In this document: positions 1-64,000 of the stretch, piece by piece | Position numbering within the stretch: position 1 is the stretch's first letter | Layout: each line of letters starts with the position of its first letter | Origin: Vicinamibacteria bacterium | GTDB taxonomy: Bacteria; Acidobacteriota; Vicinamibacteria; Marinacidobacterales; Marinacidobacteraceae | Direction of reading: 5' to 3' | DNA length: 64,000 nucleotides | NCBI GenBank assembly: GCA_963422395.1 | Contig: OY729431.1 | Span: 2,464,001 to 2,528,000 of the forward strand | Made by a program: the position numbers and the translations under genes | Notes under the pieces: generated by a model | Told to the model about the DNA's origin: nothing | What the model saw: only the letters and a program-made list of their open reading frames with translations | Databases searched by the model: none

Positions 1-2
1 AG

Positions 3-200
3 ATCTTCCGCGAGGTGGTGGACCGGCTCGCGGAACCGGAGGATGCCGTCTTGAAGAGCGCCCTCCGCGAGGTCGGGATCGACCGTCTGCTCGGGGGCGG
101 GGAGGACGGCGGTCCGCGGCCGGCGAAGTGGTCGGCCGGGCGGTCAGAACGCGCTGCCGCTGCTTCCGAACTCCAGCCGGCGAACCCGGCGGATCCGTAG
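3..200 (+). CDS. 3' end of a gene entering from the left edge; unknown product
   Basis: Frame is open from the window start (IFREVVDRLAEPEDAVLKSALREVG...) to TAG at 198-200, with host-like codon usage. Confidence 0.5.
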   Translation: MFREVVDRLAEPEDAVLKSALREVGIDRLLGGGEDGGPRPAKWSAGRSERAAAASELQPANPADP

Positions 201-201
201 G

Positions 202-624
202 CTAACGACGGCGACGCCGGCGCCGGGGGATGATCTCGATCTGACTGCGCTCGGTGGCGCGGATGAAGAGGAGTTCGGCCTGCTGCTCGAGCTCGCCGGT
301 GATCTTGAGAATCCGCCCCGGCGAGTAGCGTTTCACGGGGTCGGTTCCCGTCCAGTTGTGGAGGTCGCTCAGCGGGATGAGCACCTGGAAGGGAAAGTTC
401 AGGGTGGCGCCGTGGAAGAAGATGTGCACCCCGTCGTTGTTGCGGTCCACCCTCGTAACCTGGCCCCGAACGACCAGCGACTCGCCGACATGCTCGGCGG
501 TGATTTCACTCGGTTCGATGAACTCTTCTTCTTCGGCGGGCGGATCCTGCCCGAGCGCCGTGGTCCCGAGCAGGAAAGCGAACCCTACGGCGGTCGCCGC
601 GGAGAGCGTAAAGCGAAATCTCAT
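202..624 (-). CDS. Secreted hypothetical protein, OB-fold-like, with C-terminal poly-Arg
   Basis: ATG 624; signal peptide MRFRFTLSAATAVGFAFLLGTTALG; beta-rich pattern HVGESLVVRGQVTRV...LKITGEL; ends PRRRRRRR. Confidence 0.6.
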   Translation of the reverse strand: MRFRFTLSAATAVGFAFLLGTTALGQDPPAEEEEFIEPSEITAEHVGESLVVRGQVTRVDRNNDGVHIFFHGATLNFPFQVLIPLSDLHNWTGTDPVKRYSPGRILKITGELEQQAELLFIRATERSQIEIIPRRRRRRR

Positions 625-805
625 GACTGCCTCCCTCGGCCCGCAAGGGCCTCCAGCATCCTGCGGGCGGGACATCACACCGGCAGGGCCCTGTTTGTAA
701 CAAGACGACCGCCTCCGAGTCAAAAGCCGGACGGACGAGTCGAGCCGGACCCCGCCTTCGGGCTCTCCGATTCGACGGGTCGAGCCGGACCTGCCGCCGG
801 CTGGT

Positions 806-1519
806 TCAGTGCAGGGTCTCGGAGTTCCCGCGGCGTCCCGGTCCGGAGTAGCGATCGAAGCGCGCCCGCCGGCGGCGCCGCAACAGGTCGTTCCACGCCC
901 GCCGGAGGCGCGCCCCCCCCGGTCGGATCAGACCGTCGCGGCGCAGCAGGAAATAGCCGACCGCCAACCCGCCGAGATGCGCGATGTGCGACACGCCGTC
1001 GGATGCCGCGGAGAGCGAGCTCGCGAGCGCGATGAAGCCGAGGACGATCACCAGGTGGCGGGCGCTCATCGGGATCAGGCCGAAGATGTACACCGGAGCC
1101 TGAGGAAAGAGGACTCCGAACGCCAGCAACAGCCCGTACACCGCACCCGAGGCACCGATGTGGTTCGCGTGGAAGAACGCCGGGAGAGGCAGCAGGGTGA
1201 AGAGCCCGGCCCCCACTCCGGTGAGCAGGTAGTAGCGCAAGAAGCGGCGCCGGCCCCAGACCCGCTCCAGCTGGGAACCGAACATGTAGAGGACGAACAT
1301 GTTCAGCAGCAGGTGGAACAGCCCTCCGTGCAAGAACATGTAGGTGAACAGGCGCCACACCTGGAGTTGCAGCACCGCCGTCGGGATCAGTCCGAAAAAT
1401 CCGGTGACCGCGGGGACGACCGCCTGGACCAGGAACACCCCGCCGCTGATGAGGATGAGGTGCTTGACCGCTTCCGTCAGCTGCGGGCCGCCGAGGGCCG
1501 AAGTGCCGGGCCGGAACAC
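806..1519 (-). CDS. Rhomboid family intramembrane serine protease
   Basis: WRLFTYMFLH, HLLLNM, catalytic GASG and AHLGG motifs; multiple TM segments. Confidence 0.93.
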   Translation of the reverse strand: MFRPGTSALGGPQLTEAVKHLILISGGVFLVQAVVPAVTGFFGLIPTAVLQLQVWRLFTYMFLHGGLFHLLLNMFVLYMFGSQLERVWGRRRFLRYYLLTGVGAGLFTLLPLPAFFHANHIGASGAVYGLLLAFGVLFPQAPVYIFGLIPMSARHLVIVLGFIALASSLSAASDGVSHIAHLGGLAVGYFLLRRDGLIRPGGARLRRAWNDLLRRRRRARFDRYSGPGRRGNSETLH

Positions 1520-1533
1520 GGGCTGTCAGGCTG

Positions 1534-4383
1534 TCAGGAAGCGCGCCGCGCCGCCGGCGCCGGTTCCAGGATGCCGCGCAGGTAGCGCCCGGTCCAGGAA
1601 CGGGGATTTTCGGCGACCGCCTCCGGTGGACCCGCCGCCACCAGCTCGCCGCCGGCCTCGCCGCCCTCGGGACCGAGGTCCACCAGGTAGTCGGCGGTCT
1701 TGATCACATCCAGGTTGTGCTCGATCACCACTACGGTGTTTCCGGCTTCGACGAGCCGGTCGAGTACCCGCAGCAGCCGGGCGATGTCGTCGAAGTGGAG
1801 GCCGGTGGTCGGCTCGTCGAGGATATAGAGCGTATCGCCGCCGCCGCGCTTCGCCAGCTCGCGGGACAGTTTCACCCGCTGGGCTTCGCCGCCCGAAAGC
1901 GTCGGGGAAGGCTGGCCGAGCCGGAGGTAGCCGAGCCCCACATCCTCGAGGGTGCGCAGGATGTGCAGGATCGCTGGTTGCGATCCGAACACCGGGATGG
2001 CTTCGCTCACCGTGAGGTCGAGGACCTCGGCGATGGAACGGCCCTGGTACCGCACGGTGAGGGTCTGATCGTTGAACCGCCGCCCCTTGCAGACCTGGCA
2101 GGACACGAACACATCGGCGAGAAAGTGCATCTCGACCCGGATCACGCCGTCCCCGCGGCAGTGCTCACAGCGCCCGCCGGCCACATTGAAGGAAAATCGG
2201 CCCGGCCGGTACCCTTGGGCGCGCGCCGCCGGCAGAGCGGCGAAGAGGGTGCGGATGCCGTCGAAGACCTTGGTGTATGTCGCCGGATTGGAGCGGGGAG
2301 TGCGCCCGATGGGGGACTGGTCGATGTCCACCACCCGCCCGACCCGCGAGATCCCCTCGATCCGGGTATGGGCGCCGACCGGCCGTTCGGCCTGGTGCAG
2401 GGCGCGGGCGAGCGCGCGGTAGAGCACCTCGTAGACGAGAGTGCTCTTGCCGGCGCCCGATACCCCGGTGACTCCGACGAAAGACCCGAGCGGAATCTGC
2501 ACACTCACATTCTTCAGGTTGTTCGCGCGGGCGCCGACGATGCGGATCACCGCCGGCGCCGGTCTCCGCTGCTTCGGAATCGGGATCTCGAGATCCCCCC
2601 GCAGATAACGGCCGGTCAGCGAACGCGCCTGCTCCCGGATCGCCGCCGGCGGTCCGGAGGCCACCAGCTCGCCCCCGTACACCCCGGCTCCGGGGCCGAA
2701 GTCGAGCACATGGTCGGCGGATTCGATGGTCTCCCGGTCGTGCTCGACGACGACCACGGTGTTCCCGAGGTCCCGGAGCCGGTGCAGTGCTTCGAGCAGC
2801 TTCCCGTTGTCGCGGGCGTGGAGTCCGATGGAGGGCTCGTCGAGGATGTAGATCACTCCGGTGAGCTCGGACCCGATCTGGCTGGCGAGCCGGATGCGCT
2901 GGGATTCCCCGCCGGAGAGGCTCGGCGCCAGCCGGTCGAGCGACAGGTAGGCGAGGCCCACATCGGTGAGGAAGCGCAGCCGGCCGGCGATCTCCTTGAG
3001 GATCTCCGCGCCGATGACCCGTGCGGTTCCCTCGAGTTCGAGGTTCCGGGCGAATTCCAGCGCGTCCCCGATGGACATGCCGGAGATGTCCGCCATCGTC
3101 CGGCCGCCGACCTCGACCGCCAGCGCCTCGGGCCGCAGCCGGCGGCCGCCGCACGCCCGACAGGCCCGGCTCGAGAAGAAGCGGGAGTAGTAGCGGCGCG
3201 CCCGGTCGGAGGTGGTCTCCCGCATCCGGCGGGTCAGGACATTCGAGACTCCCTCCCATCGCACTCGGTGCACGGTTTCCTGGTAGCGCACCGCGACCCG
3301 CTCCTCGCCGGCACCCCGGAGCAGGATCTCCCGTTTCGCCGACGCGAGCCGGGACCAGGCGCGGTCGAGATCCACCTCGTACCGCTTTGCGACCCCGCGC
3401 ACGATCAGCGACTCCCAGCCTTCCTTTTCGGCGAAGCGGCCCCAGGGCGCCACCGCTCCCTCATTCACACTCAGCGACGGATCGGGGACCAGAAGTTCCT
3501 CGTCCACCTCGCTGCTCGCGCCGAGCCCGTTGCAGTCCCGGCACATCCCCTGCGGGCTGTTGAAGGAGAAGAGCTGCGGGGTGAGTTCCGGAAACCCCAC
3601 GCCGCAGTTCGGGCAGCCGTTCTTCTCGGAGAAGATGCGGTCGTCGGCTTCGCCCTCGACGGCGGCCATCAGCACCCCGTCGCCCTCTCGAAGCGCGGTT
3701 TCCACCGAATCGGTCACCCGGCTGCGCCATTCGTCGGTGGGCGGTCCCTTGCGGGCCAGCCGGTCCACCACGATCTCGACATCGTGCTTGCGGCGCTTGT
3801 CGAGTGCCGGAACCTCCTCGACGAGCTGGATCTCCCCATCGATCCGGGCCCGCGAGAAACCCCGGCGCAGGATCGTCTCGAGCGCGCCGCGGAACTCGCC
3901 GCGGCGGTTCGCCAGTACCGGTGCGAGGATCAGGAAGCGAGCGCCGACGGGAAGGGCGGCGAGCTCCTCGACGATCTCCTGCGCACTCCGGGGGCTGACC
4001 GCGCGACCGCACCGGGGGCAATGCGCCGCCCCGATCCGGGCGAAGAGCACCCGGAGGTAGTCCGAAATCTCGGTGATCGTTCCGACGGTGGAACGCGGGT
4101 TGTGGCTCGCCGACTTCTGGTCCACCGAGATCGTGGGCGACAGGCCCTGGATCGTGTCGTAGAGCGGCTTGTCCATCTGCCCCAGGAATTGGCGGGCATA
4201 ACTGGACAGCGACTCCACATAACGCCGCTGGCCTTCGGCGTAGAGGGTGTCGAGCGCCAGCGAGGACTTACCCGACCCCGAAACCCCGCTCAGGACGACG
4301 AGGCGCTTTTTCGGGATGCGAACGGTGATGTTCTTGAGGTTGTGCTGCCGGGCGCCCCGCACCACGATGCTGTCGGGCTCCAT
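1534..4383 (-). CDS. uvrA: Excinuclease ABC subunit A
   Basis: GARQHNLKN, two Walker A motifs (GVSGSGKSS, GVSGAGKST), LSGGESQRI/LSGGEAQRV signatures, Zn-finger CxxC pairs; 949 aa. Confidence 0.98.
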   Translation of the reverse strand: MEPDSIVVRGARQHNLKNITVRIPKKRLVVLSGVSGSGKSSLALDTLYAEGQRRYVESLSSYARQFLGQMDKPLYDTIQGLSPTISVDQKSASHNPRSTVGTITEISDYLRVLFARIGAAHCPRCGRAVSPRSAQEIVEELAALPVGARFLILAPVLANRRGEFRGALETILRRGFSRARIDGEIQLVEEVPALDKRRKHDVEIVVDRLARKGPPTDEWRSRVTDSVETALREGDGVLMAAVEGEADDRIFSEKNGCPNCGVGFPELTPQLFSFNSPQGMCRDCNGLGASSEVDEELLVPDPSLSVNEGAVAPWGRFAEKEGWESLIVRGVAKRYEVDLDRAWSRLASAKREILLRGAGEERVAVRYQETVHRVRWEGVSNVLTRRMRETTSDRARRYYSRFFSSRACRACGGRRLRPEALAVEVGGRTMADISGMSIGDALEFARNLELEGTARVIGAEILKEIAGRLRFLTDVGLAYLSLDRLAPSLSGGESQRIRLASQIGSELTGVIYILDEPSIGLHARDNGKLLEALHRLRDLGNTVVVVEHDRETIESADHVLDFGPGAGVYGGELVASGPPAAIREQARSLTGRYLRGDLEIPIPKQRRPAPAVIRIVGARANNLKNVSVQIPLGSFVGVTGVSGAGKSTLVYEVLYRALARALHQAERPVGAHTRIEGISRVGRVVDIDQSPIGRTPRSNPATYTKVFDGIRTLFAALPAARAQGYRPGRFSFNVAGGRCEHCRGDGVIRVEMHFLADVFVSCQVCKGRRFNDQTLTVRYQGRSIAEVLDLTVSEAIPVFGSQPAILHILRTLEDVGLGYLRLGQPSPTLSGGEAQRVKLSRELAKRGGGDTLYILDEPTTGLHFDDIARLLRVLDRLVEAGNTVVVIEHNLDVIKTADYLVDLGPEGGEAGGELVAAGPPEAVAENPRSWTGRYLRGILEPAPAARRAS

Positions 4384-4433
4384 CGGGTGGCCTGGAGTCT
4401 AAACAGGAATCCCGGTCCCGGAAGCCTCCGCTC

Positions 4434-4464
4434 CCAGCAGTCTGTGGATGAAGTGGCGCGAGCC
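4434..4464 (+). mobile_element. Orphan end of the IS1182-like/MITE family
   Basis: ccag-CAGTCTGTGGATGAAGTGGCGCGAGCC matches the reverse complement of the MITE end at ~48383-48409 and the IS end at ~45016-45042. Confidence 0.8.
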
Positions 4465-4557
4465 GCGCCGGAAAGGCCTCCCCCCTCCCGGCCGGGAAAC
4501 GGGCCGCGGAAGGGGTAAACGCCCATACACTCTTCCCGGAGCAGGCGCTTCCCGACC

Positions 4558-5490
4558 ATGAACGAACCCTCCCCCCTCGGCTACGACCAGCCCCTCTTCA
4601 TCCAGCCCTTCGACCACCGGGGCAGCTTCACGAAGTCGTTCTTCGGCATCGAAGGCGCCCCCGAGATCAGCCCCGCGGGAGACGGTTTCGCTCCGGTGGC
4701 AGCCGCGAAGAGCCTGATCTACCGCGGCCTGCTCGAGGCCATCGAGGGAGGCGTCCCGAAAGAGCAGGTGGGGATCTTGGTGGACGCCCAGTTCGGAAGC
4801 CAGGTCCTCACCGACGCCGCCCGGCGCGGCATCCCGCGGGCGGTCTGCATCGAGAAGAGCGGGCAGGCGGTGTTCGATTTCGAATACGGCGCGGGCTGGG
4901 TCAACCACCTCCGCTTCCACGCCCCCGACATCGTGAAGGTGCTCGTCCGCCTCCACCCCGACGACCCCGCGGAAGGAACTGCCGAACAGCTCACCCGGCT
5001 CAAGCTCGTCTCCGACTATCTCCACGGCCCGGAGCGGCGGCTCTTCATGTTCGAGCTGCTGGTCCCGGCCGCCACCGCCGAAGATCGGGAGGCGGGCGCC
5101 GCCTACGACCGGGAGCTGCGCCCCGGGCACATGGTGCGCGCCATCCACCGAATCCAGGACTTCGGCATCGAACCCGACATCTGGAAGATCGAGGGAGTGG
5201 ACTCCCGCGAGGACGCCGCTCGGATCGCGGCGGCCGTCCGCCGCGGTTCCGGCCGTGAACGGGTCGGCTCCATCGTGCTGGGCCGCGGATCCGATGCGGC
5301 GCAGGTCCACGAATGGCTCCGGATCGCCGCTCCGGTGGACGGCTTCATCGGTTTCGCAGTGGGACGCACGAATTTCTCGCGGCCGCTCGCCGACCGCCTC
5401 TCCGGCAAGACCTCCGAGGCCGAGGCCGTCACCCGCATCGCCGCGAACTACCGCTCCTGCGTGGACGCCTGGCGCACCGCCCGCCCCTGA
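4558..5490 (+). CDS. DUF2090 / IolC C-terminal-like class I aldolase (2-deoxy-5-keto-gluconate-6-P aldolase domain)
   Basis: PFDHRGSF, KVLVR, IEPDIWKIEG, VLGRG, GFAVGRT motifs. Confidence 0.85.
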   Translation: MNEPSPLGYDQPLFIQPFDHRGSFTKSFFGIEGAPEISPAGDGFAPVAAAKSLIYRGLLEAIEGGVPKEQVGILVDAQFGSQVLTDAARRGIPRAVCIEKSGQAVFDFEYGAGWVNHLRFHAPDIVKVLVRLHPDDPAEGTAEQLTRLKLVSDYLHGPERRLFMFELLVPAATAEDREAGAAYDRELRPGHMVRAIHRIQDFGIEPDIWKIEGVDSREDAARIAAAVRRGSGRERVGSIVLGRGSDAAQVHEWLRIAAPVDGFIGFAVGRTNFSRPLADRLSGKTSEAEAVTRIAANYRSCVDAWRTARP

Positions 5491-5496
5491 TCGGTC

Positions 5497-5547
5497 CGGT
5501 CGGGCCGACCCATCGGTCGGACTGACCCACCGGTCGGATCAGCCCAT
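5497..5547. repeat. 3 x 17-bp imperfect tandem repeat
   Basis: cggtcgggccgacccat / cggtcggactgacccac / cggtcggatcagcccat, immediately after the stop of the aldolase gene. Confidence 0.75.
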
Positions 5548-5605
5548 CGGACTGGCCGGAGCTGGCGGCCTCTCCAGAGGCGGAGGAGTCAGGCGGTGGG
5601 GATCT

Positions 5606-5806
5606 CTATTCGCCGACGGGCCAGTGCTCGACGCGGACTTCCTCCATGGGGAAGTCCTTCGGGTTCCCCGTCACCGAAACGGCGAATGCCGAGTGCGCAA
5701 CCGCCGTTTTCACCGCGTTCCGGACGAACTCGCTGCGCATTCGCGGCCCGGCGATCTCATCCACCTGGGCGATCAGCGCACCCTGGATATGGATGTGTAA
5801 ACGCAT
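5606..5806 (-). pseudogene. Collapsed VapBC-type toxin-antitoxin remnant (RHH antitoxin N-terminus joined to PIN toxin C-terminus)
   Basis: MRLHIHIQGALIAQVDEIAGPRMRSEFVRNAV is ribbon-helix-helix-like; VTGNPKDFPMEEVRVEHWP resembles the terminal T-x-N-x-x-D-F motif of PIN toxins. Confidence 0.6.
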
Positions 5807-5877
5807 GTGTACGACATAGCCCACCTCCGACCGAGGACGGGTTTCCCATCTCCTCCCCCTCGCGGAATCCCGTGCCC

Positions 5878-7350
5878 TCAGGCCGGCTCGCGGAGTCCGG
5901 CCTTCCGCAGCAGCGCTGCCACCCGGTCCACGGTCTCGTCGAGGCTCAACTCGCTCGTATCGAGACGATGCGCGTCTTCGGCGCGGCGGAGCGGAGCGAT
6001 CTCGCGACCGGCGTCGGTGCGGTCGCGGCCTTCGAGGTCGGACTGCACCGCTCGCCGGTCGGGATCTCCCTCGTCGGCAGAACGGCGGCTCGCGCGGACC
6101 TCGGGGCGGGCTTCCAGGAAGACCTTGACCGCCGCCTCGGGGAAGACCACGGTGCCGATGTCCCGACCCTCGACCACACCGCCCGCCACGGCGGCCTGGC
6201 GCCAGCGCGCGACGAGGACTTCGCGCAGCTCCGGATGGACGGCGATGCGCGACGCGCCGCGGGAGGCCGCTTTCGCCCGCACCTCCCGGGAGACATCCTC
6301 ACCGTCGAGGAAGACCCGGCCCTCGGGGTCGAGGATCACCCGCCAGGCGAAGGCGCGGAGGCCCGGGCCGTCGTCCAGGCTCGCGCCGGCGCGCATGGCG
6401 GCGAGAGCGACCGCCCGGACCGAAGCGCCGGTGTTGAACCAGCCCAGGCCGAACCGCTCCGCCACCGCGCGGGCGACCGAGCTCTTCCCCGCACCAGCCG
6501 ACCCGTCGAGCGCCACGACGAGGGCATCGGAAACGGGTGCGGAAAGAGGCGCCGGACGAGCGGCGGGCGCCGGCACGCCCGCTTCGTCCCGCTCTCCCGA
6601 GGACCGGCGGATCACCGCGCGCAGCTCTGCCACTTCCTCCGCCCGGAGCTTCCGCCAGCGCCCGGGCGCCAGCCCGGTATCGGCGAGGTTCCCGATTTGG
6701 GTGCGGTGCAGCTCCAGCACCGGGTGTCCGAGAACGCTCAGCACCCGACGGATCTCGCGGTTGCGCCCACCCCGCAGCGTCACCCGCAACCGGGAGCGGC
6801 GCTTCGCGGCCGCGCGGTGGGGGAAGCCGGCGATCCATTCCACCTGGTCCAGCCGGAGTGACTCGCCATCCACCCGGAGACCCCGCTGCGCCCGATCCAG
6901 AACCGCCGGCTCCGGAAGCCCCCGGACGGTCGCCAGGTAGGTCTTGGGCACCCGGTAGCGGGGGTGGGCGACACGTTCGGCGAGCTGGCCGTCGTCGGTC
7001 ATCAGCAAAAGCCCCGAACTCTGCCCGTCGAGCCGCCCCACGGGAACGAGCGAACGGAACGAGAGCGGCAGCAGCTCCATGACCGTCGGACGGCGGGCGG
7101 GGTCCGAGCGGGTGGTGAGATACCCGATCGGCTTGTTCAGGACGAGGTAGCGGCGGGCGCGGCCGAGCGCGCGGAGCCTCGCCCCGTCCACCCGGATCTC
7201 GCTGGCCTCCGGATCGGCGCGCACTCCCGGAACCCGGATCACCTGTCCATCCACGGTAACGCGGCCCTCGGCGATCATCCGCTCCGCGGCGCGGCGCGAA
7301 GCGATCCCGGCGGCGGCGATCAGCTTCTGGAGGCGTTCTGCCGCCATCAT
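5878..7350 (-). CDS. rluB-cmk: In-frame fusion of RluB/RsuA-family pseudouridine synthase and cytidylate kinase
   Basis: N-terminus ERLQKLIAAAGIASRR (S4), LNKPIG, VGRLD, GRNREIRR; C-terminus VALDGSAGAGKSS, VVEGRDIGTVVFP, DTSELS. Confidence 0.9.
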   Translation of the reverse strand: MMAAERLQKLIAAAGIASRRAAERMIAEGRVTVDGQVIRVPGVRADPEASEIRVDGARLRALGRARRYLVLNKPIGYLTTRSDPARRPTVMELLPLSFRSLVPVGRLDGQSSGLLLMTDDGQLAERVAHPRYRVPKTYLATVRGLPEPAVLDRAQRGLRVDGESLRLDQVEWIAGFPHRAAAKRRSRLRVTLRGGRNREIRRVLSVLGHPVLELHRTQIGNLADTGLAPGRWRKLRAEEVAELRAVIRRSSGERDEAGVPAPAARPAPLSAPVSDALVVALDGSAGAGKSSVARAVAERFGLGWFNTGASVRAVALAAMRAGASLDDGPGLRAFAWRVILDPEGRVFLDGEDVSREVRAKAASRGASRIAVHPELREVLVARWRQAAVAGGVVEGRDIGTVVFPEAAVKVFLEARPEVRASRRSADEGDPDRRAVQSDLEGRDRTDAGREIAPLRRAEDAHRLDTSELSLDETVDRVAALLRKAGLREPA

Positions 7351-7928
7351 CCGGACCCGACGGCCGGGTCCTGGAGCTCCCCGAGCTCGGGGAGGTCTTC
7401 GAGGCGGTCGAGTCCGAACCGCTCCAGGAATTCCTGCGTGGTGCCGTAGAGGAGCGGCCGCCCCACCACCTTCTTGCGGCCCCGGGAGCGGACCAGCCGA
7501 AGCCGCAAGAGGGTTCCGACGACGCTCGCCGAGTTCGCCCCGCGCAGCGCGCTCAGCTCGGGCACGGTGATCGGCTGGCGATAGGCGATGACCGAGAGCG
7601 CCTCGAGGGCGGGCTCCGAGAGCCGCTCTTCCCGCTTCGGAGCGAGCAGGCGCTCGATGGCGTCCCGCCAGTCCTCGCCGGTCGTCAGCTGGAAGCCGCC
7701 GGCGACACGCGCCAGACAGAGCCCGGAGCCAGCCGTCGCGCAGCGCGCCTCGAGGGCGGCGAGCGCCGCCCGAACCGCCGCCGGGTCGGCGTCGAGGGCG
7801 CGGGCCAGCGATCCCGCGGCGACCGGCGCACCGTGGGAGAAGAGCAGCGCCTCCACGCCCGCCGCCAGAAGCTCGACTGCATCCGGCGACAGACCGGCGG
7901 CGGCGGGTTCGCAGGAGGCGTCCGGCAT
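7347..7928 (-). CDS. scpB: SMC-Scp complex subunit ScpB
   Basis: VEALLF, LSEPALEALSVIAYRQPIT, GRPLLYGTTQEFLERFGL. Confidence 0.95.
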   Translation of the reverse strand: MPDASCEPAAAGLSPDAVELLAAGVEALLFSHGAPVAAGSLARALDADPAAVRAALAALEARCATAGSGLCLARVAGGFQLTTGEDWRDAIERLLAPKREERLSEPALEALSVIAYRQPITVPELSALRGANSASVVGTLLRLRLVRSRGRKKVVGRPLLYGTTQEFLERFGLDRLEDLPELGELQDPAVGSG

Positions 7929-7941
7929 CCTTTCCGTTCCG

Positions 7942-8793
7942 TCAGCCGGAAGCGGGCCCGGAGGCCGGCCGCGATCCGGGCTCGATCCCCTCGATCCGGA
8001 GGGGACCGAAATCCTGCTCCTGCACGACCGAGACCCGGCAGCGGCGGACCAGTTCCAGCACCGCGAGGAACGCCGCCACCAGCGTGGAGCGATCCACCTG
8101 CCCTTCCACGACTTCGAACAGCAGCTCCTCGAAGTCGCGGGCTGCTCCGGTCGGGACGGCCTCCTCGATCCGTCCGATCATCACCCCGAGGGAAATCCGG
8201 GACCTCGGCAACGGCGGCGGCGGACGGGAACGGGCGCGCACCACTACCCGGCGAAACGCCTCGACCACCGCGAAGAGGTCCACTGGAATGGACTCTCCTT
8301 CGGGAGCTGCTCCGGCCCCGTTCCCTTCCCCCCGCGCATCCGGGAGCGACGGCCCTCGGACCCAGACCGAGCTGCGGGCCTCCAGGCTCCGGCGCAGCCG
8401 GTGCGCCGCGTCCCGGTAACGGGCATAGTCCCGGAGCCGCGCCTCGAGCTCCGCCTGGGGATCCTCGCCGGGGGAGCCGGGGGGCGCCGGGCTCGGCAAC
8501 AGCCGCCGCGCCTTGATGCGAAGCAGCGCGGTGGCCAGCTTGAGGAACTCGGAACCCACCCGCAAGTCCAGCATCTCGATCAGTTCGAGGGCCTCGAGGT
8601 ATTGCCGGGTGATGGAACCGATCTCGATCTGCAGCGGGTCCGCCCGGCCGTCCCGCACCATCCGCAGCAGCAGTTCGAGGGGGCCGTCGAACCCCGGCTC
8701 GCCGCCGGGGCCGGGTCCGCCGTCCCAGCGGATGCGGTAGGCCGCCCCCTCCCCCGAGTCCGAGGCTTCCTGCCGGTAGAGGACCGCCGTCAT
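7942..8793 (-). CDS. scpA: Segregation and condensation protein A (kleisin)
   Basis: FDGPLELLL, EFLKLATALLRIKARRLLP, FLAVLEL; adjacent to scpB. Confidence 0.93.
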   Translation of the reverse strand: MTAVLYRQEASDSGEGAAYRIRWDGGPGPGGEPGFDGPLELLLRMVRDGRADPLQIEIGSITRQYLEALELIEMLDLRVGSEFLKLATALLRIKARRLLPSPAPPGSPGEDPQAELEARLRDYARYRDAAHRLRRSLEARSSVWVRGPSLPDARGEGNGAGAAPEGESIPVDLFAVVEAFRRVVVRARSRPPPPLPRSRISLGVMIGRIEEAVPTGAARDFEELLFEVVEGQVDRSTLVAAFLAVLELVRRCRVSVVQEQDFGPLRIEGIEPGSRPASGPASG

Positions 8794-9809
8794 CGGCTCG
8801 GGAGGCGCACCGCTGCGCGCACCCGTTCCATGGTGGCCCCGGCCGCCTCCGCCGCCTCCCGCCGTCCGGCAGCCAGCACATCACGCACCTCGTCCGGCCG
8901 TTTCTCATAGCCGCGCCGACGTTCGGCGATCGGGGCGACGGCGGCGGCCAGGTGGTCGGCGAGGGCGCTCTTGCACTGGATACAGCCGATCCCGGCGCTC
9001 CGGCAACCGGCTGCCGCCCAGTCCTGGGTGTCCTGGTCCGAGAAGATCCGATGGAGGTCGAAGACAGGGCACTTCGCCGGGTCGCCAGGGTCCCGAAGCC
9101 GCTTCCGCGCCGGATCGGTCTGCATCGTCTTCAGCCGCGACCGGACCGTGGACTCGTCCTCGGCGATCCCGATCACATTGCCGTAGCTCTTCGACATCTT
9201 GCGGCCGTCGGTTCCCGGCAGCCGCGGCGACGGGGTGAGCCGGACCTCCGGCTCGGTGAGCACCTGACCGAATACGGCGTTGAAACGCCGGGCGATCTCG
9301 CGGGTCAGCTCGACATGCGGCTGCTGGTCTTCTCCGACCGGGACCACCGCGGCGTCGTAGATGAGGATGTCCGCCGCCTGCAGTACCGGATAGCCGAGAA
9401 AGCCGTAGGTGTGGAGATCCCGCTCGCTCAACTCCCGGAGGATCTCCTTGTAGGTCGGGACCCGCTCCAGCCAGCCGAGCGGCACCACCATCGAGAGCAG
9501 AAGGTGCAATTCGGCGTGCTCGGGCACCTGCGACTGGACGAACAGGGTGGATCGCGCCGGGTCGAGCCCCACCGCCAGCCAGTCGGTGGCGATGTCGAGA
9601 GTATGGGCGGCCAGCTCGCTGGTGTCGCGGTAGTCGGTGGTGAGCGCGTGCCAGTCCACGATGCAGTAGTAGGCGTCGAACTCGTCCTGCATCGCCACCC
9701 AGTTGCGGTACGCGCCGACCAGGTGCCCGAGGTGCGAGGAACCGGTGGGCCGCATTCCGGAAAGGAGGCGGGGCCGGACGCGGCGCTGGTTCGTAGGGGG
9801 TTTCGTCAT
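8790..9809 (-). CDS. trpS: Tryptophan--tRNA ligase
   Basis: SGMRPTG, HLGH, YPVLQAADIL, VPVGEDQ, KMSKS. Confidence 0.97.
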   Translation of the reverse strand: MTKPPTNQRRVRPRLLSGMRPTGSSHLGHLVGAYRNWVAMQDEFDAYYCIVDWHALTTDYRDTSELAAHTLDIATDWLAVGLDPARSTLFVQSQVPEHAELHLLLSMVVPLGWLERVPTYKEILRELSERDLHTYGFLGYPVLQAADILIYDAAVVPVGEDQQPHVELTREIARRFNAVFGQVLTEPEVRLTPSPRLPGTDGRKMSKSYGNVIGIAEDESTVRSRLKTMQTDPARKRLRDPGDPAKCPVFDLHRIFSDQDTQDWAAAGCRSAGIGCIQCKSALADHLAAAVAPIAERRRGYEKRPDEVRDVLAAGRREAAEAAGATMERVRAAVRLPSR

Positions 9810-9824
9810 GGAGCGGCTGCGATT

Positions 9825-11654
9825 CTACGGACCGCGAACCGCAGGGTCGGTCCGGAGGCGGGCGTGGAGACGAGCAGCGAGCGCGGGGCCCACCGCGGCG
9901 GCGAGGTCGGATTCCGAGGCCTCGGCCACCTGGCGGAGGCTACCGAAGCGGGTGAGGAGTGCCTGTCTTCGGCGCGGACCGATCCCGGGCACCGCGTCGA
10001 GGGCGGAACGGAGCGTCTCCGTCCGGCGGCGTTTTCGGTGGAAGGTGACCGCGAAACGATGGGCTTCGTCGCGAGCCCGCGCCAGCAGCTGCAACGCCGG
10101 AGAGTTCCGGGGAAGGCGCAGCGGTTCCGGTGCGCCGGGCAGGAAGATCTCCTCCTCGCGCTTCGCGAGCCCCGCGTGCGGAATGTGGCTCAGACCGAGG
10201 TCTCTGAGCGCCGCTGCCGCCGAGCCGAGCTGCCCCCGCCCGCCATCCACGAGGATGAGGTCGGGGAGCTCCTGTCCCTCGGTCAGAACCCGGCGGTAGC
10301 GGCGGAGCACCACCTCGCGCAGGGAGGCGTAGTCGTCCGGCTTCCCCGCAAGGCCTCGGATGCGGAATTTCCGGTAGGCCGAGGGCAGCGGCTCGCCGCG
10401 CTCGAAGACGACCATCGAGGCGACGACCTGCCCCCCGCCGAGGTTCGAGATGTCGAACGCCTCGATCCGGCGGGGTTCCACCGCGAGCCCGAGCGCCTCC
10501 CGGAGCGCCCGGACGCGAGCCGCCGCCTTCCGCCCGGCCTCCCGGAAGTCCAGATCGAAGGCCAGGCGGGCGTTCCGGTTCACCATGTCCACCATCCGCC
10601 GGCGGGCTCCCTTCGCCGGCACCTGGATCTCGACCCGTCCGCCGCGCTTGTCGCCGAGCCAGTCCGCCACCAGCGCGCGCTCGGGAAAATCGAGTGGGGT
10701 TTCGATCCGTGGCGGGGGCCTCCGGCCGAGTTCGTAGAACTGCTTCATCGCCGCCTGGATCAGGCCCGCATCGTCGGTCGGCGGCAGGCCGGAGAAGGAG
10801 AACGCATCGCGGTCCACGACCTTGCCGCTCCGGATCAGGAACACCTGGAGCTGGGCGCGGTCGCCTTCCCGGTAGAGACCGAAGACATCGCGCGCCCTGC
10901 CGTCCGTCACTGCCACCTTCTGGCGGTCGTTCAGCTCGGCGAGCAGCCGGAGGCTGTCTCTGAGCCGCGCCGCCTCCTCGAACCTCTCCGCTTCGGCCTG
11001 CTCCTTCATCCGCCGGGTGAGCGAGCCGGTGAGCTCCTTCGCCCGACCCAGCAGGAAGAGCCGTGCCGCTTCGGAGGCATTGCGGTACTCCTCGACGGAA
11101 CAGACCGAATCCACGCAGGGAGCGACGCAGCGGCGGATCTGGTGCTGGAGGCAAGGACGGGCGCGTTTGCCGTCGAGCTGCTCGCGGCAATTACGGATCC
11201 CGAACAGCCGGTGCACCAGGCTCATGCTTCGGCGGGCGAGGCTGGCCGGAAAGTACGGCCCGGCGTACACCGCGCCGTCGGCGCCGGCGCCGCGCACGAT
11301 GTGGACCCGCGGGTATCTCTCGTTCATCGTGAGCCGCACCAGCGGCGGGTTCTTGTCGTCCCGCAGCAGGATGTTGTAGCGGGGCCGACGGGTCTTGATG
11401 AGGTTGTTCTCGAGCAGGAGCGCTTCCCTGATGGAGTCGGTGAGCACGACCTCCACATCGGCGATCCGGGACCGGAGGCGGTCCTTGCGCGCGTCGCCCG
11501 GCGGAGTCCGCAGATGGGAGAGCACACGGGCCCGGATCGAGGCCGCCTTGCCCACATAGAGCGTCTTCCCCTCCGCCGAGCGGAAGAGATACACCCCGGC
11601 GCTCTCGGGCAGCCGGGCGACCTTGTTCTCGAGAACCGCGGGAAGACCCGACAT
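9825..11654 (-). CDS. uvrC: Excinuclease ABC subunit C (start approximate)
   Basis: GIY-YIG region (GVYLF...LYVGKA), ERFEEAARLRD, IEAFDISN, PDLILVDGGRGQL, RDEAHRFA, C-terminal HhH. Confidence 0.96.
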   Translation of the reverse strand: MSGLPAVLENKVARLPESAGVYLFRSAEGKTLYVGKAASIRARVLSHLRTPPGDARKDRLRSRIADVEVVLTDSIREALLLENNLIKTRRPRYNILLRDDKNPPLVRLTMNERYPRVHIVRGAGADGAVYAGPYFPASLARRSMSLVHRLFGIRNCREQLDGKRARPCLQHQIRRCVAPCVDSVCSVEEYRNASEAARLFLLGRAKELTGSLTRRMKEQAEAERFEEAARLRDSLRLLAELNDRQKVAVTDGRARDVFGLYREGDRAQLQVFLIRSGKVVDRDAFSFSGLPPTDDAGLIQAAMKQFYELGRRPPPRIETPLDFPERALVADWLGDKRGGRVEIQVPAKGARRRMVDMVNRNARLAFDLDFREAGRKAAARVRALREALGLAVEPRRIEAFDISNLGGGQVVASMVVFERGEPLPSAYRKFRIRGLAGKPDDYASLREVVLRRYRRVLTEGQELPDLILVDGGRGQLGSAAAALRDLGLSHIPHAGLAKREEEIFLPGAPEPLRLPRNSPALQLLARARDEAHRFAVTFHRKRRRTETLRSALDAVPGIGPRRRQALLTRFGSLRQVAEASESDLAAAVGPALAARLHARLRTDPAVRGP

Positions 11655-11730
11655 CGTCACGATCCCGCGCCTCCCTGCGAAAGCCGCACCTCCGGACGCC
11701 CCGCCGCCTTCGTCGAACGGAGCTCTCTCC

Positions 11731-11756
11731 ACCGATCGGATCGACCGATCGGATCG
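11731..11756. repeat. Perfect 13-bp direct repeat in the uvrC/qor divergent intergenic region
   Basis: ACCGATCGGATCG x2. Confidence 0.7.
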
Positions 11757-11785
11757 TAGGACGCAGATTGTAGAATTCCCGGTCC

Positions 11786-12766
11786 ATGCCGCGAGCTATC
11801 CGGATCCAGCGATTCGGCGGCCCCGAGGTCCTGACCCTCGGGGAAGCCGCCGCGCCGCGTCCCAGCGCCGGGGAAGCGGCAGTCCGGGTGGAAGCCGCCG
11901 GGGTGAACTTCATTGACACCTACCACCGAACCGGGCTCTACCCCGTCGAAACTCCGTTCACTCCCGGCGTCGAGGGTGCCGGGGTGGTGGAAGCGGTCGG
12001 CGCTGGAGTCGCAAGCGTCTCTCCGGGGGACCGGGTGGGCTGGGTCCTGCAGCTGGGAAGCTACGCCGAACGGGCGGTGCTCCCCGCGGAGCGGCTCGTC
12101 ATCCTGCCCGCGGAAGTCACGACGGCTCAGGCCGCTGCCGCCCTGCTCCAGGGGATGACCGCCCACTACCTGGTCCGCTCCACCTTCCGGGTGCAGTCGG
12201 GGATGCCGGTGCTGGTCCACGCCGCCGCCGGAGGGATGGGCCTGCTGCTTTGCCAGATGTGCCGCGCGCTCGGTGCGCGGGTGTTCGGCACCGTCTCCAC
12301 CGAGGCGAAGGCGCGGGCGGCGCGGGCCGCGGGCGCCGATCTGGTGATCCGCTACACCGAGCAGGACTTCGCCGAAGTGGTCCGCGCCGCGCTGGACGAG
12401 CGGGACGAGGATGGGCTCGCGGTCGTTTACGACTCGGTGGGGGAGACGACCTGGGAGAAGAGCCTGGGCCTCCTGCGGCCGCGGGGGATGCTGGTGCTCT
12501 ACGGCCAGAGTTCGGGGCCGGTGCCCCCGATCGATCCCCTGCTTCTTTCGCGGGCGGGCTCGGTCTTCCTCACCCGTCCGACCCTCGGCGACTACGCCCG
12601 CACCCCGGACGAACTCCGGTGGCGGGCGGGCGAGGTGCTCGAGAGCGTGGCCGCCGGGAAGCTTCGGCTGACGATCGACCGTGAGCTTCCGCTCGCCTCC
12701 GCGGCGGAGGCGCACCGGCTGCTCGAAGGCCGGGCCACCAGCGGCAAGCTCCTCCTCCGCCCCTGA
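11786..12766 (+). CDS. qor: NADPH:quinone oxidoreductase (zeta-crystallin/MDR family)
   Basis: GVNFIDTYHRTGLY, LLQGMTAHYL, HAAAGGMG, YGQSSG, TSGKLLL. Confidence 0.9.
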   Translation: MPRAIRIQRFGGPEVLTLGEAAAPRPSAGEAAVRVEAAGVNFIDTYHRTGLYPVETPFTPGVEGAGVVEAVGAGVASVSPGDRVGWVLQLGSYAERAVLPAERLVILPAEVTTAQAAAALLQGMTAHYLVRSTFRVQSGMPVLVHAAAGGMGLLLCQMCRALGARVFGTVSTEAKARAARAAGADLVIRYTEQDFAEVVRAALDERDEDGLAVVYDSVGETTWEKSLGLLRPRGMLVLYGQSSGPVPPIDPLLLSRAGSVFLTRPTLGDYARTPDELRWRAGEVLESVAAGKLRLTIDRELPLASAAEAHRLLEGRATSGKLLLRP

Positions 12767-12855
12767 ATCGATCCGTGTCCCGACTATTGAACCTCCGACC
12801 CGAATCGGCGGCTCCACACCGTTCCGACCCTCGGCTGCGCTCTCATCACTCATTA

Positions 12856-12900
12856 CCCCCCCCCCTTAATGTGCGTATACGGTTATGTATGCATGCATAC
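12856..12900. promoter_or_regulatory. C10 tract plus perfect 14-bp palindrome upstream of glmS (putative promoter/operator)
   Basis: C10 at 12856-12865; GTATGCATGCATAC at 12887-12900 within an AT-rich patch. Confidence 0.4.
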
Positions 12901-12948
12901 ACTCGGCGGGCGCCATAGACTCCGGACCCTGACCGGCTTCCGATCGAA

Positions 12949-14784
12949 ATGTGCGGGATCATCGGCTCGGCTTCACGGTCCAATGTGGCGCCGGACCTGA
13001 TCGCCGGCCTCCGCCGGCTGGAGTACCGCGGATACGACTCCGCCGGAATCTCCGTCGTGCAGGACGGCGGTATCACGACGATCAAGGAAGTCGGAAAGGT
13101 GGAACGGCTCGTGAGCCGCATCCCCACCGGCTTCAAAGCCGGCATGGGAATCGCCCACACGCGCTGGGCCACCCAGGGGAGAGTGACCCGGGCCAACGCG
13201 CATCCTCACAACTGCGGCCGGGTTTCCCTGGTCCACAACGGGATCGTGGAGAACTACGACGAACTCGCGGCGCAGTACCGGATCTCCGGGAGGGAGTACC
13301 GCTCGGAGACCGATTCCGAACTTCTCGCCGTCATGATCGAGGCATTCCTCGACCGCGGCTGGGACGCGGACCGTGCACTTCAGGAGGTCTTCGCCAAGGT
13401 CGATGGGCAAAACGGCATGTGCGTCCTCGTCTGGGACGGCGAACGCCACGAAATCCTGGCCATCTCGCACAAGTTCCTGGTCGCGGGAAGAGACCGAACC
13501 CGCAGCCGCTTCTTCGTGTCTTCCGACTCCTGGTCACTGGCCCCGCTCTGCGCGGAGACCAGTTTCGTGGAGCCGGAGACGCTGCTGGTGATCACCCCCG
13601 AGGGAATCCGAGTCTCCGAAGGCGACCGCCGTTCGCCTCACGACTCCGGCTACCGCGTCCGGGAACTGACCGCCGAAGAGGACGCCGCAGACTCCGGCGA
13701 AATCTGTCACATGCGCCAGGAGATCCTGTCGCAGCCCAAAATCGCGCGGAGCATCGTCGAACAGCTGCTCGCCTCCGCCGGGGGCGAGGGCGACCACTAC
13801 CGCACCACCCTTTCCCTCGCGCAGGCGACCGGCGGCATCCATTCGGTTTCCTGCGGCAGCAGTTACTACGCGTCGCTCCTCGGCCGGTACTGGTTCGAGC
13901 GGCTCGCCGGGATTCCCTTCAAGCCGGAGATCGCCAGCGAGTTCGTCTTCAATCCGAGCATCCTCCGGGAAAAGAGTGCGCTCCTCTCCATCTCCCAATC
14001 CGGCGAAACCGCCGACACCCTGGCCGCCATCCGAAGCGCGCGGCGCGGCTACGAAGCCTCGGTGAGCCTCTGCAATACCAAAGACAGCTCGATAGCGCGC
14101 CAGTCGGACCATTCCATCCTCCTCGGCGCCGGCCGGGAGATCAGCGTCGCCGCGACGAAGACCTTCACCGCGCAGCTGCTGCACCTGTTCTACCTGGCGC
14201 ATTCGCTGCGAACCCTGCGCTCGTCCGGCGATCCGGACTCCGACGAGCTACTGCAGGTTCTCCGGGAGGAGCTGCTCCGCATTCCCGACCGGATGCGCGA
14301 GGTGATCGAAGCCGAAGAGCGAATCCTCGAAATAGCGGACGAGATCTCCGACACGAAGAACATGCTCTTCATCGCCCGCGGCATCCTGCTGCCCATCGCG
14401 CTCGAAGGCGCCCTCAAACTGAAGGAGACCTCCTACATCCACGCCGAAGCACACGCCGGGGGCGAGCTGAAACACGGCTCGCTGGCTCTGGTGGATCCGG
14501 AGACTCCGGTCATCGCGCTCGCGAGCAGCGGATCCATCACCGAGAAGATCAAGGCGAACATCCGCGAGATTCGCGCCCGCAACGGCCGGGTCTTCCTGTT
14601 CTGCGACGAAACACTGCTATCGGACCCGGCCGTCCGAACGGTGCTCCTGCCGAAAACCCACTACCTGCTGAGTCCGATGGTGGCGGTGGTGGCGGTGCAG
14701 CTGCTCGCCTACTACTCCGCCACGATTCGAGGGATCGATCCGGACCGGCCCCGGAATCTCGCCAAGTCGGTCACCGTCGAATAG
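12949..14784 (+). CDS. glmS: Glutamine--fructose-6-phosphate aminotransferase (isomerizing)
   Basis: MCGI, LEYRGYDSAG, HTRWAT, HNGIVEN, SQSGETADT, ELKHG, PRNLAKSVTVE. Confidence 0.96.
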   Translation: MCGIIGSASRSNVAPDLIAGLRRLEYRGYDSAGISVVQDGGITTIKEVGKVERLVSRIPTGFKAGMGIAHTRWATQGRVTRANAHPHNCGRVSLVHNGIVENYDELAAQYRISGREYRSETDSELLAVMIEAFLDRGWDADRALQEVFAKVDGQNGMCVLVWDGERHEILAISHKFLVAGRDRTRSRFFVSSDSWSLAPLCAETSFVEPETLLVITPEGIRVSEGDRRSPHDSGYRVRELTAEEDAADSGEICHMRQEILSQPKIARSIVEQLLASAGGEGDHYRTTLSLAQATGGIHSVSCGSSYYASLLGRYWFERLAGIPFKPEIASEFVFNPSILREKSALLSISQSGETADTLAAIRSARRGYEASVSLCNTKDSSIARQSDHSILLGAGREISVAATKTFTAQLLHLFYLAHSLRTLRSSGDPDSDELLQVLREELLRIPDRMREVIEAEERILEIADEISDTKNMLFIARGILLPIALEGALKLKETSYIHAEAHAGGELKHGSLALVDPETPVIALASSGSITEKIKANIREIRARNGRVFLFCDETLLSDPAVRTVLLPKTHYLLSPMVAVVAVQLLAYYSATIRGIDPDRPRNLAKSVTVE

Positions 14785-14807
14785 CACCGCGATCCATGCC
14801 CGCCGGG

Positions 14808-16358
14808 ATGCGAACGACCCTCGCCGCCGCGGCCCTGCTCTGCAGCGGCGCCGCGGCGGGGCAGCCGCTGGACCGGGAGATGGTGGCGAAGATCCGAGAG
14901 GAAGGGCTCCACCGATCGCAGCTGCCCGAGACGCTCTCCTACCTGACCGATGTGCTCGGCGCCCGGCTGACGAACTCGGCGGCGATGGAACGGGCACAGC
15001 GATGGGCGGTCGCGGAGATGACCCGCATCGGACTGCAGCAGGTGGTCCGCGAGCCGTTCATGGACTATGGCGCGAGCTGGGACAACGAGTACTTCTCGCT
15101 CCACCTGACCGCACCGGATTACCAACCGCTCGTGGGCTACCCCATCGCCCACACCCCGGGGACCGGCGGCCTTCGGGAACTCGAGGTCGCCATCGCCGAT
15201 GTGCGCTCGCGGAGCGACCTCGAGAGCCTGCGCGGACGGCTCCGGGGGATGGCAGTGCTCGCAACCCCGCCCGCCGCAGTGGACCGCGCCCGTTTCGCCT
15301 TCGGGACCCCGGAACGCAGCGACGAGGAGCTGCGGCGCCTCGCTGGGGAGGTGGTCCCGCCGGGAACGGTCAGCCCGATCTTCGAGAGTCCCTTCGCCGA
15401 CCCGCCGGAGAATCCGGAACTGCTTACTCCGGAGGAACGGCTCGATTTCTATCTCGAGGAAGGAGCCGCCGCGGTGCTCGAATCGAGAAGCGGCTGGCCG
15501 GGCGCGGTACGGGGCTTCGCCCGGCCGGGCGCCAAGAAGGACGGCTGGGACCGGGAGGCGACTCTCGCCTCGCTACCGATCGTCGCCGTGACCCCGGAGC
15601 ACTACAACCGCATGTACCGGATCTTGCGCCGCGGTCTTCCGGTGACCATCGAATTGGAGGTGCAGAACCGGCACGGAGAGGCTGCTACCGAGGCTAAGAA
15701 TGTGCTCGGCGAGATCCCGGGGACCGACCTGGCTGCCGAGCTCGTCATGATCGGCGCGCACTTCGACACCTGGCACGCCAGCCCGAACGCGAGCGACAAC
15801 ACTTCGGGGGCGGCGGTGATGCTGGAGGCGATGCGGATCCTGACCGCGGCCGCCGTCACGCCGCGTCGGACGATCCGGATAGCGCTCTGGTCCGGGGAAG
15901 AACAGGGCCTCTATGGGTCCCGCGCGTATGTGCGCGAACACTTCGGCGATCCGGGAGATCCGGAGGCGCCGGCCGGGCCCGACCGCGGCAACTTTTCGGT
16001 GTACTTCAACCAGGACTACGGGCCCGGCCGGTACCGCGGCATCTGGCTCCAGGGGAACGAGCATGTGCGCTCGATCTTCGAAGCGTGGATGGCGCCGTTC
16101 GAGGACTTCGGAATGACGACCCTGGCGCCCGGAAGCGTGGGGAGCACCGACCATGTGCCGTTCGACGACGCGGGGCTGCCGGGCTTCCAGTTCCTTCAGG
16201 CGCGGGTGGGCGGCACCGGAGGCCACACGAATCTCGATTTCCTGGACACTCTGCCCCTCGACGACCTGAAGAAGAACGCGGTGGTGGTGGCGGCCTTCGC
16301 GTACCACGCGGCGATGGCCGATCGGAAGCTGCCCCGCAAGGGCCCAAAACTCCCTTAG
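14808..16358 (+). CDS. Secreted M28-family (carboxypeptidase Q-like) metallopeptidase
   Basis: Signal peptide MRTTLAAAALLC; GAHFDTW, ASDNTSG, WSGEEQGLYGS, STDHVPF. Confidence 0.9.
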   Translation: MRTTLAAAALLCSGAAAGQPLDREMVAKIREEGLHRSQLPETLSYLTDVLGARLTNSAAMERAQRWAVAEMTRIGLQQVVREPFMDYGASWDNEYFSLHLTAPDYQPLVGYPIAHTPGTGGLRELEVAIADVRSRSDLESLRGRLRGMAVLATPPAAVDRARFAFGTPERSDEELRRLAGEVVPPGTVSPIFESPFADPPENPELLTPEERLDFYLEEGAAAVLESRSGWPGAVRGFARPGAKKDGWDREATLASLPIVAVTPEHYNRMYRILRRGLPVTIELEVQNRHGEAATEAKNVLGEIPGTDLAAELVMIGAHFDTWHASPNASDNTSGAAVMLEAMRILTAAAVTPRRTIRIALWSGEEQGLYGSRAYVREHFGDPGDPEAPAGPDRGNFSVYFNQDYGPGRYRGIWLQGNEHVRSIFEAWMAPFEDFGMTTLAPGSVGSTDHVPFDDAGLPGFQFLQARVGGTGGHTNLDFLDTLPLDDLKKNAVVVAAFAYHAAMADRKLPRKGPKLP

Positions 16359-16470
16359 CAGCAGTCCGGCTCGCGGTCTCGCCGCTCCATCCCGGAAGCT
16401 CCTGCGCGGATTCTCCGACGCGGGGCGCCGGGGAGCAGAGGCGGTCAGGCCTCCCGATCAGGGATCCCCG

Positions 16471-17745
16471 TCAGGCCTCGCGGCGGTAGGCGCGGGCCAG
16501 CAGTTCCACCGGGTGAGTCACCTCGGCGGTGATGCCGGTGCGGCGGACGCCTTCGGCCAGCTGGAGCTGGCAGCCGATGTTGCCGGTAGCGATGCAGTCG
16601 GGGCGGGCCGGGGCGATTTCGGCCATCTTCCGGTCGAGGATCTCCATCGATGTCTCGTGCCTGCTGATGTTGTAGATCCCGGCAGAACCGCAGCAGCGCT
16701 CCGCATCGCGCACCGTGAGCAGCTCGACTCCGGGCAGGCTGGCGAGGATCCGGAGAGGCTCCTCGCGGACCTGCTGCGCATGGAAGAGATGGCAGGGCGC
16801 GTCGTACACCGTCCGCAGCGGCGCCTCCGCAGGCCCGGCCGCCGGCGGCTCGAATCCGCTCCGTTCGAGAAACGCGGAGACATCGGCGATCCGTGCGGCG
16901 AAGCCGGCAGCCCGCTCCTCTCCGGGAAGCAGCTCGCCGTATTCCGAGAGCGCCGCGCCGCAGCCGGCGGCGGTCGTGATCACCGGAATCCCATCCGGGA
17001 AGGCAGCGGCGTTCTGCCGGGCGAGCCCCCGAGCACGGTCGGGCAGGCCCGCGTGGAGATGGAGCGCACCGCAGCACCCCTGCCCGTCCGGTACCAGCAC
17101 CTCCCAGCCGTTTCGGGAGAGGACGAAGGCCGCGGCGAGAGTTGTCTGGGGCCGCAGATACGGGGCGACACAGCCGGTGAAGAGGGCCACCGTTCCGCGC
17201 CGCGACCGGCCGAAAGGCAGCGTGCGGCGGGGGAACCGCGCTCTCGCCGGAACCTCGGGCAGCAGGCGGATGCGCGCCGAAAGGCGCGGCGCCAGCCGAC
17301 GGAGCAGCCGCTGCGGCAGGCGGCGCCGGCCGAGCCGTTCCACAACGCGGACCAGTGCCATGACCGAGGCGAGCACGCGCGGGCGCGCCACGATCGTGGA
17401 GAGGGCGAAGCGCTTCGACAGACGGGCGAGGAGAGGCTCCACCCGCTCCGAGGTCAGCAGGCCGCGCACCCCCTCGACGATCGCCCCTACCTCGACTCCC
17501 GCCGGGCAGACCGTTTCGCAGCCGCGGCAGGCGAGGCATCCATACAGGTCTTCCGCGAGGCCGGCGGTCGGCGCCAGCCGGCCTTCGAGGAGGGCGCGGG
17601 CGTTGAACACCTGGCCGCGCGGAGCGAGCGATTCCCGGGGGGCGTTCTCGTAGGCCGGACACGCCGGAAGGCAGAGGCCGCAATGAACGCAAGCGAGGGT
17701 CTTCTCGTGGATCCGTCGTCTCTCGGCCGCGGCCTGAGCGGTCAT
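16471..17745 (-). CDS. glcF: Glycolate oxidase iron-sulfur subunit
   Basis: CVHCGLCLPACP, CLACRGCETVCP, two CCG domains, NIGCQLQL. Confidence 0.92.
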   Translation of the reverse strand: MTAQAAAERRRIHEKTLACVHCGLCLPACPAYENAPRESLAPRGQVFNARALLEGRLAPTAGLAEDLYGCLACRGCETVCPAGVEVGAIVEGVRGLLTSERVEPLLARLSKRFALSTIVARPRVLASVMALVRVVERLGRRRLPQRLLRRLAPRLSARIRLLPEVPARARFPRRTLPFGRSRRGTVALFTGCVAPYLRPQTTLAAAFVLSRNGWEVLVPDGQGCCGALHLHAGLPDRARGLARQNAAAFPDGIPVITTAAGCGAALSEYGELLPGEERAAGFAARIADVSAFLERSGFEPPAAGPAEAPLRTVYDAPCHLFHAQQVREEPLRILASLPGVELLTVRDAERCCGSAGIYNISRHETSMEILDRKMAEIAPARPDCIATGNIGCQLQLAEGVRRTGITAEVTHPVELLARAYRREA

Positions 17746-17825
17746 ACGAAGCGAATCTACCAGCCCCCGCACTGGAACGGGGCGTCACCCGCCTGTGGAC
17801 GAAGCCGCATTGCCCGCCGCGCGCC

Positions 17826-19043
17826 TCACCGCGGCAGACGGCCGGGCGCGAGGATGTCCGCGGGATCGAGAGCGGCCTCGATCCGGCGCGAGAGGGCGCG
17901 GATCGCCGGCGGCGGCGGCGGATGGAAGACCGGGTTGGCGGATTTCCAGCCGGGCGGAGCAGTCTCGACGGCCAGCGAGACACCCGCTTCGACCGCAGCG
18001 AGAGCGGCCTGGAAGCGGTCCGCGGGGAGGCTCGCCAGCACTCGCGGCTGGTTGGGAAAGGCGAGGGAGGGACCGAACTCCGCCAGCCGCCAGGCGGCCC
18101 GCAGCAGCGGCTTCTTCGGACCGCGCACCACGAGGCCGAGAGCACCGGCGGCCTCCGGAACCTTCGGAGCGAAATCGCGGACTCCCTCCCAAAGGGCCGC
18201 CTCCCCGGCGTCCCCGAGCACCTGCGGCGCCTCGCCGACGGCCTCGGTGATCGCCGCGAGCGGCGCGGCGGCCTCCTCGACGAGACCCTCGAAGCGAGCG
18301 GCGAACCGGAACCCCCCGTCGTCCGGGAGGCCGGGAAGCCCGCTGCCCGGAGGGACGACGGCCGTCGCCGCCGCATACGGGGCGGCGGCCGCCGCCGCGA
18401 GGACGCGATCCGCGAACTGCTCGGCGGAATCTGCTGCGGGAAGCGCCGCCATCACGGTCTCGGACGCCTCGGGGCGCGCCCGCAGGCGGAGGGTGACCCG
18501 GGTGATCGCTCCCAGGGTTCCGAGGGAACCGGTGAAGAGTTTCGTCAGCTCGTAACCGGTCACATTCTTCACCACCCGGCCTCCCGATCGGATGCGGGAG
18601 CCGTCGCCCAGCACCGCCCGCATCCCGAGGAGGAGGTCCCGCGGACGGGCGCCGGGGACCGAGCGGAAACCGGGCTCTCCGGCGGCGATGACCCCGCCGA
18701 GCGTCGCCCGATTCGGGAGAGGAGGGTCGAGCGGCAGGAACTGACCGTGTCTCGCGAGCCCCCGATCCAGTTCGGCCACGGTGGTTCCCGCCCAGGCCTC
18801 GACGGTCAGGTCGCGGACATGGTGTTCGATGACCCCCGAGAGCCGGACGAGGCGGACCAGCAGGTCGGCGCGCTCCGGCGGCTGGCCGAGGCCGAGGCGG
18901 GTGCCGCCGCCACAGAAGATCACCGCCTCGTTCGCGCGGGATGCTTCGGCGAGAACGGCAGCGAGCTCGTCTTCGTCCGCCGGATCGCTCACCCGGCCGA
19001 CCCGCACTCCGTCCACCGCGAGCAGGCAGTCGTCTCGGCTCAA
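17826..19043 (-). CDS. glcE: Glycolate oxidase FAD-binding subunit E
   Basis: GGGTRL, ATLGG, GGRVVKNVTGYELTKLFTGSLGTLG; lies between glcD and glcF. Confidence 0.88.
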   Translation of the reverse strand: MSRDDCLLAVDGVRVGRVSDPADEDELAAVLAEASRANEAVIFCGGGTRLGLGQPPERADLLVRLVRLSGVIEHHVRDLTVEAWAGTTVAELDRGLARHGQFLPLDPPLPNRATLGGVIAAGEPGFRSVPGARPRDLLLGMRAVLGDGSRIRSGGRVVKNVTGYELTKLFTGSLGTLGAITRVTLRLRARPEASETVMAALPAADSAEQFADRVLAAAAAAPYAAATAVVPPGSGLPGLPDDGGFRFAARFEGLVEEAAAPLAAITEAVGEAPQVLGDAGEAALWEGVRDFAPKVPEAAGALGLVVRGPKKPLLRAAWRLAEFGPSLAFPNQPRVLASLPADRFQAALAAVEAGVSLAVETAPPGWKSANPVFHPPPPPAIRALSRRIEAALDPADILAPGRLPR

Positions 19044-19047
19044 GGGA

Positions 19048-20508
19048 TCAGATCCATGCTCCCGGGACCGCCGCGACCCGGCCCGGCAACACCGCTGCGG
19101 CGGCCGGGGCCGCTTCGCCGCAGCCGGAGCGAACGGGGAAGATCTTGCCGGGATTGAGGAGTCCGCGGCGATTCCAACAGTCGCGGACCCGACGCATCGC
19201 CTCGATGTCGTCCTCCCCGAACATCAGGTCGAGGGCGTCACGCTTCTCGATCCCGATCCCGTGCTCCCCGGAAAGCGCGCCGCCGAGCCGGATACAGAGC
19301 GAAAGCAGCTCGTGGCTCGCCTGGAGCACCCGCGCGCGTTCCGCCGGGTCGCGCCCGTCGTAGGAGATGCACGGGTGGAGGTTTCCGTCCCCGGCGTGGA
19401 AGACATTGGCGATCCGCAGCCGGTAGCGCTTCCCGATCCGCTCCACCTCGGCGATCGCTTCGGGAAGCGCGGAACGGGGCACCACCCCGTCCTGGACATA
19501 CAGGTCGGTCGAAATGCGGCCCATGGCGCCGAATGCCCGTTTGCGGCCGAGCCAGAGCAGCTCGCGCTCCTCTGCAGTCTGCGCCGCCCGAATCTCGAGC
19601 GCGCCGCAGTTCCCCAGAATTCGCTCCACCTCGCCGCGCTGCCGGGCGACCGTCCGCTCCGCTCCGTCGAGCTCGAGGAGGAGCACCGCCCCGGCGTCCT
19701 GCGGGTACCCGGCGCCCACGCCGGCTTCCACCACCCGGATGGCGGCGGCGTCGAGCATCTCCATCGCCACCGGGACGACGCCGGCGGCGACGATCCGCGA
19801 GACCGCCTCGCAGGCCGGAACGAGGCCGACGAAGGGGGCGAGCAGCGTCTCCACCGTCTCCGGGAGCGGCAGCAGGCGCACCGTCGCCTCGGTGGCGATC
19901 CCCAGCGTGCCTTCGGAACCGACGAACAATCCGAGCAGGTCGTACCCCGCGGCGTCCCCGGATAGCTCCACTACCTCCCCGTCGTCGAGCACCACGGTGG
20001 CGGCGAGGATGTGCGAAGTGGTCGCGCCCAGCTTGAAGCAGTGGGGGCCGCCCGAGTTTTCGGCGATGTTGCCCCCGAGGGTGCAGGCCGACTGACTGGA
20101 CGGGTCGGGCGCGAAGAAGAGCCCGAAGGGCTCCGCCGCCCGCGAGATCTCGAGGTTCACCACCCCGGTCTGGCAGCGGGCGGTGCGCCCCTCCGGATCG
20201 AGATGCAGAATCCGGCGCATCGCCGCCAGCGAGATCACCACCCCGCCTTCGACCGGGGTCGCTCCGCCGGAAAGCCCGGTCCCCGCACCCCGGGCGGTGA
20301 ACGGGACTTCGGCGGCGGAACACGCCCGGACCACCGCCGCGACTTCGGCGGTGGAGCGGGGCAGCGCAACCGCGTGCGGAGCGTTCCGCCAGGCGGTGCT
20401 CCCGTCGCATTCGTAGGGGAGCGTGTGCTCCGGGCGCAGGAGAAATCCGTGCTCACCGAGCAGCGGGCGGAGTTCGCGGGCCAGCGCTTCCATCACCGAA
20501 TCCGGCAT
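19048..20508 (-). CDS. glcD: Glycolate oxidase FAD-linked subunit D
   Basis: RGAGTGLSGG, APDPSSQ, GSEGTLG, HAGDGNLHP, GEHGIGIEK, LNPGK. Confidence 0.92.
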   Translation of the reverse strand: MPDSVMEALARELRPLLGEHGFLLRPEHTLPYECDGSTAWRNAPHAVALPRSTAEVAAVVRACSAAEVPFTARGAGTGLSGGATPVEGGVVISLAAMRRILHLDPEGRTARCQTGVVNLEISRAAEPFGLFFAPDPSSQSACTLGGNIAENSGGPHCFKLGATTSHILAATVVLDDGEVVELSGDAAGYDLLGLFVGSEGTLGIATEATVRLLPLPETVETLLAPFVGLVPACEAVSRIVAAGVVPVAMEMLDAAAIRVVEAGVGAGYPQDAGAVLLLELDGAERTVARQRGEVERILGNCGALEIRAAQTAEERELLWLGRKRAFGAMGRISTDLYVQDGVVPRSALPEAIAEVERIGKRYRLRIANVFHAGDGNLHPCISYDGRDPAERARVLQASHELLSLCIRLGGALSGEHGIGIEKRDALDLMFGEDDIEAMRRVRDCWNRRGLLNPGKIFPVRSGCGEAAPAAAAVLPGRVAAVPGAWI

Positions 20509-20672
20509 CGAAATCCGGGGAGTCGAAGCCGGACGCGACGAACCGCAGGCGCTTGGTATCCCGAACGCCCGACGGGAGCCGCGCTGGCCCGCACACGAGC
20601 CCCGAGGTCCGGAGCCGCCATGAATCCGGAGCCGATACACTCAGCCATGGATATGTTTTCGGGTCGCAGGTG

Positions 20673-20816
20673 ATGAAAATGCAAATGGTGCCTCTCTACT
20701 TCGGCTTCCAGCAACTCGGCGGCGGCGAAGGCTTCATCGCCGATGCATGGATGCGGGGCTGCGCCACCTGCATCGAAGAGTGGTCTGGATATGAGGAGTC
20801 AACCCCGGCGGTCTAG
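20673..20816 (+). pseudogene. Short ORF, probable gene fragment
   Basis: 47 aa MKMQMVPLYFGFQQLGGGEGFIADAWMRG... in an AT-richer intergenic patch. Confidence 0.3.
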
Positions 20817-20958
20817 CTGAGAACGGCGAGGATATTAGGTCGGCTCAGCAGGCGCGGGACCCTTCTGGAGCCTGATATAATCGGCTTCTTGCGTTCCGCG
20901 GCGGCGGGACCGTGTTCAGGGAGGTTTCCCGAAGGGGGATCCCCTCCGAAGGAGATCC

Positions 20959-21465
20959 ATGCCGAGCACCCTGGCCCGACCCATGGTCGACACCGCCTCC
21001 GAAACGCAACCGGAGGGGCAGGCGCTCCGGGGCGAGATGCGCATCCTGCACCGTACGCTGAAGCTGGTGACCGACTCCCGCGTCGAGCTCCACAACATCA
21101 GCGACCGGGTCCGCGACCAGGTGCGCGCCTCGGGGATTCGGGCCGGGTTTCTCATCCTCTCGACCCTCCACACCACGACCGCGCTCTTCCTCAACGAGTT
21201 CCAGGCCGCGCTGATGGCGGACCTCACCGAGGTCCTCGAACGGCTGGTGGCCCAGGACGCCGGCTACCTCCACAACTGCGAGGACTGCTCCGACTGCGAG
21301 CGGAAGAACGCCGACGCCCACCTCCGCGCGACCCTGCTCGGCCACAATGTGACCGTTCCGATCCAGGAGGGGGAAATCACCCTGGGGCAGTGGCAGAGCA
21401 TCCTCTTCGCGGAACTGGACGGCCCGCGCCAGCGCACCGTGAGCGTCCACCTCATCGGGATCTGA
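20959..21465 (+). CDS. yjbQ: YjbQ/UPF0047 family protein
   Basis: HTTTALFLNE, NADAHL, LGQWQSILFAELDGPR; GGAG RBS upstream. Confidence 0.92.
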   Translation: MPSTLARPMVDTASETQPEGQALRGEMRILHRTLKLVTDSRVELHNISDRVRDQVRASGIRAGFLILSTLHTTTALFLNEFQAALMADLTEVLERLVAQDAGYLHNCEDCSDCERKNADAHLRATLLGHNVTVPIQEGEITLGQWQSILFAELDGPRQRTVSVHLIGI

Positions 21466-22208
21466 GCCAGTCCGACCCCGCCGCCGCGCCGGAGAGCAGC
21501 GGGCTGTCTCGCGCCGGCAGACCGCCGGCAGCGATCGTCACCGGAGCCAGTCGAGGGGTCGGGGAAGCGGCAGCGGTCCAGCTGGCGGCCCGGGGTTTCG
21601 CCGTCTCGCTCGCGGCCCGGCGGCCGATGGGGCTGGTAGCGGTGCACAACCGGATCCGCGCCGGCGGCGGTCACGCCTTCGTCCTGCCGACCGATGTCAC
21701 CGAGCCCGCCCGGGTGCAGGAACTGGTCGCGGAGACCGAGCGCCGGTTGGGTCCGATATCGCTGCTCGTGAACGCCGCCGGCACCGCGCATCGCGCGCCG
21801 GTCACCGCTACCAGCGACGCCGCCTTCGATCGCATGATCGGAGTCAATCTGCGCGGCGTCTTCCTCTGTACGCGCGCCGTGCTCGCCGGGATGACTCGTC
21901 GGCAGAGCGGACGGATCGTGAATCTGGCGGCAGTCGCCGGGCGAATCGGCGCGCCGCGGCTCGCGGCCTACTGCGCCTCCAAGTGGGGCGTCGTGGGGTT
22001 CACCAAGGCCTGCGCCGAGGAGCTCCGCCCGGCGGGCATCTCGGTCTTCGGCGTCTGCCCGGGATCGGTGGACACCGAGACCTACCGGACCGCGATGCCG
22101 GGGGCGAAGGCGAGGTCCACCGCCGCCGCAGTCGCCGAGGTCGTGGTCTGGCTCGGCAGCGAAGCGCCGGCAGCGATGACCGGCGCCATCGTGGACGCGC
22201 CGGGCTGA
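21462..22208 (+). CDS. SDR family oxidoreductase (start uncertain, possibly CTG)
   Basis: IVTGASRGVG, LVNAAG, YCASK catalytic motif, VCPGSVDT. Confidence 0.88.
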   Translation: MSQSDPAAAPESSGLSRAGRPPAAIVTGASRGVGEAAAVQLAARGFAVSLAARRPMGLVAVHNRIRAGGGHAFVLPTDVTEPARVQELVAETERRLGPISLLVNAAGTAHRAPVTATSDAAFDRMIGVNLRGVFLCTRAVLAGMTRRQSGRIVNLAAVAGRIGAPRLAAYCASKWGVVGFTKACAEELRPAGISVFGVCPGSVDTETYRTAMPGAKARSTAAAVAEVVVWLGSEAPAAMTGAIVDAPG

Positions 22209-22236
22209 GCAGCGAGGGAGGGGCCGGTCGAGGCGG

Positions 22237-22641
22237 TCAGGAAAGCGTGGCGACGGTTTCCGGCTGGATGTAGTAGAGGACCCGAACTTCTCCGGGCCGG
22301 CGCCACTCGTAGCGCTCGCCGCCGAGGTACTTCCGGGCGAGGCGGTCGATGCCGCCCTCGGCGCCCTCCTCGGTGATACGCACCACTCGGCCCCGGATCA
22401 TGACCGCCCGGTAAGGGTCGTCGGGGTGGGTCGCCGAAACCGCCACCCGCGGATCGCGGCGAATGTTCCGGTCCTTCAAGCGGCCGGCCGCCGAGTTCAC
22501 CACGATCAGGTCTCCATCGGTCTCGACCCACACCGGGGAGACCTGCGGGCTGCCGTCTTCCATCCGGGTGGCGAGGTGAGCGAAGGCCTTCGCGGCGAAA
22601 AGCTCCCGGATCTCCGGGGCGAGGCTGTCGGTTCTAGGCAT
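22237..22641 (-). CDS. PPOX-class (split beta-barrel) putative F420-dependent oxidoreductase
   Basis: AHLATRMEDGSPQVSPVW, KDRNIRRDPRVAV, IDRLARKYLG. Confidence 0.88.
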   Translation of the reverse strand: MPRTDSLAPEIRELFAAKAFAHLATRMEDGSPQVSPVWVETDGDLIVVNSAAGRLKDRNIRRDPRVAVSATHPDDPYRAVMIRGRVVRITEEGAEGGIDRLARKYLGGERYEWRRPGEVRVLYYIQPETVATLS

Positions 22642-22661
22642 GGCGGTGCGGCTCCGGACGC

Positions 22662-23759
22662 TCACTCGAGCTCGGCGAGTTCCCTTTCGATTTCGGCTTG
22701 GAGTTGTTGGAACGAGATCGCGCCGCCGATGTAGCGCCCATTCGAGAACACCGCCGGCGTCCCCGTCTGCCCGAATCCCATCGCGGCTTCGAGATCCGCT
22801 TGCACCTGCTCGTAGTGACGGCCGCTGTTCAGGCAGGCATCGAACTCGTCGGTGTCGAGCCCGATCAGCCTGGCATGCTGCTCCAGGGTGTCCGGCGAGA
22901 GGTCTTCGTCGGCCCAGAGCGCGTCGTGGAACTCCCAGAAGCTGCCCTGGTCCCCGGCGCAGAGGGCAGCCTCGGAAGCCTTCTGCGCCCGCGGGTGGAT
23001 GCTGCGCAGCGGATAGTGGCGGAAGACGAGCCGGACCTGTTCCGCCAACTCCTCGGTCTCGCGCATCCGATCCACCGCTTCGTTGAAACGCCGACAGTAC
23101 GGACACTCGAAATCGGAGAACACCACGAGCTCGACCGGAGCGTCCTCGGGGCCGATCGAGGCGTGCCCCGCCGTATCGATCTCGACCCGGTACGCCGGGA
23201 CCGTGAGATCCCACTCGGCCTCGCTGAGGAACTGCTCCCCGGCGAACTCGATGTTCCGGTTCAGCTTCTGGTTGGCGATCTGCCGGCGAAGGTCAACGGC
23301 GATCTCCTCGAGCGGCCGCCCTCCGAACTGCCCGCGGTTCTGCTCGTACACCTGCTGGAGCTCCTCGTTCGAAACTTCGGGCAGGCCGATCACCCGAGTG
23401 TAGTACTGGTTCAGGGTCAATCCCTCGGCATCCGCCGCCTGCGTCAGCAGCCGCTCCCGAGCCGCCCGGATCGCTCCCCGTTCGAGAAGCCGGTGGACCT
23501 CGGTGTAGTACTCGTTCTTGAGCTGCGCGAGCTGCCAGCGATCTTGGTCCGGGAGGGCGTCGAGAGTGAGCTCCTCGCCGTTCAGAATCCCGAGCACCCG
23601 CGAGTCCACCGTCGCCGGCAGGAGCGACTCGGCGGAGCCGGCGCGATCTCCGGAATCCGCCGCCGCACCGCCGCAACCAGCGGCGGCGAGCTGGAAGGCG
23701 GTGAAGAGAAGAGAAACAGCGACAGGGAGCGGAGCGCTCCGACTGAAGAATCTGCGCAT
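22662..23759 (-). CDS. DsbA/thioredoxin-domain lipoprotein
   Basis: Lipobox-like LAAAGC; FSDFECPYC, FRHYPL, cis-Pro GTPA. Confidence 0.9.
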   Translation of the reverse strand: MRRFFSRSAPLPVAVSLLFTAFQLAAAGCGGAAADSGDRAGSAESLLPATVDSRVLGILNGEELTLDALPDQDRWQLAQLKNEYYTEVHRLLERGAIRAARERLLTQAADAEGLTLNQYYTRVIGLPEVSNEELQQVYEQNRGQFGGRPLEEIAVDLRRQIANQKLNRNIEFAGEQFLSEAEWDLTVPAYRVEIDTAGHASIGPEDAPVELVVFSDFECPYCRRFNEAVDRMRETEELAEQVRLVFRHYPLRSIHPRAQKASEAALCAGDQGSFWEFHDALWADEDLSPDTLEQHARLIGLDTDEFDACLNSGRHYEQVQADLEAAMGFGQTGTPAVFSNGRYIGGAISFQQLQAEIERELAELE

Positions 23760-23856
23760 GGGAACACCTCGGTAGGAAACGGCCGCGCGGGGGCGGCAAC
23801 GACCCGCTCGCTGCCAGCAGCCCAATTGGAAAAGCGGCCCGACTGCCGCCGAACTG

Positions 23857-24336
23857 CTAGGCGCCCGGATCGGAGAGGATACCCCGCTCCGGAGCGGCCG
23901 GGCTCGCAACCAGCAGCGTGTACGGCCCGTCGTTCACGAGCGACACCTCCATCTTCGCCCCGAAGTGTCCGGTGCGCACCGTGACCCCTTCGTCCCGGAG
24001 CCGCTCGCAGAACGCTTCGTAGAGGGTCCGAGCCTCCGGACCCGGCGCGGCGCGGGAGAACGAGGGCCGCCTTCCCTTGCTGCAGTTCCCGAACAGAGTG
24101 AACTGGGAGACTGCGAGCACCGCGCCGCCGCGTTCGAGCACGCTCTGCTCCGCGGCTCCCTCCGGGCCGGGGAACACCCGCAGCCCGGCGATCTTCCTCG
24201 CCAACCAGGCGGCAGCATCCCCGGTGTCGGAGCGGGCCACCCCGAGGAGCACCAGGAGCCCGGCGCCGATCGCGGAGACGGATGCGCCGTCCACCGACAC
24301 CGAAGCGCAGGCGACGCGCTGGACTACCGCGAGCAT
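23857..24336 (-). CDS. dtd: D-aminoacyl-tRNA deacylase
   Basis: VVQRV, VSQFTL, KGRRPSF, NDGPYT. Confidence 0.95.
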   Translation of the reverse strand: MLAVVQRVACASVSVDGASVSAIGAGLLVLLGVARSDTGDAAAWLARKIAGLRVFPGPEGAAEQSVLERGGAVLAVSQFTLFGNCSKGRRPSFSRAAPGPEARTLYEAFCERLRDEGVTVRTGHFGAKMEVSLVNDGPYTLLVASPAAPERGILSDPGA

Positions 24337-24403
24337 GGGAAGGATCGGGCCGGAACGCTACCAGGCAGCCCGGCCCGGACGCCCCGCTCCCGGACCGCTC
24401 GGA

Positions 24404-26149
24404 CTACACGGGCACGCCGCGCGGGGGGCCGTTTCCGGCGCCCGGAGGGATGCCGTAGGCCCGCAGCAAGTCGGAGACCGTGACCACCGCCTCGAGCTGG
24501 CCGAGATCGATCCGACTCACTACCGGCAGGGAATCCATCCCGATCCGACCCATGGTGGCGAGCACATGATCGATCGGCTGGTCGGCATGCGCATGGGGGA
24601 AACTCCGCCCCCGCACCAGGTCGCCGAGGAACTCCTGGTCCTGTCCCCAGCTGTGCCAGCGTTCGAGTTCGGCGAGGGTGATGAGGCCCGAGATCCGGTT
24701 CCCCCGCGCCACCGGCCAGGAGCGCTTGCCGCTGAGCGCCACCCGTTCGATCGCGTCCTCGACAGTGAGGTCGGGGGGGAGCAGCTCGCGCGGGGGCCGC
24801 ATCGCCGCCCGTACCACCGGGTGGGCGCCCTCCCCCTCCGCCGGCGGGAGCCGGATGCCGTCCTGGAGCGCGAGAGCCTCGTACACCGAGACCGGCTGAA
24901 GCCGCCGCGAGACGAAGAAGGAAGTCAGGTTGGCGATCATGAGCGGCACGATGACCGCGTAGCTCTGGGTGATCTCGAAGATCATGAAAACCGACGCCAT
25001 CGGCACCCGGATGATGCCGGCGAACGCTGCGCCCATCCCGACCAGCGCGTAGGCCCCGGAACCGGCCGTGAAGTCGAACCACAGGTCGGCCAGCCCGCCG
25101 ACCACTCCACCGAGCATCGCGCCGAGGAAGATGCTCGGACCGAAGATGCCGCCGGCGTTTCCCGAGGCGTAGGCGATCACCGAGAGCCCGAGGTGGAGCG
25201 CGAGCAGTGCAGCCATGGCGCCCATGGGGAGTTCGCCGGCGAGCGCCCGGCCGACCGGGCCGTAGCCGACTTCGAAGAGTCCGGGGAGCATCAACCACGC
25301 CGCCGCGACCGCCGCCGCGCCGAGCGCCGGCTGGAACCAGCGCGTCGCAGCGGGGAGGCGGCGGAACACCGCACGCAGCCAGAGCAGCAACCGGACGAAA
25401 CCCACCGACATGAGCCCGCCCAGTACCCCGAGCACAGCGTAGATGAGGAGTTCCGCCGGATGCCCGAGCCGGTAGGCCGGGACCGCGAAGAGCGGCTCGT
25501 CGCCGAGCGAGAGCCGCAGCACCAGCCAGCTGGCCACGGCGCTCAGCACGACCGACCCGAGCACGCGGGCGTGGAGGTTGCCGACGATCTCTTCGAGCGA
25601 GAAGAGAATCGCGGCGATCGGAGTGTTGAAGGCGGCGGCGATGGCGGCCGCCGTGCCCACCGGAATCAGTTGCCGCCGCTTTTCCGCGTCGAGCCGCAGG
25701 GCCTCGCCCACCGAGGAAGCGATCCCCGCCCCGATCTGCGCCGAGGGTCCTTCTCGGCCGAGGGGGATCCCGCTCCCCAGAGTGAGCGCCCCGCAGAGGA
25801 ACTTCCCGAAGGGAACCCGGAAGGGGATCCGGCCGTCGCGGGCGACGAGCGCCGCCTTGGTGTCCGGGATGCCGCTTCCCCGCGCCTCGCCGAACCAGCG
25901 ATGCATGAGGAAACCGGCGGCGAGGGCGGCGAGGAAGGGAGCGGCGAAGCGCGCTGCTCCGAGCGCCGGCCCGTGCACCACCGCCTCGGCGAGCCGCTCG
26001 GTCACCACGATGAAGGCGACCACCACGCCGCCCACCAGCGCCCCGATCCCGAGCGTCAGGCCGGTGAAGAATCCTGGGCGTTCCACCAGGTCCCGCGAAG
26101 AAAGCCAGCCCACAGCGCGGCCGGCGGCAGGCATGAAGCGCTGCTTCAT
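24404..26149 (-). CDS. ClC chloride channel/antiporter with CBS domains
   Basis: GSGIP, GREGP, FNTPIA, GGIFGP; ATG overlaps the upstream stop (ATGA). Confidence 0.93.
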   Translation of the reverse strand: MKQRFMPAAGRAVGWLSSRDLVERPGFFTGLTLGIGALVGGVVVAFIVVTERLAEAVVHGPALGAARFAAPFLAALAAGFLMHRWFGEARGSGIPDTKAALVARDGRIPFRVPFGKFLCGALTLGSGIPLGREGPSAQIGAGIASSVGEALRLDAEKRRQLIPVGTAAAIAAAFNTPIAAILFSLEEIVGNLHARVLGSVVLSAVASWLVLRLSLGDEPLFAVPAYRLGHPAELLIYAVLGVLGGLMSVGFVRLLLWLRAVFRRLPAATRWFQPALGAAAVAAAWLMLPGLFEVGYGPVGRALAGELPMGAMAALLALHLGLSVIAYASGNAGGIFGPSIFLGAMLGGVVGGLADLWFDFTAGSGAYALVGMGAAFAGIIRVPMASVFMIFEITQSYAVIVPLMIANLTSFFVSRRLQPVSVYEALALQDGIRLPPAEGEGAHPVVRAAMRPPRELLPPDLTVEDAIERVALSGKRSWPVARGNRISGLITLAELERWHSWGQDQEFLGDLVRGRSFPHAHADQPIDHVLATMGRIGMDSLPVVSRIDLGQLEAVVTVSDLLRAYGIPPGAGNGPPRGVPV

Positions 26150-27861
26150 CGGGCATTCCCCGGGGAGCGTGCTCTCGGGAGCGAGTGGAGCGCCACACCG
26201 AGAAACACGGTCACGCCGGCGCCGATCAGGTTGTAGTAGAGATAGGAGATCCCCTCGACGCCGAGCGCACGGGGGACGAGGTCGGCGGTCCAGACCGCGG
26301 CGACGCCGCCGAGGACCGCCGGAAATGCGCGGCGGGCACCGCGGGAAGGGAAGACGGCGGCGAGTACGAACGCCCCGAGGATCGGTCCGTAGAAGTACGA
26401 CCCCACCCGATTCACCGCTTCCACCGCGGAGCCGAGCCGGCCCATGTAGAGCGCGGCGCTGGTGGCCACCGTTCCCCAGAACAGGATGCCCAGGCGCCCG
26501 GCTCGCAGGTAGTGCTTCTCGGAAGCGGCCCGGACGCCGGAGCGTTCCCGGAAACGGCGGTAGAAATCCACCACGCTCGCAGTGGAGAGTGCCGAGAGTT
26601 CCGATTCCACCGTGGACATGGCGGCGGCGAGCACCGCGATCAGGATGAGGCCGACGATTCCCGGAGGCAGCTGGGTGAAAACGAAGGTCGGGAAGACATG
26701 GTTCGTATCGCTCCACGGCTCGCCGCGCGCCGCAGAAGCAGCGCGAACGGCTTCGGTGCGGCTCTCCTGCAGGGCCCGGTCGGCGGCCAGGTAACGCTCA
26801 CGGACCGCCGGCTCAGCCGCCTCTCCAGCAGCAGCGAAGCGGAGCGCGGCGTCGCGGCGCTCGGCGAAAGCCCGGTCGTAGCGGGCTTCGGTTTCCGCCA
26901 TCGCCGCGGGATCGGCAGCGCGGGTTTCGGCGAGGGTCACCGGATCGAAGAGCAGCGGCGGCTTCTCGAATTGGTAGAAGACGAAGAGCAGCGCCCCGGT
27001 GAGCAGGATCACGAACTGCACCGGCAGCTTGGCGAAAGCGTTGAACAGCAGCGACAGCCGGCTCTCGCGCAGCGAGCGGCCGGTGAGGTAGCGCTGCACC
27101 TGGCTCTGGTCGCAACCGAAGTAGGAGAGCATCAGGAAGAGCCCGCCGAGCAGTCCGGTCCAGACGGTGTAGGTGAGCCGAGGATCGGGATCGAAGGAAA
27201 GGGTCTCGAGCCGCCCGGTGGCCCCGGCTAGCCGGAGCGCGTCACCCAGGCCGACCTGTTCCGGCAGACCGAAGACGACGGATCCGAGACAGAAGAAGAT
27301 GCCGAGCAGGATGATGAGCATCTGCCAGGTCTCGACCCACATCACCGCCCGCATCCCCCCGAGCGCGGTATAGATGGTGGCGAAGCCGCCGATCAGGAGC
27401 ACGGTGAGGGTCTCGTCGAGCGAGAACACCACCGAGAGCACCACCGACGGGGCGTAGATCACCACTGCGCCGGAGAGCGCCCGGCCGAACAGGAACAAAA
27501 GGCTGGTGAGGGAGCGGGTTCCGGGTCCGCACCGCTTTTCCAGGTATTCGTAGGCGGTGAACACCCGCGCCCGGTAGAAGAGCGGCACCAGGGTGACGCA
27601 CAGGATCACCATGGCGATCGGCAGCGCCAGGTAGATCTGGAGGAAGCGCATCCCGTCCACATAGGCCTGCCCGGTAGTGCCCACGAGGGTGATGGCGCTC
27701 GCCTGGGTCGCCATCACCGAGAGGCCCATCGCGTACCAGGGCATGGAACGGCGGGCCAGGAAGTAGTCTTCGAGCCCCCGGTTCCCCCGGCCGGTGAGCG
27801 CGCCGACGGCGACGATCAGGCCGAAGTAGGCCGCGACGACGATCCAGTCGAGGAGCTGCAC
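26146..27861 (-). CDS. Sodium:solute symporter (SSS family)
   Basis: DYFLARR, ATQASAIT, YEYLEKR, YFGCDQSQVQRYL, AAAMST. Confidence 0.93.
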   Translation of the reverse strand: MQLLDWIVVAAYFGLIVAVGALTGRGNRGLEDYFLARRSMPWYAMGLSVMATQASAITLVGTTGQAYVDGMRFLQIYLALPIAMVILCVTLVPLFYRARVFTAYEYLEKRCGPGTRSLTSLLFLFGRALSGAVVIYAPSVVLSVVFSLDETLTVLLIGGFATIYTALGGMRAVMWVETWQMLIILLGIFFCLGSVVFGLPEQVGLGDALRLAGATGRLETLSFDPDPRLTYTVWTGLLGGLFLMLSYFGCDQSQVQRYLTGRSLRESRLSLLFNAFAKLPVQFVILLTGALLFVFYQFEKPPLLFDPVTLAETRAADPAAMAETEARYDRAFAERRDAALRFAAAGEAAEPAVRERYLAADRALQESRTEAVRAASAARGEPWSDTNHVFPTFVFTQLPPGIVGLILIAVLAAAMSTVESELSALSTASVVDFYRRFRERSGVRAASEKHYLRAGRLGILFWGTVATSAALYMGRLGSAVEAVNRVGSYFYGPILGAFVLAAVFPSRGARRAFPAVLGGVAAVWTADLVPRALGVEGISYLYYNLIGAGVTVFLGVALHSLPRARSPGNAR

Positions 27862-27872
27862 CGTCCCCCCGA

Positions 27873-28013
27873 TCAGGGCGCGAACGCCCGGGAGAACAGA
27901 AAGAGGAGGAGGTAGCTGGCGAGCGCGGTCATGAAGACCGCGGCGTAGAGCCGCCTCCAGGAGCGGAAGAAGCCGCTGCCCGCCGGAGGCGGGCCTTCCG
28001 CGTTCTCCGTCAA
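27873..28013 (-). CDS. Small membrane protein preceding the SSS transporter (46 aa, absent from ORF track)
   Basis: TTG start; MTENAEGPPPAGSGFFRSWRRLYAAVFMTALASYLLLFLFSRAFAP, one TM helix; ends 11 bp before the SSS start. Confidence 0.75.
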   Translation of the reverse strand: MTENAEGPPPAGSGFFRSWRRLYAAVFMTALASYLLLFLFSRAFAP

Positions 28014-28211
28014 AAGACCGTTTCGGACGCCAGCGGGCGCGAACGCCGCACCCGGCGGACTCCCGTCAGGAGAGGCGAGGCACGCAGCGCGTTTTCCATC
28101 AGGGGAGTATCGAAGAGGCGGCTAGACTCACCGGCCGATACCGGGCCGCCGGCCGGCTCGTGCCGAGGATTCTAGGGAGCTGTCCGGAATCGCGGGATCC
28201 TTGGCGGTCCC

Positions 28212-28256
28212 GGCGAAGTACGGAATGGCGAAGCAAGGGGTGGCGAAGGACGGAAT
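28212..28256. repeat. 3 x 15-bp tandem repeat
   Basis: ggcgaagtacggaat / ggcgaagcaaggggt / ggcgaaggacggaat, directly before ATG 28258. Confidence 0.7.
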
Positions 28257-28257
28257 C

Positions 28258-31029
28258 ATGAGCATCTCGCCGCAGGCGAAGCGAGCCGCGCTTACGCCGC
28301 GCACTTTTCCGGTTGGCCCCCTCCTGGGCTTGTTCCTCGCGCTCGGGGCGCTCTTGGGAGCGGCGGCCCCTGCCGGCGCCCAGCTTCGCCCCCTCGCCGA
28401 AGACCGCGGCGCGACGGGTCTGGGTCTCAAGCTGCGCAAGATCGCGAGCGGAGTCTCGGTGCTCGCCATCACCGCGCATCCGGACGACGAGAACAACGCC
28501 CTCCACGCGCTGCTGAGCCGGGGGCTGGGGGCGCGGGTGTCGCTCTTGACGCTGACCCGCGGCGGCGGCGGCCAGAACGAGATCGGACCGGAGCTCGGCG
28601 ATGGCCTGCGGCTGCTCCGGACCGAGGAACTCCGCGCTTCGCACCGGCTCGACGAAGTGGAGCAGTACTTCGGGATGGTGTCCGACTTCGGTTATTCGTT
28701 CAGCGTCGAGGAGACCTTCGAGAAATGGGGCCGCGAGCAGACGCTCGGCGAGGTAGTGCGAATGATCCGGGCGATCCGGCCCGATGTCGTCCTCACCCTG
28801 CCGCCTTTCGGCACCGGCGGCGGCCAGCACCATCAGGCCGCCGGACGGCTCGCGCACCTCGCGTTCGATGCGGCGGGAGACCCCGATCGCTTCCCGGAGC
28901 ACGCCGCCCTCGGACTCCTCCCCTGGCAACCGCTGCGCCTCTTCGTGGGGGGAGTGGGCGGGGGTTCGGGCGCCGCCGACGGGCGGACGGTCGAGATCGA
29001 GACCTCGATCTGGGACCCGCTCCTCGGCCGCACCTACGATGATCTCGGACAGGAGGCGCGATCCGCCCACCGCTGTCAGGGGATGGGGCAGGTCCGGGGA
29101 GCAGCGGGGTTTCCGACCCGCCTCGTCGAAACCCGTACCGCGGGTCCCGAAACCGAAAGCGGGGAGGGAATCTTCGCCGGCATTCCCACCGGGATCGAGC
29201 GGCTGGAGGCGTTCCTCGACGGAACGCCCGAGGCGATGGCCGAAGCCGGGGGCTTCCTCGACACGCTCGAGGAAGCAGTAGCAGATGCCCAGGCCGCGTT
29301 CTCGGCGGTCTCACCCGGCGATTCGCTTCCCGGCCTCCGCCGGGCGCTCGCCTCGGCACGGAAACTGCGGAGGGGGGCGCTTCCCGAGGGGCTGACCGAG
29401 AAGAGCCGCCACGAGATCGAACACCGAGTGGCGCTCCGGGAGCGGCAGCTCGGGGAAGCGCTCGCGCTCGCCCACGGGCTTACCGTGGACGCGGTCGCCG
29501 ATGCCGGCGAAGTCGTCCCTGGCGGCCGGTTTGGCGCCGAAGTCTTCGTGAGCGGCAGCGCCGCCGACCCGGTCACCGTAACCGGGGTCGACCTCGAAGT
29601 CCCCGAGGGATGGAGGGTGGCGATGGCGCAGGATGTCCTTTCTCCCCCGCGCGGCGCCGGCCCCCGCCGCCGGCCCCCGCCGCCGGCGCTCGGACCCGGC
29701 GACTTCCCGCGGCCAGCCGGCGCCGGAACCCCGCTGCGGACAGTCTTCGGCGTCTCGGTCCCCGAGGGCGCAGCGCTCAGCCGGCAGCCCTGGCGAGAGC
29801 TCTCCGGACAGGACCGCTTCGCGCCGGCAACGGAAGCGCTCTTCGGGCTGCCGGTGCGGCCGCCGCGGGTGAGAGCGCGGGTCTCCTTCGAATCCGGGGG
29901 TATTTCCGCTTCGGTGCGGCTGCCGCTGGAATACCGCTACGAAGGGGAGTGGGTCGGGACCGAAAAGCAGAAAGAGGTGTCGGTCCTGCCGCGGGTCTCG
30001 GTCGGGGTGACGCCGGAGATCGTGGTGTTCCCCCGCGGGGGCGGCCCCCGGCAGCTCACCGTTTCCGTCGTCCACCGGGGATCGGGGTCCGCGGAATTCG
30101 AGACCGCGCTGCGCGCTCCCGAGGGCTGGATCGTGAGCCCGGCCAGCGGACCGGTTTCCTTTTCCGGCCCCGGCGAAACTCGTCTGGAGTTCGAGGTGAG
30201 CGCGCCCCCGAACGCCGCCGCCGGCCGCTACCCGCTGGAAGCCCTGGCCCAGCCCGCCTCCGGCGGCGCGCCCTTCCGGGAGACCGTCGAAACCATCGCC
30301 TACCACCACATCGAAACCCGCTACCTCTTCCGGCGCGCCGAGGCCGGAGCGCGGGTGCTCGACGCGGCGGTCGCGCCGGTCCGCGTCGGCTATGTGGAAG
30401 GAGTCGGGGACGAGGTGGCGGAGGCCATCGCTCAGCTCGGCGTCCCGCTGACCTTCCTCGACGAAGAAGCGCTCGCTGCAGGCGACCTCTCGATTTACGA
30501 CACGATCGTGCTGGGGGTTCGCGCCTATCTGGCCCGCCCCGACCTGCGGACCCACAACGACCGCCTGCTGGAGTTCGTGGAAGCGGGAGGCACGCTGCTC
30601 GTCCAATACCACAAGTTCGAGTTCAACGCCGCGCAGTGGGGGCCCTACCCCGTTTCCGTCGGACGCGGCCGGGTGACCGTCGAGGACGCCCCGATGCAGG
30701 TCCTCGTTCCCGACCACCCGGTATTCCTCGCGCCGAACCGGATCGGCGCCGCCGACTGGGACGACTGGGTCCAGGAGCGCGGGCTCTACTTCCTGGCGCC
30801 GGGCGGCGATCCCGCCTATCGGGACCTGCTCGCCTCCGAAGACCCCGTGGAATACAACGCCGGCGAAAAGCGCGGCCTCCTGGTCGAAGCACGGCACGGC
30901 GCGGGCCGCTGGCTCTACCTGGGCCTCGGCATCTGGCGCCAGCTCCCCGCCGGCACTCCGGGCGCCTACCGGCTGCTCGCGAACCTCCTCAGCCTCGGGT
31001 CGCGCTCGGCGGTCGCGACCGAGCCGTGA
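28258..31029 (+). CDS. Large secreted PIG-L/LmbE-family deacetylase with Ig-like (NEW3-like) and C-terminal GATase-like domains
   Basis: AHPDDE, TRGGGGQNEIG, RTEEL, DFGYS, HHQA; signal peptide; C-terminal WVQERGLYF. Confidence 0.88.
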   Translation: MSISPQAKRAALTPRTFPVGPLLGLFLALGALLGAAAPAGAQLRPLAEDRGATGLGLKLRKIASGVSVLAITAHPDDENNALHALLSRGLGARVSLLTLTRGGGGQNEIGPELGDGLRLLRTEELRASHRLDEVEQYFGMVSDFGYSFSVEETFEKWGREQTLGEVVRMIRAIRPDVVLTLPPFGTGGGQHHQAAGRLAHLAFDAAGDPDRFPEHAALGLLPWQPLRLFVGGVGGGSGAADGRTVEIETSIWDPLLGRTYDDLGQEARSAHRCQGMGQVRGAAGFPTRLVETRTAGPETESGEGIFAGIPTGIERLEAFLDGTPEAMAEAGGFLDTLEEAVADAQAAFSAVSPGDSLPGLRRALASARKLRRGALPEGLTEKSRHEIEHRVALRERQLGEALALAHGLTVDAVADAGEVVPGGRFGAEVFVSGSAADPVTVTGVDLEVPEGWRVAMAQDVLSPPRGAGPRRRPPPPALGPGDFPRPAGAGTPLRTVFGVSVPEGAALSRQPWRELSGQDRFAPATEALFGLPVRPPRVRARVSFESGGISASVRLPLEYRYEGEWVGTEKQKEVSVLPRVSVGVTPEIVVFPRGGGPRQLTVSVVHRGSGSAEFETALRAPEGWIVSPASGPVSFSGPGETRLEFEVSAPPNAAAGRYPLEALAQPASGGAPFRETVETIAYHHIETRYLFRRAEAGARVLDAAVAPVRVGYVEGVGDEVAEAIAQLGVPLTFLDEEALAAGDLSIYDTIVLGVRAYLARPDLRTHNDRLLEFVEAGGTLLVQYHKFEFNAAQWGPYPVSVGRGRVTVEDAPMQVLVPDHPVFLAPNRIGAADWDDWVQERGLYFLAPGGDPAYRDLLASEDPVEYNAGEKRGLLVEARHGAGRWLYLGLGIWRQLPAGTPGAYRLLANLLSLGSRSAVATEP

Positions 31030-31385
31030 GCGACCGGTCATTCCTCCTACCTCGCCATCCTCCTCGCCCCGATCCGCGTCTCGGCGTCGTATCGGCCGCA
31101 ATTCGGCAGGCGTGACTCCTGGCTCGGGTTTGGACATGCCGATGATGTCGATGATGTATGCCGCGCACGAGGCGGCCGGCGGTATCACGAGCCTTCGACC
31201 GAAGATGCCGCGTGGTCCTACCGGGTTCCGGATCAGGGCCAGAGCTCCCGCCGGAGCCACAGACTGCTTGCTCTCGACGCCCTTTTCCACTCGACCGGAT
31301 TCCGCCCGACGATGACCGCCAACGAAACCGCATCCGGCGAAACCCAAAGCGGGCGGCGGAAGGGGCGCCCGTCGAGGCCGACTCG

Positions 31386-33755
31386 CTACAGGCGGAAGAG
31401 ATAGTTCAGCTTCAACGAAAGGCTGCGGTTCTCGACGAAGAAGACGTCCGACCACTCGTCGATCTCGGTATAGACCAGGAAGAGGTCGGTGCCTGGCTTC
31501 GGAATCCAGTGGAAGCGGACATTCGAGGCCAGGTCGTCGGTGGCGTCGTTGTACTGGAAGAGGCCGAGGAGGACCAGGTCGTTCCGGAAGGCGAGCCGCA
31601 TCCGGGTCGAGATCAGGTGGGTGTTCAGATCGCCGCCGGGCAGCCGGATCCGGTTGTACTCGTAGCTTCCCCTCACTCCGAAGTTCCGGGTGATCCGGTA
31701 ATTGCCGCCCAGCGACCAGAGGTCGCGCGTTCCACCCCAGAAACTACCGAATTCGTAATCGGTGCGGAGCGAGGCGTAGCGGCGGCGGTAGGTGTTCAGG
31801 GAGAACTGGTAGCGCCGGAACGGATACTCCCCAGCGGGGATCCGGACTCCGTTGATCGAGTAGTCATCGGAGGTGAACTCGTACTGGTCGGTGATCTCGA
31901 AGGAGAATTCGTCACCGCTCTCGAGGGCAGCCCGTCCGTTCAGCGTGGCGCGGCGGGTCTCTAGGACACCCTCGAGATTCGCGGTGCGGTTCAGGTTCGC
32001 CGAGAGATGCACCTGCCGTACCCGGGGAATGTCGGGGCGCCGTGAGACCCGCCCGGAGAGAAAGGACTTGCGGATGCCGCGGCGCCGGACGAAACCGACT
32101 CCAGGATCGAAGTTCTTCCCGATCTCGATGAACTTCACGGTTCCCCCGAACCGGTCGTCGTCGTAGGAGAGCCGCCCGCTGGCCAGGCCCGTGCTGTTCT
32201 GGCCCGTCTCCTCGAAGACCCGCGCCCAGACGCCCTCGAAGGTCCAGACATCGCGGAAGTACAGGCTGGTATCCAGTCCGGCGACCCGATTGAAGCGGAC
32301 ACCGTTGCTCCGGTCGGTGAAGACGGCGCCGACGGTCGAACGCGAGAACAGGTCGCGGCGCACCCGCGCCACGGTGAATCGTTCTCCGGGAGCGCCGCCA
32401 GCGGCGGCGGTGGCCATTCCCATGAGCCCCACGGTGTAGGCGCCCTGTCGGCCGGAGAGCCGGCCGCCGCCCAGGATGGGGACCGCCTGCCCCTCATCGG
32501 AAAGCCCGATTCGGCGGGTGAAGACGATGTCCGCGTCGCGGCGCTCGCCGAAGGAGAAGTTCCGCTGCCCTTCGAGGAAGATCTGCCGTTTTTCGGGGAA
32601 GCGGAGGGAGAATCGGCTGAAGTTGATCTGGAGGTCGTCCACTTCCTCCTGGGCGAAGTCGGTGTTCCAGGTGAAGTCGGCGGTGAGGCCGGGGGTTACC
32701 CCCCACTTCAGATCGAGTCCTCCGTCGGCGCGGCGGGCCTCTCCTTCCCACGCCGCGCCGCCGGACAACGCACCGAGCGCGTAGGGCCGGATCTCTATGT
32801 TCCGCCCCGGCTGGATGCCCTCGAGCCCGCGCAGTTTGCCGAGTTCGGCGGGGCGGTACCAGGTGGAGTCGTTCGAGACGAACGGCCAGTACACCTCCTC
32901 GGTCTTCATCGGCATGTTCCGCTTGAAACCGATGCCGAAGACCAGCGGCTGTCCGGGGAGCGGCGGCCGGAAACGGAGCGACTGGAACGGCACCCGCACC
33001 TCGGCGGTCCAGCCGCCGGGGACGAACTGGCCGCGGGACTCCCAGACGGTGTCCCAGTCGAGGTTCCGGGTCTCGGGCCCCTGCCCGTTCTGGCTCATGT
33101 CGAAAACGATGCCGTTCGCGTTGGTGGCGAGGAAGACCGCGCTCCGCTGGTCGTCGTAGGCGTCGAGCATGATCGCCACTGCGTCGTCGCTGCCGATGTT
33201 CTCGTCACGGAACATCGTCCGGGGACGGCTTCGCTCGGCCGAGCGCTCCGCATGGGGAACCTCGTGTCCCTGGATGCGGTGCTCACCGACCGTACAGAAG
33301 AAACCGAAGTAGAGATTCTCGTCGTCGTAGAGCACCCGCACGATCGTGGATTCGGTGGACGGCAACCCCTCGTCGGTCTCGCGCTCGTAGAAATCGCCGA
33401 TCGGGCGCGCCCGCTCCCAGGCCGCTTCGTCCAGCCAGCCGTCCACCGAGATCCGTTCGCCGATGCGCTCGGCATGGATCTCCCAGCTCCTGGCCTCGAG
33501 CACCCGCACCCGATCCTCGCGGCTCAGCTGCCGCAGCTCGGCGGCAGTCGGCGAGACCGCCGGCGGCGCCGGCAGCAGGGCGGCGGCGCTGCGGCGGCCC
33601 GCGCCGCCGCCGGTGACCCGCTCCCGATCCTGACCCGCCTCGGAATGCCCCGGCCGCTCTTGACCGGCTCCCGCAGCGGCCAGGACCAGGACCGCAGCAG
33701 CAGCGAGCACGGCGCGCGCTGCGGCACCCCCGGGCGAAAGGGTCCGCGTCGGCAT
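31386..33755 (-). CDS. DUF5916 / CBM9-like domain outer-membrane protein
   Basis: Signal peptide; VDGWLDEAAW, VLYDDENLYFG, GWTAEVRVPF, NTDFAQEEVD, FPEKRQIFLEG; beta-signal-like C-terminus LKLNYLFRL. Confidence 0.85.
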   Translation of the reverse strand: MPTRTLSPGGAAARAVLAAAAVLVLAAAGAGQERPGHSEAGQDRERVTGGGAGRRSAAALLPAPPAVSPTAAELRQLSREDRVRVLEARSWEIHAERIGERISVDGWLDEAAWERARPIGDFYERETDEGLPSTESTIVRVLYDDENLYFGFFCTVGEHRIQGHEVPHAERSAERSRPRTMFRDENIGSDDAVAIMLDAYDDQRSAVFLATNANGIVFDMSQNGQGPETRNLDWDTVWESRGQFVPGGWTAEVRVPFQSLRFRPPLPGQPLVFGIGFKRNMPMKTEEVYWPFVSNDSTWYRPAELGKLRGLEGIQPGRNIEIRPYALGALSGGAAWEGEARRADGGLDLKWGVTPGLTADFTWNTDFAQEEVDDLQINFSRFSLRFPEKRQIFLEGQRNFSFGERRDADIVFTRRIGLSDEGQAVPILGGGRLSGRQGAYTVGLMGMATAAAGGAPGERFTVARVRRDLFSRSTVGAVFTDRSNGVRFNRVAGLDTSLYFRDVWTFEGVWARVFEETGQNSTGLASGRLSYDDDRFGGTVKFIEIGKNFDPGVGFVRRRGIRKSFLSGRVSRRPDIPRVRQVHLSANLNRTANLEGVLETRRATLNGRAALESGDEFSFEITDQYEFTSDDYSINGVRIPAGEYPFRRYQFSLNTYRRRYASLRTDYEFGSFWGGTRDLWSLGGNYRITRNFGVRGSYEYNRIRLPGGDLNTHLISTRMRLAFRNDLVLLGLFQYNDATDDLASNVRFHWIPKPGTDLFLVYTEIDEWSDVFFVENRSLSLKLNYLFRL

Positions 33756-33769
33756 CCCGAAGAATCGGT

Positions 33770-34795
33770 TTAGGAGGTGCGCGCGAAACCGGTGGCGATC
33801 TCGGCCAACCACGGCTGGATCGCGCCGTAGAGACCGTCGCGGCAGTGGAAACGGTAGAGGTAGGTGCGGCCGTCCACGAAGTTGTAGATCACCCATTCGA
33901 GATAATCGGCGAGCTGGGTCTCGACCGAGTAGAGCACTGCGATTCCCCGGCCCTCCTCGAGGAGGTCGTGACGGAGCATTCGGTAGTTCTCGCCGAGACC
34001 CGCCGCCGCCGCGCTGTAGAAACCCTCGAGGGTCGTTCCCGGCTGCGCCTGGTTCACGGTGACCTCGAGCGTGGCGTGCACGGTCGCCCCGTCGCTGTCC
34101 ACCGCGAGCGGCCCGCTACGGAAACCGACGAACAGCGTCTCCCCGGCCTGGCGGAGGAAGTGCGAGCGCGTCCAGCTTCGTGGGTAACGGAGCGACAGCT
34201 CGAACGCAGCATCCTCGTAGAGATCGAAATGGCTGGCGGATTCGATCGAGAAACCCTGGTACATGCGGTCCAGCGTGGGCCCGTAGGCGAGCACGCTCCG
34301 CGCCTCCCCGGTGGCGAAGACGCCGTAGAGAACTTCTTCGACCTCGATCAACAGCAGGCGGCCGGATTGCGGCCGCCGCTCCCACTCGAAGCTCCACAAG
34401 AACCCCTCGGCGGCGCCGAGCCGGAACGACCTCTCCGAGAGCACCTTCTGCTCTCCGATGTAGAACCGGTCGGCCAGCTCGCGCAGCGACTGTCCGGCGG
34501 GCGCCGGACCGGCCATCACCTGGACCTGGATGCCGTCTCGCTCCGGGACATCCACCGACGGACCGGTGAAGGTGGTCATGCGAAAGCCGCCCTGCTGGTC
34601 CGCCGCCGAGCTCCAGCCCTGCGGCAGCGGCAGCGACACCGCGATGTCCGGCACATAGACGGTGATGAGCCGCTGCTTCGCGGGATCGCGGCAGGAGAGC
34701 GCAGCGAGCGGCAGGAGCAACAGCGCCGCGGGCGCGAGACGAAACCGAATCGGGAAGGGCCGCGGACGCCGCGTGACTTCACTCACATCGTCCAC
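33770..34795 (-). CDS. Hypothetical lipoprotein with two PsbP/DcrB-like repeats (start approximate)
   Basis: Lipobox-like LAALSC; repeated VSLPLPQGW / LSLRYPRSW motif. Confidence 0.65.
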   Translation of the reverse strand: MDDVSEVTRRPRPFPIRFRLAPAALLLLPLAALSCRDPAKQRLITVYVPDIAVSLPLPQGWSSAADQQGGFRMTTFTGPSVDVPERDGIQVQVMAGPAPAGQSLRELADRFYIGEQKVLSERSFRLGAAEGFLWSFEWERRPQSGRLLLIEVEEVLYGVFATGEARSVLAYGPTLDRMYQGFSIESASHFDLYEDAAFELSLRYPRSWTRSHFLRQAGETLFVGFRSGPLAVDSDGATVHATLEVTVNQAQPGTTLEGFYSAAAAGLGENYRMLRHDLLEEGRGIAVLYSVETQLADYLEWVIYNFVDGRTYLYRFHCRDGLYGAIQPWLAEIATGFARTS

Positions 34796-34802
34796 CGAAC
34801 CA

Positions 34803-36317
34803 CTACTCCAGCCGGTAGTTCGGCGCTTCCTTGGTGACCACCACATCGTGCGCATGCCCTTCGCGCTGCCCGGCCCCGGTGACCTGGACGAACTCGGCGC
34901 TCTCGGCGAGTTCAGCGATGGAGCGGCATCCGGTGTAGCCCATCCCCGAGCGGAGTCCGCCGACGAGCTGTTCCACCACCCCGGCCAGCGGCCCCTTCGT
35001 CGGAACCCGCCCTTCGATCCCTTCGGGGACCAGCTTCGACGGCTCGCGGCCGGTCTGGTAGTAGCGGTCCGCGGACCCGCCGCTCATCGCTCCGAGCGAC
35101 CCCATCCCTCGATACCCCTTGAAGGTGCGCCCCTGGTAGAGGATCGTCTCGCCGGGGCTCTCGTCGGTTCCGGCGAACAGATTGCCCACCATCACGCAAT
35201 CGGCGCCGGCGCCGATGGCTTTCACGATGTCGCCGCTGAAGCGGATGCCGCCATCGGCGATCAGCGGCGGACCGCTCGCCGGGCGCACCTGCCGGATCGC
35301 GGAGAACTGCGGCATTCCGGTTCCGGCCACCACTCGGGTGGTGCAGATCGAGCCGGGCCCCATGCCCACTTTCACTCCGTCGGCGCCGGCCTCCACCAGG
35401 TCGCGAGCAGCCTCGGCGGTGGCGATGTTGCCGGCCACCAGGTCCACGCCCTCGGGAAGGCGCTCCCGAAGCCGCCGCACGGTACCGAGGCCGGTCCCGG
35501 TGTGACCGTGCGCAGTGTCCACCACGATCGCATCTACCTGGCGCTCGGCGAGGAGTTCCGCGCGGGCCACCGCAGCCTCCCCCACGCCCACTGCGGCGGC
35601 ACAGCGAAGACGGCCGAAGTCGTCCTTGGTGGCGTCGGGGTAGGCCATCGCCTTCTGGATGTCCTTGACGGTGAGGAGGCCGGCGAGCGTCCCGTGCTCG
35701 TCGAGGACCGGCAGCTTTTCCACCCGGTGCTCGTGCAGGATGGCCTTCGCCTCGTCGAGGGTGGTGCCGAGCGGGGCGGTATGGAGGGGCGAGCGGGTCA
35801 TGAGCTCGGCCACCAGGAGATCGCCGCGGGTCACGAAGCGCAGGTCCCGGCTGGTCAGGATACCCACCAGCCGACCGGTCTCGACCACCGGCAGGCCGGA
35901 AATCCCGTGGCGCTCCATGAGCCCGAGCGCCAGCTCGACCGGAGCGTCGGGGGGAACGGTGACCGGATCCACCACCATGCCGCTCTCCGAGCGCTTCACC
36001 TTGGCCACCTCGTCGGCCTGCTCTTCGGCGGAGAGGTTGCGATGGATCACGCCGATGCCGCCGAGCTGAGCGATGGCGATGGCGAGCCTCGCCTCGGTGA
36101 CGGTGTCCATCGCAGCGCTGACCAGCGGGATGGCGAGGCCGATCCGGCGGCTGAAGCGAGTGCTCACCTCGGTGGCGGCGGGCAGCACCTCCGAATACCG
36201 CGGCTTCAGCAGAACATCGTCGAAAGTGAGCGCGACGGCCGGACCTCGAGCCGGCTCCCGGGGCAGCTCACGAGGTTCGAGAGCGTCTGACGAACCCTGC
36301 GGATCGGAGGTCGGCAC
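34803..36317 (-). CDS. guaB: IMP dehydrogenase (start uncertain: GTG 36317 or CTG 36335)
   Basis: [20 protein letters not shown] pair, [28 protein letters not shown]. Confidence 0.97.
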
Positions 36318-36331
36318 GGACAGCGGATCGC

Positions 36332-39118
36332 TCAGGCGGCGTGGCACTTCTTGTACTTCTTCCCGCTGCCGCAGGGGCAGGGCTCGTTCCTTCCCACCTT
36401 CTTCTGGCCGCTCCGGACCGGAATCACTCGCCCGCCACGCGGAGCGGCAGGCGCCGGCGTCCGCAGCCCGCCTCCACCGGGAGCAACCGCAGCGATTCCC
36501 GAACCGGCAGCTGCGTCCGCAGCGGCTCCGTTTCCCGCTCCGCTGAGGACCAGGCGCGGCGCGGGGCGTGCCGGCGGAGGCGTCGGAGCGGCGCGAACCG
36601 CTTTGAGCACGAACAGCAGCCGCACCGTTTCCCGCTCGATGCGGTCCCACACCTCCTCGAACAGCGAGAACGACTCCTTCTTGTACTCGATGAGCGGATC
36701 GCGCTGGCCGTAACCGCGAAGGCCGATTCCCTGTTTCAGGTGGTCCATCGAGTACAGATGGTCCTTCCACTGCGCATCGAGGATGTGGAGCATGATGTAA
36801 CGCTCCTGGATGCGCATCAGCTCCGCGCCGATCTCCTGTTCCCTTTCGGTGTACCGCGCGGGAATCGCCTCGGCGAGCAGTTCTACGACCTCGCCGCGCC
36901 CGAGCTCGTCGAAAGGAATGTCGTCTTTCGGTTCCGGAAGAAAGCCGTACTGTCCGCGGATTGCCTCGCGCAGCCCGGGGTAATCCCAATCGTCGGGATC
37001 CACTTCCTTCGAGAGCCGGGAGTCCACCAGGTTTTCCGCGGCGATCGACGCCAGATCGAGAACATATTCCCGCTGATCCTGCCCTTCGAGGATGCGGCGG
37101 CGGAGTCCATAGATGGCGACCCGCTGCTTGTTCATCACATCGTCGTATTCGAGCAGGTGTTTCCGGTAGGAGAAGTTCTGCGCTTCCACCTGTTTCTGGG
37201 CTCGTTCGATCGCCCGGGTAACCATTCCCGCCTCGACGGGAACTCCTTCCTCCATTCCCAGCCGCTGCATGAGCCCGCTCATGCGGCCGCTGCCGAAGAT
37301 GCGCATCAGATCGTCTTCGAGCGAAAGGAAGAACCGGGAGCTCCCCGGATCTCCCTGCCGTCCGGAACGGCCCCGCAGCTGGTTGTCTATCCGCCGGGAC
37401 TCGTGGCGTTCGGTCCCCACGATGTGCAGACCGCCGAGCTCCACCACCTCGTCGTGCGCCGCCCGGGTCTCTTCCCGGGCCTCGGCAACCGCGTTTTCCC
37501 AGACCTCGCCGGGCGCCTCCGTCCAGTCCACCCCTTCCTTGCGGAGCCGCGCCTTGGCGATCTCCTCGGGACTGCCGCCGAGCAGGATGTCCGTGCCGCG
37601 GCCGGCCATATTGGTGGCGATGGTCACCGATCCGGCGCGGCCTGCTTGCGCCACGATCTCCGCCTCGCGCTGATGGTACTTGGCGTTCAGCACCACATGG
37701 GGAACCTGCTGGCGCTTCAGCAGCCGCGCGAGCCGTTCGCTCTTTTCGATCGAGGTCGTGCCGACCAGCACCGGCCGGCCCCGGCGCTGTTCTTCCCGGA
37801 TTTCCTCGGCGATGGCATTCAGCTTTTCGCGCTCGGTGCGATAGACCACATCGGGATATTCGATGCGGACGAGCTCTCGGTTCGTGGGAATGGGAACGAC
37901 TTCGAGCTCGTAGATCTTCTCGAACTCGGCGGCCTCGGTTTCGGCCGTTCCGGTCATGCCCGCGAGCTTCCGATACATGCGGAAGTAGTTTTGGAAGGTG
38001 ATCGTCGCGAGCGTCTGGTTTTCCCGCTCGATCTTCACATTCTCCTTCGCTTCGACTGCCTGGTGGAGGCCGTCGGACCAACGCCGGCCCGGCATGAGAC
38101 GCCCCGTGAACTCGTCCACGATGACGACCTTGCCTTCCTTTACCGTGTAGTCCTTTTCCCGCTTGTAGAGCGCGTGGGCACGGAGCGCCTGCAGCAGATG
38201 GTGCAGCAAGGTCATCTGCTCGGGCTCATAGAGGTTGTCCACCCGCAGCAGCTCTTCCGCCTTCGGAACACCCTCTTCGGTCAGAGTGACCGAGCGGGAT
38301 TTCTCGTCCACGGTGTAGTCCACATCGCGGCGCAGCCGGGGAATGATGCGGTCCACCGTGTAATAGAGATCGGTGGATTGCTCCGCCGGGCCGCTGATGA
38401 TGAGCGGTGTCCGCGCCTCGTCGATCAGGATCGAATCCACTTCATCCACGATGGCGAAATGGAACAGACGCTCCACTTCCTTGCCGTCGCGGCCCCGCTC
38501 GGTACGGGGGAAGATGCGGTGGACGAAGTTCTCGGCGCGGAACTTCATGTTGTCGCGCAGATAGTCGAATCCGAATTCGTTGTTCGTGCCGTAGGTGATG
38601 TCCGAGCCATAGGCGGCGCGTCGTTCCTCGTCGCCCAGGTCATGCTGGATGACTCCCACCTCCAGCCCGAGGAACCGATACAGCCGGCCCATCCAGTCCG
38701 CGTCGCGCCGGGCCAGGTAGTCGTTCACGGTGACCACATGGACTCCCATCCCGGAGAGTGCGTTGAGGACGGCCGGCAGAGTGGCCACCAGGGTCTTTCC
38801 CTCGCCGGTCTTCATCTCGGCGATCCGCCCCTGGTGCAGGATGGCGCCTCCCAGCAACTGCACATCGAAGTGGCGCATCCCGAGGGTGCGCCGCGCCGCC
38901 TCCCGACAGACCGCGAAAGTCTCCGGCATCAGATCGTCGAGCGGCTCGCCGTTTTCGGCCCGCGACCGCAGCGCGGCGATCCGTTCGGGGAACTGCCGGT
39001 CCTCGATCCCGGAGAGTTCCGGCTCGAGAGCACCGACCCTGGCGACGAGCGGCCGCAGCCGCTTCAGCTCGCGCTCCGATTTCTTCCCGACGATGCTGGT
39101 GAGGACCTTCTGGAACAC
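36332..39118 (-). CDS. secA: Preprotein translocase ATPase SecA
   Basis: [50 protein letters not shown] motif [18 protein letters not shown]. Confidence 0.99.
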
Positions 39119-39146
39119 GTAACGATGCCGGGTAAACCGGAGAATT

Positions 39147-39187
39147 CTAGCAGCCTGTGGAAAAAGAGGCGCGAACCCCGAGATCGG
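39147..39187 (+). mobile_element. Orphan IS1182-like end upstream of secA
   Basis: CTAG-CAGCCTGTGGAAAAAGAGGCGCGAACCCCGAGATCGG resembles the reverse complement of the IS end at ~45005-45042. Confidence 0.75.
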
Positions 39188-39310
39188 ACCCGTTCTCCCG
39201 ATGGGAGCCGCCGCGCGGTACCCGGCGGTTTTCCGGGGCGGCCGCTGCCAGCGAGACCGCTCCCACGAGCCGCTTCCGGAGGCGAAGCGGCGTGCTTCTA
39301 CCGCGGACCG

Positions 39311-40258
39311 CTACGGGGCGTAATCCACGATGTGGTCGAGCGGGTTCTGCGCCCGCTCGTTCAACCAGACCTCGTAGTGGAGGTGCGGCGCGCGGCTCCG
39401 GCCGGTGTTCCCGACGAGCCCCACCAGCTGTCCCCGGCGGAGGCGCTGATTACGGCGGACATGGACCTGCGACAGGTGTGCGTAGCGGGTCACGGTGCCG
39501 AACCCGTGGGAAACCACCACGAACTTTCCGTAGGTCGCGGAAGCCGAGGTCTCGATGACCAAGCCATCTGCGGTGACCCGCACCGGAGTTCCGGTATTCG
39601 CCGAGATATCCACTCCGTAGTGCCATTCCAGATCGCCGGTGAACGGATCGTTGCGGCGCCCGAACCCCGAGGACAGGTACCCGCGAACCGGCCAGATGGA
39701 CGGAGTTCCCGCCAGCAACCGGCTTTTTTCCCGCATCATCCGTTCGAGGGCGGTTCCCTGCTGGTCCAGCGATGCGATCCGGCCCGACAGGTCGTCGATC
39801 CGTTCACTCACATAGTCGTATCCCGCAGCGGTCCCCGAGCCGCCGACACCGCCGATCGGATTGGGAATCGGTTCGGCGCCGGCGAGCACCGCGAGCTTTC
39901 GCATCTGCGCCTCGAGCGATTCGAGCCGACCCGCCATCCGCTCGGTGTCCTGTGCATACCCGCGGTTCAGCCGGCGGAGCAGGTTCCGCTCCTCGGTCAG
40001 CGCCCGGGACGCTGGACTCTGGCGGACGAGGAGCCACCCGTAGTGGACGGCTCCGCCGAGTACCGCGACAGCAGCGAGGCGCAGCGCCCATCGCTTCCAG
40101 CCGGCGACCTGGATCTCGCGGGGGGTGTGCGTTCCCGCCCGGAAAACGATGAACCGGGTGGGACCGCCGCCGGTACGGAGAGGCAGCAGACGCCGGAAGA
40201 ACTCCCGTACCCGATAAGACTTTCCTCGGAACATGGACTTCGGCAGGATTTGTAACAA
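39311..40258 (-). CDS. M23 family metallopeptidase
   Basis: TM segment plus coiled coil; PSIWPVRG, HYGVDI, YAHL, PHLHYEV. Confidence 0.92.
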   Translation of the reverse strand: MLQILPKSMFRGKSYRVREFFRRLLPLRTGGGPTRFIVFRAGTHTPREIQVAGWKRWALRLAAVAVLGGAVHYGWLLVRQSPASRALTEERNLLRRLNRGYAQDTERMAGRLESLEAQMRKLAVLAGAEPIPNPIGGVGGSGTAAGYDYVSERIDDLSGRIASLDQQGTALERMMREKSRLLAGTPSIWPVRGYLSSGFGRRNDPFTGDLEWHYGVDISANTGTPVRVTADGLVIETSASATYGKFVVVSHGFGTVTRYAHLSQVHVRRNQRLRRGQLVGLVGNTGRSRAPHLHYEVWLNERAQNPLDHIVDYAP

Positions 40259-40392
40259 ATCGACCCTGGCAATTCAAGTTTCGGACAGGGCAGCTGCCTT
40301 CATCCTCCGGGGCAGCGCTCCCTCGAAACTGCGCCCGAGGGTCGGTGACGACAGCGAAAAAAGGTCACCCGCGGCGCGACCCGAGGGGAAGT

Positions 40393-42069
40393 TCACTCCC
40401 GCCTGTCCGGGGAAGGAGGGGCGGGAGTGCCGAAAGCCTCCGGAGACGGGACATCGGCAGCGGCTCGGAACTGCAGCGCCTCCTCGAAGTGCGCCGGCTG
40501 GAGGACCGTATCGCCGGCGAGATCGGCGATCGTGCGGGCCACTCGGAACGCGCGGGTCACGCCGCGCGCGGACAGGCCGAGGCCGTCCATCGCCCAGGAA
40601 ACCAGCGAGCGAAAGGGGCCCGCGCCACAGGCGCGCTTGACTTCCGCGACCGTGGTCCACGGATGCGCCTTCGCCGCCCGAAATCGCTCGTCGCGGGCAT
40701 GGCGGGCGCGCCGCACCCGCTCCCGGACCACGGCGCTCGACTCGCCCGGGCCGCCGCTGAGCACATCGCGCGAACGCACCGGGCGCACTGTCAGGTGCAT
40801 GTCCATCCGGTCGAGGAGCGGGCCGGAAATGCGCCCTCGATACCGGGCCACCGCCGCCGGGGTACACCGGCACGGCCGACCGCCATCGCCGTGAAAACCG
40901 CAGGGGCACGGATTCATGGCCGCCACCAGCTGGAAGGAAGCAGGAAAACGCAACGAATGCCGAACCCGTCCCACCTGGATGTCTCCGCTTTCGAGCGGTT
41001 GCCGCAGGCATTCGAGCACCGGGCGCTGGAACTCGGGGAGTTCGTCGAGGAACAGCACGCCGTGGTGGGCGAAGGTGATCTCGCCCGGGCTCGGACCCGG
41101 CCCGCCGCCGGCCATCGCCGCATACGAGATCGTGTGATGGGGAGCCCGGAACGGCGGACGGTTGCGAATCCGCGGCGATACCTCGCCGACCGCCGAGCGG
41201 ATGCGCGCCACATCCATCGCCTGGCAGGGGGTCAACTCCGGCAACAGATCGGGCAGGATGCCGACCAGCAGGGTTTTCCCGCTCCCCGGGGGACCGATGA
41301 AGAGCAGGTTGTGCCGGCCCGCAGCGGCGATTTCGAGCGCCCGCCGGGCGCGCGGCTGCCCCTGCACTTCCGCGAGGTCCACTCCGGACCGAGGCTCCGG
41401 CGGCTGCCGCCGCGGCACATGCGCCGGAGGAAGCGTTTCGGCGGCGAGCAAATCCATCGCAGCGCCGAGACTTTCCGCCGGATAGACCCGGAGCCCCGAG
41501 GCCAGCGCCGCCTCATCCGCATTTCCAGGAGGCAGGATCGCCATGCTCATCCCCGCAGCGGCAGCCTCCCAGGCGATCGGCAGCGCGCCGCGCACCGGTC
41601 GGAGAGCGCCGTCGAGCGCCACTTCACCGAGCAGCACCGTCTCGGACAGCCGGCGGCGCGGAACCATCCCCTTCGCGACCAGGATCCCGACCGCCACTGC
41701 CAGGTCGAACCCCGCACCCTCCTTGCGCACTCCGGCGGGAGCCAGATTCACGACGATGTGCGCATTTCCGGGATCGAATCCTCCGTTACGCAGAGCGGTC
41801 CGCACCCGCTGCTGCGCTTCCCGGACCACCGGATCGGGAAGGCCCACCATGTGGAAGCTCGGCTTGTCGGCGGGCTGCAGGTCCACTTCCACCCGAACCA
41901 GCAGACCATCCACCCCGCGAACGGTCCCGGTGCGGGTGACCGCGAGGAGGCGGCCCTCGGCGGCGGTTCGCGGCGGCCGGGGCCCGCCGCCGGGGCCGGG
42001 GGAGCCGTCCGGCGAGGAGGCCGGAGGCGGTATCTCGCCCGAGTCGGGGTGCGAAGAATCGAAGCGCAT
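40393..42069 (-). CDS. comM: YifB/ComM Mg-chelatase-like AAA+ ATPase (start uncertain)
   Basis: VNLAPA, GPPGSGKT, PFRAPHHT, GVLFLDELPEF, AAMNPCPCG, ISGPLLDR, ARTIADL. Confidence 0.93.
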   Translation of the reverse strand: MRFDSSHPDSGEIPPPASSPDGSPGPGGGPRPPRTAAEGRLLAVTRTGTVRGVDGLLVRVEVDLQPADKPSFHMVGLPDPVVREAQQRVRTALRNGGFDPGNAHIVVNLAPAGVRKEGAGFDLAVAVGILVAKGMVPRRRLSETVLLGEVALDGALRPVRGALPIAWEAAAAGMSMAILPPGNADEAALASGLRVYPAESLGAAMDLLAAETLPPAHVPRRQPPEPRSGVDLAEVQGQPRARRALEIAAAGRHNLLFIGPPGSGKTLLVGILPDLLPELTPCQAMDVARIRSAVGEVSPRIRNRPPFRAPHHTISYAAMAGGGPGPSPGEITFAHHGVLFLDELPEFQRPVLECLRQPLESGDIQVGRVRHSLRFPASFQLVAAMNPCPCGFHGDGGRPCRCTPAAVARYRGRISGPLLDRMDMHLTVRPVRSRDVLSGGPGESSAVVRERVRRARHARDERFRAAKAHPWTTVAEVKRACGAGPFRSLVSWAMDGLGLSARGVTRAFRVARTIADLAGDTVLQPAHFEEALQFRAAADVPSPEAFGTPAPPSPDRRE

Positions 42070-42349
42070 AGGAACATAGACGGGATTCGGAGCGATTTCT
42101 TCCCACTTTTTTCGGTTGTCGGGAAAAGTCGTCTGTGTGAGAGCAGCCGCGTTCCCGCAGCGGATAGGATTCGCTGCTGCTGCAGGCGGCTGCGGTCGCG
42201 CTCTAGAGCGGCGGGGCGGCGCTTCACTGGAGTCGGTCCCGTCGGCGGTTCGGGCACGGAGGCGCGAACCCGGGCTCTCGAAGAGCGGCGGCGGGACTGC
42301 CGGAGCGCGGCCCTCGCCGGCGGTCCCTGCCCACGACCCCCGCCACGAC

Positions 42350-43081
42350 ATGGACATCCTGACTCTGCTCACCGCCGCGGGCGCCGGCGTACTGTCGTTC
42401 CTCTCGCCGTGCGTGCTCCCCCTGGTTCCCGGTTACATCTCGTTCGTGTCGGGATCATCGCTGAGCGATCTGGCGGGGGGCGCTCAAGACGCCGCCGCTC
42501 GGGGGCGCCGGCGGCGGGTCATCCGGAACACCGTCGCCTTCGTGCTCGGGTTTTCCCTCGTGTTCGTCGCGATGGGCGCTTCGGCGACCTACGCAGGACA
42601 ATGGCTCGCGGGGAACCGGGTGCTGCTCGGCCGGATCGCCGGAACGGTGATCGTGGTGTTCGGGCTCCATGTCATGGGGCTCTTCAAGATTCCGTTCCTG
42701 AATGTGGAGAAGCGCTTCCACTCGAACCGGGAGCCGGTCAGCCTGTTGGGCTCGTTCGGGATCGGATTGGCTTTCGCCTTCGGCTGGTCGCCCTGTATCG
42801 GCCCCATCCTCGCCGGAGTGCTGGTGCTGGCGGCGAGCCGAGAGACCGTGGGGCAGGGCATCGTATTGCTGAGCGTCTATTCCGCCGGGCTCGGAATCCC
42901 GTTCCTGCTCACCGGCATCGCGGTGGACCGATTCTTCGCCCTCTCGGCTCGGGCCAAGCGCCACTTGCGGGTAGTGGAGATCGTCGCCGGCGCGCTGCTC
43001 ATCGTGATCGGAGTGCTGGTGTTCACCGACAGCCTGCAGGCGCTTTCGCGTTACCTCACCTTCCTGCCCGTCCTCGGCTGA
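42350..43081 (+). CDS. ccdA: Cytochrome c biogenesis protein CcdA
   Basis: SFLSPCVLPLVPGY and GWSPCIGPIL motifs; ~6 TM. Confidence 0.94.
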   Translation: MDILTLLTAAGAGVLSFLSPCVLPLVPGYISFVSGSSLSDLAGGAQDAAARGRRRRVIRNTVAFVLGFSLVFVAMGASATYAGQWLAGNRVLLGRIAGTVIVVFGLHVMGLFKIPFLNVEKRFHSNREPVSLLGSFGIGLAFAFGWSPCIGPILAGVLVLAASRETVGQGIVLLSVYSAGLGIPFLLTGIAVDRFFALSARAKRHLRVVEIVAGALLIVIGVLVFTDSLQALSRYLTFLPVLG

Positions 43082-43103
43082 ACCTTCTCCTCGGGGGTAT
43101 TCC

Positions 43104-43490
43104 ATGCCGCAACTGCTCGCTCTTTCCGCTCTGCTGGCCTTCGGGCTCACCGCTCAGGAACCCTGGGAGGTTCCCGAGGAGGCGCGCACGACTCCGAATC
43201 CGGTGCCGGGCGGCGAGGCGGCCGTTGCCGCCGGCAAGACCGCTTACGACGCTCGCTGCGCCTCCTGCCACGGCGACACCGGCAAGGGGGACGGGAAGGC
43301 CACGCGGTTCATCAAACCCGCGCCGGCAGACATCTCCACCGCCGAGGCTCGGGATCGGATGACCGACGGCGAGATGTTCTACAAGATCACCGAAGGCAGG
43401 AAACCGATGCCCGGGATGGCGCGAACCCTGAGTGAAGAGGAACGCTGGCAGGTGGTCCACTACCTTCGGACGCTGCAACCGCTCCGGTGA
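43104..43490 (+). CDS. Monoheme class I cytochrome c
   Basis: Signal peptide; CASCH heme motif; distal Met in PMPG. Confidence 0.92.
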   Translation: MPQLLALSALLAFGLTAQEPWEVPEEARTTPNPVPGGEAAVAAGKTAYDARCASCHGDTGKGDGKATRFIKPAPADISTAEARDRMTDGEMFYKITEGRKPMPGMARTLSEEERWQVVHYLRTLQPLR

Positions 43491-43522
43491 AACCCCGGAA
43501 GTCCGAGAAAGGAGAACGTCTC

Positions 43523-44059
43523 ATGTCCATTGCCAGACTCCCCCACCCGCTTCTCGTCGGCGCTGCACTTCTGACCGCCGGCTGTGTCGCTCCTCCTCCC
43601 GGAGGCGGAGGAAGCGGAGGAGGAATGGCCGCCGAAGCGCCCGATCTGACGCTGATGCTCGTGGACGGCAGCCGGGATTTGAGCCTGCTCGCGGACGGCG
43701 GCGGAAAGGTGGTCCTCGTGGACCTCTGGGCGACCTGGTGTGTTCCCTGCGTCGCCGAACTCCCACACCTGCAACAGCTCTCCGAGTCGCTGCCGGAGGA
43801 GGATTTCCTGATGCTGGGCATCGTGCTGGAATCCGGAGACCCCGAAGATGTCGCGCCGTTCATCGCGGAGAAGGGCCTCAGCTACCCGAACGTGATGGGG
43901 TCCAACGAGGCCCGCGACGCCTTCGGCCCCTTCCTCGGCTATCCGACGAAGTACCTCATCGATCGCAACGGAAAGCTCGTGAAGCGGTATTTCGGTGCGG
44001 TCGGAGAGACCCTGGACGAAGAGATCGGCAAACTCCTCGAGAACGGCACCCTCGACTGA
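43523..44059 (+). CDS. TlpA/ResA-family disulfide reductase lipoprotein
   Basis: Lipobox LTAGC; WATWCVPC, YPTKYLIDRNG. Confidence 0.92.
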   Translation: MSIARLPHPLLVGAALLTAGCVAPPPGGGGSGGGMAAEAPDLTLMLVDGSRDLSLLADGGGKVVLVDLWATWCVPCVAELPHLQQLSESLPEEDFLMLGIVLESGDPEDVAPFIAEKGLSYPNVMGSNEARDAFGPFLGYPTKYLIDRNGKLVKRYFGAVGETLDEEIGKLLENGTLD

Positions 44060-44179
44060 CCCACACCGCGGCGCTGCCGCGCCCCCGGCAGCTGCGGCCT
44101 CCGCCCCGCGGCTCCACACCTGCTGTGCCCGAAGCGAAGCTTCGGGTGCGGCGCAGCGGGAGAAAGTGTGAAAGGGGGC

Positions 44180-45046
44180 CTAGCAGCCCGTGGAAAAACT
44201 ACCCTAATCGGTGAGGATCAGCGGCCCCGGAGGGGGTGCCGTGATCGGCGCAGTACGGCGTGCGGGCGCGGTCTGCGCGGGAAAACCGCCCGACAGGGCG
44301 CTATCCAGGCCCAGGCGGGCGGTTCCCGGCTCCGGTAGGCGAAAATGAGAGCGAAAAGCGCGCCGCCGAACGCCGCCGCGCGCCCCTGCAGTCGTCGCGG
44401 CTTGCCGATTCCGCACCGGTGGCGCATCAGCAGCCCGAGGTCGAAGCCCGCTGCCTGGATCAACAGCCGCTTCCCGATGTTCCCCCGTCCGCGCAAATAC
44501 AGCCGCCGCATCCCCCCGGTCTCGTAACCGTGCGCAAACGAGCGCTCCACCAACTCGCCCCGCCGGCGCAGCAGGCGCTTCCCGTGCTCACCACGAACGC
44601 GCCGCCGATTCGCAACCACCGCCCGGCGCTCCTCCTCCTTCCCCCGCCAGCTCCAAAGGCCTCGCTTCGGCTCCGATACATACGAACGCACCCCCTCCCG
44701 CCGCAGACGCAACCGCGTCGCGTTGCTGTGATACTCCTTGTCGCACACCAGCTCTCGCGGACCAGCCGGTTCCCCGACCGCCGACGCCAGCGCCCCGCTC
44801 TCCCGGTCCAACCGCATCGAATCCGGACTCTTCCAGAATCCGGTTCAGCCGCTCGTAGAACGGATCCCCCGCGCTTCGAGGAAGACTCGCCGTCGAAGTC
44901 CAGGATGTCCGGCGCTGCTCAACCCGACGCAATCCCATAGCCATACACACATACGGCCAAACTGACCCCGCTCGGTCGAGAGCTCCTGGTTCGCCGGGCG
45001 CCTCCCCGATCTTGGGGCTCGCGCCACTTCATCCACAGGCTGCCAG
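44180..45046 (-). mobile_element. Internally deleted IS1182-like insertion sequence
   Basis: Imperfect terminal IRs CAGCCCGTGGAAAAACT (from 44184) and ACTTCATCCACAGGCTG (to 45042), flanked by CTAG/CCAG; contains transposase fragments. Confidence 0.85.
44218..44950 (-). pseudogene. IS1182-like DDE transposase remnant (N- and C-termini only, out of frame)
   Basis: N-terminus LPRSAGDPFYERLNRILEESGFDA; C-terminus DKEYHS, RGELVERSFAHGYETGGMRR; central catalytic region missing. Confidence 0.85.
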
Positions 45047-46447
45047 GAGGCCGGCAGCGAGGAAGGCCGCGGCGGCGGCGAATCCTCCCAGCAGCGCGTA
45101 AGGCAGCTGGGTATTCACATGGTCCACCAGGTCGGAGCCCGAGGCCATCGAAGCGATGATCGTGGTATCGGAGATGGGCGAACAGTGGTCACCGAAGATG
45201 CCGCCGGAGAGCACCGCGCCGGTGACCAGCGAAATGTCGAGCCCGAGTGTCGAAACCGCCGGGATCGCCAGCGGCAGCATGATAGCGAAGGTGCCCCAGG
45301 AGGTCCCCGTCGAGAAGGCCGTCGCCGCGCTCACCGCGAAGAGGACCGCCGGCAGGAGCCAGGCGGGCATCGCCGCTCCCGCGAGTTCCGCGAGATAGAC
45401 CCCGGCGCCGAGGTCCCGCGCCACCCCGGAGATCGCGAAGGCGAGCAGCAGCACCGTGACCACCGGCACCATTCCGGAAGCTCCCTGCACCACCAGGTCC
45501 ACGCTCTCGGAAAGCCGCAGCACCCGCTGGAAGAGCCCGAGCAGGGCGGCGGCCGCGACGGCGGCGAGAACCGCCCAGAGCACGGAAACGCCCCCGTCCC
45601 CGGCGAGCAGGTCCCCTTCCCCGGTGATCCAGAGCCCGAGGAAGATCATCGCGAGCAGGATCGCCAGCGGAACGACCAGGTTTCGCGCCCGATGGGGAAC
45701 GCCAGGTCCGGGGGGCAGTGCGAGCACTTCGGTGGAAACCAGCGGGCGGGCGCCTTTCCGGAGGACCTGGCCGGTCTCCCGCGCCCGCCGCTGGGCGCGC
45801 GCCATCGGGCCGAAGTCCCGCCCCGAGAGGCCGAAGACGAAGGCCAGCGCGAGCGCGGCGAGTGCGTAGAAATTGAACGGGATGCTGCTCACCAGCACTG
45901 AAACGCCGCGTTCGACTCCGAGCGTCCCCAGGACGCCGATCACGAGCGCTCCCCAGCCGTTCATCGGGATCAGGATGCAAACCGGCGCCGAGGTGGAGTC
46001 GGTGAGATAGGCCAGCTTCTCCCGCGAGAGGCGGAAGCGGTCGAACAGGGGCCGCGACACCGTGCCGCTGACCAGGCAGGTGATGCTCGATTCGACGAAG
46101 ATGCCCAGTCCGAGCAGCAGGGCGAGCGCCTGGGCGCCCCGCGGCCCGCTGACCAGCCGGCGCGAGGTGACCCAATGGACGAAGCCGGTGATCCCGCCGG
46201 TGCGTCCGACGAGCGCCAGCACTGCACCGACCAGGGTGCTGAAAAGCAGGATGGACGGATTTTCGGAAAATGCGGTGGTGATCCGGGTCACGGTGGCGGC
46301 CAGCGCCGAGAAGGGATTCCCGCCAACGAGGAGCAGCTCGCCGAACACCACCCCGGCCAGCAGCGCCAGCACCGCCTGCCTCGTTGTCAGGGCGACGAGA
46401 ATCGCGAGGATCGGGGGAAGGATGCTGAGGAAGCCGAGGTCGTCCAC
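45029..46447 (-). CDS. Na+/H+ antiporter NhaC-family protein
   Basis: SREKLAYLTDSTSAPVC, FSTGTSWGTF, GDHCSPISDTTI, HVNTQLPYA. Confidence 0.92.
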   Translation of the reverse strand: MDDLGFLSILPPILAILVALTTRQAVLALLAGVVFGELLLVGGNPFSALAATVTRITTAFSENPSILLFSTLVGAVLALVGRTGGITGFVHWVTSRRLVSGPRGAQALALLLGLGIFVESSITCLVSGTVSRPLFDRFRLSREKLAYLTDSTSAPVCILIPMNGWGALVIGVLGTLGVERGVSVLVSSIPFNFYALAALALAFVFGLSGRDFGPMARAQRRARETGQVLRKGARPLVSTEVLALPPGPGVPHRARNLVVPLAILLAMIFLGLWITGEGDLLAGDGGVSVLWAVLAAVAAAALLGLFQRVLRLSESVDLVVQGASGMVPVVTVLLLAFAISGVARDLGAGVYLAELAGAAMPAWLLPAVLFAVSAATAFSTGTSWGTFAIMLPLAIPAVSTLGLDISLVTGAVLSGGIFGDHCSPISDTTIIASMASGSDLVDHVNTQLPYALLGGFAAAAAFLAAGLLAACG

Positions 46448-46694
46448 GAGTGGGGAACTCCTTTTCGAGTCTGGTTGGCGGAGTCAGCCTCTCGTTCGGG
46501 TACGGCTGAGAGAGGAATCCGCGCTACGGCCCGCACCGAGCGGCCGAGCGTCGGCGGGCCGCCTGCCCACCTTCACGGAGGCGGGGCGTTGTCCGCGGGC
46601 GGCAATCGTTGCATGGCGGCGACGGTACACTCTCCCGCGGATCGGAACCGCCTCCTTCGGGCGGCGCTTCCGGACGATTCGGCGACGGAGATCC

Positions 46695-48188
46695 TTGGAA
46701 GAACGAAACAAGACGCTACGGCCGGGGAGGGACCGGGGGGCTTCCGACACCGAGCCTGTCCGGCGGTCCGATCGGCAGGCAGGTAGGCAGCCCGCCGGTG
46801 AAGCGAGATCGCCGGAGTCGCGCCGGGACTCGAAACGGCAGGCGAGCCGGGAACGCGCCGGAGGACGAGGACCACACCCCACCGGACCGTCTCCGGCTGA
46901 GATCGACGGGGTACGCATCGTTCGGGATGCGGCCGGGCTCGAGACGCTCATCGGCGAGGTGCGTGCTCAGGGGGAGTTCGCCCTCGACACCGAGTTCATC
47001 CCGGAGAATCGCCTCTTCCCTGAACTCGGGCTGGTCCAGATCGCTTCGCCAGGGGTGGAAGCGGTCGTGGACCCACTCGAAATCGAGGATCTGGGTCCGC
47101 TCTTCGCGCTGGTCGCAGATCCCGCGATCCAGAAAGTCGTCCATTCGGGCAAGCACGACTTCGACATCTTCTACGCGCTGGCTTCGGTCGTGCCGCAGAA
47201 TGTCTTCGACACCCAGATCGCCGCCGCGGTGATCGGCCACGGCAAGAAGGTGCAGGTTGCGCTCCGGACGCTGGTCGCGGGTTTCGTGGGCCGCGAGCTC
47301 TCGAAACAGGAGCAGATGTCCAACTGGCTGCGGCGTCCGCTGACGCCCCGCCAAGTGGAGTACGCGATCGCCGATGTCCGCTATCTCCTGCCGCTTCGGG
47401 CCAAGCTCATCGCGCGGGCGACCGCGCTCGGCCGACAGGACTGGTTGGACGAGGAGATGAAGCCGCTGACTATCGAGTCCGCTTACCAGCTGCCGCCGGT
47501 CGAGGAGTGTTACCGCGCCCTCGACGCGCCCGGCCTCACGCCCTCGCAGCGCGGTTCGCTCCGAGAACTGGCCGCTTGGAGAGAACGGCGCGCCCGGGCT
47601 TCCAACCGACCCCGCGGTTGGATCCTCAAGGACGGAGCGGTCCGCGACCTGGCGCGCCGCCAGCCACGGAACCGGGAACAGCTGTTGGCACCCTACGAAT
47701 CCACCGGCGGCCGGCCGCCGAAGGGAGACCCGAGAACCGTCCAGCAGACGCGCGGGGCTCTGCAAAAGAACGCCGAAAAGGTACTCCGCCTGCTCGAAGC
47801 CGGCGCTTCTTGCCCGATTCCCTTCACCGGAACCGGGAAACAGGAGCGCCGCTCCGCTCCCGAGTCGCTGGCCCTGTTGCTGGAGACCTGGCTCAAGCTG
47901 CGCGCCGCCGAGCACGGAGTCGCCCCCGAACTGCTGGCCACCCAGGAGGAGTTGCGCGCCATCGCTGCCGCCTGGCCGGAAGAGCCTCCCAGTGCGCGGC
48001 CGCTCACCGGATACCGCCGCCGTGTCCTGGGCAACGACTTGCTCCTCATTCTCTCCGGACAGGCGGTCATCCAGGTGGGCGCCAAGGGGAAACAGCCCGG
48101 CGAGCGGCCTCCGATCCGGCTCGCGCGTCTCGGCCGCCTCGGCCGGTTCGTCCTCCGGGACTACGGCAAAGGGAATGGGCCCCGATGA
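46695..48188 (+). CDS. rnd: Ribonuclease D (DEDDy exonuclease + HRDC); start approximate
   Basis: FALDTEF, KVVHSGKHD, FDTQIAA, NWLRRPL, YAIADV, AWRERRARASNRPRGWIL. Confidence 0.9.
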   Translation: MEERNKTLRPGRDRGASDTEPVRRSDRQAGRQPAGEARSPESRRDSKRQASRERAGGRGPHPTGPSPAEIDGVRIVRDAAGLETLIGEVRAQGEFALDTEFIPENRLFPELGLVQIASPGVEAVVDPLEIEDLGPLFALVADPAIQKVVHSGKHDFDIFYALASVVPQNVFDTQIAAAVIGHGKKVQVALRTLVAGFVGRELSKQEQMSNWLRRPLTPRQVEYAIADVRYLLPLRAKLIARATALGRQDWLDEEMKPLTIESAYQLPPVEECYRALDAPGLTPSQRGSLRELAAWRERRARASNRPRGWILKDGAVRDLARRQPRNREQLLAPYESTGGRPPKGDPRTVQQTRGALQKNAEKVLRLLEAGASCPIPFTGTGKQERRSAPESLALLLETWLKLRAAEHGVAPELLATQEELRAIAAAWPEEPPSARPLTGYRRRVLGNDLLLILSGQAVIQVGAKGKQPGERPPIRLARLGRLGRFVLRDYGKGNGPR

Positions 48189-48217
48189 ACGAGCTGTCCC
48201 CGATCCTCGCACCGGCC

Positions 48218-48413
48218 CTAGCAGCCTGTGGACGAAGTCACACGGCCAAAGGTCGGCGATGCCCAGTCCTCCCGGTGGGGGCCCCGGCTGAACCGCTTCG
48301 CTCGGCGCTGCGATTCCGTCGGAATACACCCGGTATGCCTCCCGAATCGCGCCTTGTCCGCCGGGCGCCTCCCCGACCTTGGGGCTCGCGCCACTTCATC
48401 CACAGACTGCTAG
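48218..48413. mobile_element. MITE (188 bp between CTAG flanks) derived from the IS1182-like element
   Basis: CTAG-CAGCCTGTGGACGAAGT ... ACTTCATCCACAGACTG-CTAG; the right ~50 bp are nearly identical to ~44992-45042. Confidence 0.88.
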
Positions 48414-48474
48414 TCCATGCTCTCGCCGCTGTCGACCGCAGAACGGCGAAGCCTCTTCCCGCTCCGCTTTCATC

Positions 48475-49779
48475 ATGAAGAACACTCCCTGGTACCGCAA
48501 GCTGTGGGTGCAGATCCTCGCGGGTCTCGCCCTGGGCGTCGTGTACGGCGCCTTCGCCGCCGCCGCCGGCTGGACGGAGTTCACCGAGGACTTCATCGCG
48601 CCGTTCGGGGTGGTTTTCTTCAACGGCCTGCAGCTGATCGCGGTGCCGCTCGTTCTCGCCTCGCTCATCATCGGGGTGTCCTCGCTCAGCGACATGCGCA
48701 AGGTGAGCCGGATCGGCGGAAAGACGATCGCCATCTATGTGGCGACCACCGCGATCTCGGTCACCATCGGCCTCGCCTACGCCAATCTGCTGCGGCCCGG
48801 CGACCAGGTGCCGGAAGCGCTCCAGCAGGAACTCTCCGAACAGTACCGGGAGGCCGCGGAGGGGCGGGAGGGCCAGGCGGCCCGCCTGATGGAAGAGCGC
48901 GGTCCGCTCAGCTTCCTACTCGACATCGTGCCCTCGAACGCGGTGTCTTCGGCCTCGAACAACCGGAACATGCTCCAGGTTGTGTTCCTGGCGCTGCTGT
49001 TCGGCATCGCGCTGCTCCGGATCCCGCAGGAGAAGGCAGCGCCGCTGATCGGCTTCTTCAAGGGACTCGAAGCGGTCGTCGTCGAATTCGTCGGAATCGT
49101 GATGCGGATGGCGCCGCTCGGAGTGTTCGCGCTCATCGCCCGCGCCATCACCGGGATGGCCGGAGACGACCCGCAGCAGGTCGCGCAACTGCTCGGCGCG
49201 CTCGGGTTCTACTGCTTCGTGGTGATCGCCGGACTCGCGACCCAGATGCTGGTCGTCTATCCGCTGATCCTGAAGCTCTTCACTCCGATCCGTTGGCGGC
49301 GCTTCTTCCCCGCGGCCGGCCAGGTGCAGCTGGTCGCGTTCTCGACGAGTTCCAGCGGCGCCACTCTCCCGGTGACGATGGATCGCGCCCAGCGCGATCT
49401 GGGAGTGTCCGAGGAGGTTTCGTCGTTCGTCCTTCCGCTCGGAGCCACGATCAACATGGACGGCACCGCGCTCTACCAGGCGGCGGCGGCGATCTTCATC
49501 GCGCAGTCTCTCGGAATGTCCATCGGTCTCGAGGGGCAGCTGGCCATCGTGCTCACCGCGGTGCTCGTCTCGATCGGGACGGCGGCGGTCCCGGGCGCGG
49601 GGATCATCATGCTGGTCATCATCCTGCAGGCCATCGGAGTGCCCACCGAGGGGGTGGCGCTCATCCTCGGAGTGGACCGCATCCTCGACATGATGCGGAC
49701 CGCTACGAATGTCACCGGTGACCTGACGGTCGCTTCGGTGGTCGCCGCCTCGGAAAACCAGCTCTCGATCCGGAAGTGA
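48475..49779 (+). CDS. Dicarboxylate/amino acid:cation symporter (GltP/DAACS)
   Basis: AFSTSSSGATLP, LPLGATINMDGT, GVDRILDMMRT. Confidence 0.95.
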   Translation: MKNTPWYRKLWVQILAGLALGVVYGAFAAAAGWTEFTEDFIAPFGVVFFNGLQLIAVPLVLASLIIGVSSLSDMRKVSRIGGKTIAIYVATTAISVTIGLAYANLLRPGDQVPEALQQELSEQYREAAEGREGQAARLMEERGPLSFLLDIVPSNAVSSASNNRNMLQVVFLALLFGIALLRIPQEKAAPLIGFFKGLEAVVVEFVGIVMRMAPLGVFALIARAITGMAGDDPQQVAQLLGALGFYCFVVIAGLATQMLVVYPLILKLFTPIRWRRFFPAAGQVQLVAFSTSSSGATLPVTMDRAQRDLGVSEEVSSFVLPLGATINMDGTALYQAAAAIFIAQSLGMSIGLEGQLAIVLTAVLVSIGTAAVPGAGIIMLVIILQAIGVPTEGVALILGVDRILDMMRTATNVTGDLTVASVVAASENQLSIRK

Positions 49780-49862
49780 GAAGCGGGAGGGTGGTTTGAC
49801 CGCTATCGCTCTTCATCTCTCTCGAAGGGCCCCTCTGTCTGGTATAGCCTTGCCCGAGTCGC

Positions 49863-50343
49863 ATGTCCGCTACCAACTTCAACACCCGCAACGACACTTG
49901 GCGCAAACTGATGGCGAACGGCTTGAGTTACCGGGTGCCGAGGTTCCATAAGGGACTACAACTGGGGCCCGGAAGAGTGGGAGGATCTCTGGCAGGACAT
50001 CCTCGCCACCGTCGCACCGGGAGGCGAACCGGCTCATTACTTGGGCTACCTGGTTCTGCGCACCGACGACGAGAAACGCTTCGACGTCATTGACGGTCAG
50101 CAGCGCCTGACCACTCTCAGCATCCTGGTGCTGGCCGGGCTGCGCAGGCTCCGAGACACGATCGAAGCAGAGGAATCAGTCGAGGAGACGAAAAAGCGCC
50201 TCGATGGATTGCGCGGAGCGCACATCGGTTATATGGATCCGGTAACTCTGGTATCGGAAGCGAAACTGAAGCTGAATCGAAACAACGACCACTACTTCCA
50301 GACCTACCTGATACCTCTGGTTAAACCTTTGCCCCCGCGATGA
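49863..50343 (+). pseudogene. DUF262 (GmrS/ParB-like) protein pseudogene, frameshifted and truncated
   Basis: YRVPRF|RDYNW..EWEDLWQD across a frameshift at ~49948; VIDGQQRLTTL; cut at ~50335 by IS sequence. Confidence 0.85.
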
Positions 50344-50543
50344 CTGCAGGGGCGCGCGGCGGCGGTCGGCGCCGCGCTTTTCGCCTACCGGAGCCGGGAA
50401 ACGCCCGCCTGGGCCTGGATAGCGCCCTGTCGGGCGGTTTTCCCGCGCAGACCGCGCCCGCACGCCGTACTGCGCCGATCACGGCACCCCCTCCGGGGCC
50501 GCTGATCCTCACCGATTACAGCAGTTTTTCCACAGGCTGCTAA
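50335..50543 (+). mobile_element. Second copy of the 3' end of the IS1182-like element
   Basis: Near-identical to the reverse complement of ~44180-44400 (12-bp internal deletion); ends AGTTTTTCCACAGGCTG-CTAA. Confidence 0.9.
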
Positions 50544-50573
50544 CCTGAGGCGGACGTACACTCCGCCCTCGCC

Positions 50574-51449
50574 ATGCCCGAAAACACCCTGCTCGACACT
50601 CTGGCAGAGGAGGCCCGGCCCCTGATCTCCGGAGAAGACGGCGAGGGCCCCGAACTCGTCCCCCTCGACCCGGAGCACCCGGGATTCCGCGACCCGGCCT
50701 ACCGCGCGCGCCGGAATGCCATCGCCCGCCTCGCCTTCGGCCACACACCGGGGGATCCGGCCCCAACGGTCGCCTACACCGACGAAGAGCACGGCGTCTG
50801 GCGGCAGGTGCGGGAGCTGCTCGACCCGCGGCACCGCGTCTCCGCCAATTCCGAATACCTCGAGTGCGCGGCCGCGGCGGCGCTCGATCCGGAGCGGATT
50901 CCACAACTCGAAGAAGTGAACGCGCGCATCCGTGCGATCAGTGGATTCCGGATGCAGCCGGTGGCGGGGCTGGTCACTGCGCGCGCTTTCCTCTCGTGCC
51001 TGGCGGACCGCATATTCCTCGCCACCCAGTACATCCGCCACCCGAGCCGTCCGCTCTATACCCCGGAGCCCGATGTCATCCACGAACTCGTGGGGCACGC
51101 CGCATCGTTCGCCCATCCGGCGTATTCCGAGTTGAGCGCACACTTCGGCCGCGCCGCGCGGGCGGCGGACGAGGAGGAGGTCGAGCGGATCGCCCGGCTC
51201 TACTGGTTCACCCTGGAGTTCGGAGCGGCTCTCGAAGACGGTACCCCCAAGGCCTACGGCGCCGGCCTCCTCTCCTCGGTCGGCGAACTGGACCGACTCG
51301 CCGAGGTCGAGCTGCGCCGCTTCGACTGCCGAACGATGGCGGAGACCCCGTTCGACCCAACGGATTTCCAGCCGTTCTATTTCGTGGCACCGAGCTTCGC
51401 CGCCATGAAGGAGGGAGTCAGCGCATACCTGCGCCGTTACGCCGACTGA
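50574..51449 (+). CDS. phhA: Phenylalanine 4-monooxygenase (biopterin-dependent aromatic amino acid hydroxylase)
   Basis: HPGFRDPAYRARR, TQYIRH, YTPEPDVIHELVGH, YWFTLEFG, KAYGAGLLSS, FQPFYFV. Confidence 0.93.
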   Translation: MPENTLLDTLAEEARPLISGEDGEGPELVPLDPEHPGFRDPAYRARRNAIARLAFGHTPGDPAPTVAYTDEEHGVWRQVRELLDPRHRVSANSEYLECAAAAALDPERIPQLEEVNARIRAISGFRMQPVAGLVTARAFLSCLADRIFLATQYIRHPSRPLYTPEPDVIHELVGHAASFAHPAYSELSAHFGRAARAADEEEVERIARLYWFTLEFGAALEDGTPKAYGAGLLSSVGELDRLAEVELRRFDCRTMAETPFDPTDFQPFYFVAPSFAAMKEGVSAYLRRYAD

Positions 51450-51477
51450 CCGCTCGGGCGCGCCGCGCTCTTTTCCA

Positions 51478-51915
51478 TCACTCGCTACCAGACCCTTTCG
51501 AGCGCGCAGCACGACCGACCCCGACTCCGACCCCGAGGGGGACGGAAGTCCAGAGTCCTAGTGCCAGAGGGAGACGAAGTCCCTCGATCGGAAGGAGGAA
51601 CGGGCCGTTCAGACGCCCGGTGAGGATCGCCGTGATCAGCCAGGCGCCGGCTCCGAATGTGATTCCGAGCCCGCCACCGAGAACGAGCCAGTCTCGAAAC
51701 CTCGACTCGAAGAGAGTCCCCAGCCGAGTTCCGATGTGCACCCAAACCGGGAAGCCGAGCAGTATCCCGAAGGAAACGCCGAAACCCATCCGCAGCACAT
51801 CCCACACGGACTCACGCTCTACGGCGACTCCCCACAGAACGAGCCCGATGAAGAAGCCCAACGCCAGGCTCACCCCTGGCCTCACGACACTTGGCGCTAC
51901 TTCGGTTACCGCCAT
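51478..51915 (-). CDS. Small multi-pass membrane protein (145 aa, ~4 TM); candidate immunity/partner protein
   Basis: ATG overlaps the upstream stop (TGATG at 51917-51913); Gly-rich hydrophobic segments. Confidence 0.7.
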   Translation of the reverse strand: MAVTEVAPSVVRPGVSLALGFFIGLVLWGVAVERESVWDVLRMGFGVSFGILLGFPVWVHIGTRLGTLFESRFRDWLVLGGGLGITFGAGAWLITAILTGRLNGPFLLPIEGLRLPLALGLWTSVPLGVGVGVGRAARSKGSGSE

Positions 51916-52208
51916 CAGATCCAACAGGTAGAAAGGCAGTTGCTGAATCGATTCAGACATGCGTTCACTTCTTCGAGGTGTCTGTCGTAGCACTGTTCCA
52001 AGCAATTTTTCGCACCCCAGAACCCGCATTGGCGTGCACATGTCTCAAGGTCATCTTCCGCTGTCCGAAGGCAGTCGGAAAGATTACCGCTGCACTCGGC
52101 CACACAGTCCTGCGGATTGGGTTGGGCACGACCGACAGCTGGAATTATGAGAAGAAGAAGAAGTCCGACATATGTGAGGGAGAATAGAAAAATTCGAAAA
52201 GTCTTCAT
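51915..52208 (-). CDS. Secreted 10-Cys peptide (97 aa precursor), predicted disulfide-stapled helical hairpin
   Basis: AGGAG RBS; Sec signal MKTFRIFLFSLTYVGLLLLLIIPAVGRA; mature part has Cys spacing 3-6-10-3-7-3-10-6-3. Confidence 0.8.
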   Translation of the reverse strand: MKTFRIFLFSLTYVGLLLLLIIPAVGRAQPNPQDCVAECSGNLSDCLRTAEDDLETCARQCGFWGAKNCLEQCYDRHLEEVNACLNRFSNCLSTCWI

Positions 52209-52263
52209 GAGAGTTCTCCTGTTAGGCAGTTTCCGATGATCCATTTGGAAACAGCGGGAATCA

Positions 52264-52674
52264 CTATTCAGTCGAGAGCCGCTGCGACAGCATCTCGAAT
52301 CGTTTCACCTTCGCCTCCGTGAGGCTGGCAAGACGCGCCATCAGCTCAGCCAAATCCTCTTCTTGCATTCCACGCGTGCGAAGCATCGACTCGATTTCGC
52401 GGAATCTGGTTTCATAGAGGGCTCTGAGGTCGATCTCGGCACTCCTTCTGCTCGGGACGAGGGGAGGACCTGGTCCATCGAAGGCAACTGACGCTTCCGT
52501 AACCAGCGGCGCGTACGTCCGGGCAGTGGCCTCCGCCTGGCTCTGATCGACAGTCGCAATGGTTGGTGCCACGACCGAAGGGGTCGAGGTGTTTCCGGTA
52601 CTGTCGCAACCGGAACCGACCGACAGCGCCGCGAAGATCGCAACGAGAAGGACGAGGGGGTTCTTTCGGAACAT
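52264..52674 (-). CDS. Putative lipoprotein, unknown function
   Basis: GAGGAG RBS; MFRKNPLVLLVAIFAALSVGSGC (imperfect lipobox), S/T/P-rich linker, helical C-terminus. Confidence 0.7.
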   Translation of the reverse strand: MFRKNPLVLLVAIFAALSVGSGCDSTGNTSTPSVVAPTIATVDQSQAEATARTYAPLVTEASVAFDGPGPPLVPSRRSAEIDLRALYETRFREIESMLRTRGMQEEDLAELMARLASLTEAKVKRFEMLSQRLSTE

Positions 52675-52951
52675 GACGAGGGTCTCCTCTATGGAAAGTG
52701 TCAAGCCTTTGCTGATAGTTCGAGAAACCGGCCGAGTCGAGGACAACGGTTGCGAAGAATCACCCATCCTCGTGCGTCCTCGGTTGGGTCTCTACGAGTA
52801 CCAACTGGTTTAGCGTGCCCCAATCCAATTTTCAACAGCAGATCCCCCGAAAATATCCTTCAGGCTCGGGATGGACCGGATCGCCGTATGGATTTGACTT
52901 TCGGTCTGGTTGTCGCAAGACTGCAGGTGAGGACCTCGAAGAAGGACGCGA

Positions 52952-54073
52952 GTGGCGGTTTCGGATCTCGAAGATCGGGGTTGCTGGTTCCGTGGCGCTG
53001 CCGGTGAGAATGCGGTCGAAGACGAAGACGAACGGCTCCCCGGAGAGACCGAGGGGCTGCCGGAATCGGGCGACATCATCCCGGAGCCGCCGGTCCCGGT
53101 AGGCGGGGCGGATGACCTGGGCATCGTGGGCCTCTATCTCCGGGACACCCGCCGGTGTGGTCGGCTTACCGGGAAAGATGAACAGCGGTGCGCCCGCTCC
53201 ATGCGGAGGAACGCGCGAGGAAATCGAAAAGCCGAGCAGTCGGCCGCAGAGGCGGCCGCGTTCCATGCCAGCCGCCACCGGATGATCGAGGGGAGCCTCG
53301 GACTCGTCGTTGCGATCGCAAGGGAATACGAACACCTGGGTCTGCCGCTTGAAGACCTCATCCAGGAAGGCAACCTCGGGCTGATCGCGGCAGTGGACAA
53401 GTTCGACCCCGAGCGGAACCTGAGGCTTTCGACCTACGCCGTGACCTGGATCCGAGAAGCGATCTGCCGGGCGCTCTCCCAGAAGTCCCGGACGATCCGG
53501 ATTCCGCTCGACAAACTGGCGATTCGCCGCCGAGCGGCTAAAGTGCATGACGAGATAGAACAGCGGTACGGGAACGAGGCGTGCTGCGGTGGCTCTCGCC
53601 GGGCGCATACCCTGGAGGACGACGCCGGGGAACTCGGAGTGGATGCCGAAGTGCTGCGAACGACGATCCGGCTGGTGCCCGACATCGATCCGCTGGAGGA
53701 CCGGCCGAGCGGCAGGCCATCCCTCTTGGCGTCGCTGCCAGACCCCCAGTCGCCGAATCCGGCGGACCGGGCTGCGGCTGCGGAGCAGCAGCAGCGAGTC
53801 AGGGACGCGGTTTCCGAACTCCCGCCCCGCCTGCAGTGGATCGTGCGGCGGCGCTATGGGCTTTCCGGCGGAGAAGAAGCCGGCTTGGCGAAGGTCGGAC
53901 GCGAAGTGCGACTCTCCGCCGAGCGGGTTCGCCAGTTGCAGCGCCGAGCGCTGCGCCTGCTTCGTGGGATCCACGCTTCTTCTGCCGCGCGCACGGAACC
54001 GATCCGAGGTCGGCCCTCTCGAACCGCTTTGGCCCCTTTCGCCGGAGCGCCGCCCTTCAGATCGCCCGGATGA
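52952..54073 (+). CDS. Sigma-70 family RNA polymerase sigma factor (RpoD/RpoS-like paralog)
   Basis: LYLRD (region 1.2), LEDLIQEGNLGLIAAVDKFDPER, STYAVTWIR, SRTIRIP, RRYGL...LSAERVRQLQRRAL (region 4). Confidence 0.9.
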   Translation: MAVSDLEDRGCWFRGAAGENAVEDEDERLPGETEGLPESGDIIPEPPVPVGGADDLGIVGLYLRDTRRCGRLTGKDEQRCARSMRRNARGNRKAEQSAAEAAAFHASRHRMIEGSLGLVVAIAREYEHLGLPLEDLIQEGNLGLIAAVDKFDPERNLRLSTYAVTWIREAICRALSQKSRTIRIPLDKLAIRRRAAKVHDEIEQRYGNEACCGGSRRAHTLEDDAGELGVDAEVLRTTIRLVPDIDPLEDRPSGRPSLLASLPDPQSPNPADRAAAAEQQQRVRDAVSELPPRLQWIVRRRYGLSGGEEAGLAKVGREVRLSAERVRQLQRRALRLLRGIHASSAARTEPIRGRPSRTALAPFAGAPPFRSPG

Positions 54074-55361
54074 CGACTGCAGTGGCGTCGTCGTCCGGGG
54101 CGCCCCCCCGAAAACGACGAGCGGCGCGGACCACCGCGTCGCACACCTCCGCCGCCGGAGTGCCGAGTTCCCGTTCCCGACGCAGCAGCGCTGCGAGCCG
54201 TTTGCGGCCGTAGAGCTCTCCCCGCCGGTCCGAGGACTCGGTGATCCCATCGGTGTAGAGCGCCAGCAGATCGCCGTCCTCGAGCTGGATATCCTGTTCG
54301 AAGTAGCGCGGCGCAGGAAAGAGACCGACCGGGAGGCCCCCGGCCGGGATCTCCTCCGCCGAGCCATCGGCCCGGATCAGCAGCGGCGGCGGGTGGCCGG
54401 CATTGATGTGGATGAGGCGGCGCAGCGGGACATCGAGCACGCCGTAGAACAGGGTGGCGTACCGGCTCTCGCCGACGCTCTCATAGAGGAGCTGGTTCGT
54501 GCGTCCCAGGATCGTCCGCAGCGAGAAGTTCGAGTGGGCGAGCGAGAACACCGAGGCGCGGAGCGCCGCGACCAGGAGCGCGGCGGGGAGACCCTTGCCC
54601 GCTACATCGGCCACCGCGATCCCCCAGCGATCTTCGCCGAGCGCAACGAAGTCGTAGTAGTCCCCGCCGACCTGGGAGCAGGGCTCGTACACCGCCGCCA
54701 CTTCGAGGCCGACGAGCGACGGGTTGTCGTGCGGCAGCAGGTCGTGCAGCACCTTTCCCGCCACTTCCATCTCGGAGACCAGCTTCCGGCCCTCCACCGC
54801 CTTCTCGTAGAAGAGGATGCGTTCGATGGCGGGAGCGGTTCCGGCCGCCCAGGCGCGGAGTGCGGTTCGGTCGCGCTCGCCGAAGGCCGCCGGCCGCTGC
54901 GATTCGGCGACGACGGCACCGAGGCGGCGGCCGCCCGCCCCGAGGAGCGGGGCGACGACCGCCGAACCGGTTTCCGGGCTCAGGTCGGGATCTTCGAACG
55001 CCATCCCCCCCTGAGCCGACCCGACGAGCTCCGGCCGACCGCTCTCCATGACCTGAGCCACGACCCCGCCCGCCGGAATCTCGCAGCCATCCGGGATTTC
55101 CGTATCCACCAGCTCGCTGGCGCGGCCACGCGCCCGCCTGCAGATCAGGCTTCCGTCGAGGCCGACGATGGTGAGCGTCGCGCGGTCGCAACCCGGCAGC
55201 ACCTGGCGCAGCCCGGCGAGCACGGTGTCCGCGGTGCGCCCGATCTCCAGACTGCGCCCGACCTCCTGGAAGGCTTCGAGCAGTCGATCGGCGTTCGTTT
55301 CGAGCAGGCCCTCGGCGGTCGCCCCTCGACGGTCATCGCTGGGAAGCCGAGGAGCGGGCAC
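54057..55361 (-). CDS. GAF + SpoIIE/PP2C phosphatase (RsbU-like); start uncertain
   Basis: VGGDYYDF, ADVAGKGLPAAL, NAGHPPP, LYTDGITE, DDATAV; N-terminal GAF-like region. Confidence 0.9.
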   Translation of the reverse strand: MPAPRLPSDDRRGATAEGLLETNADRLLEAFQEVGRSLEIGRTADTVLAGLRQVLPGCDRATLTIVGLDGSLICRRARGRASELVDTEIPDGCEIPAGGVVAQVMESGRPELVGSAQGGMAFEDPDLSPETGSAVVAPLLGAGGRRLGAVVAESQRPAAFGERDRTALRAWAAGTAPAIERILFYEKAVEGRKLVSEMEVAGKVLHDLLPHDNPSLVGLEVAAVYEPCSQVGGDYYDFVALGEDRWGIAVADVAGKGLPAALLVAALRASVFSLAHSNFSLRTILGRTNQLLYESVGESRYATLFYGVLDVPLRRLIHINAGHPPPLLIRADGSAEEIPAGGLPVGLFPAPRYFEQDIQLEDGDLLALYTDGITESSDRRGELYGRKRLAALLRRERELGTPAAEVCDAVVRAARRFRGGAPDDDATAVVIRAI

Positions 55362-55408
55362 CGCCGCGTCGAGAGGCCCGGCAGCGAAACGAGAAGGGGG
55401 CAGCGCGG

Positions 55409-56077
55409 TTACCGCATCGCGAAGCAGTAGAACAGGCCGTCGCCTCCGGTTCCCTGGAGGTCCGCCTGCCCGCAGCCGCGCGAGCCGTGGGCCGAGTTCC
55501 ACGAAGAGCCGTCGTCGCCCCCGCCGACCCGGTCGTGGTGCCCCACCCGGGCGCTGCCATCGCCGGCGTTGCTCGTCCAGTCGGCACAGGTGGTGTCCCC
55601 TTCCCCCTGAAAAGCGGTCCCGTCGGCGGCGGTCCCGGTGATGATGTCGTGGCGGTTCACCTCATCGCCGCGGCCGCTGATGACTTCGCCCTTCTCGGAG
55701 ACGGAGTTCTCCTTGCTCAGCAAGTTGGCGTCGCTGTGGAGGCCGGCCCCATCCGCCGCGACCCTCACCCCGTTCGCGTTGTGCCAGGGGCCCGCGCCGA
55801 TGCGGTCTCTGGCGTCCACTGCGCCGCTGCCGGTCGTGCTCAGGTAGGCGCGCCAGGTGAGGCCGTCAGCGGCCATCGCCTCGGAAGCGAGCAGCGCGCA
55901 ATGCGAATCCGCGCCTTCGAGCCCGCCGAGGTCGGCGCCGTCGCCGGGACCACGGCTGGTGAGGAAGAAAGTCATCTCCTCCTGCGCAACACGCGCCGTC
56001 TCCGGGCTCCCCGAGGAAAATGCGAAAAGCGCCGGAACGCCGGTGGCGACCAACAGGGGCAGTGCGATGCGCTTCAT
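55409..56077 (-). CDS. Secreted lectin-like protein (C-type lectin/endostatin-like fold)
   Basis: Signal peptide; DLGGLEGADSHC, WRAYLST, ARDRIGAGPW, TCADWTS, GLFYCFA. Confidence 0.8.
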   Translation of the reverse strand: MKRIALPLLVATGVPALFAFSSGSPETARVAQEEMTFFLTSRGPGDGADLGGLEGADSHCALLASEAMAADGLTWRAYLSTTGSGAVDARDRIGAGPWHNANGVRVAADGAGLHSDANLLSKENSVSEKGEVISGRGDEVNRHDIITGTAADGTAFQGEGDTTCADWTSNAGDGSARVGHHDRVGGGDDGSSWNSAHGSRGCGQADLQGTGGDGLFYCFAMR

Positions 56078-56274
56078 GGAAGGCTCCTTTTCCGGTCGAT
56101 TCGCCGGACCCGTCATTCTAGGAGTCTTTTCGGGGGTTCGCTCGGGAAGTTACGGATGCCATCCGAGGCAGCCGGGCATGAGCGCCTCCTCCCCCCGGGG
56201 CCGACAGGTCGAACCATTGCCGCAAGGAGCAGATCCGCAGCCACCGCTCCAACTCCACCGGCGGCGCGGATTCC

Positions 56275-57363
56275 TCAGCGAAGCCGGCGGATCCCGAACC
56301 AGAGGAGCGGCAGGATGAAGACCGCCCAGAACATGTAGGTGAGGATCCGGTAGCCGATCCCGATCAGGCCCTCGAGTCCCGCCTGCGCGAGCAGGACGGC
56401 GGCCAGCAGGACGATCGTCGAAGTCACCGGCCGCAGCCAGGGCCTGAGGGCGCGGCCGCTCTCCTCCATGGCGCGGGCGGCCCGCTCGTTGACTGCGTGG
56501 ATCAGACTGGTCGCGGTTTCGATCAGGGTGCCGAACAGGATCAACTGGAAGGCGGCCGAAAGCAGCGGCGAGCCGATTCGCTCCAGCAGCACGAGTGAGG
56601 GAACGGTCTCCGCAAGCATTCCCGAGCCGAGCCCGGCGATCGCCACGAAGAAGAGCACGGCGGGGAGGATCCCGATGGGCCCGGCGAGGATTCCGGCGGT
56701 GATCGCGTCGCGCCGGGTCACCAGATGGCGGCCGCAGAAGAGCACCGCCGGCAGCGTGCCCACGTTGTAGGCCATGTATTCCGCTCCGCCGAGCGCCCAG
56801 TCACGGGTCGCGGCGCCGTCCCGGAGGGCGGCCGCGATGTCCGGCCCGAAGGAGCGGAAGGCGGCGAACAGCACCACCCCATAGACGGCATAGAGGGCGA
56901 GCGACCAGAAGGAGAGGAAGTTCTCTACCGCTGCCGTACCCCGGAGGACCAGCCAGCCCACCGCCAGCATGATGCCGGCTACCCCGGCGGCATAGGGAAG
57001 GCCCAGCGAGCGGGAGGCGATTTCGCCGCCGGCGGCGGCCACCACCGAAACCACCGCCAGCATGGCGGCGAGATAGGTGACTTCGTAGAGCCAATACCCC
57101 CGGCCCAGGAGTTCCCGGGCGAAGCTCCGGTAGTCGTAGGCGCGGGCCCGCCGGGCGATCTCGAAAGTCAGCGCGCAGACCACCGACCAGAGCGGCACGG
57201 TCACCAGGAGCATCCCCAGCAGGCCCCCCAGGACTCCCTTGCTCAGGAAGAAGTCCACCAGCTCGCGGCCGGTGCCGTACCCGCCGGCGATGATCATGGA
57301 CTGGAAGCAGAATCCCGGCAGCAGAATCCTTCGGAACCAGTTGGAACGGAGGGGGTTTCGCAT
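56275..57363 (-). CDS. YkvI-like membrane protein (APC-superfamily-like)
   Basis: IAGGYGTGRELVDFF motif; ~10 TM. Confidence 0.82.
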   Translation of the reverse strand: MRNPLRSNWFRRILLPGFCFQSMIIAGGYGTGRELVDFFLSKGVLGGLLGMLLVTVPLWSVVCALTFEIARRARAYDYRSFARELLGRGYWLYEVTYLAAMLAVVSVVAAAGGEIASRSLGLPYAAGVAGIMLAVGWLVLRGTAAVENFLSFWSLALYAVYGVVLFAAFRSFGPDIAAALRDGAATRDWALGGAEYMAYNVGTLPAVLFCGRHLVTRRDAITAGILAGPIGILPAVLFFVAIAGLGSGMLAETVPSLVLLERIGSPLLSAAFQLILFGTLIETATSLIHAVNERAARAMEESGRALRPWLRPVTSTIVLLAAVLLAQAGLEGLIGIGYRILTYMFWAVFILPLLWFGIRRLR

Positions 57364-57468
57364 CGGCGGGCCGGGGGGCGGGCACCGAGGATACCGGCTG
57401 CCGAGCCCAGGAAGCTGCGGCCGGACAGGGCCCGCCTCGCCGGGAAGGCGAACCGCTGCCGCCCGGGG

Positions 57469-59904
57469 CTATCCGTGGCGAAGGGCGGCGATGGGTTGGA
57501 TGCGGGCGGACCGGCGGGCGGGGATGATGCTGGCTAGCACCGCGGCGCCGAGCACGATGACGAGGGTTGCGACCCAGGACGAAGGGTCGGACGCCCGCAC
57601 TCCGAAGAGCAGGCTCTGGAGCAGCCGACTCGCGAACAGCGCTCCGACGAGCCCGGCCGCAAGCCCGATGGCGGCGAGACGCATCCCCTCGCTCAGGATC
57701 AGCCGCGTCAACTCGGCGCGGCCGGCGCCGAAGGCCATCCGGACGCCGATTTCGGCGGTCCGTTCCGCAGCCAGTGCCGACACCACGCTGTAAGACCCGG
57801 CAGCCGCGAGCGCCACCGCGAGGGCGGCGAACACCGTCAGCAGCAGCGCGAGGAAGCGCGAGTCCTGCAAGGAGTCGGCGAGCACTGCCTCCATGCTGCG
57901 GAAGCCGTCCACCGGAAGCGCCGGATCGAGCTCGTGGGCGGCTTCCCGCACCGGCACCGCCAGCGCCTCGGGCGGCAGCTCCGAGCGCAGAACCACATGC
58001 ATCGCGCGCGGCGCGTAACCGGCGGCAGCGGCCGTTTGCGGGTAGTGGAAATAGACTTCGGTGCCGGTCTCGGCCCCGAGTCCGCCCTGTTTCACATCCT
58101 TGGCTACGCCGATCACGGTGAACCAGGGGATCTCGGAGCCGGGGGGCTTCAGCCGCCGTCCGATGGGATCCTGATCGGGCCAGAACAGCTCCGCTGCCGT
58201 CCGGTTCACGACCGCGACCGGCGTCGCCCCGCCGTCGTCGGAGGGAGTGAAGCCGCGCCCGGCGAGCAGCGGGATCCCCATGGTCTCGAAGTAACCCGAC
58301 CCGGCGAACTGCCAGTAATCCATGTTCTGCTCGGGATACCCCTCACTCTCGGGCAGGCCCTCGATCAGGGTGTCGTTCGCGTTCAGCCGCCGGCGCGGCG
58401 GCAGTCCGCTCATCATGGTGACGGCTTCTACCCCGGGAATCCGTTCGATCCGGGCGCTCAGCCGGTCGAGGAAGGCCAACTGGTCCGTCGACTCCGGGTA
58501 ATCGGTTTCGGGTAGAAAGGTCTGGAAGGCCGAAAGCTCCGACGGCGCAAAGCCGGGGTCCTCGGCCTGGAGAGCGAAGAGGCTTCGCACCAGCAGCAGG
58601 GAGGAGATCAGCAGCACTGCCGACAGGCCGATCTCGAAAGCCACGAGCCCCTGACGCAGCCGCCGCCGCTTCGGGGTGGTGCGGAGCCCGCCCGACTGCA
58701 GGCTCGCGAGCAGCTGCGCCTCCTGGCGTCCGGTGGCGAGGTAGGCCGCCGGCGCCGCTCCGCTGACGAGACCGGTGATCAGCACCGCAGCGACGGCGAA
58801 ACCCAGCACCGGCCACGAGATTCCGATCTCGGCGATCCGGGGGATCCCGCCGGGGTAGGCGGCGACGAGGGCTTCGGTGGCAGCCGCGGCGAGGAACACG
58901 CCGAGGGCGCCGCCGAGGCCGGCGACGATGAAGCCCTCGCCCAGGAACGGCATGGCACTCCGGAAGCGCCCCGAGCCGAGCGCGGTGCGCACGGCGATCT
59001 CGCCGCGCCGCGCCTCCGCCCGCCCGAGAACGAGATTCCCGAGGTTCGCGCAGGCGGCGAAGAGCAACACCCCGGAGAGCGCCAGCAGCGCGAGCAGTCG
59101 GGCGCTGTGCTCGCCGACCACCTCCTCATGCAGATCCACCAGGATCACTGGATGGAACTCGGGATGGGGAGCGTGGGTGTCCTGCGACTCCGATCTCCAA
59201 CGGTCGAGAAGCACCGGCAACTCCGCGCGGGCGGAATCCAGCCCGGCCCCCTCGGCGAGCCGGGCCACCATGATGTAGTTGTGGGATCCCCGCCCCGGCA
59301 AGTCGGCGGGATCGAGCGCGAGCGGAGTCCAGACCTCGATGCGGTGGTCGAGCAGGTCCACGCCTTTCGGCAGCACACCGATGACGGTGTGCTGCACCCC
59401 GTCCACCAGGAGTCGGGTTCCGAGCACCCCCGGATCGGCGCCGAAGGCCCGCTGCCAGAGACCGTGAGAGAGGACGACGACCGGTTCGGTGCCTGGGCGA
59501 TCTTCCTCTTCGCCGAAGACGCGCCCGAGAGCCGCCGAGATGCCGAGGGTGCGGAAGAGGCTGGCAGTGACAGCCGCCTCCTGGGCCCGGAAGGGCGCCC
59601 CGCCTCCCTGAAGCGAGGCCATCCCGGCATTGAAGGCCCCGGCCTCCTCGAAAGAGGAGCTCCACTCGCGGTATTCGAGGTATTCCGGCGCGGAGATCCA
59701 GAACTTGTCGAACCCCATGGTGGGGAACTGCGTCGCGACCCGGACCAGATCGTCGGGCGCCCGGTAGGGCAGCGGGGCGAAGAGCGCCGTGTTCACCACG
59801 GTGAAGACGGCGGTGTTGACACCGACGCCGAGAGCGATCACCAGGACCGCGAAGGCTGCGTAGCCGGGGTTCTTCAACAGCGAGCGAACGGCGGGGAATT
59901 TCAC
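57469..59904 (-). CDS. ADOP-type duplicated ABC permease (MacB/FtsX-like)
   Basis: RSLLKNPGYA..VIALGVGVNTAVF, CANLGNL, EIAVRTALG, EIGVRMAFGA, IPARRSARIQPIAALR; no adjacent ATPase. Confidence 0.92.
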   Translation of the reverse strand: MKFPAVRSLLKNPGYAAFAVLVIALGVGVNTAVFTVVNTALFAPLPYRAPDDLVRVATQFPTMGFDKFWISAPEYLEYREWSSSFEEAGAFNAGMASLQGGGAPFRAQEAAVTASLFRTLGISAALGRVFGEEEDRPGTEPVVVLSHGLWQRAFGADPGVLGTRLLVDGVQHTVIGVLPKGVDLLDHRIEVWTPLALDPADLPGRGSHNYIMVARLAEGAGLDSARAELPVLLDRWRSESQDTHAPHPEFHPVILVDLHEEVVGEHSARLLALLALSGVLLFAACANLGNLVLGRAEARRGEIAVRTALGSGRFRSAMPFLGEGFIVAGLGGALGVFLAAAATEALVAAYPGGIPRIAEIGISWPVLGFAVAAVLITGLVSGAAPAAYLATGRQEAQLLASLQSGGLRTTPKRRRLRQGLVAFEIGLSAVLLISSLLLVRSLFALQAEDPGFAPSELSAFQTFLPETDYPESTDQLAFLDRLSARIERIPGVEAVTMMSGLPPRRRLNANDTLIEGLPESEGYPEQNMDYWQFAGSGYFETMGIPLLAGRGFTPSDDGGATPVAVVNRTAAELFWPDQDPIGRRLKPPGSEIPWFTVIGVAKDVKQGGLGAETGTEVYFHYPQTAAAAGYAPRAMHVVLRSELPPEALAVPVREAAHELDPALPVDGFRSMEAVLADSLQDSRFLALLLTVFAALAVALAAAGSYSVVSALAAERTAEIGVRMAFGAGRAELTRLILSEGMRLAAIGLAAGLVGALFASRLLQSLLFGVRASDPSSWVATLVIVLGAAVLASIIPARRSARIQPIAALRHG

Positions 59905-59989
59905 TGGGGCGCCTCTCGTTGACCAGATAGAACGATTCCGGCTGGCTGGAGGTTCATCGAGCCGCGGCCTCGCCGTTATGCTCGGCGGC

Positions 59990-60541
59990 ATGGACATCCG
60001 CCGGAGGTTTTCCCGGGGAATCGCCGCGCTCCCGATCCTCCTGGGCGCGCTCCTCCCGGGTACAGCGGCGGCCCATGAGGAATCGGAGGAGGCGTTGGTC
60101 GCGGCCCGGTGGTTCCGGCTCGTCGAGGGACTCGACGGGAGCGAGGCGAGCCGGGAAGCGTTCCTCGCTCTCTATGCCGAAGACGCGCTCCATATCCAGG
60201 GACCCTCCGGACCGCACCAGCGGGGAAGCGCCGCCTACTGGGGACGGGAGAAGGTGGGCCTCCTCGTGGACCGGCTGCTCGCCGAGTGGACGGACCACTC
60301 GATCCGTCCCGAAGTGGCCACCGCCGCCGAGGTCTCGGAGACGGTCTGGGCCGAGGCCCCGGGCCCCTGGGGCGGCCCCTTGGTCGCCGTCCAGTTCACG
60401 ATCACCGGCACCCGCGTCGCCGACGAGACCCGCTGGCAGGTTCCGGGAGCGGCCTTCTTCCGAATCCGAGGCGGGGAACTGGTGCGGGTGCGGATCTACC
60501 TGGGACTCGGAGAAGCCGCCGAAGTCGAAATCCAGCGGTGA
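59990..60541 (+). CDS. Secreted SnoaL/NTF2-like protein
   Basis: Signal peptide; FLALYAEDA, GAAFFRIRGGELVRVRIY. Confidence 0.7.
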   Translation: MDIRRRFSRGIAALPILLGALLPGTAAAHEESEEALVAARWFRLVEGLDGSEASREAFLALYAEDALHIQGPSGPHQRGSAAYWGREKVGLLVDRLLAEWTDHSIRPEVATAAEVSETVWAEAPGPWGGPLVAVQFTITGTRVADETRWQVPGAAFFRIRGGELVRVRIYLGLGEAAEVEIQR

Positions 60542-60643
60542 ACGCTAGCACTGCCGCGGCTCTATATAGATAGCTTCGACATAGGGATAGGATGGAAAGG
60601 GAGCATGAAGGAGAGCGTTCGTCCCCGGTGTTACCTTCCGGCG

Positions 60644-61612
60644 ATGCGACGCATCGTTCCCATGTTGTTCCTGGCCACCGCCTGCTCGGCGCCGCCCGAG
60701 ATCGCCGATCCACCGGGTGAGCCCGAGACCGACCTGCCGCCCATCCTCGCCCAGAACGCCTTCCTCTACTACCGCGACCTCGCGGGTGCGGAGGCATTCT
60801 ACGGAGAAGTGCTCGGATTGCCGCTCGCCGCCGACTTCGGGTTCGCCAAGATGTTCCGGGTTGCGGAATCGGCGTACTTGACCCTCGTGGACGAAGCCGA
60901 GGGGATGCACAGTGCCGACGAGCCGAAGACGGTGGCCTTCGCGCTGATCAGCGAGCGGCTCGCCGCCTGGCAGGAGCGGCTCGACGCGGCGGGCGCCGAC
61001 TTCCGCAGCCGTTTCGACCCCGAAACGGCCGACCCGGAGGCGCCGCATCACGGCTTCACGGTGTACGACCCCGGCGGTTACCTCCTGGAGTTCGAGCGAT
61101 TCCTGCCCCACCCAGAGAACACCGAGCTGATGCCGATCCTCGATTCCACCGAGCCGCTCGGCGGGGACGGCGCGGCGGCGGGACCGGGCATGGGGTTCGA
61201 GGCCATGATCGTCTGGCTCTACTACCCGGACATCCCGCCGCTCCTCGACTTCTATCGACAGGGGTTCGGGCTGCCGCAGACCGTGGATCAGGGATGGGTG
61301 AAGATCCTGCGCACTTCGCACGCCGGATTCGTCGGCCTCGTGGACTCGAATCGGGGGATGCACTCCTTCACCGAGGAGAAGGCGGTCACGGTGAGCTTCT
61401 TCGTGGATGCGGTGGAGCCCTGGTTCGCGCGCCTCTCGTCCTTCCCCGGCTACCGCCGGCGGACCGGGATCCTCACCGAGAGCGACCGGGTGCAGGTCTT
61501 CGTCGGCTACGACCCGGCGAACTACACGATCGAGTTCGACGAGTTCTTCGAGGCCCCCGGAAACGAGGAGTTGCGGGCTCAGCTCGCAGCGGTACCCCGG
61601 CAGAACCACTAG
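60644..61612 (+). CDS. VOC/glyoxalase-family lipoprotein (tandem domains)
   Basis: Lipobox LATAC; AFYGEVLGL / DFYRQGFGL; YDPGGYLLEF / YDPANYTIEF. Confidence 0.8.
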   Translation: MRRIVPMLFLATACSAPPEIADPPGEPETDLPPILAQNAFLYYRDLAGAEAFYGEVLGLPLAADFGFAKMFRVAESAYLTLVDEAEGMHSADEPKTVAFALISERLAAWQERLDAAGADFRSRFDPETADPEAPHHGFTVYDPGGYLLEFERFLPHPENTELMPILDSTEPLGGDGAAAGPGMGFEAMIVWLYYPDIPPLLDFYRQGFGLPQTVDQGWVKILRTSHAGFVGLVDSNRGMHSFTEEKAVTVSFFVDAVEPWFARLSSFPGYRRRTGILTESDRVQVFVGYDPANYTIEFDEFFEAPGNEELRAQLAAVPRQNH

Positions 61613-61673
61613 CTGCGCAGGGGACCGGCAGCCTGCACGGCCGCCCCTCGCGGCGCCGCCGCCGGGCGCGCCG

Positions 61674-63032
61674 TTACATGTAGTCGGATTGATGGGTCGC
61701 GAGATGGTGGACGGCGCGGACCAGGGCATCCACCTCGCCGGGCATGTTGTAGAAGTGGACCGAAGCACGAACCGCGGAGAGATCGGGTTTCTCCACGGTG
61801 CGGATGAAGATCCGCTCGCGGTCCATCACTCCGGCGACGATGTTCTCGGGCGGGACCTCGCCGATGCTGAAGGCGGTGAGCGCCGCCGCGAGCCGCGGGT
61901 CCGCCGCAGTGCGCAGGGTGACCCCGGGAATACCGGAGAGCTCCTCCCGGAGGCGGTCGTTCATCGCACGGATCCGCGATTCGATGTTCTGCATGCCGAT
62001 GGTCTGCTGCAGCTCGACCGCGGCGCCGAGGGCCAGCGACGAAGCCGCGTTCCGCTGCCCGCCGAAGTCGTAGATGCGCGCGCCCTGCTGGTATTCCCCC
62101 TTCTCCTCTTCGGCGACCCAGCAGTCGGGCCAGATCCGGTCCTGCAGATCGGACCGCACATAGGCGATCCCGGTTCCGGTGCCGGCGAGCAGCCACTTCT
62201 GCCCCGCACCGGCATAGTGGTCGCAGCCCATCGCACGGAGGTCGATATCCACCATGCCGACCGGATGGGCGCCGTCCACCGAACTGAGCACTCCGTGCTC
62301 GCGCGCCAGGGTGCAGAGCTCACGGACCGGCATCATCGCGCCGGTGGGGTACATGGCGTGGCTGACCACGAGGGCGCGGGTCTTCGGCCCCATCGCCTTC
62401 CGGTAGATGTCCACTACCTGCTCCGGGCTCTCCGGCGGCCAGGGGACATCCACCCATCGGATCCGCAGGCCGTGCCGTTTTTCGAGGCCGCGGTAGATCT
62501 GGATCGGCCAGGGGTGCTCATGCGGGTTCATGAGGACTTCGTCGCCCTCGCGCCAGTCGAGCCCCATGGCGAAAACGCGCATGCCCTCGGTGGTGTTGCG
62601 GACCAGCGAGATCTCGGAGATGTCGGCGCCGAGGAACTCGGCGAGCTGGCCCCGCACCACCTCCCGATCGGCGAAGCGGTAGCCGTTCCGAGGATCCTCG
62701 GAGACCTCGCGGGCGACCCGCTCCATCGTGTCGAGCACGACCCGAGGCGACGGCCCGAGCGTGCCGTTGTTCATGAAGGTCATGCCGTCGAGCACATTGA
62801 ACTGCCCGCGAACCTTCCACCAGTAGGCCTCGTCCACGGCTCCGGCGGGAGGGACGAGGTCCCGAAGGGTGCCGGCGACCGACGGATCGGGGTTCGCAGC
62901 GCCGAGCGCCGGGCGGGCAGCGAACGCGGCGGCGGCAGTGGCAGCAGCAGCAGTGGAAGCGCCGAGGAAGCCGCGGCGGGTCCAGCCGGCGGCGCCGTCC
63001 GTTTCGGGGTTCGGGGTCTTCGGGTTCGGCAT
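61674..63032 (-). CDS. Tat-exported class V PLP-dependent enzyme (cysteine desulfurase/isopenicillin N epimerase-like)
   Basis: TRRGFL Tat motif; NNGTLGPSP, NTTEG, EHP, VDGAH, GQKW, RASVHFYN. Confidence 0.88.
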   Translation of the reverse strand: MPNPKTPNPETDGAAGWTRRGFLGASTAAAATAAAAFAARPALGAANPDPSVAGTLRDLVPPAGAVDEAYWWKVRGQFNVLDGMTFMNNGTLGPSPRVVLDTMERVAREVSEDPRNGYRFADREVVRGQLAEFLGADISEISLVRNTTEGMRVFAMGLDWREGDEVLMNPHEHPWPIQIYRGLEKRHGLRIRWVDVPWPPESPEQVVDIYRKAMGPKTRALVVSHAMYPTGAMMPVRELCTLAREHGVLSSVDGAHPVGMVDIDLRAMGCDHYAGAGQKWLLAGTGTGIAYVRSDLQDRIWPDCWVAEEEKGEYQQGARIYDFGGQRNAASSLALGAAVELQQTIGMQNIESRIRAMNDRLREELSGIPGVTLRTAADPRLAAALTAFSIGEVPPENIVAGVMDRERIFIRTVEKPDLSAVRASVHFYNMPGEVDALVRAVHHLATHQSDYM

Positions 63033-63333
63033 GTCAGGGTCTCCTCAGGATCTCCGGGAAGCGCACCGACCAGCGAGCACCGCGAACCGGAGAGGCCCCG
63101 GACGCTATCCGCTCGCGAGCCGAGCCGTCAATGGCCACTCGGGGGCTGCGCCGGGGGAGCTTCGGACAGGCGGTCGCAGGGGAGCGGACCGAGGCCCCAC
63201 GGAAAGCTGCTCTTCCCGCCTATAGAAGAGGATGTTGCGCTTGCTTCGCAGGGGCTCGATGGGTGTCCCCGCATGGATGACGATTTTTGTCCAGGTGATC
63301 GAGTATCCTGTCTTGCTTCAGACCCTCTCTGCG

Positions 63334-64000
63334 ATGCCTTCTCGATCTGATCACTATTTCGCGCACAGCGCCCCCTCCGAAAACCCGTCCTCGTGGCACC
63401 GGCTGGACGACCACCTCCGGCACACCGGAGACCGCGCCGCCGGCTTCCTCGAACGGGTCGGGCTCGCCCACTTCGGTCGGGCCGCCGGGCTCCTCCATGA
63501 CCTCGGCAAGTACACCGAGAAGTTCCAGCAGAGGCTCCGCGGCGGCCCGCGCGTGAATCATTCGACAGCCGGAGCCAAAATCGCGTGCGAACGCTATCCA
63601 GGCATCATCGGAAAAATGCTGGCATTCGGTGTTGCCGGCCATCACGCGGGACTTGCGAATGGTGTGAACGGCGAGAAAATCACTGCCCTCGCCGATCGGT
63701 TGCGCGAAAACACCCCCGAACTCGACCCGTTATGGAGCCAGGAAATACAACTCCCGCCGCTTGGTCCACCGCAGATCCAGAGCCGCAGTCGGGAGAACGC
63801 CGGATTTTCCGGGTCGTTCCTGATCCGCCTGCTGTTCTCGGCCCTGGTGGACGCAGACTATCTCGATACCGAGGCCTATTACGCAAGAATCGAGAAAACG
63901 AGTCCGAGTCGCGGAGGCCACCCCTCACTCGGAATACTTCGCGACCGCCTCGATGCCCACCTCGAAGGGCTCACCGCGCGGGCCTCGGCCAGCGAAGTGA
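63334..64000 (+). CDS. cas3: CRISPR-associated Cas3, N-terminal HD nuclease domain (type I-C-like), truncated by the window edge
   Basis: Hand translation from ATG 63334: YFAHS...LDDHL...AGLLHDLGKY...VNHSTAG...VAGHHAGL...LFSALVDADYLDTE; frame open to the end. Confidence 0.92.
   Translation, partial: MPSRSDHYFAHSAPSENPSSWHRLDDHLRHTGDRAAGFLERVGLAHFGRAAGLLHDLGKYTEKFQQRLRGGPRVNHSTAGAKIACERYPGIIGKMLAFGVAGHHAGLANGVNGEKITALADRLRENTPELDPLWSQEIQLPPLGPPQIQSRSRENAGFSGSFLIRLLFSALVDADYLDTEAYYARIEKTSPSRGGHPSLGILRDRLDAHLEGLTARASASEV

Follow-up and report, generated by a model that had tools for sequence, protein, structure and literature searches.

An exported bacterial protein that is very probably a two-helix hairpin with five nested disulfides, encoded with a lipoprotein-like protein, a four-TM protein and an RpoS-like sigma factor

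The 64,000-nucleotide stretch of Vicinamibacteria DNA analysed here (the window) encodes a small exported protein that is very probably a two-helix hairpin closed by five nested disulfides, and which belongs to an undescribed family. The export signal, the hairpin and the topology of the ladder are well supported. In all cases known to us (plant defence peptides, CHCH proteins of mitochondria and a few bacteriocins of Gram-positive bacteria), disulfide-stapled helical hairpins have two or three rungs, and a conserved bacterial five-rung version would be the longest natural ladder of the type that we know of, as judged with a limited full-text literature search. The role proposed for the protein, to which we give slightly less than an even chance, is that of a periplasmic, membrane-tethered accessory envelope module under a dedicated sigma factor. 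The features of the locus are as follows.

51478..51915 (-), glycine-rich membrane partner with four TM segments (4-TM protein), 145 aa, with a conserved GLW(N/T) motif in its final TM segment
51913..51917 (-), TGATG overlap of the hairpin stop and the membrane-gene start, with one base in common, read from the sequence
51915..52208 (-), hairpin ORF, 97 aa, comprising a 28-aa Sec-type signal peptide and a 69-aa mature part
51918..52124 (-), mature hairpin domain, 69 aa, ten Cys, 7.8 kDa, pI 4.4 (acidic)
52125..52208 (-), Sec-type signal peptide, 28 aa, without twin arginine, with a putative cleavage site and similar N-termini in homologues
52215..52220 (-), RBS AGGAGA of the hairpin gene, 6 nt 5' of ATG 52208
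52264..52674 (-), lipoprotein-like partner gene, 136 aa, with GGAGA before ATG 52674
52808..52835 (-), promoter-like motif TTGAAA-N16-CTAAAC upstream of the cassette, a putative promoter
52952..54073 (+), RpoS/RpoD-like sigma-70 factor, a divergently transcribed, accessory “clade A” paralogue with Sigma70_r2 and r4 matches

AGGAGA precedes the ATG at 52208 by 6 nt, and this start is therefore favoured over the one at 52244, further upstream. The signal peptide is made of MKTFR, 20 hydrophobic residues and VGRA, with Q as the first residue of the mature part, and this layout recurs in homologues. The ten cysteines occupy positions 7, 11, 18, 29, 33, 41, 45, 56, 63 and 67 of the mature part, where they make up 14% of the residues, and the gaps between them (3,6,10,3,7,3,10,6,3) are mirror-symmetric, the positions of each of the five mirror pairs adding up to 74. 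At 100 degrees per residue, the cysteines of either arm fall within an 80-degree sector of their own helix, with i+4, i+7 and i+11 spacing along one face. The 2.9-Mb genome has 25,936 open frames of 55 aa or more, and the hairpin ORF alone among them has an exact 10-Cys mirror; the pattern is not due to chance. Two other frames with an 8-Cys mirror were rejected as artefacts that run through tandem-repeat DNA.

The ribosome-binding site, the pairwise dN/dS of 0.13–0.26 between orthologues (gene-wide) and the existence of homologues in which only the cysteines are invariant show that the hairpin ORF is a real gene. The local GC content falls to 0.50–0.58, as opposed to about 0.68. The original prediction, made from the sequence alone, had given the translation of 51915..52208 (-), which was reproduced exactly; the mirror symmetry and the placement of the cysteines on one helix face were likewise recovered, and the assignment of a Sec signal followed by a 69-aa mature part agrees with our reading and with the equivalent N-termini of homologues. 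Homologues that conserve the cysteines, whose existence bore on that prediction, were found: the ten cysteines are the sole invariant columns in an alignment of 12 sequences.

The antiparallel helical hairpin that had been proposed is also predicted by AF2, with a pLDDT of 92.2, a pTM of 0.74 and helices at residues 4–32 and 38–65. AF2 does not discriminate disulfides from metal-bridged thiols. The proposed nested ladder (C1–C10, C2–C9, C3–C8, C4–C7 and C5–C6) is supported by the pattern of cysteine loss in homologues, since cysteines disappear only as predicted partners. Six of the 15 sequences of alignment A7 lack cysteines: C2, C4, C7 and C9 are missing from four of them, C4 and C7 from one, and C5 and C6 from another. 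The probability of such partner-only losses arising by chance is about 6e-4 for one 4-Cys and two 2-Cys losses, the four sequences without C2, C4, C7 and C9 being counted as one ancestral loss. The genome contains genes for oxidative folding, namely an open frame with both VKOR and DsbA domains, a second DsbA and a DsbD_TM protein. One part of the original prediction was not upheld: the GFWGAKN tip, thought to be presented by the hairpin, corresponds to a loop of 5 to 11 residues that is not conserved in sequence and lies outside the predicted interface with the lipoprotein described below.

The same cysteine stripes, if reduced, could bind Cu(I) or another soft metal in a helical bundle, so that the protein would be a Csp-like thiolate metal store or chaperone. 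The high share of cysteines and their spacing along one face are in line with such a role, as is the fact that layer-mate cysteines in a metal-binding core could likewise vanish together. Indeed, in Csp proteins the Cys thiols inside a four-helix bundle are the ligands of Cu(I), and members of the Csp1 type are periplasmic, as stated in parts of PMC7558416. We regard a metal store as very improbable here. No DUF326/PF03860 match was obtained in the hairpin protein or in the genome (E up to 1), and the signal of the hairpin is of the Sec type, as opposed to the Tat signal given for Csp1 in the same parts of PMC7558416; a protein exported unfolded would meet DsbA/VKOR. There is no conserved Met or His that could form an entry site, the cysteines alone being invariant, and the Pfam search of the seven neighbouring ORFs returned no copper-handling family. 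Moreover, C33 and C67 are the only cysteines that contact the partner in the predicted bundle, which places the cysteines on the seam of the hairpin itself and not in the bundle core.

Pfam and NCBIfam have no family for the disulfide-closed hairpin, and no solved fold, as judged from its model, specifically resembles it; the original remark that it matches no recognised bacterial family thus stands. Foldseek against the PDB gave nothing at E 0.001 or better, and VIA-align wide gave generic hairpins only (top Z 8.8, with 15 chains at Z of at least 8); neither structure search pointed to a function. In the ESM Atlas, the hairpin scored 0.83 at best and the membrane protein 0.79, under the lead level of 0.9, and a single-protein hairpin query had no match in a word-index search or a genome-contig scan. 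Surface residues vary across the family, and the net charge of the mature part ranges from -6 to +5. The hairpin is present in 10 of the 28 genomes of its taxonomic family, in 0 of 373 from other families of the class and in 0 of 400 of a phylum sample, and the database records of its relatives are Vicinamibacteria / Ca. Marinacidobacterium MAGs.

Variants with three, four and five rungs occur. Long forms, in which a lipoprotein carries the hairpin as its C-terminal domain, were found in four genomes (three aligned ones of genus g2, and P0008 of genus g7). The AF2 model of one long form places three additional helices N-terminal to the hairpin, and residues 66–225 of this model align to compact helical bundles, which in VIA-align wide were generic ones (top Z 10.6). 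Elsewhere the hairpin is repeated threefold in proteins of 246–247 aa, and soil-type relatives have tandem hairpin genes with diverging copies; on the contigs read for these, neither a lipoprotein gene nor a 4-TM or sigma gene was recognised.

Such a range of contexts, with the domain found alone, fused to a lipoprotein, encoded by arrays of tandem genes and repeated three times within one protein, would be expected of a generic hyperstable spacer or binding domain that is reused extracytoplasmically and has no single function, its link to the cassette being specific to one lineage. The lack of conservation of surface residues also agrees with this explanation, which we consider rather improbable: the cassette partners recur in the Vicinamibacteria family despite several rearrangements and duplications, and close orthologues retain the hydrophobic face, the predicted docking surface for the lipoprotein.

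In support of a dedicated module, the lipoprotein, hairpin and 4-TM genes recur together in genomes G008, G005, G010, G014 and G022. The lipoprotein-like partner, for which Pfam and NCBIfam have no family, consists of a signal peptide ending at Cys23, a Pro/Ala/Thr-rich linker and an amphipathic C-terminal helix pair (residues about 75–134). Cys23 is invariant in alignment A4 (6 homologues). It was also considered whether this protein is a sequence-level Rosetta stone of the N-domain of the fused forms, and this was rejected, as hhalign matches the lipobox region only (probability 25%).

Binding of the hairpin to the tail of the lipoprotein, apparently as a four-helix bundle, is predicted by complex modelling, with a score of 0.62 (runs of 0.66, 0.62 and 0.62) as opposed to 0.05 for the best control. 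The runs have at least 91% of the contacts in common, and the pLDDT of the partner is at least 64. Of the solved complexes, 58 of 80 attain the mark used for the complex score, as do 2 of 110 mismatched pairs, counts that are only rough because own alignments were used.

The hairpin and 4-TM genes are, to judge from the TGATG overlap, translationally coupled, and overlapping gene ends are also present in loci L002, L003 and L004. No family or name for the 4-TM protein was found in the databases searched. Its gene is present in 11 of the 28 genomes of the taxonomic family, chiefly those with the hairpin. In alignment A3, W122 and G128 are the sole invariant positions. Its soluble segments are all short and it has no conserved Cys, observations that we counted against a sigma-linked module; no recognisable anti-sigma domain emerged from the family scans or from alignment A3.

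In the proposed mechanism, the hairpin protein would be exported by Sec and its 69-aa mature part would fold in the oxidising periplasm into the antiparallel hairpin, which the five nested disulfides would staple, the Cys stripe forming the seam between both helices. A second, hydrophobic face (L19, L26, L42, L50, V53, L57, F60, L64 and W68) would pack on the two C-terminal helices of the lipoprotein to yield a membrane-tethered heterodimeric four-helix bundle, with the coupled 4-TM protein as the likely membrane partner. Its most plausible role would be to report on, or to withstand, periplasmic redox or thiol conditions by means of a fold that depends on oxidation. The original prediction had envisaged a toxin, bacteriocin, signal or host effector. 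A free secreted form of any of these is doubtful because a Sec signal in a diderm acidobacterium leads to the periplasm by default, and because of the lipoprotein-tethered relatives, the predicted binding to the lipoprotein and the acidic mature peptide; what survives of that proposal is a bacteriocin-like role.

This role is the main rival reading, a serious one that we nevertheless consider unlikely: the stapled hairpin would be a toxin, the 4-TM protein and perhaps the lipoprotein would provide producer immunity, and the sigma factor would be a dedicated regulator, as TcdR/UviA-type sigma factors are for toxin and bacteriocin genes. The locus does have the order of a class II-like bacteriocin, a gene for a small exported peptide with a Cys framework followed by an overlapping, presumably co-transcribed gene for a small multi-TM protein, a likeness of architecture only. 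Two tandem hairpin genes accompany one membrane gene in G014 and G022, an arrangement that we take to resemble two-peptide bacteriocin loci, and in G010 the hairpin–membrane pair is duplicated as a unit with an IS between the copies. The conservation of cysteines alone, with the wide range of net charge, the tandem arrays of diverging genes in other lineages and the dip in GC content, which suggests accessory DNA, would be in line with a toxin. Nested-disulfide bacteriocins with a helix-loop-helix structure, the glycocins, are known, as described in parts of PMC12457901. The patchy distribution and the paired peptide–membrane duplication also fit a toxin–immunity pair, as do a deletion form and the decay of cassettes: in one public metagenome run a contig variant skips 352 nt and is devoid of the hairpin gene, one locus has kept two membrane genes after losing its hairpins, and the source genome itself carries a decayed second cassette.

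A Sec signal alone, however, would leave the peptide in the periplasm of a diderm, and no exporter, double-glycine leader or lysis gene was found among the neighbours scanned. The acidity of the mature peptide, its covalent inclusion in a lipoprotein in four genomes and the threefold repeats are ill-suited to a diffusible toxin. Moreover, the gene-wide dN/dS carries no arms-race signal, and no bacteriocin family or, the sigma factor aside, PADLOC model was matched.

The regulatory part of the tethered envelope module rests on the sigma factor gene. The best NCBIfam model of its product is RpoS (E 1.4e-52, under the cut-off of the model), and matches to RpoS/RpoD models extend across residues 103–347; it is also the only element of the locus that PADLOC reports, as MzaA-like. 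Of 16 hairpin loci, 12 have an RpoS-like sigma gene within 1 kb, and the gene order takes two forms among them. In the tree, all ten hairpin-adjacent sigma factors group in a single clade (27 rows, SH-aLRT 99) that evolves fast, and an eleventh member of this clade adjoins a 4-rung hairpin. The remaining 16 of the 27 have no hairpin within about 3.5 kb, one of them adjoining a decayed cassette, which rules out a cassette beside every clade-A sigma; for two without a hairpin, the neighbours read are unrelated housekeeping genes. The absence of universality, seen in these 16 sigma factors, in the two hairpin–membrane pairs of G010 that have no sigma gene and in the soil-type tandem arrays, was counted against the sigma link. 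A SpoIIE/GAF phosphatase gene that adjoins the sigma gene was rejected as a part of the system, since it is not conserved in the five related hairpin loci with a sigma or lipoprotein neighbour.

Transcription of the cassette is probably performed by the neighbouring accessory RpoS-like sigma factor, which would recognise a promoter of its own, TTGNNN-N16-CTAAAC. The related motif TTGNNN-N16-CT(A/T)AA(C/T) is located upstream of 6 of 9 related cassettes, and in three loci it also faces the sigma gene. The strict motif occurs twice in the genome, the second time about 290 nt upstream of the decayed second cassette; genome-wide it is not enriched (2 matches as opposed to 0–4 in shuffles). No consensus sigma-70 promoter was found in 51300–53100. 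A more elaborate and rather speculative hypothesis, which we think improbable, is that the cassette acts as a trans-envelope switch of an undescribed type, controlling a non-ECF sigma factor, with the hairpin as its redox-gated ligand. The folded hairpin would dock on the lipoprotein and the 4-TM partner, and in a reducing periplasm, or upon failed oxidative folding, it would unfold and thereby change the activity of the RpoS-like sigma factor that transcribes the cassette.

The hairpins with three, four and five rungs form a natural series for the oxidative folding of nested disulfides and could serve as hyperstable scaffolds. The fast-evolving accessory RpoS-like clade travels with a lipoprotein–hairpin–4-TM cassette that databases do not name. 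Should this link be regulatory, it would give a non-ECF sigma factor an input route of a new kind; should the pair be toxin and immunity protein, it would constitute a new class of bacteriocins, from a marine lineage of acidobacteria that has not been cultured. Both readings can be tested without culturing the source organism, since each part is small enough to be synthesised or produced in E. coli.

The hairpin is similar to the plant α-hairpinins, which are about half as long as its 69 aa, in its helix-loop-helix structure and in the nesting of disulfides between CX3C motifs. The original analogy with this family is in line with the PDB matches of profile A1, which are only vicilin-type α-hairpinin peptides (7uv2, 7uv4, 6o3q, 7lvg and 7lve); 7uv2_A has an E of 0.0026 and the four others 0.022–0.12, marginal values that derive largely from four cysteines and a few flanking residues. 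According to Table 1 of PMC11591084, α-hairpinins contain a 4C motif, CX3CX4-20CX3C, or a 6C motif, CX3CX3CX4-20CX3CX3C, and the accompanying rule allows no three or more additional cysteines outside this core unless they form another hairpinin motif. The inner C29-x3-C33-x7-C41-x3-C45 of the hairpin agrees with the 4C motif, while its six further cysteines (7, 11, 18, 56, 63 and 67), with their x6 and x10 spacings, fall outside the rule as given in that part of PMC11591084. Unlike α-hairpinins, it has five rungs instead of two or three, is bacterial and acidic, with its own RBS and Sec signal, rather than a plant defence peptide from a plant precursor, and its gene is accompanied by those of a lipoprotein, a 4-TM protein and a sigma factor.

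The glycocins (sublancin, glycocin F and thermoglycocin) are likewise bacterial peptides made of two α-helices and a loop, closed by nested disulfides (relevant sections of PMC12457901). They differ from the hairpin, as far as the same sections of PMC12457901 describe them, in being Firmicutes RiPPs that are S- or O-glycosylated, with a leader that a C39 peptidase transporter removes, and in having two nested disulfides, with a possible third that closes a loop at the C-terminus, as opposed to five nested ones. No peptidase-transporter or glycosyltransferase family was found in the seven ORFs neighbouring the hairpin, whose N-terminus is of the Sec type.

CHCH and small-Tim proteins (twin Cx9C and twin Cx3C; PF06747) are antiparallel hairpins as well, and their folding requires oxidation of mirrored Cys pairs. 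They contain two disulfides and are imported into the eukaryotic intermembrane space through Mia40, and the hairpin has x3, x6 and x10 spacings and not x9. PF06747 has no match in the hairpin protein, P0001, at E up to 1, and its match to the relative P0006 (E 0.078, 13.6 bits) is under the cut-off of 27.2.

Csp1 and Csp3 (DUF326) share Cys-rich helices with the cysteines on one face and, for some, a periplasmic location, but are described in parts of PMC7558416 as single-chain four-helix bundles that bind 13–20 Cu(I) through reduced thiols, the periplasmic type being exported by Tat; the hairpin is without a PF03860 match and, like its homologues, without a twin arginine. The top superposition is the C-terminal hairpin of the anopheline anti-platelet protein (4okv_F), with Foldseek TM of 0.76/0.79, an rmsd of 1.5 Å over 59 columns and a VIA Z of 8.2. 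The E is 0.26 and the identity 17–19%. This is an insect salivary protein and generic hairpins score as well, and the likeness of the predicted structure to it is a fold analogy only.

CnrX chains are present among the weak Foldseek rows (E 3–5). The CnrYXH system brings together a periplasmic protein with a helical hairpin that is tethered to the membrane, a small protein within the membrane and a sigma factor encoded nearby, and the cassette resembles it in that a sigma gene lies beside a membrane component in the 12 of 16 loci noted above. The likeness is architectural only, with no detectable anti-sigma domain and no conserved metal site in the cassette, and the sigma factor here is not an ECF one but an RpoS/RpoD-like protein with region 1.2.

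The secreted Cys-rich peptide of the original prediction is encoded by an open reading frame whose translation had been given exactly:

51915..52208, minus strand: hairpin gene, 97 residues
First 28 residues of its product: Sec-type signal peptide (MKTFR, 20 hydrophobic residues and VGRA, then Q), with no twin arginine

The ATG at 52208 is favored over the in-frame ATG at 52244 because AGGAGA is located 6 nt before the former. The mature protein has 69 residues, a mass of 7.8 kDa and a pI of 4.4, and its ten cysteines (C1–C10) occupy positions 7, 11, 18, 29, 33, 41, 45, 56, 63 and 67. Their gaps (3,6,10,3,7,3,10,6,3) form the mirror that had been described, with all mirror pairs summing to 74, and the cysteines of each arm do lie on one helix face, inside an 80-degree sector at 100 degrees per residue. 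Of the 25,936 open frames in the 2.9-Mb single-contig genome that reach at least 55 aa, this ORF alone has an exact 10-Cys mirror; those shorter Cys mirrors elsewhere in the genome that were read are frames in tandem-repeat DNA. The GC content is 0.50–0.58 at the hairpin locus versus about 0.68 in the flanks.

As anticipated, the protein falls in no recognized bacterial family, with no match in Pfam or NCBIfam. Run exhaustively against 1.84 billion representative proteins, phmmer yielded only six matches at E ≤0.001 (best identity 52%), and a profile search of a word-indexed protein collection yielded nine. With the family profile, at least 10 of 401 genomes sampled from the class were matched, all within the window's own family (the own genome and 9 of 27 others). 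None of 373 genomes from other families of the class was matched, nor any but the own genome among 401 sampled from the phylum, these counts meaning found or not found among the best candidates (at most 14) scored per genome and not absence. The ten cysteines are the sole invariant columns in a 12-sequence hairpin alignment. The dN/dS between orthologous hairpins is 0.13–0.26 (Nei-Gojobori), so purifying selection acts on the gene. Judged by its sequence, the hairpin gene is a real, conserved member of an unnamed family.

The AlphaFold2 model built on the alignment is the expected helical hairpin (helices 4–32 and 38–65, pLDDT 92.2, pTM 0.74); its predicted disulfide geometry rests on sequence register and covariation. 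The proposed nested ladder, C1-C10, C2-C9, C3-C8, C4-C7 and C5-C6, is borne out by the pattern of cysteine loss: six of 15 aligned sequences lack some cysteines, and each loss corresponds to predicted pairs. C2, C4, C7 and C9 are missing in four paralogues from the family genomes G014 and G022, C4 and C7 in the relative P0014, and C5 and C6 in one protein of genome G011, and C1, C3, C8 and C10 are invariant in this 15-sequence alignment. If the G014/G022 paralogues are counted as one ancestral four-Cys loss beside two two-Cys losses, the probability of every loss hitting whole rungs is about 6e-4, a rough guide given the few events and related sequences. That the protein is an exported five-disulfide α-hairpin of a new family is well supported. 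A metal store like that of Csp is very improbable, since the signal is of the Sec and not the Tat type, DUF326 matches neither the hairpin protein nor anything in the whole genome, and the cysteines are modeled toward the hairpin seam, not in a bundle core. The GFWGAKN tip, which the hairpin was proposed to display, is not conserved because the C5-C6 loop varies in the family alignments from 5 to 11 residues and in sequence.

The own genome encodes VKOR and DsbA domains in a single open frame as well as a second DsbA, and is thus equipped for disulfide formation; a DsbD_TM protein, also present, could provide a reducing or isomerizing branch. Two such elements share the 64-kb window with the hairpin gene: a DsbA-family domain at about 22689..23129, part of an open frame of 423 aa, and a DsbD_TM (CcdA-like) gene at about 42359..43021.

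The hairpin gene is the middle member of a three-gene cassette, which is adjoined by a sigma gene:

52264..52674, upstream of the hairpin gene: lipoprotein-like gene, 136 aa
52952..54073, divergent from the cassette: RpoS/RpoD-like sigma gene, 373 aa

In the lipoprotein-like protein, a signal peptide that ends in an invariant Cys precedes a Pro/Ala/Thr linker and a pair of amphipathic helices at the C-terminus. The downstream partner is a glycine-rich protein of 145 aa with four TM segments, the start codon of which overlaps the hairpin stop by one base (TGATG); its last TM segment contains the only two invariant residues, one Trp and one Gly, and none of its Cys is conserved. Pfam and NCBIfam gave no family for either partner, and no source searched names them. 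Their dN/dS values in the same cassettes (lipoprotein 0.26, membrane protein 0.25–0.27, and 0.24 for the sigma factor) are similar to that of the hairpin. The membrane-protein profile matched 11 of 28 family genomes, mainly those bearing hairpins. The lipoprotein-hairpin-membrane triad recurs in genomes G008, G005 and G010, in the last of which an IS element lies between two hairpin-membrane pairs:

L009 (locus of G010), 6560..9177: paired hairpin-membrane genes
L009, 7681..8508, minus strand: IS-type transposase

At this locus the lipoprotein gene accompanies the first pair only, and no sigma gene is nearby. G014 and G022 combine one lipoprotein gene with two 3-rung hairpin genes in tandem and a single membrane gene. 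In the long forms of four genomes (three aligned, from genus g2, and that of P0008, genus g7), a longer lipoprotein carries the hairpin as its C-terminal domain, and the membrane gene again follows where the contig extends far enough. Contig 17 of G024 carries three identical fused-hairpin/membrane/sigma cassettes with identical scores (at about 19 kb, 3.18 Mb and 4.49 Mb), which could be genuine repeats or stem from duplication during assembly.

Each hairpin paralogue of the two-paralogue loci has an extra Cys directly before C1 (CC motif), for a total of 7 or 11 cysteines:

L033, 1097..1704: two paralogues with CC motif
L029, 1076..1713: two paralogues with CC motif
L009, 6923..7210 and 8420..8803: two paralogues with CC motif

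The number is even in the window's orthologues from G008 (first copy) and G005 and in the fused forms. An extra Cys also occurs in P0003, P0009 and the second G008 copy, so the link between motif and paired paralogues is not strict. An intermolecular disulfide joining the two paralogues of one locus is a possibility.

Complex prediction for the hairpin and the mature lipoprotein (residues 24–136) gave a score of 0.62 (runs 0.66, 0.62 and 0.62), against 0.05 for the best control; 58 of 80 solved complexes reached that mark, compared with 2 of 110 mismatched pairs, a calibration that is only rough, with own alignments used. The runs have at least 91% of contacts in common, and the partner has a pLDDT of 64 or more. 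Lipoprotein residues 75–103 and 107–134 are placed against the non-Cys face of both hairpin helices, where they contact L19, L26, L42, L50, V53, L57, F60, L64 and W68, the sole Cys contacts being C33 and C67. The hairpin is thus predicted to dock on its lipoprotein, consistent with the fused forms, and from the contact lists we infer that the heterodimer would be a four-helix bundle. The model of one fused form (AF2, three sequences, pLDDT 64, pTM 0.55) shows a disordered linker, helices 73–88, 94–117 and 122–147 and then the hairpin (164–221), and its residues 66–225 superpose on compact helical bundles. No sequence homology was found between the separate lipoprotein and the N-domain of the fused form.

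Twelve of the 16 hairpin matches in the class-sample search are located <1 kb from an RpoS/RpoD-like sigma gene; the four exceptions are two matches in G010, one second copy in G008 and, in G006, a match where a contig ends. The 5-rung and fused types have a divergent gene order, the 3-rung type a co-directional one. A quick LG+G4 tree of 57 rows (54 of 56 RpoS-like places, two identical G024 copies being omitted, and three RpoD-like outgroup rows), for which the program warns of long branches, divides the RpoS-like genes of the family into two clades. The slow, conserved clade (27 rows) represents 26 of 28 genomes, with G017 twice and none from G015 or G016, and has no hairpin neighbor. The accessory clade, fast and long-branched (27 rows, SH-aLRT 99), includes all 10 hairpin-adjacent sigmas, has 0–4 copies per genome in the tree and is the only one found beside hairpin cassettes. 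An eleventh member adjoins a 4-rung hairpin and a twelfth a decayed cassette; for the other 15, no cassette was found within about 3.5 kb.

The element TTGNNN-N16-CT(A/T)AA(C/T) lies upstream of six of nine cassettes, and a similar element also faces the sigma gene in three loci. The strict motif occurs twice in the own genome, not above shuffles (0–4), and it is the placement of the motif, not its count, that suggests a cassette-specific promoter, presumably read by the neighboring sigma factor. Two further genes follow the sigma gene:

54057..55502, minus strand: GAF-SpoIIE/PP2C phosphatase, convergent with the sigma gene at its 3' end
55409..56116, minus strand: next ORF, with weak DUF1554 / LenA-LenB-like matches

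In the five related loci where a hairpin adjoins a sigma gene or a lipoprotein, the phosphatase is not conserved beside the sigma gene.

The cassette would constitute a module of the periplasm, tethered to the membrane and controlled by a private sigma factor. This reading is tentatively preferred because in a diderm a Sec signal alone leaves a protein in the periplasm, some relatives have the domain covalently anchored to lipid, the hairpin protein of the window is acidic, and the sigma gene co-duplicates with the cassette. These same points make a diffusible bacteriocin with its immunity protein the less likely reading; the coupling of peptide and membrane genes, their duplication in pairs, losses that spare the membrane genes, conservation limited to cysteines and the patchy distribution all fit it well.

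One public DNA run contains two contigs for the hairpin locus. In the contig of depth 11.5, position 51874 is joined to 52227, and with the missing 51875..52226 go the hairpin gene and its RBS as well as codons 1–13 of the membrane gene. In the depth-6 contig the hairpin gene is kept; it shows D52Y and one synonymous change, and 3 nt are deleted from its signal-peptide region. In that run the hairpin gene is a natural presence/absence polymorphism. Outside the window, G000:C1:1132142-1132900 of the own genome holds its only other membrane-partner match, a frameshifted remnant in which GLWNG is readable, with the second strict promoter-like motif about 290 nt upstream; the site is a decayed second cassette. 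A short lipoprotein-like ORF is present there, and no hairpin was found. At L104 4421..5607 (G006 contig 36), a decayed cassette lies beside an accessory-clade sigma gene: the lipoprotein frame continues directly into a 3-rung hairpin's last rung (…AECRRIRDRETRECDI), after which two copies of the membrane partner stand in one open frame. The deletion in the run, the IS element of G010, the own-genome remnant and the decayed G006 locus indicate that the cassette is accessory and often lost.

Three hairpin units in tandem are reported for two metagenomic proteins, P0006 and P0007 (246–247 aa, with signal peptide). P0007 has three 10-Cys units with gaps 3,6,10,3,8-11,3,10,6,3, and P0006 at least one such unit, two more matched stretches and an extra Cys-rich tail. 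A soil-type lineage (GC about 0.69), different from that of the window, carries cationic hairpin genes, two in a row; no lipoprotein, 4-TM or sigma gene was recognized on the four contigs read. Just upstream of tandem hairpin genes in soil-type metagenome loci (L111 137..457, L115 1107..1406 and L116 3813..4346) is a short ORF that ends in MKE(I/L)..(I/L)EELEERIAPS... followed by a Pro/Asn/Gly-rich tail, which we take to resemble a leader-type peptide.

Comparison of the hairpin model with solved structures by Foldseek gave no match at E ≤0.001, the top row being the anopheline anti-platelet protein hairpin 4okv_F (E 0.26, TM 0.76/0.79, rmsd 1.5 Å over 59 columns). VIA-align against 48,161 chains found 15 at Z ≥8, generic hairpins throughout. 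The family profile matched only five entries among PDB sequences, all vicilin-type hairpinin peptides (best 7uv2_A, E 0.0026), which align to the inner C29-C45 part, mostly via four cysteines. The suggested likeness to plant α-hairpinins holds for the inner two rungs, but the whole protein breaks the curation rule on extra cysteines, as that rule is set out in Table 1 of PMC11591084.
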